Positions 1 through 64,000 of a DNA stretch of 64,000 nucleotides are shown one piece after another. This stretch comes from Octopus bimaculoides (lineage: Eukaryota), in the NCBI RefSeq assembly GCF_001194135.2, contig NC_068984.1, positions 117,370,566 to 117,434,565 of the forward strand, given 5' to 3'. Position numbers and translations under genes: made by a program. Every line of letters begins with the position of its first letter. Position 1 is the stretch's first letter. The notes below the pieces were generated by a model. It was not told the origin of the DNA, made no database searches, and saw only the letters and a list, made by a program, of their open reading frames with translations.

Positions 1-14612: not shown

Positions 14613-14749
14613 TATTCTTAAACGAGAATATTATTGACAGTAACTTTGGAGTTCTGGCTAGTTAAGCCATCGTCACTCTGGCAGTCCAATGATGGCTTAA
14701 CTGTTTAAAACTTCAAAGTCACTGTCGATAATATTCTTGTTTAAGAATA
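14613..14749. mobile_element. TA-flanked palindromic MITE (Tc1/mariner type)
   Basis: Arms tattcttaaacgagaatattattgacagtaactttggag and cttcaaagtcactgtcgataatattcttgtttaagaata, plus an inner pair agttaagccatc / gatggcttaact. Confidence 0.7.
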
Positions 14750-14857
14750 GACAGACAGACAGACTGACTGACTAACTGACAGACAGACAGACAGACAGAC
14801 TATCTGACAGACAGACAGACAGACAGACTGACTGACTATCTGACAGACAGACAGACA
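14749..14857. repeat. (GACA/GACT)n tetranucleotide repeat
   Basis: Directly visible, abutting the MITE. Confidence 0.95.
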
Positions 14858-15622
14858 TAAATAAATAGATAGATTGAGGAGATAATTATAATCCTGGCTA
14901 TCATTTCATTAGCACATCTTGCTAGATCTTAGCAAGCACAGTATTCAAAAATCAAAAGGAGATCTGTAAGTCTTTGATTAACAACAAAGGGAGCACTATA
15001 CAACTCCAAAATAAGGTCCAGTAAGCTTAATATAAACTCTACAGAGTGAATAATAAAAGAAATGGTTCAAATGAGGAAAAAAGAAGTCAAATCGACATTA
15101 TAAGAGTTTCTGAAAATGGAAAAATCTCCAACACCATCTATTTTTCTCTTTGATTGTCTCTCTATCTTTCTCTCTAAATCCCTCCTTCCTTGTCCTTCTG
15201 TCCAGCAGTAGAAACCATGCCAGATCAGACTGGAGCCTGGCTTGCCTGTCCTCAGTCAAACCATCCAAACCATGGCAATATGGAAAGCAGGCATTAAAAG
15301 ATGATGATAATGATGATGATATATATTATTTATTTAAAGGGCACAATACATGTCATTAAGTGCAACTAATAGTTTCATATGCTGAGAAATACTCAAACAT
15401 ATTCATCAGGCACAAACCACATATCATAACGAACTAGAAAAATTGAATAATAGAAGAAACAAGTAAAAAAAACTCAGAGGGCAGCATATTGAAAATGCAG
15501 AAAGTAAAAAACTATTAGTAGCATTTAAAGACACGCATTGTGCCCTTTAAATAAACAATATTTATCTTTCACCTGATGGAGTACATTTTTTGGTGAATTT
15601 TTTATCATGGAACAGTACATTT

Positions 15623-15662
<40 letters not shown>

Positions 15663-17546
15663 CACACACACGCACACACACACACATACATATATATATT
15701 GCCCACAAGGGCCCCTCTGTGTTGGCCCCTTGTGAGCAATAAAAAAAAAAAATCACACATATATATACATGTATGTGTGTGTGAGTGTGTGTGGGTTTGT
15801 GGTTGTGTATGTATAAGCATGCTGATGACTAACCCTCTGCATGGTTATTCAAACGGTTGAATCTTCTCCTTCAAATTACACTGGACAATCTAAGTGATGA
15901 TATAATACCAAAAGGCAGAATGGCCCTAAATGGAATGCCTTTCAGCATAGATCTGCTTGATCAGGACTGATATGAAACATGGAAATAAAACAACATCAGC
16001 AACAATAACAACTGAGCATATAAGTACTGGCTCGCTCTCAAGACAAGACAGACAGAAGAATCATGAAGCTGCTCTCATCAGGCTACATTGCAGACAACCT
16101 GTGTTAGGAGGATGGCGTGGTTATGATTCTGCCAGCTTGTTGCCTTATGAATTGCAATATCAAAAACATGTAAATGAATAACCAATATGTACACATATGT
16201 ATACAGTATAGTAAACAGAATCACTTGTTTGGATTTTATTTATTTTGTTGTGGCTAACCTTTGTTATCTCCCAGATGATAAAAAGCCAACTTTCATCAAG
16301 TAGACTTTTGAGCAAAAACATTCCCTCTTTCACCATCCCTTATTTTTGTATATATAGGCACAAGTGTGGCTCTATTGTTAAAAAAGTTTGCTTCCTGACC
16401 ACTTAATATTGGGTTCAGTCCTACTGCATGGTAGCTTGCATGACTGTGTTTTCTGATAACTTTAGGTCAACCAAAACCTTGTGAGATTTCCATGAGAGAA
16501 ACCGAAAGTATCTTATCATAGGTATATATGTACATGTGTGTGTGTGTGGTGGGGTGTATTTGTGTTTATGTCCCCTTGTCTCAATATCACATGGTAATTG
16601 TAAACAAGTGTCACAATCGTGCAAGCAGTGTCCTTCAATTTTCAATCTTCTTTGTAAACATGTCCAGCCATGGACAAATAGTAACTTGCTTGGAAACAGG
16701 TGAGGACTGGTGCCGAAGGGCATCTGGCCATAAAAAAAATCTGCCTCAACAAATTCTGTCTGACCCATCAAGGCATGGAAAAGTGATGATGATGATGATA
16801 ATGATGGTGGTGGTGGTGATCGTGATGATGAGGACTATATTACCCAATGTACTCTTTCTTTTTTTAAAGTTTGTTGGGCAGAATTTGAAGGATGTTTTGC
16901 TGCTTTTTCTGTTGTCAAGCAATTATGCAGAGACTCCTTTGTTGGTTCATGAAGCTTCATCTTTAGTTTCAGTGGTTCCATTGATATTAAGAAAGGCTCT
17001 CTTGTAATTAGTAAGACTATTTGATGATGAGTGAGGTCCCTCCTTTTACTTATCTGCTCCCCTGTTGTCTAGAAGGGCTCTCTTATAGTTAGTGAAATCT
17101 CTTGTTGGCTAGAGATGCTCCTTTGATGGGTAACAATGCTCCCTTGATGACAAGTAAGGCATCTTTGTCATATTGAAGGCCCTTTCTTTACTTTTCACAG
17201 CAAGTAGAGCTCTATTTTAATTAGTTAGGCTTCTTTGTGGTATCTTTGAGTATTTTGGTATTATAAAGATTATGCAATGTCTTTTAATATTACATATTTT
17301 ATTACTGTATATGTAAATGCTGCCAAAGTCCTGAAAGTTCCTTGCATATCACTTTTTAAAATTTCATGTGATATCAACACCTTGGTCCACCCATGTCCAT
17401 TATCTCTGGTTTCTTTGGCTGGCTTTTATATCAAGAGATTGCTTGATCTTAGCTCAACCTTCCTTCATTTATTGGAGGCTCAGGTTACTGTAAATCGTCC
17501 CCCATCCCCATCCTACCCTATGACTATCATACAGAGCTGTGTAGCT

Positions 17547-17551
<5 letters not shown>

Positions 17552-17616
<65 letters not shown>
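17552..17616. repeat. (AG)n microsatellite
   Basis: Directly visible. Confidence 0.97.
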
Positions 17617-20079
17617 ATTGACTGTAGCATATGACTCATCTTATTGACCTCTTAAAGCTGAAAAGCAAAAGTTGACCTCTGCAGGATTTCAGTTCAAAAT
17701 GCAATGAGCCAGAACAATTGCTACAAAACAGTTTGTCTTATGTTCTAATGATTCTTACATTTAGTCACCTTACATCAGTGCCTAACTCTCATTTTATGTT
17801 GTTAAGTGGATGACAGATAAATCTTACTGTCAAAAGGAAGACAAGTCTTATTACAGATAAGATCTCAGCCTCAGATAATCTGATAAACCTAGTTTCAACA
17901 TTTAAATGAACTATAACAAAGTGAAATAAGCTAATCCACCCAGAAACACAACATTGGATTTGAACTTATAATTTATGTATTGGTAATTCAATACACATTA
18001 TCCATGCAGCCATTTTACCTCCTCTTTAATCACTGGCATTTACATTCTGTGTTCAAATGCTACCGAGGTCGACTTTGCTTTTCTTTCTTTTGGGGTCAAT
18101 AAAATAAGTACCAGTTGAGTGCTGGGGTCAATGTAATCAATTTATCCCCTCCCTTGAACCTGCTGGACTTGAACCAAAATTTAAAACCAATATTGCAATT
18201 CATGAGCAATAATATCATTGGTTACAGATTATCAATGGGCCAATCACTGCTTCAAAGAATTTCTGAGGGCAAGATTGACACAAAAGTGCCTGCAACTTGG
18301 TATACGCAAACATAAATATATCCTCATCTTCATCTCCATCCTCCTCCTCATCATCATCATTGTCATCACTATCACCGTTTAACATTGTCTAACATTTGTC
18401 TTCCATGTTGGCATGGGTTGGATGGTTCAACTAGATCTGATGAGCCAGAGGACTATGTTGCGCTCAGTGTCTACTTTGGAATGGTTTCAACAGCTGGAAA
18501 ACTTTCTCAAAACTAACCACTTTATGCAGTATACTGGGTACCGTTCTTTTGTGGTACTGGCTCTAGTGAGATCACCAAGTAACTTGCAAGAAAGACCCCC
18601 TCAACTAGAAGTAATTAGCAACTAATAGATAGTACCTTAGACTTAGACTTAATTCAATAATGAGCCTTAGGACTCATAAAACCAGAGCTTAACCTAGTTT
18701 CTATGGTGTATGAGGGACTGAGACTATAACTCACCCCTGAACAGAACACCAGTCTGTTGCAGGGTTAGCTTCCCAACTGAGTAGGGAGTGTAGCATTGAG
18801 GGAGATGGTTTGTACCAGGTGTTCAAAGGCTGAAGTATAACAGAGCGGCAAGAACAGGTGTCTTGTTGTAGAGGAAGATACATGGTTACCCCAGCTAGAA
18901 AGAGAGAAAAGAGATGGTCATGAAGTGTCAGGGTATACCATCAAGGTTCAAGAAGGTGAACATCAGAAAGAATATATATATAGAGTGATCCTTTGTCCCT
19001 ACATGTGTGAGAGGGGCTTCTGCACAGTTTTCATCAATCAACTTCCGCTGACAAAATATTGGTAAACTGAAGCTATCTGCCCAATCCAGCACACATTGGA
19101 ATTGAATAAAAACCTATGTGGTTACAAAGCTAACTGCTTAACTGTGCAGATATGCCTACATGGCTCGTTTCAATCAAAAAGAGTTACCAGTAAAAATACC
19201 AACAATTTTGCTTACCCTCAATAACCAAACATTAAATTTATCCTTATTAAACCTACAAATAGGAGCAAAGAGTTGACTGAGAGTCAAAATATAAGATGGA
19301 GGGTTACTGACACATAACTTGCCACAAATACATTATGGTATTTCATGACCAAAATACTTAACTCTGAATTAGTTGAGATTACCTAGCAGGGGCAACCAAT
19401 CATCTCACAGAACAATGGAAATTATGTTTTCATTGATGTTTTTGCTCTTGTCGTTGTTTTTCCATGGCTGATACTATCTGTGAAAGTGCACAAGGGTGTT
19501 GCACTCATAATTGTAAGATTGTGGTTTTGATTCCCAGGTTGGGCAGTGCATTGTGTTCTGGGGCAAAAACACTTTATTTCATGTTACTCCAGCCTAATCA
19601 ATGTAAATGAGTTCCAGTAATATCTGAGAAGTTAACCTTGCAATGAACCAGCATTCTGTTCAGGGATGAGTGTTATAATCTCAATCCCTTATACACCACA
19701 GAAACTGGATTAAACTCCTAGGATTCATTATAAACCTAAGTCTAAGTCTATGACACTATCCATCAGTTGCAAATTACTTCTAGAAGTATCGGAGTTCCTT
19801 ATCTGGTCTTGCGTTGTTTTGCTTTTTCCCTGTGACAAGTGGTGTGGTTTAAATTCAGGAAACACAATGCCAGAAAAAAATACTACAAGGCCACTCACCT
19901 GGCAATCTAACAATTTCACTAGTTCTTTATTATATTAACCCCCAAAAAATGAAAAGCAAACTTATCTTCGGTGGAATTTGGAAGTTAGAATGAATACTGC
20001 AAACGGTTCTACCTGATGACACTACATGGAGTGGTGGTTGTATGCCTCAGTGTGATCTGGGAGCTATGCCAGTGGAGTG

Positions 20080-20290
20080 TAAGCTCCTAGTAGGGCCTCC
20101 CATGCTGGACAGGTCGAAGGATAGAGGTCGGACTAATACAGAACACCTCTTCCCAGAGATAATCATGGGTTTGCGTAGAGCCAACACCCCTACCTAGAAA
20201 AAAAAAACAAAGTTACGGAAGCATCAATAGCAATTCAAAACTGACAAGACCTAGGAGGAGAGAGAGGGCCTTCTCTTAGGGAAACATGAA
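20080..20290 (+). mobile_element. Possible RTE-type LINE 5'UTR remnant
   Basis: gggcctcccatgctggacaggtcgaagg...gccaacaccctacctagaaaaa resembles RTE leaders. Resemblance only. Confidence 0.3.
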
Positions 20291-21639
20291 ATCATCATCA
20301 TTTAATGTTCACTTTCCACGCTGGCATGGGTTAGGCAGTTTGACAGGAGCTGGCCAGACAGGAGACTGCACCAGACTTCTGTGTCTGTTTTGGCAGGGTT
20401 TTTATGGCTGGATGCCCTTCCTAAGACCAACCACCCAGCAGAGAAGACAGTGTTTTTATGTGGCACAAGCACAGGCGAGGTGAGTTTTGGCATGGTTTTT
20501 ACACCAACCACTTTACAGCATGGACTGGATGCTTTTTAAGTGGCATCAGCACTAGCAAGGTCACCAGCAAAATCCAGAAGAAAAAAGAGAAACAGGGATC
20601 CAACTAGAGAGAAGCAAGAAAAAAAAAAACACCCAGAGTCAAGATTAGAAGAGGAAAGTTGTCAATGATCTATGCACAATAGTGAGTGAAGGGTTTAAGT
20701 GAATAAGGAAGTAATTTTATCCAACGCTCTAATGACAACCACTTAACTATCTTATGTAAATAATATGTGTAATATACAATGCAGGGAAAGTTGTGGTGGT
20801 GATGAGTACCAACAAAAACAACAGAGTATAGGCTAGTGAGTTTGAGTAAGTTTGTATGCAATGGAGAAAAGAGGAGGAGTCTGTGGGAAAATTTAGTTTT
20901 TTGCAGATAACATCAGTCCCTAAAAGTCAGATTTCTCTTCTCTTTTCCAAACCCATGACATTTCAAACGTAAATAGATAACAAGGGTTAGACAAGTAAAA
21001 GTACAAGCTTTCAGCTGCTTGTAACAGAAGGATTTCCCATAAATAAACAAGTGCTCCAAGAACCTGCTTTGTTCAGTTCAAACTCTTCTATGGACCTGAG
21101 GAAACAAAAACTGGAAGCCAATATGAGTACTCAGTCTCCAGTTGTTATGATTAAGTTTGTGATTGGATGTAGATCCTGATTTGTGATTACTGGCTGTATG
21201 TACTGGCTGATGTACAGCAGTCTTGCTCTATCACATATAAGTAAATGAAAAGTAACTTTTCAACTTTAAAGAGAAGACTGAGGAAAAGGAAAGACCAAGC
21301 TGAAAACACATAATAAATGTATTTACTAATGAGTTCCACATTAGTATCATTTGCAATTTTTATATTCAATATAAATTTAAATCTATTTAGAAAGCTAGCC
21401 ACCTACACTTTTTTCTGCAAAATAGGGGTAGTTTATCCTATTCAGGCTATATTATTAGCATTATTCTGCGATTGAGAATTTAATATCACTTCTTTAACTT
21501 TCTAAAAAGACATCTCAACGCTTCTAAAAGCAAACTTCGTTTGTTTATTTACGTTTGTCGTAATTTGAATTTAACATATGAGAGCGTCTCATAAAGCGAG
21601 ATTTCTATACATCTTACATTTGCAGAGGAATTTGTAGTG

Positions 21640-21715
21640 GGGTAGTTAAGCTTAATCGGTCAAAGCATCGTGACGCGTAATCACGGGGATGTGAGTTCGT
21701 GTCCACAGCTAGCCA
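21640..21715 (+). pseudogene. tRNA-Thr(CGT)-like pseudogene or tRNA-derived head
   Basis: D-arm GCTT/AAGC, anticodon stem CGTGA/TCACG with loop CGCGTAA, T-loop TTCGTGT, 3' GCTAGCCA then a T6 run. U33 is missing and the stems contain mismatches. Confidence 0.5.
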
Positions 21716-21988
21716 CCTACACTTTTTTCTGCANNNNNNNNNNAAGCTAGCCACCTACACTTTTTTCTGCAAAATAGGGGTAGTTTATCCTATTCAGGCT
21801 ATATTATTAGCATTATTCTGCGATTGAGAATTTAAAATCACTTCTTTAACTTTCTAAGACATCTCAACGCTTCTGAAAGCAAACTTCGTTTGTTTATTTA
21901 CGTTTGTCGTAATTTGAATTTAACATATGAGAGCATCTCATAAAGCGAGATTTCTATACATCTTAAATTTGCAGAGAAATTTGTAGTG

Positions 21989-22064
21989 GGGTAGTTTAGC
22001 TTAATCGATCAAAGCATCGTGACATGTAATCACGGGGATGTGAGTTCGAGTCCCTAGCTAGCCA
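21989..22064 (+). pseudogene. tRNA-Thr(TGT)-like pseudogene or tRNA-derived head
   Basis: Same fold with loop CATGTAA, B-box GAGTTCGAGTCC and a downstream T4. U33 is missing and the T-stem is broken. Confidence 0.5.
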
Positions 22065-23224
22065 CCTACACTTTTCTCTGCAAAATAGGGGTAGTTTATC
22101 CTGTTCAGGCTTTATTATTAGCATTATTCTGTGATTGAGAATTTAAAATCACTTCTTTAACTTTGTAATGATAAAACTGGCAATGAAGATTATCCAAATT
22201 CTTTAGTTAGAGGTCAGATCTGACAGAGTAGATATAGGATCAAATCAAACAGGTTCCAGTCATGATCATCTCCCACTCTTCTCCCAGGTATTGCATATCT
22301 AGAACTACATTATCTAATGTGCCCCTCCTTTTCAAAGGAGATTCGACTGTTATTTCTAGCAAATCAGGCAACCACATAGAGACTGCTTTGTTTGATACTT
22401 GGTAACTCGGTGCAACTGGCATAGAGCCACATACTAGTGTTTATGTGAATTTGTATATGAAGTTCTAGTAAATGACACCGAAGTTATAATTATTACTTGG
22501 TACTTCTAGTGTTAATTTTGGTTTCTTAATTAAGCACAAGTATGACCTATAAACAAGAAAGAAAGATAGGTGAATGAATTTATCTTAGTATATATATGTC
22601 CAGTACTTAGTTTTGTTGACCTTAGAGGGATAACAGATAAAGTTGCCTCTTTCCCCTGGCATTTGAGTTCAGAATGAATGTAATAATGCTAATGTGCTTA
22701 TTAGATACAGTGCTCAGGTGCACTATGACTCATTGGAAATGAGTAAAAAAAAGAGAAAAAAGGCAGCAATAAGGGCTGTAATGAGAGCCAACAGTTAAGG
22801 CACAGCACAAAGGATAAAACACAAAAGAGACATGAAAGAGAACAGTGAAGGAGTCATAAAGAAGAAAGGATGCATAGGGAGGTTAGTAGTAGTGTTGGTG
22901 GATTTCAGGAAAAGTGTGGAATTGAACTTTGAGTGTGCTTACTCCACTGCTCTGCTGGTTCTGATAACATTGTGTAACAAAATTTTTAGTATTTTTTTTT
23001 TTGTCTTTGGTCAGAAATCAAAGGAAATGGCTACTATTACATTCAGACTTTGGCTTTTGTGACTTGGACATCAATGTTATGAAACTGATCTATTTTCCAT
23101 TACATTTCAGACAGATTCAATGCTGAGTTGCTGAAGCAGAAATATCATTATAGCAAATATTCTGTTCAATACTGCAAGTTTGCTTGTCAGTTTCTTGACC
23201 TTAACTACTTGAGCATGTCCCTTA

Positions 23225-23652
23225 GTGGCTGACAATATGTGCATTTCTGATCATGAGCATGAGCACTGGGGAAGCATCACAGCCATGTGTCGAAAGGCAT
23301 TCTTTGGGGTGTGGCCGTTGCCAGTACCGCCTGACTGGCCTTCGTAGGATTTTCGAGCGAGATCGTTGCCAGTGCCCCTGGACTGGCTCTTGTGCGGGTG
23401 GCACATAAAATACACCATTTTGAGCATGGCCGTTGCCAGTACCGCCTGACTGGCCTTCGTGCGGGTGACACGTAAAAGCACCCACTACACTCTCTGAGTG
23501 GTTGGTATTAGGAAGGGCATCCAGCTGTAGAAACTCTGACAAATCAGATTGGAGCCTGGTGTTGCCATCCGGTTTCACCAGTCCTCAGTCAAATCGTCCA
23601 ACCCATGCTAGCATGGAAAGCGGACATTAAACGATGATGATGATCATCATCA
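23225..23652 (+). mobile_element. Family C retroposon 3' end
   Basis: Internal duplicated units, the gtggttggtattaggaagggcatccagctgtagaaac motif and a (GAT)n tail. Other copies: 6395-6577(+), 9420-9530(-), 12600-12870(-), 20290-20560(-), 33370-33580(-), 40350-40440(-), 42650-43257(+), 52325-52697(+), 57513-57705(-), 63225-63423(+). Confidence 0.8.
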
Positions 23653-23869
23653 TAACAAAAACAAAGTTTGGAGGAAATTTTAGCCATTTTTCATACTTTC
23701 CATGGGTAAGCAAATAGAAAATAATAGTTGCAACCCAAAAATAAAAAAACATGTTACACAGAGTAATGAGCTTAACATCAAGCCAATGAGGGACCCTAAA
23801 TACTGTTTCTTCTTTTGTTTTGTTTTGGGTTTTTTTTATGTCTTGGGAGGAAAGAATAATACTTATGTC

Positions 23870-24240
23870 CTTTGCAGTATCTCTAAAATGGTACTCATGT
23901 TGTTAGCATTCTGCTTCAACTGTTGCAGATCAATGTCTTCAAGAAAGATATGAGCAGGAAGGGATTTCCAGAAGACCGACATTCTAGGGAGGAAGAACAG
24001 GGCTTAGTGGTGGTTAGTGAAGGGCTAGGCGGCGGCGGTGGTGGTGGTGGTGGAGTGATACTCTTAACATGGATGATGAGAGGAAGAGAGGCAAGTGAGT
24101 CAGGAGTGTCTGAGTGGAAGAGACATGAGACCAACCAACAGCAAGTTGCACAGGACATTGTAGTAACAGTAGAGAATGAAGACAGCATGGCTGTGGGCCA
24201 AAGGTTGGAACACATCAGTAAGTTTGTTGCTTGACCTGCT
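23870..24240 (-). mobile_element. Degenerate CR1/L2-group LINE RT C-terminal fragment
   Basis: One frame with 4 stops reads LTDVFQPLAHSHAV..YCYYNVLC..L.GLMSLPLR...FFLPRMSVFWKSLPAHIF..DIDLQQLKQNAN, matching the 'FFPRT..LWNSLP..VF...L..FK' tail of these RTs. Confidence 0.7.
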
Positions 24241-24892
24241 AGAGATAGCAGCCAAATCTCCCTTATATCACACCTTACTAATATAATTCTTTCGTAACAT
24301 TGACCTAACCATTGGAAGGATTTAAAAAATAACATTTTTCTCATTTGTTGATATATTGGAAGGTGGCATGCTGGGCATAATGCTTAGCAGCTTTTCATCA
24401 ATATTTATGTTCTGAGTTCAAATTCTGCCAAGACCAACTTTGCCTTTCATCCTTTAGGAATTGATAGAATAAATACCAGTTGTAAACTGGAGGTCAATGC
24501 AATCAACTTACCCCTCCCCCAAAATTTGCTGGCCTCGTGCCAAAATTTGAAACCAATATAATAAGCTAGTTGTTAGAATATAGTTTAACAGGAAGATTGC
24601 TGTGTAAAATTACAAACCAGAGGCTAAATTTTAAACTGATATCAAAGAACAAGGGTTGGTATGCAGCTGTGAGTTACCAAAAGGACCAAAGAAAGAATGT
24701 ACACACTAGATATACTATTAACATAAGGGGTGGTCATATCTGGAATGTTTTTTATCACGTCTGCAACATCACATTTAACCCACCAGTAACCAACATCAGT
24801 TATCTTCTCTTTTCTATTAAAAAAAAAAAATTCAACCATATATTTTTGGTAATTTTTTATGTCTGTTTATCAGTGTTAGTATGAGTTATTTA

Positions 24893-25345
24893 CATTGTTT
24901 ACATTTGACAGACACTAATCCTCATCTTGTTTGTTGTTAACACAACGTTTCAGCTGATGTACCCTCCAGCCTTCATCAGGTGTCTTGGGGAAATTTCGAA
25001 CCTGGGTTCTCATTCCTAAGCTATTTTTCGATGTTATTATCATTATTATTATTCAGGTCACTGCCAGGAATCAAACTTGGAATCTTGGGGTTAGTAGCTT
25101 GCGCTCTTAACCACTACGCCAGTGACCTTAACAATAATAATAATAACAACAACAACAACAACAACATCAAAAAATACCTTACGAATGAGAACCCAGGTTC
25201 AAAATTTCCTCAAGGTATCTGATGAATGCTGGAGGGTATATCAGCCGAAACGCTGTGTTAACAAACAAGATGAGGACAAATATCCGTCAAATGTAAACAA
25301 TGTAAATAATGTACATAATTCCTCATCTCTTAAATATAGAACTGT
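24893..25345. mobile_element. Long palindromic element with central tRNA-derived head and Penelope-like hammerhead-bearing arms
   Basis: Arms ~24893-25071 and ~25118-25310 are inverted. The centre on the minus strand reads TGGCGTAGTGGTTAAGAGC...AGTTTGATTCC. Both arms contain CTGATGA-stem-GAAAC. Confidence 0.75.
24940..24983 (-). ncRNA. Minimal type I hammerhead ribozyme (putative)
   Basis: ACAC-CUGAUGA-A-GGCUG(GAGGGUACAU)CAGCU-GAAA-CG-UU-GUGU. Stem I is ACAC/GUGU, stem II is 5 bp with a terminal G.U, stem III is the palindromic ACGU, and the putative cleavage triplet is GUU. Confidence 0.6.
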
Positions 25346-25456
25346 AGTATGGGTTACATGAATATATTTTTGAGACTGTTTTACAGCTGGATGCCCAACC
25401 TGTCATTAATCTTAACCAGTTTATTGAATGAGATATCTCTGAGGTAAATAGAAGAC

Positions 25457-25664
25457 AACTTTCTCTGTCATGGTCAATGCGATGATCACACACTACACAC
25501 GTTCCTTCCAAGCACTGCTGTAAACAGTGGAAGTGAGCTAGAATGTTAAAACTTAGTGCGCATGCACAGCAGGGTTCAAGGTCAACCTGTGCCAAGCAGC
25601 TTCACTCTGCATGCTTTAGCTTCGTTACTATGACAACAGTCCGGATACCTTTTGATCAGACCTT
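25457..25664 (-). mobile_element. 5' fragment of a mariner element (TIR plus leader plus transposase start MTEKV)
   Basis: Minus strand reads TA-CAAGGTCTGATCAAAGGTATCCGGACT, a mariner-type TIR, and ends in ATGACAGAGAAAGTT. Recognition is by resemblance only. Confidence 0.6.
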
Positions 25665-26595
25665 GTATATGGATGTACATGTGTGTGTGTGCTTGTGAAT
25701 GTGCTTGGCTGTTGGCATTCCACATTTGTCCCTACTTGAGTGAAACGATGATTATGTTGATATTACGACTAGTTACTCTGTGTTTCTAAAAACATCCGAA
25801 ATAAGACTCCCTTACTTGAAAAGTAGGTAATTGTTGGTAATAAGAAGAGTATGAAACCCAAATATCCTGCTTCGGTCAGCACCCCATCTAACCCATGCTA
25901 ACATGAAAAAACAGACAAAGAAAAAATATGCTATATATATTTATGTGTGTGTGTTTGGGTGGGGTAGCTAGAAACCAAGGTAGTGGTTGTTTCTTAGTCC
26001 AGACTCAACCTTTGCAATGCAGACATGTGAAGACCCCCTTTGGTCATGAATGACCATGGGATTGCACCTAGAAAGTCCAGGCAAGGTTGTCTTTTATGGA
26101 AGACCAGTAGTCGCCCGTGCATACCAGCCCCCTCTCTCCACGCCACCGATGTTATCCAGGGGAAAGGCAAAGGCTGATCGTTACAGCTTGGCACCAGTGA
26201 TGCTGCAACTCATTTCTACAGCTGAGTGAACTGGAGCAACGTGAAATAAAGTGTCTTGCTCAAGAACACAACACACAGCCCGGTCCAGGAATCGAGCTCA
26301 CTACCTCATAATTGTGAGCTCAATGATCTGAACACTGAGCCATGTGCCTGCAGGCATATAAACCAGCATATTCCAACCATAACCATCCCCTCTTTCTCTC
26401 AGACACTGCACATCTAGGACTACATTACAAGACAATAAAATGAACTGTGAAAAGATTTAGTAACTATTTCTTGCAGGGTAAGTGACTAATAGAGATTACG
26501 TTGTTTACTCAAGACATCTTAGTGCTGTTTGTATGAGTGTCTTATATTAGTATTCTGTGAACATGGACATGAAATTCTAGTAAATAGCACCAAAG

Positions 26596-26601
26596 TTTAT
26601 T
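26596..26601 (-). terminator. Possible polyadenylation signal of the SOCS-box gene
   Basis: AATAAA on the minus strand about 130 nt after the stop. The context is AT-rich, so it may be chance. Confidence 0.25.
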
Positions 26602-26729
26602 ATTACTTCTTGGTGCTTCTAATATTGATTTCCTAATTAGCCATAACTTCAAACAAAAAGAGATGAAAAAAAAGAAATCAAAGAAAAAGAAGGGTTTCAT
26701 TAACCAACCTTGTTTGGTAAAAATCTTCC

Positions 26730-27974
26730 TCACACATCAATATAAGAAGTTAGGTACTCAATAAGCCGACTTGGGAGAGGTAAATGTTTGACATCCTTTA
26801 ATGAAACTAAATGGAGAATCCTTCGGCGACATAAATACTGTAAGTTGAGGTGAACGATAGGCAGTTTATATGTGAAGACCTGCCGTTTGTAAGGTAAGTT
26901 TTTCATAACAGCAATGCAAGCTTCACTGGGTGAGAAACGGGGAAATACTTGTAGATTAACTACATCTGAAAATGGCCAGTAACAACCTTTTACATCGATA
27001 GTCATTAGCAATTCGAGCTTGTGATAGTCTATTACTCCAACAACATTTACTTTGTATTCTTTTGTATGGACAGGATGGACACAGCGTACAGCAAGGAAAT
27101 CTCCTGATTGACTGGAGCGAATTTGTTGAATACCTGCTCGTAATAAAAGTCCCTCGACAGATTTTACAATTTCTCCAGATTCAATATGTTGTACCTGGAT
27201 ACACCGGCACCAGCTCACAACAATGCAATTGTCCCCAGCCTGGGCATTAAAAGTAAGTACCTTGGCACGAAGTGACGGTGACACAGTACTTACAGTAATG
27301 TCATTTGAAGGGTGAACTCTCATTTTGCGTAGAAAATAATTGTCTGGCATTACAAGAACACGAGTGGTATGGTCTGGTCGCAACAGAATCCTTTTCTTTT
27401 TTGGTGATATGTAGCATTCATACCAGCGCCGAAGATAGTAAGCAATGCTGAAATCGGCTAGTGCCAACTGATGAGTTAAATCCAATACATAGAATACAGC
27501 CATGAGATCTTCTCGGGATGGGTTCAGTTGAAGTACAGCTAAGTTGTCATGGTAACTAATAATACAAGCCTCTTTGAACATGACAGGCAAAGAATCCCAG
27601 CAGCGGACCGGCATAGTGGTTGTAGCAGTGGTAAATGGATTCAGCCCATTGATAACTACAGAGTTTGTACAAGAGGCGGTTTTGTTGGAGACTACAGCTT
27701 CAAACATTGAAGGTAACTTCACACTGAAATGCTGACCATCTGTGTTATCAGGTTTAACAAGAATACCATTCCGTCGATGTGGATCTCTGGAACTGCTGAA
27801 GTTAGTCTTGTCAGTGAAGCCACTAACATTTTTAATACCTTGTAGCCATTTTGTATAAGAGCAGGACCACACCAGCTCCCCACTGTTTGTTTTGAACAAA
27901 TGTTCAAACGAATCCCGATTGCTAAGCTGGCTAACTTTCAGGGAGGGATTGTGATGGCTGTAACAGCTTCCCAT
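26730..27974 (-). CDS. Uncharacterised SOCS-box protein (414 aa) with putative beta-propeller region and N-terminal acylation motif
   Basis: The only long non-repetitive ORF in the window. ATG at 27974 in GCCATGG context gives MGSCYS. The C-terminus NLQYLCRRRI...LPLPSRLIEYL matches the SOCS BC-box plus Cul5-box. Blade-like motifs include YISPKKKRILL, RSSQSGDFLAVR and RFSPSEACIAVM. The track's TTG start at 28010 is probably not used. Confidence 0.85.
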   Translation of the reverse strand: MGSCYSHHNPSLKVSQLSNRDSFEHLFKTNSGELVWSCSYTKWLQGIKNVSGFTDKTNFSSSRDPHRRNGILVKPDNTDGQHFSVKLPSMFEAVVSNKTASCTNSVVINGLNPFTTATTTMPVRCWDSLPVMFKEACIISYHDNLAVLQLNPSREDLMAVFYVLDLTHQLALADFSIAYYLRRWYECYISPKKKRILLRPDHTTRVLVMPDNYFLRKMRVHPSNDITVSTVSPSLRAKVLTFNAQAGDNCIVVSWCRCIQVQHIESGEIVKSVEGLLLRAGIQQIRSSQSGDFLAVRCVHPVHTKEYKVNVVGVIDYHKLELLMTIDVKGCYWPFSDVVNLQVFPRFSPSEACIAVMKNLPYKRQVFTYKLPIVHLNLQYLCRRRILHLVSLKDVKHLPLPSRLIEYLTSYIDV

Positions 27975-28032
27975 GGCAGTGTTTTGAAGGCAGGAACGGT
28001 AAGGTAACAAATTACCTTTTATTTGTCAGAAA

Positions 28033-28045
28033 CCTGTAAAATATA
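28033..28045 (-). promoter_or_regulatory. Probable splice acceptor of the SOCS-box coding exon (5'UTR intron)
   Basis: Minus strand reads gtatattttacag|GTTTCTGAC, so the exon would start at 28033, 59 nt upstream of the ATG. Confidence 0.55.
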
Positions 28046-28102
28046 CAAAAAAAAAAAATGTGAAAATAATAAAGGTACAAGTTCATCATCTTTAGTCTAC
28101 AT

Positions 28103-28626
28103 CAGTGGTTCCCAAACTATGAGTCGCGACCCACTGATGTGTCACGAACGGAATCCTAGTGGGTCGCAAAAAGTTATAAAATTACGCATTAGCTNNNNNN
28201 NNNNNNNNNNNNNNNNNNNNNNNNNNNNNNNNNNNNNNNNNNNNNNNNNNNNNNNNNNNNNNNNNNNNNNNNNNNNNNNATCAAGCAGTAGGCTTTTTTC
28301 ACGAACTTAACAAATCAGAGGTGGTCATTTTCTCAAGTTATTTATTCGTACGTAATCGTAAAAAGGAAAAGTCTGTTTTTACCTATTTATAGAGAACTTT
28401 AACTAGGCGCAGTACAACACTGATCGAGCCAATAACAGTTACTGCTTCAAGGTTTTGTATTAGAGTTAATACCTGCCCATAGGGTATGGAGACGTTGAAA
28501 CAGTTATAAAACGTTTTGTTTCACATTTAATATAACCCTAACCCTAACCCAGTAGAGTTAAGTGGGTCGCCATAAATTGGTGTCATAAATAGTGGGTCGT
28601 GTCTCTAAAAAGTTTGGGAACCACTG
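28103..28626. mobile_element. Non-autonomous hAT element (MITE) with 8-bp target-site duplication
   Basis: TIRs CAGTGGTTCCCAAAC / GTTTGGGAACCACTG. Identical 8-bp TSD GTCTACAT at 28095-28102 and 28627-28634. Confidence 0.92.
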
Positions 28627-28834
28627 GTCTACATTATTTATAGAAGAGAGGACAAGTCAATAATATTTTTCTTCTCTTTGATAGTTTACAAATGCTTGCA
28701 GGAAAAAAATTGAGAGAAAAGTATATTAAGATATGAATACAATGGTAATTTATTTTCAAATGCAGAGATGCTGTAAGAACAGCAGAAACAATGGGTAAAT
28801 TACCCTTACAAAGCAGAAAAATTAGTCAACAAAC

Positions 28835-28907
28835 AGCTATGGGACTCGAACCTATATCTCTTGATATGACTCCAGCTAAGTGCTTTACCATTAAGCTAAA
28901 CTACCTA
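28835..28907 (-). repeat. tRNA-derived head related to the 21.4-kb unit
   Basis: Minus strand GGTAGTTTAGCTTAATGGTAAAGC...GGTTCGAGTCCC. Both flanks are also similar to the 312-bp unit. Confidence 0.55.
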
Positions 28908-29006
28908 CTAACAAATTAATCCACTTTTTAGACACTTAAAGCTAAATATGCAACCACGTGTGAATAAATATAAACAAACTAACATTTGTTTTTTCTAAGT
29001 GCCAAA

Positions 29007-29397
29007 TTGTTGTTGTTGGCACTCCGTCGCTTACAACGTCGAGGGTTCCAGTTGATCTGAACAACGGAACAGCCTGCTCATGAAGTTAACGTGCAAGTGG
29101 CTGAGCACTCCACAGACACGGGTACCATTAATGTAGTTCTCAGGGATATTCAGCATGACACAGTGTGACAAGGCTGACCCTTTGAATGGCAGGCACAACA
29201 GAAACAGGAAGTAAGAGTGAGAGAAAGTTGTGGTGGAAGAGTACAGCAGGGTTCACCACCATCCCCTGCCGGAGTCTCGTGGAGCTTTAGGTGTTTTCGC
29301 TCAATAAACACTCACAACACCCGGTCTGGGAATCGAAACCGCGATCCTATGACCGCGAGTCCACTGCCCTAACCACTGGGCCATTGCGCCTCCACTA
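29007..29397 (-). mobile_element. Full-length tRNA-headed SINE (family D, (CAA)n tail) with TSD
   Basis: Head GTGGAGGCGCAATGGCCCAGTGGTTAGG...GGTTTCGATTCCC carries A and B boxes. TSD taagtgccaaa at 28996-29006 and 29398-29408. Confidence 0.9.
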
Positions 29398-29827
29398 TAA
29401 GTGCCAAAATGTGTATATTAAGATACAAATAAGATGATAATCTATTTTTCAAATGCAGAGACACCATTAGTACTTCAGAAACATTGGGTAAATTACCCTT
29501 TCCGCTTTGTAAGAGTAATCTACCCAATGTTTCTGCTGTTCTAACAGCATCTCCGCAATAAATTATCATCTTATTTGTTTTTTAATATATACATACCAGC
29601 GCTTATAAAAAACAAATGTTAGTCTATTCATATTTGCATACATGTGAGAGAAAAGTAATTCATATAAAAATAACAGGAACGATATTCCTGATATAGGTAG
29701 CTGTCACCATAACTCGTAAAAAGGACGGGAGAGGAATACTCAACCACTTTTTTTTTTCTTTTAATACATCCTGTTTGCAGATTAGCCTGCATATTGAGAT
29801 TGTACTGAGGTTTGTATCTTCAATGAT

Positions 29828-29860
<33 letters not shown>

Positions 29861-30396
29861 GTTCCAAAAGGTTATGCGCATTTCCCTTCCTCCTCTAGCT
29901 GAGCTACATAAAAAATATAAAAATATTTTTAGTAAAATTAAAAACAATGACTTCATCTTTGTGTAATCTGTCAGTGATAATCTGATCTTGTAAAACACTT
30001 TCACGACCACGCGACCACTATCACTACAATTACTACTGCTGTTGTTGCCAAGGTCACCAACAGCACCACCACTACTTTACATCTATTTTCTATGTAAGCA
30101 TGGATTGGATGGACTGTTTACAATCTGAGTCAATTCTTATCCTGGGTTGTAGAGGACCACATTTCACTTGTACATTCTACCACCAATAAGAAATCATAGG
30201 AACGAAGAGTGATTGAAATGAACAAATGATGCAGCTAGGAATTGAACTCATGTCAGAAACAACATGCTAAGAGCTTTTCAACCATTTCTTGGCAATAACA
30301 CATAAAGAGTGAAAGAGGAAGCAAAAGAGCAGCAAGGAAAAATTTCATGTCTGTGTTATTGCTGAATCAACATCTTCCATTCCATTGTGTTTACCT

Positions 30397-30782
30397 TTTG
30401 TTGGCACTCTGTCGCTTACGACATCGAGGGTTCCAGTTGATCCGATCAACAGAACAGCCTGCTCGTGAAATTAACGTGCAAGTGGCTGAGCACTCCACAG
30501 ACACGTGTACCCTTAACGTAGTTCTCGGGGATATTCAGCGTGGCACAGAGTGTGACAAGGCTGACCCTTTGAATTACAGGCACAACAGAAACAGGAAGTA
30601 ACAGTGAGAGAAAGTGGTGGTGAAAGAGTACAGCAAGGTTCGCGACCGTCCCCTGCCGGAGCCTCATGGAGCTCTAAGTGTTTTCGCTCAATAAACACTC
30701 ACAACGCCCGGTCTGGGAATCGAAAGCGCGATCCTATGACCGCGAGTTTGCTGTCCTAACCACTGGGCCATTGCGCCTCCAC
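30397..30782 (-). mobile_element. Family D SINE
   Basis: Near-identical to 29007-29397. Confidence 0.88.
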
Positions 30783-30789
30783 CTAGAGT

Positions 30790-31150
30790 GACATAGACAT
30801 GGTACATAATTCAGAGATCAGGAAGTCTCTCCAGGTCAAATCACTCTTTCTCTGCATTGAGAGATTACAGCTCTTCTTGTACAGTGGACATGTGATTAGA
30901 ATGTCACAGGTAAGAATTGCTAAACAGAATCTTCAAGTCAAGCCAACCATTAGGAGACCTAGGGGTAGACCAAGAATCAGATGGGTGGGTAATATCCATA
31001 GTTTCAGTTAATCATGCTTGGCAAACCAGCCAAAAAGTGCAATGGTGGTTGCTTCTAATGGGACCCTATGGAGAAGATGCCTGCAAACTCTACCCACATG
31101 AACCTCCCAGAAAGTGGATGAAGAAAATGGCTGGATGAATGAATGGATAG
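30790..31150 (+). mobile_element. Degenerate RTE-type LINE 3' fragment
   Basis: IERLQL..SGHVIRMSQVRIAKQ.LQVKPT.RRPRGRPRIRW, then a (GATG/GAAT)n tail. Confidence 0.7.
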
Positions 31151-31450
31151 ATGGAAATAAATTTTCTAAGTGGAACATTTTGAAACCATCGACTTGCTTA
31201 AATCTGTGTTTTTCTTCTTTTTCTTTAATGGTTTGATTGGAGGATGAGGGACAGAGTCCATAAACATTTTCAGGGCATCGGTGACTAATGGGAAGAAGGG
31301 AGGGATTTATACTCAGACCTGAGACCTGGTTCAAATGCTGTACGGTGTGGTCAAACACCAAACAATAAGGGTGCAAAACAAACCTCATAACCACAAAACC
31401 ATATTCATGCATGAACAAAAATGAGTCAGGAAGAAAGGGTTATGAAACAC

Positions 31451-32088
31451 TTTACTCTTTTACTCTTTTACTTGTTTCAGTCATTTGACTGTGGCCATGC
31501 TGGAGCACCCCCTTTTAGTCGAGCAAATCGACCCCAGGACTTATTCTTTGGAAGCCTCGTACTTATTCTATCGGTCTCTTTTGCCGAACCGCTAAGTTAC
31601 GTGGACGTAAACACACCAGCATCGGTTGTCAAGCGATGTTGGGGGAACAAACACAGACATGCAAACATATACACACACACACAAACATATATATATATAT
31701 ATATATATANNNNNNNNNNNNNNNNNNNNNNNNNNNNNNNNNNNNNNNNNNNNNNNNNNNNNNNNNNNNNNNNNNNNNNNNNNNNNNNNNNNNNNNNNNN
31801 NNNNNNNNNNNNNNNNNNNNNNNNNNNNNNNNNNNNNNNNNNNNNNNNNNNNNNNNNNNNNNNNNNNNNNNNNNNNNNNNNNNNNNNNNNNNNNNNNNNN
31901 NATATATATATATATACATACATATATACAACGGGCTTCTTTCAGTTTCCGTCTACCAAATCCACTCACAAAGTTTTGGTCGGCCCGAGGCTATAGTAGA
32001 AGACACTTGCCCAAGGTGCCACGCAGTGGGACTGAACCCGGAACCATGTGGTTGGTAAGCAAGCTACTTACCACACAGCCACTCCTAC
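31451..32088 (-). mobile_element. CORE-type tRNA SINE (family A) with internal (TA/TG)n microsatellite and (AGAGTAA)n tail
   Basis: Head GGAGTGGCTGTGTGGTAAG...GGGTTCAGTCCC and CORE-like ggcaccttgggcaagtgtctt. Other copies or parts: 671-997(+), 5470-5950(-), 11100-11290(-), 36740-36930(-), 39450-39615(-), 41470-41640(-), 45800-46021(+), 46753-47068(-), 50332-50549(-), 53771-54160(+), 55840-56030(+), 59070-59700(-). Confidence 0.85.
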
Positions 32089-33336
32089 GCCTTTGTCAAA
32101 GAATTAAAAATAAAAATGGAAGAAAAAAATTAATTTTTTTTTTACCTGTCATTAGAAAATACCACAGTGATGAAAGGAACAGGCCATAGTGTCATTTGAG
32201 ATTTCCAATGCGGGAACACATCTTAAATGGTCTATGTCTGAAAAATAGATTTAAATGAATGAATATATGAATATATAAATAACAGATATTTGTTTGATTA
32301 GTTCTAGACTATTTTGTTTATTTTTGTATGTTTATCATAATGGGTCTTGACACAGTGTTCCAATCAGCTTTCTCTCCAGAGATTTGGGGAGATCTCTCTC
32401 ACCAACATTCTCCAACCAATGGACTTCAGAAGTGCTATTTCTGTATTCTGTCCTTTCGATTGCAACGACAATGGCCCCTGCTCCTTAGAACTAGTTAGCT
32501 AGCTATATACCAACATTATATCTTGCTGAAAGGAGAAGCATTTAGTAATGAGCAGTGAATCAGAAAGCAGTACACCAGACTTTATAAGCAACACAGCAAT
32601 TTGCAAAACTGAGTGGAAGCACTTTCTCAGTAAGAACATATAATAATGAACTTATTGCATACAGTGCTCAGAAAAAGTAACCAAAAGTGCATGAACAGTA
32701 CATAGAATAATGCATAGGAATGAACAGTGAATGAGCTATTTAAAAAGAAGTGGTGGTGGTGGAGGGGCATCAGGTGTACTGTTGATGAATTTCAGGAAGC
32801 ATATATAACTGGGGTAAAATTTAAGACAAAAATCTTAAAATTTGTTAATACAAATTTATAAGCCTTGGCCTAATACAAACAAAAATAGTATAAAAAGAAA
32901 AATCAATATAAAAACTGCAGATATTGAAAGACAAATAGATAAATTGTTACTTGGTTGACTACTTGGTGATTATTACACACTCACACTTTTTTTGGGGAAA
33001 AAAAAATCAATCACCGTTTTTGTAATGGCTATTCCATGCATATTGGAAATATATTGTGAGGTATGAAAACTTGGAACACAATTGTAATACCACTTGAGAC
33101 TAGAAATTCTTTTGTGTGCGACACNNNNNNNNNNNNNNNNNNNNNNNNNNNNNNNNNNNNNNNNNNNNNNNNNNNNNNNNNNNNNNNNNNNNNNNNNNNN
33201 NNNNNNNNNNNNNNNNNNNNNNNNNNNNNNNNNNNNNNNNNNNNNNNNNNNNNNNNNNNNNNNNNNNNNNNNNNNNNNNNNNNNNNNNNNNNNNNNNNNN
33301 NNNNNNNNNNNNNNNNNNNNNNNNNNNNNNNNNNNN

Positions 33337-33370
<34 letters not shown>

Positions 33371-34005
33371 TCATTATCATCATCACCATTTAATGTCTAT
33401 TTTCTCTGTTGGCACAGGCTGAATGGTTTGACAGGAGCTGGCAAGCCAGAGGACTGCACCAGGCTCTCATGTCTACTTCGGCATGGTCTCTATGGCTGAA
33501 TGTCCTTTCTAATGCCAACTACTTGACAGAGTGTAACGGGTGCTTTTAACATGACACCAGCACTAGTGAGGACACCAAGAAACTTGCAAGACAAGACTCC
33601 TCAACTGAGCAGTGAGTAGTCGTGTGGAGGGAGGTAGTTTTGTGTCAGGTGATGAGAGATTAAAGCATGATAGTTGGATAGAAACAGGTGTCTTTGCTGT
33701 AGAGGGACAACTAGTCCAGTAGGAAAAGAGGAGAGAAAGAGAGAGAGAAAGAAGAGAGACAGACAGACAGAGAAGATGGTGGTAAAGATGTGTCTGGGTG
33801 TACCATCAAGCTACAGGGAAGTGAGTATAACTGAAGTGGTAGAGAGGATTAGAGAGGGTGAGTGGGCAGGTAAGTTTACAAGAATGCAAAAGGAGAGTGG
33901 GAGATACATGAGAGGGGGAATGCAGTGAGTGAACACTGTTTATTGCATTATGTAAATTACACGTCCACTAGAGTACCCAGGGATGGATTAAGACTCACAG
34001 AGGCC

Positions 34006-34425
34006 CTTCTTTTCTTTTCTTTCTTGCCTTTAACCCTCCAGCGTGGAGTATAGGCCACTTATAATTAAATTCCATGTCGCATAATTTTTCGCTTCTTTAC
34101 TTATTCTCTGCCATAAATGTCCCCTTTTCTCTAGTTCCTTTTGTGTTGATCTACGCCATGAGTTCTTAGACCTACCCCTCTTTCTATATCCATCCGGATT
34201 CCACTGTAAAGCACTTTTTGCTGCATTTGGTGTGTCCTTTCTAATTGTGCTACCAATCCACTTCCACTTTTTGTTAAATATTTGCTCTCTAATCAAAACT
34301 TGATTCGTTCTTTGCCATAGCTTCATATTGCTTATGTGTTCGGGCCATCTGATTTTAAGTATACTACGCAAGCACCTGTTGATGAATAATTGTATTTGCT
34401 TATTTGACTTAACCACTTCAAAGAT
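34006..34425 (-). mobile_element. RTE-clade LINE 3' fragment (RT C-terminus plus A-rich tail)
   Basis: QLFINRCLRSILKIRWPEHISN...KWKWIG...ALQWNP.GYRKRGRSKNSWRR is a typical RTE C-terminus, followed by an aagaaagaaaagaaaag tail. Confidence 0.85.
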
Positions 34426-37207
34426 TTTGGAGCCCCCATATACATGTAATTCAAAATATAGACAACAATAAACCATAAAATGAATTTTTATTTTTCGAAA
34501 TGAAACAAAACTAACAGTAAGATGGAGAATAATGTTTATTTTTGTATAAGTCCATCTTATTTATATTTCGAAAATTTTCTCTTACTTTTTTTTAATGGCA
34601 AAGTCTTTGATCAGATCCTCACTATGAAACAATGAACACTTCGAAATTATATTTACGATCATATAAACCACTTCGAGTGTTATTTTAGCAAGTTTAAAGT
34701 GATATCTTTTGAGCTGTAAATCCTTTACCATCTCTGTGGTGCCCAATTTCCCCTGATGCCCTAGCATGTGTTTATTCTGCTTAATGGTTAATCTATATCT
34801 GCTAGTACCAAATATAACTAACTAGCACTCCATTAGTTATGATGACGAGGGTTCCGGTTGATTGGATCAATGGAACAGCCTGCTTGTGAAATTAATGTGC
34901 ATGTGAGCACTCCACAGACACGTGTACCCTTAACATAGTTCTCTGGGAGATTCAGTGTGAGACATACTGGTACTACTCATTTTTGAAATTCTGGTACTAC
35001 GCATTTTTGCCAGCTAAGTCAACTGGAATAACATAAAATAAAGTGTCTTGCTCAAGGACACAATGCATCGCCAGGAACTGAACATACAACCTTGCAATCA
35101 TGAGTCGAATACCCTAAGCACTGAGCCACATGCCTTCACTAGTACTTAATATAAGGAGTAAACTTTAATTCATCAAAATGTTTTTCAGTATCATCATCAT
35201 TTTAATTTCCACTTTTCCATGTTTGCATGGGTCAGATGGAATAATTCATCGGAGCAAATTTTCTATGGCTGGATACATTTCCTACTGCCAAGTCAGATCT
35301 GTTTCCGAAGTATCATTCCCCAAAGTCCAGACATGTTTTCACAGAAGACTGGAAATGGAGGACATCACTTGTATGATGGAGATGCTTATTTACAACTATC
35401 ACATGATGACAAGACAATGAAACGCAAGCACATACACACACATGCACACATATAAATACACACATACACACACGCATGCTCAGTATATCACCACCTTCCT
35501 GAATTATCTAGACTCATGTCGTCAGCCCATTGGGTTTGTTTCCCTTGACTCTTGTTTTGTAATCACTTATTAGGTATGCGCTTAAGCAAAACATAATCTT
35601 CTGTTTATTTGAAATTATTTCGAGAAAATATTTCAGTGAGAATTGGGTATTCAGCTGTAAAACACCTGAGATGTTAAATGAAAAAAAAAAAGCAAAAAAA
35701 AAAATGGAAGATAAAGAAAAATAATCAAGCAAATCATCGTCGTCATCGTCATCATCATCATCATCATCNNNNNNNNNNNNNNNNNNNNNNNNNNNNNNNN
35801 NNNNNNNNNNNNNNNNNNNNNNNNNNNNNNNNNNNNNNNNNNNNNNNNNNNNNNNNNNNNNNNNNNNNNNNNNNNNNNNNNNNNNNNNNNNNNNNNNNNN
35901 NNNNNNNNNNNNNNNNNNNNNNNNNNNNNNNNNNNNNNNNNNNNNNNNNNNNNNNNNNNNNNNNNNNNNNNNNNNNNNNNNNNNNNNNNNNNNNNNNNNN
36001 NNNNNNNNNNNNNNNNNNNNNNNNNNNNNNNNNNNNNNNNNNNNNNNNNNNNNNNNNNNNNNNNNNNNNNNNNNNNNNNNNNNNNNNNNNNNNNNNNNNN
36101 NNNNNNNNNNNNNNNNNNNNNNNNNNNNNNNNNNNNNNNNNNNNNNNNNNNNNNNNNNNNNNNNNNNNNNNNNNNNNNNNNNNNNNNNNNNNNNNNNNNN
36201 NNNNNNNNNNNNNNNNNNNNNNNNNNNNNNNNNNNNNNNNNNNNNNNNNNNNNNNNNNNAGAGAGAGAGAGAGAGAAAGGAAGAGAGAGAGAGAGAGAGA
36301 GAAAGGAAGAGAGAGAGAGAGAGAAAGGAAGAGAGAGAGAGAGAGAAAGAAAGGAAGAGAGAGAGAGAGAAAGGAAGAGAGATAGATAAAGAGATAGAGA
36401 GAGTGAGAAATGGAGAAAAGTAAAAAGAATAGCTCAGCCAGCAAAACAAAGAAAAAACAAATTGGTTGCTTCCTTTGCATTCAAGTCCAACGCCCTAAAT
36501 GCAGCAGAATCATCTAGCATACCAAAATAATAATATCACTAAATTATATTGAGGAAATGAAAGAAGAATATGAAATGCCAACACATACTCTAGAGCTGGA
36601 GATAGTTTTTAATGAATCAAGAATTCATGTTGTGTGGTATCTGATATACCTGTATTTGTTTATGTTGTTCATATGCATGCCTCTGGCCACTGAGTTATTT
36701 GTCTTAGTTCATTTTTGTTTAGATTATACTATACTCTCATTTACTTGTTTCAGTCATTTGACTGCGGCCATGCTGGAGCACCGCCTCTAGTCGAGCAAAT
36801 CGACCCCAGGACTTATTCTTTGGGTCTCTTTTGCCGAGCCGCTATGTTAATGGGGACATAAACACACCAGCACGGTTGTCAAGCGATGTTGGGGGGACAA
36901 ACACAGACACACAAACACATACACATATATATNNNNNNNNNNNNNNNNNNNNNNNNNNNNNNNNNNNNNNNNNNNNNNNNNNNNNNNNNNNNNNNNNNNN
37001 NNNNNNNNNNNNNNNNNNNNNNNNNNNNNNNNNNNNNNNNNNNNNNNNNNNNNNNNNNNNNNNNNNNNNNNNNNNNNNNNNNNNNNNNNNNNNNNNNNNN
37101 NNNNNNNNNNNNNNNNNNNNNNNNNNNNNNNNNNNNNNNNNNNNNNNNNNNNNNNNNNNNNNNNNNNNNNNNNNNNNNNNNNNNNNNNNNNNNNNNNNNN
37201 NNNNNNN

Positions 37208-37259
<52 letters not shown>

Positions 37260-37451
37260 CTTTTATCTTTTGCTTGTTTCAGTCATTAGGCTGTGGCCAT
37301 TCTGGGCACTGCCTCGAAGGATTTTTAGTTGAATTATTTTTATTATACCTGGTACTTATTCTATCGGTCTCTTTTTGCTGAAGTGTTAGGTTATGGGGTT
37401 GTAAACACACCAACACTGGTTGTCAGTGGTAGTGGGGGACAGACACAAAGA

Positions 37452-37509
37452 CACACACATATATACATATATACATTCATTCATACATACATACATACAT
37501 ATATATATA

Positions 37510-37577
<68 letters not shown>

Positions 37578-37610
37578 TACATACATACATACATACATAC
37601 ATACATACAT
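37452..37610. repeat. (TACA)n compound microsatellite
   Basis: Directly visible. Confidence 0.95.
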
Positions 37611-37672
37611 AAATTATTAAGGTGTCTATCTACAATTTAAAAACCAAAAGGCACAAGTACAAATGTCACTGA

Positions 37673-37955
37673 AGTGACTAAGAGTGCAACTGAGCACCAG
37701 CACTGCTAGAAATAAGAGTCAAAACAACTCTTAGCCACAGGCAATCACTTATCTATCAACTAACAAGGGAGACCAACCTCCCTAAAGCAAGTGATGTTGG
37801 AAAATTCCAAGCCCTGCACTACCAACACATGAAGCTCAATGTGTAGGGAGGTTGGTCTTCCTTATCAGTCAATAGATAAGTGCTTGCCCGTGTCTAAGAG
37901 TTGTTTTGACTCTTATTTCTAGCAATGCTGGTGCTCTTTTGCACACTTAGTCACT
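37673..37955. mobile_element. Foldback MITE with ~110-bp inverted arms
   Basis: agtgactaagagtgca...gaccaacctcccta mirrored by tagggaggttggtc...gcacacttagtcact. Confidence 0.75.
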
Positions 37956-37993
37956 ATAGCGAAGTTTGCTTATATAGATACATACATATATAT

Positions 37994-38367
37994 CAGGGAT
38001 GTGCCGCCTAGGTAGACAAGGTAGGCAGTGTCTACCTTGAATAAAATACATCAATAGCAACATTTTCCTTTCATGGCAAAGTATGCACCTAATTCAATAA
38101 AATTATGAAGGTTACTCTGATTACTATGCATAAAATGCAAAATATTTTATTTTTTGTAGATTAGGTAGGCATAATTCACCCCTGCCTTTCAATCTCAGTA
38201 TTTAAGCTACGCATAGTACTGCTGTAGTACACGTGTTGTATACACTCCTACAACAACGTTTTCTTTATGTGCTATAAAGGCAGAAGTAAATCTGCCTTCA
38301 ACTCAGTCACACCCTGTATGTCGCTTATTTTTTGTGTGTTTTACTACATAAAGGTCACCAACTGCCT
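37994..38367 (+). mobile_element. Same hAT-like repeat, copy 2 (runs into a gap)
   Basis: Collinear homology with 304-670. Confidence 0.5.

Positions 38368-64000: not shown

What the first reader, a model, noticed from the sequence alone, without database searches (positions are those of the whole stretch)
26730..27974. SOCS-box protein of an unfamiliar class: candidate Elongin BC-Cul5 substrate receptor with a divergent beta-propeller
Seen: a 414-aa ORF ending in a canonical BC-box (LQYLCRRRI) and Cul5-box (LPLPSRL), with no visible SH2, ankyrin, SPRY or GTPase motif. Several blade-like strings recur in the middle and C-terminal region (ISPKKKRILL, FNAQAGDNCIVVSW, SSQSGDFLAVR, FSPSEACIAVM). 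Established: SOCS-box proteins (SOCS, ASB, WSB, SPSB, RAB40, TULP4) recruit substrates to ECS E3 ligases. Inference: this is a lineage-restricted propeller-SOCS receptor distinct from WSB, whose substrates are unknown.
Basis: partly seen in the sequence, partly recalled or inferred. Interest (0 to 1): 0.7.

Follow-up and report, generated by a model that had tools for sequence, protein, structure and literature searches.

The report
Myristoylated propeller SOCS-box protein, Spiralia-wide
This octopus gene encodes an uncharacterised protein conserved in molluscs, annelids, ribbon worms and rotifers, which combines a lipid-anchor signal, a divergent beta-propeller and a canonical SOCS box, so it is most likely a membrane-tethered adaptor that hands unknown targets to the Cullin-5 ubiquitin ligase.

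Summary
A 414-aa ORF lies on the minus strand at 26730-27974. It ends in a SOCS box that passes Pfam's curated cut-off and has a textbook BC box and Cul5 box.

Pfam and PDB sequence searches recognise nothing in the first ~370 residues. Two AlphaFold2 models (pTM 0.80 and 0.85) give an all-beta propeller. Foldseek matches only WD40-type propellers, and none closely (TM <= 0.42).

The gene is real and constrained:
- dN/dS is 0.044 against Octopus sinensis.
- Orthologues share 41-47% identity across gastropods and a chiton; two partial or fused bivalve models match at 44-54%.
- Full-length relatives exist in an annelid, a nemertean and a bdelloid rotifer, and in a distant clade from unidentified eukaryotes.

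It is not WSB or TULP4: no WD40 signature was found, and none of ten SOCS-box-only tail hits scanned had a WD40 domain.

- The family starts with a conserved N-myristoylation motif (MGxxxS/T), plus Cys4 in cephalopods.
- The coding sequence is intronless in the three phyla checked.

Best reading: a membrane-anchored CRL5 substrate receptor of a new SOCS-box family. The substrate is unknown. Expression and binding were not testable here. The gene model is already in RefSeq as "uncharacterized".

The parts
26730..27974 (-). Complete intronless CDS, 414 aa plus stop
   Evidence: ORF list and translation. An in-frame stop lies 15 codons upstream of the ATG. The product is 99% identical to the protein named XP_036357614.1; against the Octopus sinensis assembly there are 3 conservative I/V differences. 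dN/dS is 0.044.
27957..27974 (-). N-terminal MGSCYS: N-myristoylation consensus (Gly2, Ser6) with Cys4 as a possible palmitoylation site
   Evidence: M1 and G2 are invariant in 22 of 22 mollusc orthologues. Of 114 family-like proteins, 82 start with MG and 65 of those have S/T at position 6; about 13 more have an internal MG start. Lipidation itself is inferred.
27825..27938 (-). N-terminal helix-strand-helix (aa 13-50). Strand 34-39 probably closes the last propeller blade
   Evidence: DSSP of the AF2 models shows H19-28, E34-39 and H40-50, with pLDDT about 90 in model 2. W43 is invariant. The closing role is inferred; coordinates were not inspected.
26859..27761 (-). Divergent beta-propeller (aa ~72-372), about six four-stranded blades; presumed substrate-binding domain
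   Evidence: AF2 gives pTM 0.80 and 0.85. Foldseek gives about 455 PDB hits at E<=1e-3; the 50 best listed in each search are all beta-propellers, nearly all WD40-type. Pfam shows only sub-threshold WD40-type hits.
26748..26846 (-). SOCS box (aa 377-409), three helices
   Evidence: Pfam PF07525 scores 29.6 bits against a cut-off of 23.5 and is found in 42 of 42 family members scanned. The models show helices 378-389, 392-395/397 and 402-408.
26817..26846 (-). BC box NLQYLCRRRI (aa 377-386), the Elongin C-binding helix
   Evidence: Across 51 aligned members: L378 51/51, C382 49/51, R383 50/51 and I/L/V386 50/51.
26751..26792 (-). Cul5 box VKHLPLPSRLIEYL (aa 395-408)
   Evidence: It matches the published consensus PhixxLPPhiPxxPhixx(Y/F)(L/I). 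Conservation: L398 49/51, P399 43/51, L/I400 47/51, P401 44/51, Y/F407 49/51.
27975..28035 (-). 59 nt of 5' UTR preceded by a polypyrimidine tract and AG (putative splice acceptor; AG at 28035-28034)
   Evidence: Sequence read. The 59 nt are identical in O. sinensis and the AG is kept. Splicing was not shown.
26596..26601 (-). First AATAAA after the stop, 129 nt downstream; possible poly(A) signal
   Evidence: Motif search. Its use was not tested.

Best explanation
The ORF encodes a member of an undescribed family of SOCS-box proteins. The proposed mechanism has three steps.

1. The initiator Met is removed, Gly2 is N-myristoylated, and in cephalopods Cys4 may also be palmitoylated. This places the protein on the cytosolic face of membranes.
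2. The divergent beta-propeller (aa ~72-372) binds a substrate that is still unknown and probably sits near a membrane.
3. The C-terminal SOCS box recruits Elongin B/C through its BC box and Cullin-5/Rbx2 through its LPLP Cul5 box, so the bound substrate is ubiquitinated.

Shown here: the ORF, the SOCS box with both sub-motifs, a confident propeller prediction, strong purifying selection, distribution across Spiralia, and conservation of the MG(x3)S/T start.

Inferred: lipidation, membrane location, Elongin BC/Cul5 binding, ligase activity and the nature of the substrate.
For: - SOCS_box passes Pfam's gathering score and is present in 42 of 42 relatives scanned.
- BC-box and Cul5-box key residues are kept in 84-100% of 51 members that share only about 20% identity overall.
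- AF2 models have pLDDT 76 and 83 and pTM 0.80 and 0.85: an all-beta core followed by a three-helix tail.
- The 50 best Foldseek PDB hits in each search are propellers, nearly all WD40-type and several of them cullin-ligase receptors or APC/C co-activators (DCAF1, Cdc20, Cdh1). Probability is 1.0 for nearly all, E about 1e-7.
- dN/dS is 0.044 against O. sinensis, with 19 synonymous and 3 conservative I/V changes.
- Against cuttlefish, pN is 0.12 while synonymous sites are saturated at pS 0.84.
- Mollusc orthologues are 41-80% identical. Full-length relatives occur in Capitella, Tubulanus and Didymodactylos.
- The distant clade is homologous over 359 columns (hhalign probability 100%, E 1.9e-40).
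- 82 of 114 family-like proteins begin with MG, and 65 of these have S/T at position 6.
Against: - There is no direct evidence of expression. The Logan contigs I checked are genomic or of undetermined type.
- No binding or lipidation data exist, and no paper mentions the family.
- Foldseek TM-scores are low (<= 0.42), so the propeller is not close to any solved one.
- A SOCS box can also act mainly as a stability or regulatory element of its own protein.
- Several distant members lack the MG start.
Confidence: 0.6

Rival explanations
1. It is simply the octopus orthologue of WSB1/WSB2 (or the WD40-SOCS part of TULP4), diverged beyond easy recognition.
For: The architecture is the same: a propeller of about 370 aa followed by a C-terminal SOCS box, with a similar total length. 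Some members give sub-threshold hits to WD40-type propeller families. The distant-clade profile weakly touches WD40 proteins over 7-20% of its length.
Against: No WD40 (PF00400) or other propeller family reaches threshold in any of 42 members. The family profile, run against 1.84 billion representative proteins, gave 101 hits; ten tail hits matching mainly the SOCS-box end were scanned, and none had WD40 while one had SPRY. The conserved MGxxxS/T start and the intronless CDS mark a separate family. From my own knowledge, neither is a WSB feature. I could not align real WSB sequences directly.
Confidence: 0.05
2. The protein binds Elongin BC but is not mainly a substrate receptor. The SOCS box would instead control the protein's own stability, or let it compete with other receptors, while the propeller does something else at the membrane, such as scaffolding in the manner of G-beta.
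For: G-beta chains are the most numerous of the top Foldseek hits, and the model has an N-terminal helix before the propeller, as G-beta does. From general knowledge, SOCS boxes are known to modulate the stability of their own proteins.
Against: The Cul5 box, which is needed only for cullin recruitment, is conserved as strongly as the BC box. That argues for a full ligase assembly. From general knowledge, all characterised propeller-plus-cullin-adaptor architectures act as receptors.
Confidence: 0.15
3. The ORF is a non-functional retrocopy, or a gene derived from a transposon or virus, sitting in repeat-rich DNA.
For: The CDS is a single exon in a repeat-rich, heavily masked region that contains transposon remnants.
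Against: dN/dS is 0.044. Orthologues are full length and conserved across four phyla. The CDS is also intronless in abalone and a nemertean, so this is the ancestral gene structure and not a recent retrocopy. There is no paralogue in the window. The viral structure library gave only generic WD40 propellers from giant viruses.
Confidence: 0.02

Closest known systems
WSB1/WSB2 (WD-repeat and SOCS-box proteins; CRL5 substrate receptors)
   Same: A propeller followed by a C-terminal SOCS box, a total length of about 420 aa, and the presumed Elongin BC-Cul5 mechanism.
   Different: WSB proteins have canonical WD40 repeats that Pfam recognises; this family has none. There is no detectable sequence relationship outside the SOCS box. 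This family also has a conserved N-myristoylation motif and an intronless CDS, and the named members are all from Spiralia.
Rab40 (SOCS-box GTPases)
   Same: A SOCS-box protein held on membranes by a lipid anchor, that is, a membrane-localised CRL5 receptor.
   Different: Rab40 has a GTPase domain and C-terminal prenylation (general knowledge). Here the domain is a propeller and the inferred anchor is N-terminal myristate, possibly with palmitate.
SOCS1-7/CIS
   Same: The SOCS box. The best PDB sequence matches, all weak (E 0.12-0.88) and confined to the SOCS box, are SOCS1, SOCS4 and SOCS3.
   Different: This protein has no SH2 domain. The automatic name 'SOCS6_7' given to the cuttlefish orthologue is not justified.
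DCAF1, Cdc20 and other WD40 ligase receptors or co-activators, and G-beta
   Same: They are among the best structural matches to the predicted propeller.
   Different: They are seven-bladed canonical WD40 proteins that use other adaptors (DDB1-CUL4, APC/C). TM-scores are only 0.3-0.4 and sequence identity is about 10%.
TULP4
   Same: It has a WD40-like region and a SOCS box.
   Different: From general knowledge, TULP4 is very large (about 1,500 aa) and has a C-terminal tubby domain. No tubby domain was found here.

Membership tests
SOCS-box superfamily (Elongin BC-Cul5 receptors) | SOCS_box domain (PF07525) above the curated threshold | tested here: met
   29.6 bits against a cut-off of 23.5 at aa 377-409; found in 42 of 42 relatives.
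SOCS-box superfamily (Elongin BC-Cul5 receptors) | BC box (S/T/P/A)LxxxCxxx(A/I/L/V) | tested here: met
   N377-L-QYL-C-RRR-I386. L378 is kept in 51/51, C382 in 49/51 and position 386 is I/L/V in 50/51. The first position is N in octopus and S, N, T or D in most others, a minor departure.
SOCS-box superfamily (Elongin BC-Cul5 receptors) | Cul5 box PhixxLPPhiPxxPhixx(Y/F)(L/I), as opposed to a Cul2 box | tested here: met
   V395-KH-LPLP-SR-L-IE-YL408 is an exact match. LP(L/I)P is kept in 43-49 of 51 members.
SOCS-box superfamily (Elongin BC-Cul5 receptors) | Physical binding to Elongin B/C and Cul5/Rbx2 | not testable with these tools
   This needs co-immunoprecipitation or reconstitution.
WSB1/WSB2 | Canonical WD40 repeats recognisable by sequence (PF00400 and related families) | tested here: not met
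   No WD40-type family reaches threshold in 42 members; only scattered hits at E 0.006-0.2.
WSB1/WSB2 | Orthology or sequence relationship to WSB outside the SOCS box | tested here: not met
   The profile search of 1.84 billion representatives gave 101 hits. Ten tail hits matching mainly the SOCS-box end were scanned: nine had only a SOCS box and one had SPRY plus a SOCS box; none had WD40. No real WSB sequence was aligned directly.
TULP4 | C-terminal tubby domain and a very large protein | tested here: not met
   The protein is 414 aa and has no tubby hit.
Beta-propeller fold | A toroid of four-stranded antiparallel sheets | tested here: met
   Two AF2 models, pTM 0.80 and 0.85, have 22-23 strands grouped in fours. 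The listed Foldseek hits are all propellers, probability 1.0 for nearly all. This is a prediction, not an experiment.
Beta-propeller fold | Blade number | tested here: inconclusive
   The strand pattern suggests six blades, the last closed by N-terminal strand 34-39. The best hits are seven-bladed and TM-scores are low.
N-myristoylated proteins (NMT substrates) | Gly at position 2, a small uncharged residue at position 3, and Ser/Thr preferred at position 6 | tested here: met
   The octopus start is MGSCYS. MG is invariant in 22 of 22 mollusc orthologues. Of 114 family-like proteins, 82 start with MG and 65 of those have S/T at position 6.
N-myristoylated proteins (NMT substrates) | Actual lipid attachment and membrane localisation | not testable with these tools
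   This needs metabolic labelling and a G2A control.

The most novel reading that the evidence does not exclude
This is the founding description of a SOCS-box family as old as Spiralia, and possibly older given the unidentified distant clade. In it, an intronless gene encodes an N-myristoylated propeller receptor, that is, a dedicated membrane-tethered CRL5 receptor class with no counterpart in vertebrates or ecdysozoans. In at least one unannotated genome it has expanded to several paralogues.
Probability: 0.5. Interest if true: 0.55.

Novelty: new variant of a known kind. Interest (0 to 1): 0.45.

Why it matters
SOCS-box proteins decide what the Cullin-5 ligase degrades, and the known classes were defined almost entirely in vertebrates and flies. 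This family would add a class with three distinctive properties:

- It is conserved for over half a billion years in molluscs, annelids, nemerteans and rotifers.
- It carries a lipid-anchor signal.
- It uses a propeller that no domain library recognises.

That gives Pfam/InterPro a new domain family to define. It also gives cephalopod and mollusc biology a concrete, testable candidate for membrane-proximal protein turnover. The interest is moderate: the mechanism is a recombination of known modules, not a new principle.

Tried and rejected
- **PDB sequence searches.** The single sequence found nothing. The profile found only weak SOCS-box matches.
- **Expression evidence from Logan contigs.**
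  - The cuttlefish contigs are collinear with the genome and bounded by simple repeats, so they are genomic.
  - The gastropod-like contigs from eight consecutive SRA runs have no poly(A) tail and no clear splice junction, so their type is undetermined.
- **Naming the organisms of the distant clade.** None of these gave a name, apart from the rotifer Didymodactylos for one subgroup:
  - three cluster look-ups;
  - flank inspection;
  - an Rfam scan of the flanks;
  - a literature search for assembly accessions.
- **Internal repeat detection between blades.** Only blades 5 and 6 are related.
- **Virus-derived origin.** Rejected: BFVD shows only generic giant-virus WD40 propellers.
- **Pseudogene or retrocopy.** Rejected by dN/dS and by the intronless state in other phyla.
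- **Paralogues in the window.** None found.
- **Literature.** Searches for the family, its accessions, or 'SOCS box + myristoylation/Lophotrochozoa' found nothing relevant.

Full report
**Observation**

The window is Octopus bimaculoides chromosome CM046604.1, assembly GCA_001194135.2. The species name for that accession is from my memory. On the minus strand, an ORF runs from the ATG at 27974 to the stop at 26730-26732 and encodes 414 aa. An in-frame stop lies 15 codons upstream, so MGSCYS... is the first possible Met start. Pfam finds one significant domain: SOCS_box at aa 377-409, 29.6 bits against a gathering score of 23.5, E 8.4e-7. No SH2, ankyrin, SPRY, WD40, tubby or GTPase family is detected.

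**Is it a real, constrained gene?**

- The product matches the protein named XP_036357614.1 'uncharacterized protein LOC115210406' at 99% identity.
- It is 80% identical to a cuttlefish protein and 41-47% identical to full-length proteins from abalones, Gigantopelta, Littorina, Pomacea, Babylonia and a chiton. Two partial or fused bivalve models match at 44-54% over 54-84% of the query.
- Against the O. sinensis locus there are 19 synonymous and 3 non-synonymous differences, all I/V. This gives dN/dS = 0.044.
- Against cuttlefish, synonymous sites are saturated (pS 0.84) while pN is 0.12.
- The 59 nt between a polypyrimidine-AG (28035-28034) and the ATG are identical in O. sinensis. This suggests a 5'-UTR splice acceptor.
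- The coding sequence is one uninterrupted exon in octopus and cuttlefish, and also in Haliotis rufescens and the nemertean Tubulanus. Intronlessness is therefore ancestral and not a sign of a recent retrocopy.

**Wider family**

A profile of 22 mollusc sequences was searched against 1.84 billion representative proteins. It gave 101 hits at E <= 1e-3 and 45 at E <= 1e-10.

- Named full-length relatives are Capitella teleta ELT89939 (annelid), Tubulanus polymorphus XP_074652970 (nemertean), Bradybaena (snail) and Didymodactylos carnosus CAF0739841 (bdelloid rotifer).
- A more distant group of 410-450-aa proteins comes from unannotated ENA, Logan and NCBI assemblies. It is homologous over 359 columns (hhalign probability 100%, E 1.9e-40).
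- Two such paralogues sit in one assembly, GCA_022702835.1. I could not identify those organisms.
- The named distribution is therefore Spiralia-wide. No named vertebrate, arthropod, nematode or cnidarian protein turned up among the hits for which a source name could be recovered.

**The SOCS box**

The BC box is N-L378-QYL-C382-RRR-I386. The Cul5 box is V395-KH-LPLP-SR-L-IE-YL408. Both fit the published consensus (recalled from Kamura and Mahrour). In an alignment of 51 members that are as little as 17-24% identical to the octopus protein, the key residues are kept as follows:

| Residue | Kept in |
|---|---|
| L378 | 51/51 |
| C382 | 49/51 |
| R383 | 50/51 |
| L398 | 49/51 |
| P399 | 43/51 |
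| P401 | 44/51 |
| Y/F407 | 49/51 |

All 42 members scanned pass or match SOCS_box. The Cul5-specific part is conserved as strongly as the Elongin C-binding part. This is the main argument that the family assembles a complete CRL5 ligase.

**The rest of the protein**

Sequence searches recognise nothing in the first ~370 residues. The PDB search with the single sequence found nothing. The PDB profile search found only weak SOCS-box matches to SOCS1, SOCS4 and SOCS3. Pfam shows only scattered sub-threshold WD40-type propeller hits: THOC3 in 6 of 20 members, WDHD1 in 5 of 22, and PD40 and ANAPC4_WD40 in one each.

AlphaFold2 was run with two alignments:

| Alignment | Mean pLDDT | pTM |
|---|---|---|
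| 22 sequences | 76.4 | 0.80 |
| 51 sequences | 83.4 | 0.85 |

Both models show the same layout: a short helix-strand-helix at aa 13-50, then 22-23 beta-strands between 82 and 370 grouped in fours, then three helices that form the SOCS box.

Foldseek returns about 455 PDB hits at E <= 1e-3. The 50 best in each search are beta-propellers, nearly all WD40-type: Lp49, G-beta, RACK1, DCAF1, Cdc20/Cdh1, THOC3 and ribosome-biogenesis WD proteins. Probability is 1.0 for nearly all and E is about 1e-7, but TM-scores are only 0.3-0.4. The viral library gives only generic giant-virus WD40 proteins.

The propeller fold is therefore supported, but it is far from any solved example. The strand pattern suggests six blades, the last completed by the N-terminal strand 34-39. 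I could not inspect coordinates, so the blade number is unsettled. At profile level only blades 5 and 6 are detectably similar.

**Not WSB or TULP4**

No WD40 signature reaches threshold. Ten tail hits of the profile search that matched mainly the SOCS-box end were scanned: nine contain only a SOCS box and one has SPRY plus a SOCS box; none has WD40. The cuttlefish name 'SOCS6_7' is an automatic label with no SH2 domain behind it. I could not align an authentic WSB sequence directly, and I could not check that octopus also has a canonical WSB gene. That remains the one gap in this exclusion.

M1 and G2 are invariant in all 22 mollusc orthologues, and the consensus start is MGNxxS. Among 114 family-like proteins, 82 start with MG. 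Of those, 56 have Ser and 9 have Thr at position 6. About 13 of the remainder have an internal MG that aligns as the true start behind a mis-called upstream start. This is the classical N-myristoyltransferase consensus (general knowledge), and it is kept in a family that otherwise shares about 20% identity. Cephalopods add Cys4 (MGSCYS, MGACHS), a typical palmitoylation partner. Lipidation and membrane targeting are inferred, not shown.

**Mechanism proposed (confidence about 0.6)**

The protein is a myristoyl-anchored, membrane-proximal substrate receptor. Its propeller captures an unknown target, and its SOCS box docks Elongin BC-Cul5-Rbx2 for ubiquitination.

Rivals:
- An EloBC-binding scaffold or self-regulated protein without receptor function (0.15).
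- A hyper-divergent WSB orthologue (0.05).
- A dead retrocopy or mobile-element gene (0.02).

**Novelty and value**

The gene model exists in databases but is uncharacterised. No paper in the searchable library mentions the family or its accessions, and no Pfam family covers its first 370 residues. It works like WSB (propeller plus SOCS box) and, in being lipid-anchored, like Rab40, but it is a member of neither. I rate it a new variant of a known kind and of moderate interest.

Noticed in passing
window 28831-28905 (-): Rfam tRNA match (42 bits against a gathering score of 29) that ARAGORN did not call. It is probably a tRNA-derived SINE or a degenerate tRNA, about 850 nt upstream of the gene.
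   Followed up: no
window 9462-10472 (+): A 336-aa ORF with weak helix-turn-helix hits (HTH_23, DUF7769). It looks like a Tc1/mariner-type transposase remnant.
   Followed up: partly
window 670-997 and 46753-47068: An interspersed repeat of about 330 bp, present at least twice in the window and many times in the orthologous O. vulgaris region.
   Followed up: no
window 28207-28278, and many other N runs throughout the window: The window is heavily N-masked or gapped. One N run lies about 230 nt upstream of the ATG, inside the putative 5' intron or promoter region, so upstream gene structure cannot be read there.
   Followed up: no
L010 (O. vulgaris GCA_951406725.2, OX597817.1) 5001-65269: The annotated gene range for the identical protein starts at the CDS and runs about 59 kb further downstream. 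This is an odd model, either a long 3' extension or a merged gene.
   Followed up: partly
P0002 (Acanthosepion pharaonis) and P0023 (Pinctada imbricata): There are annotation problems in relatives. The cuttlefish orthologue is auto-named 'SOCS6_7' without an SH2 domain. The pearl-oyster model of 619 aa carries F5/8 type C domains and is probably a fused gene model.
   Followed up: no
L026, L027 (GCA_022702835.1) and L028 (GCA_022702875.1): Two distant paralogues of the family (P0152, P0158) occur in the same unannotated NCBI assembly. This points to paralogue expansion in an organism I could not identify.
   Followed up: partly
P0066/P0200 (Didymodactylos carnosus): The rotifer members are 735 aa long because of a long Ser/Asn/Thr-rich low-complexity insert within the N-terminal half, while keeping the MG start and the SOCS box.
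   Followed up: no
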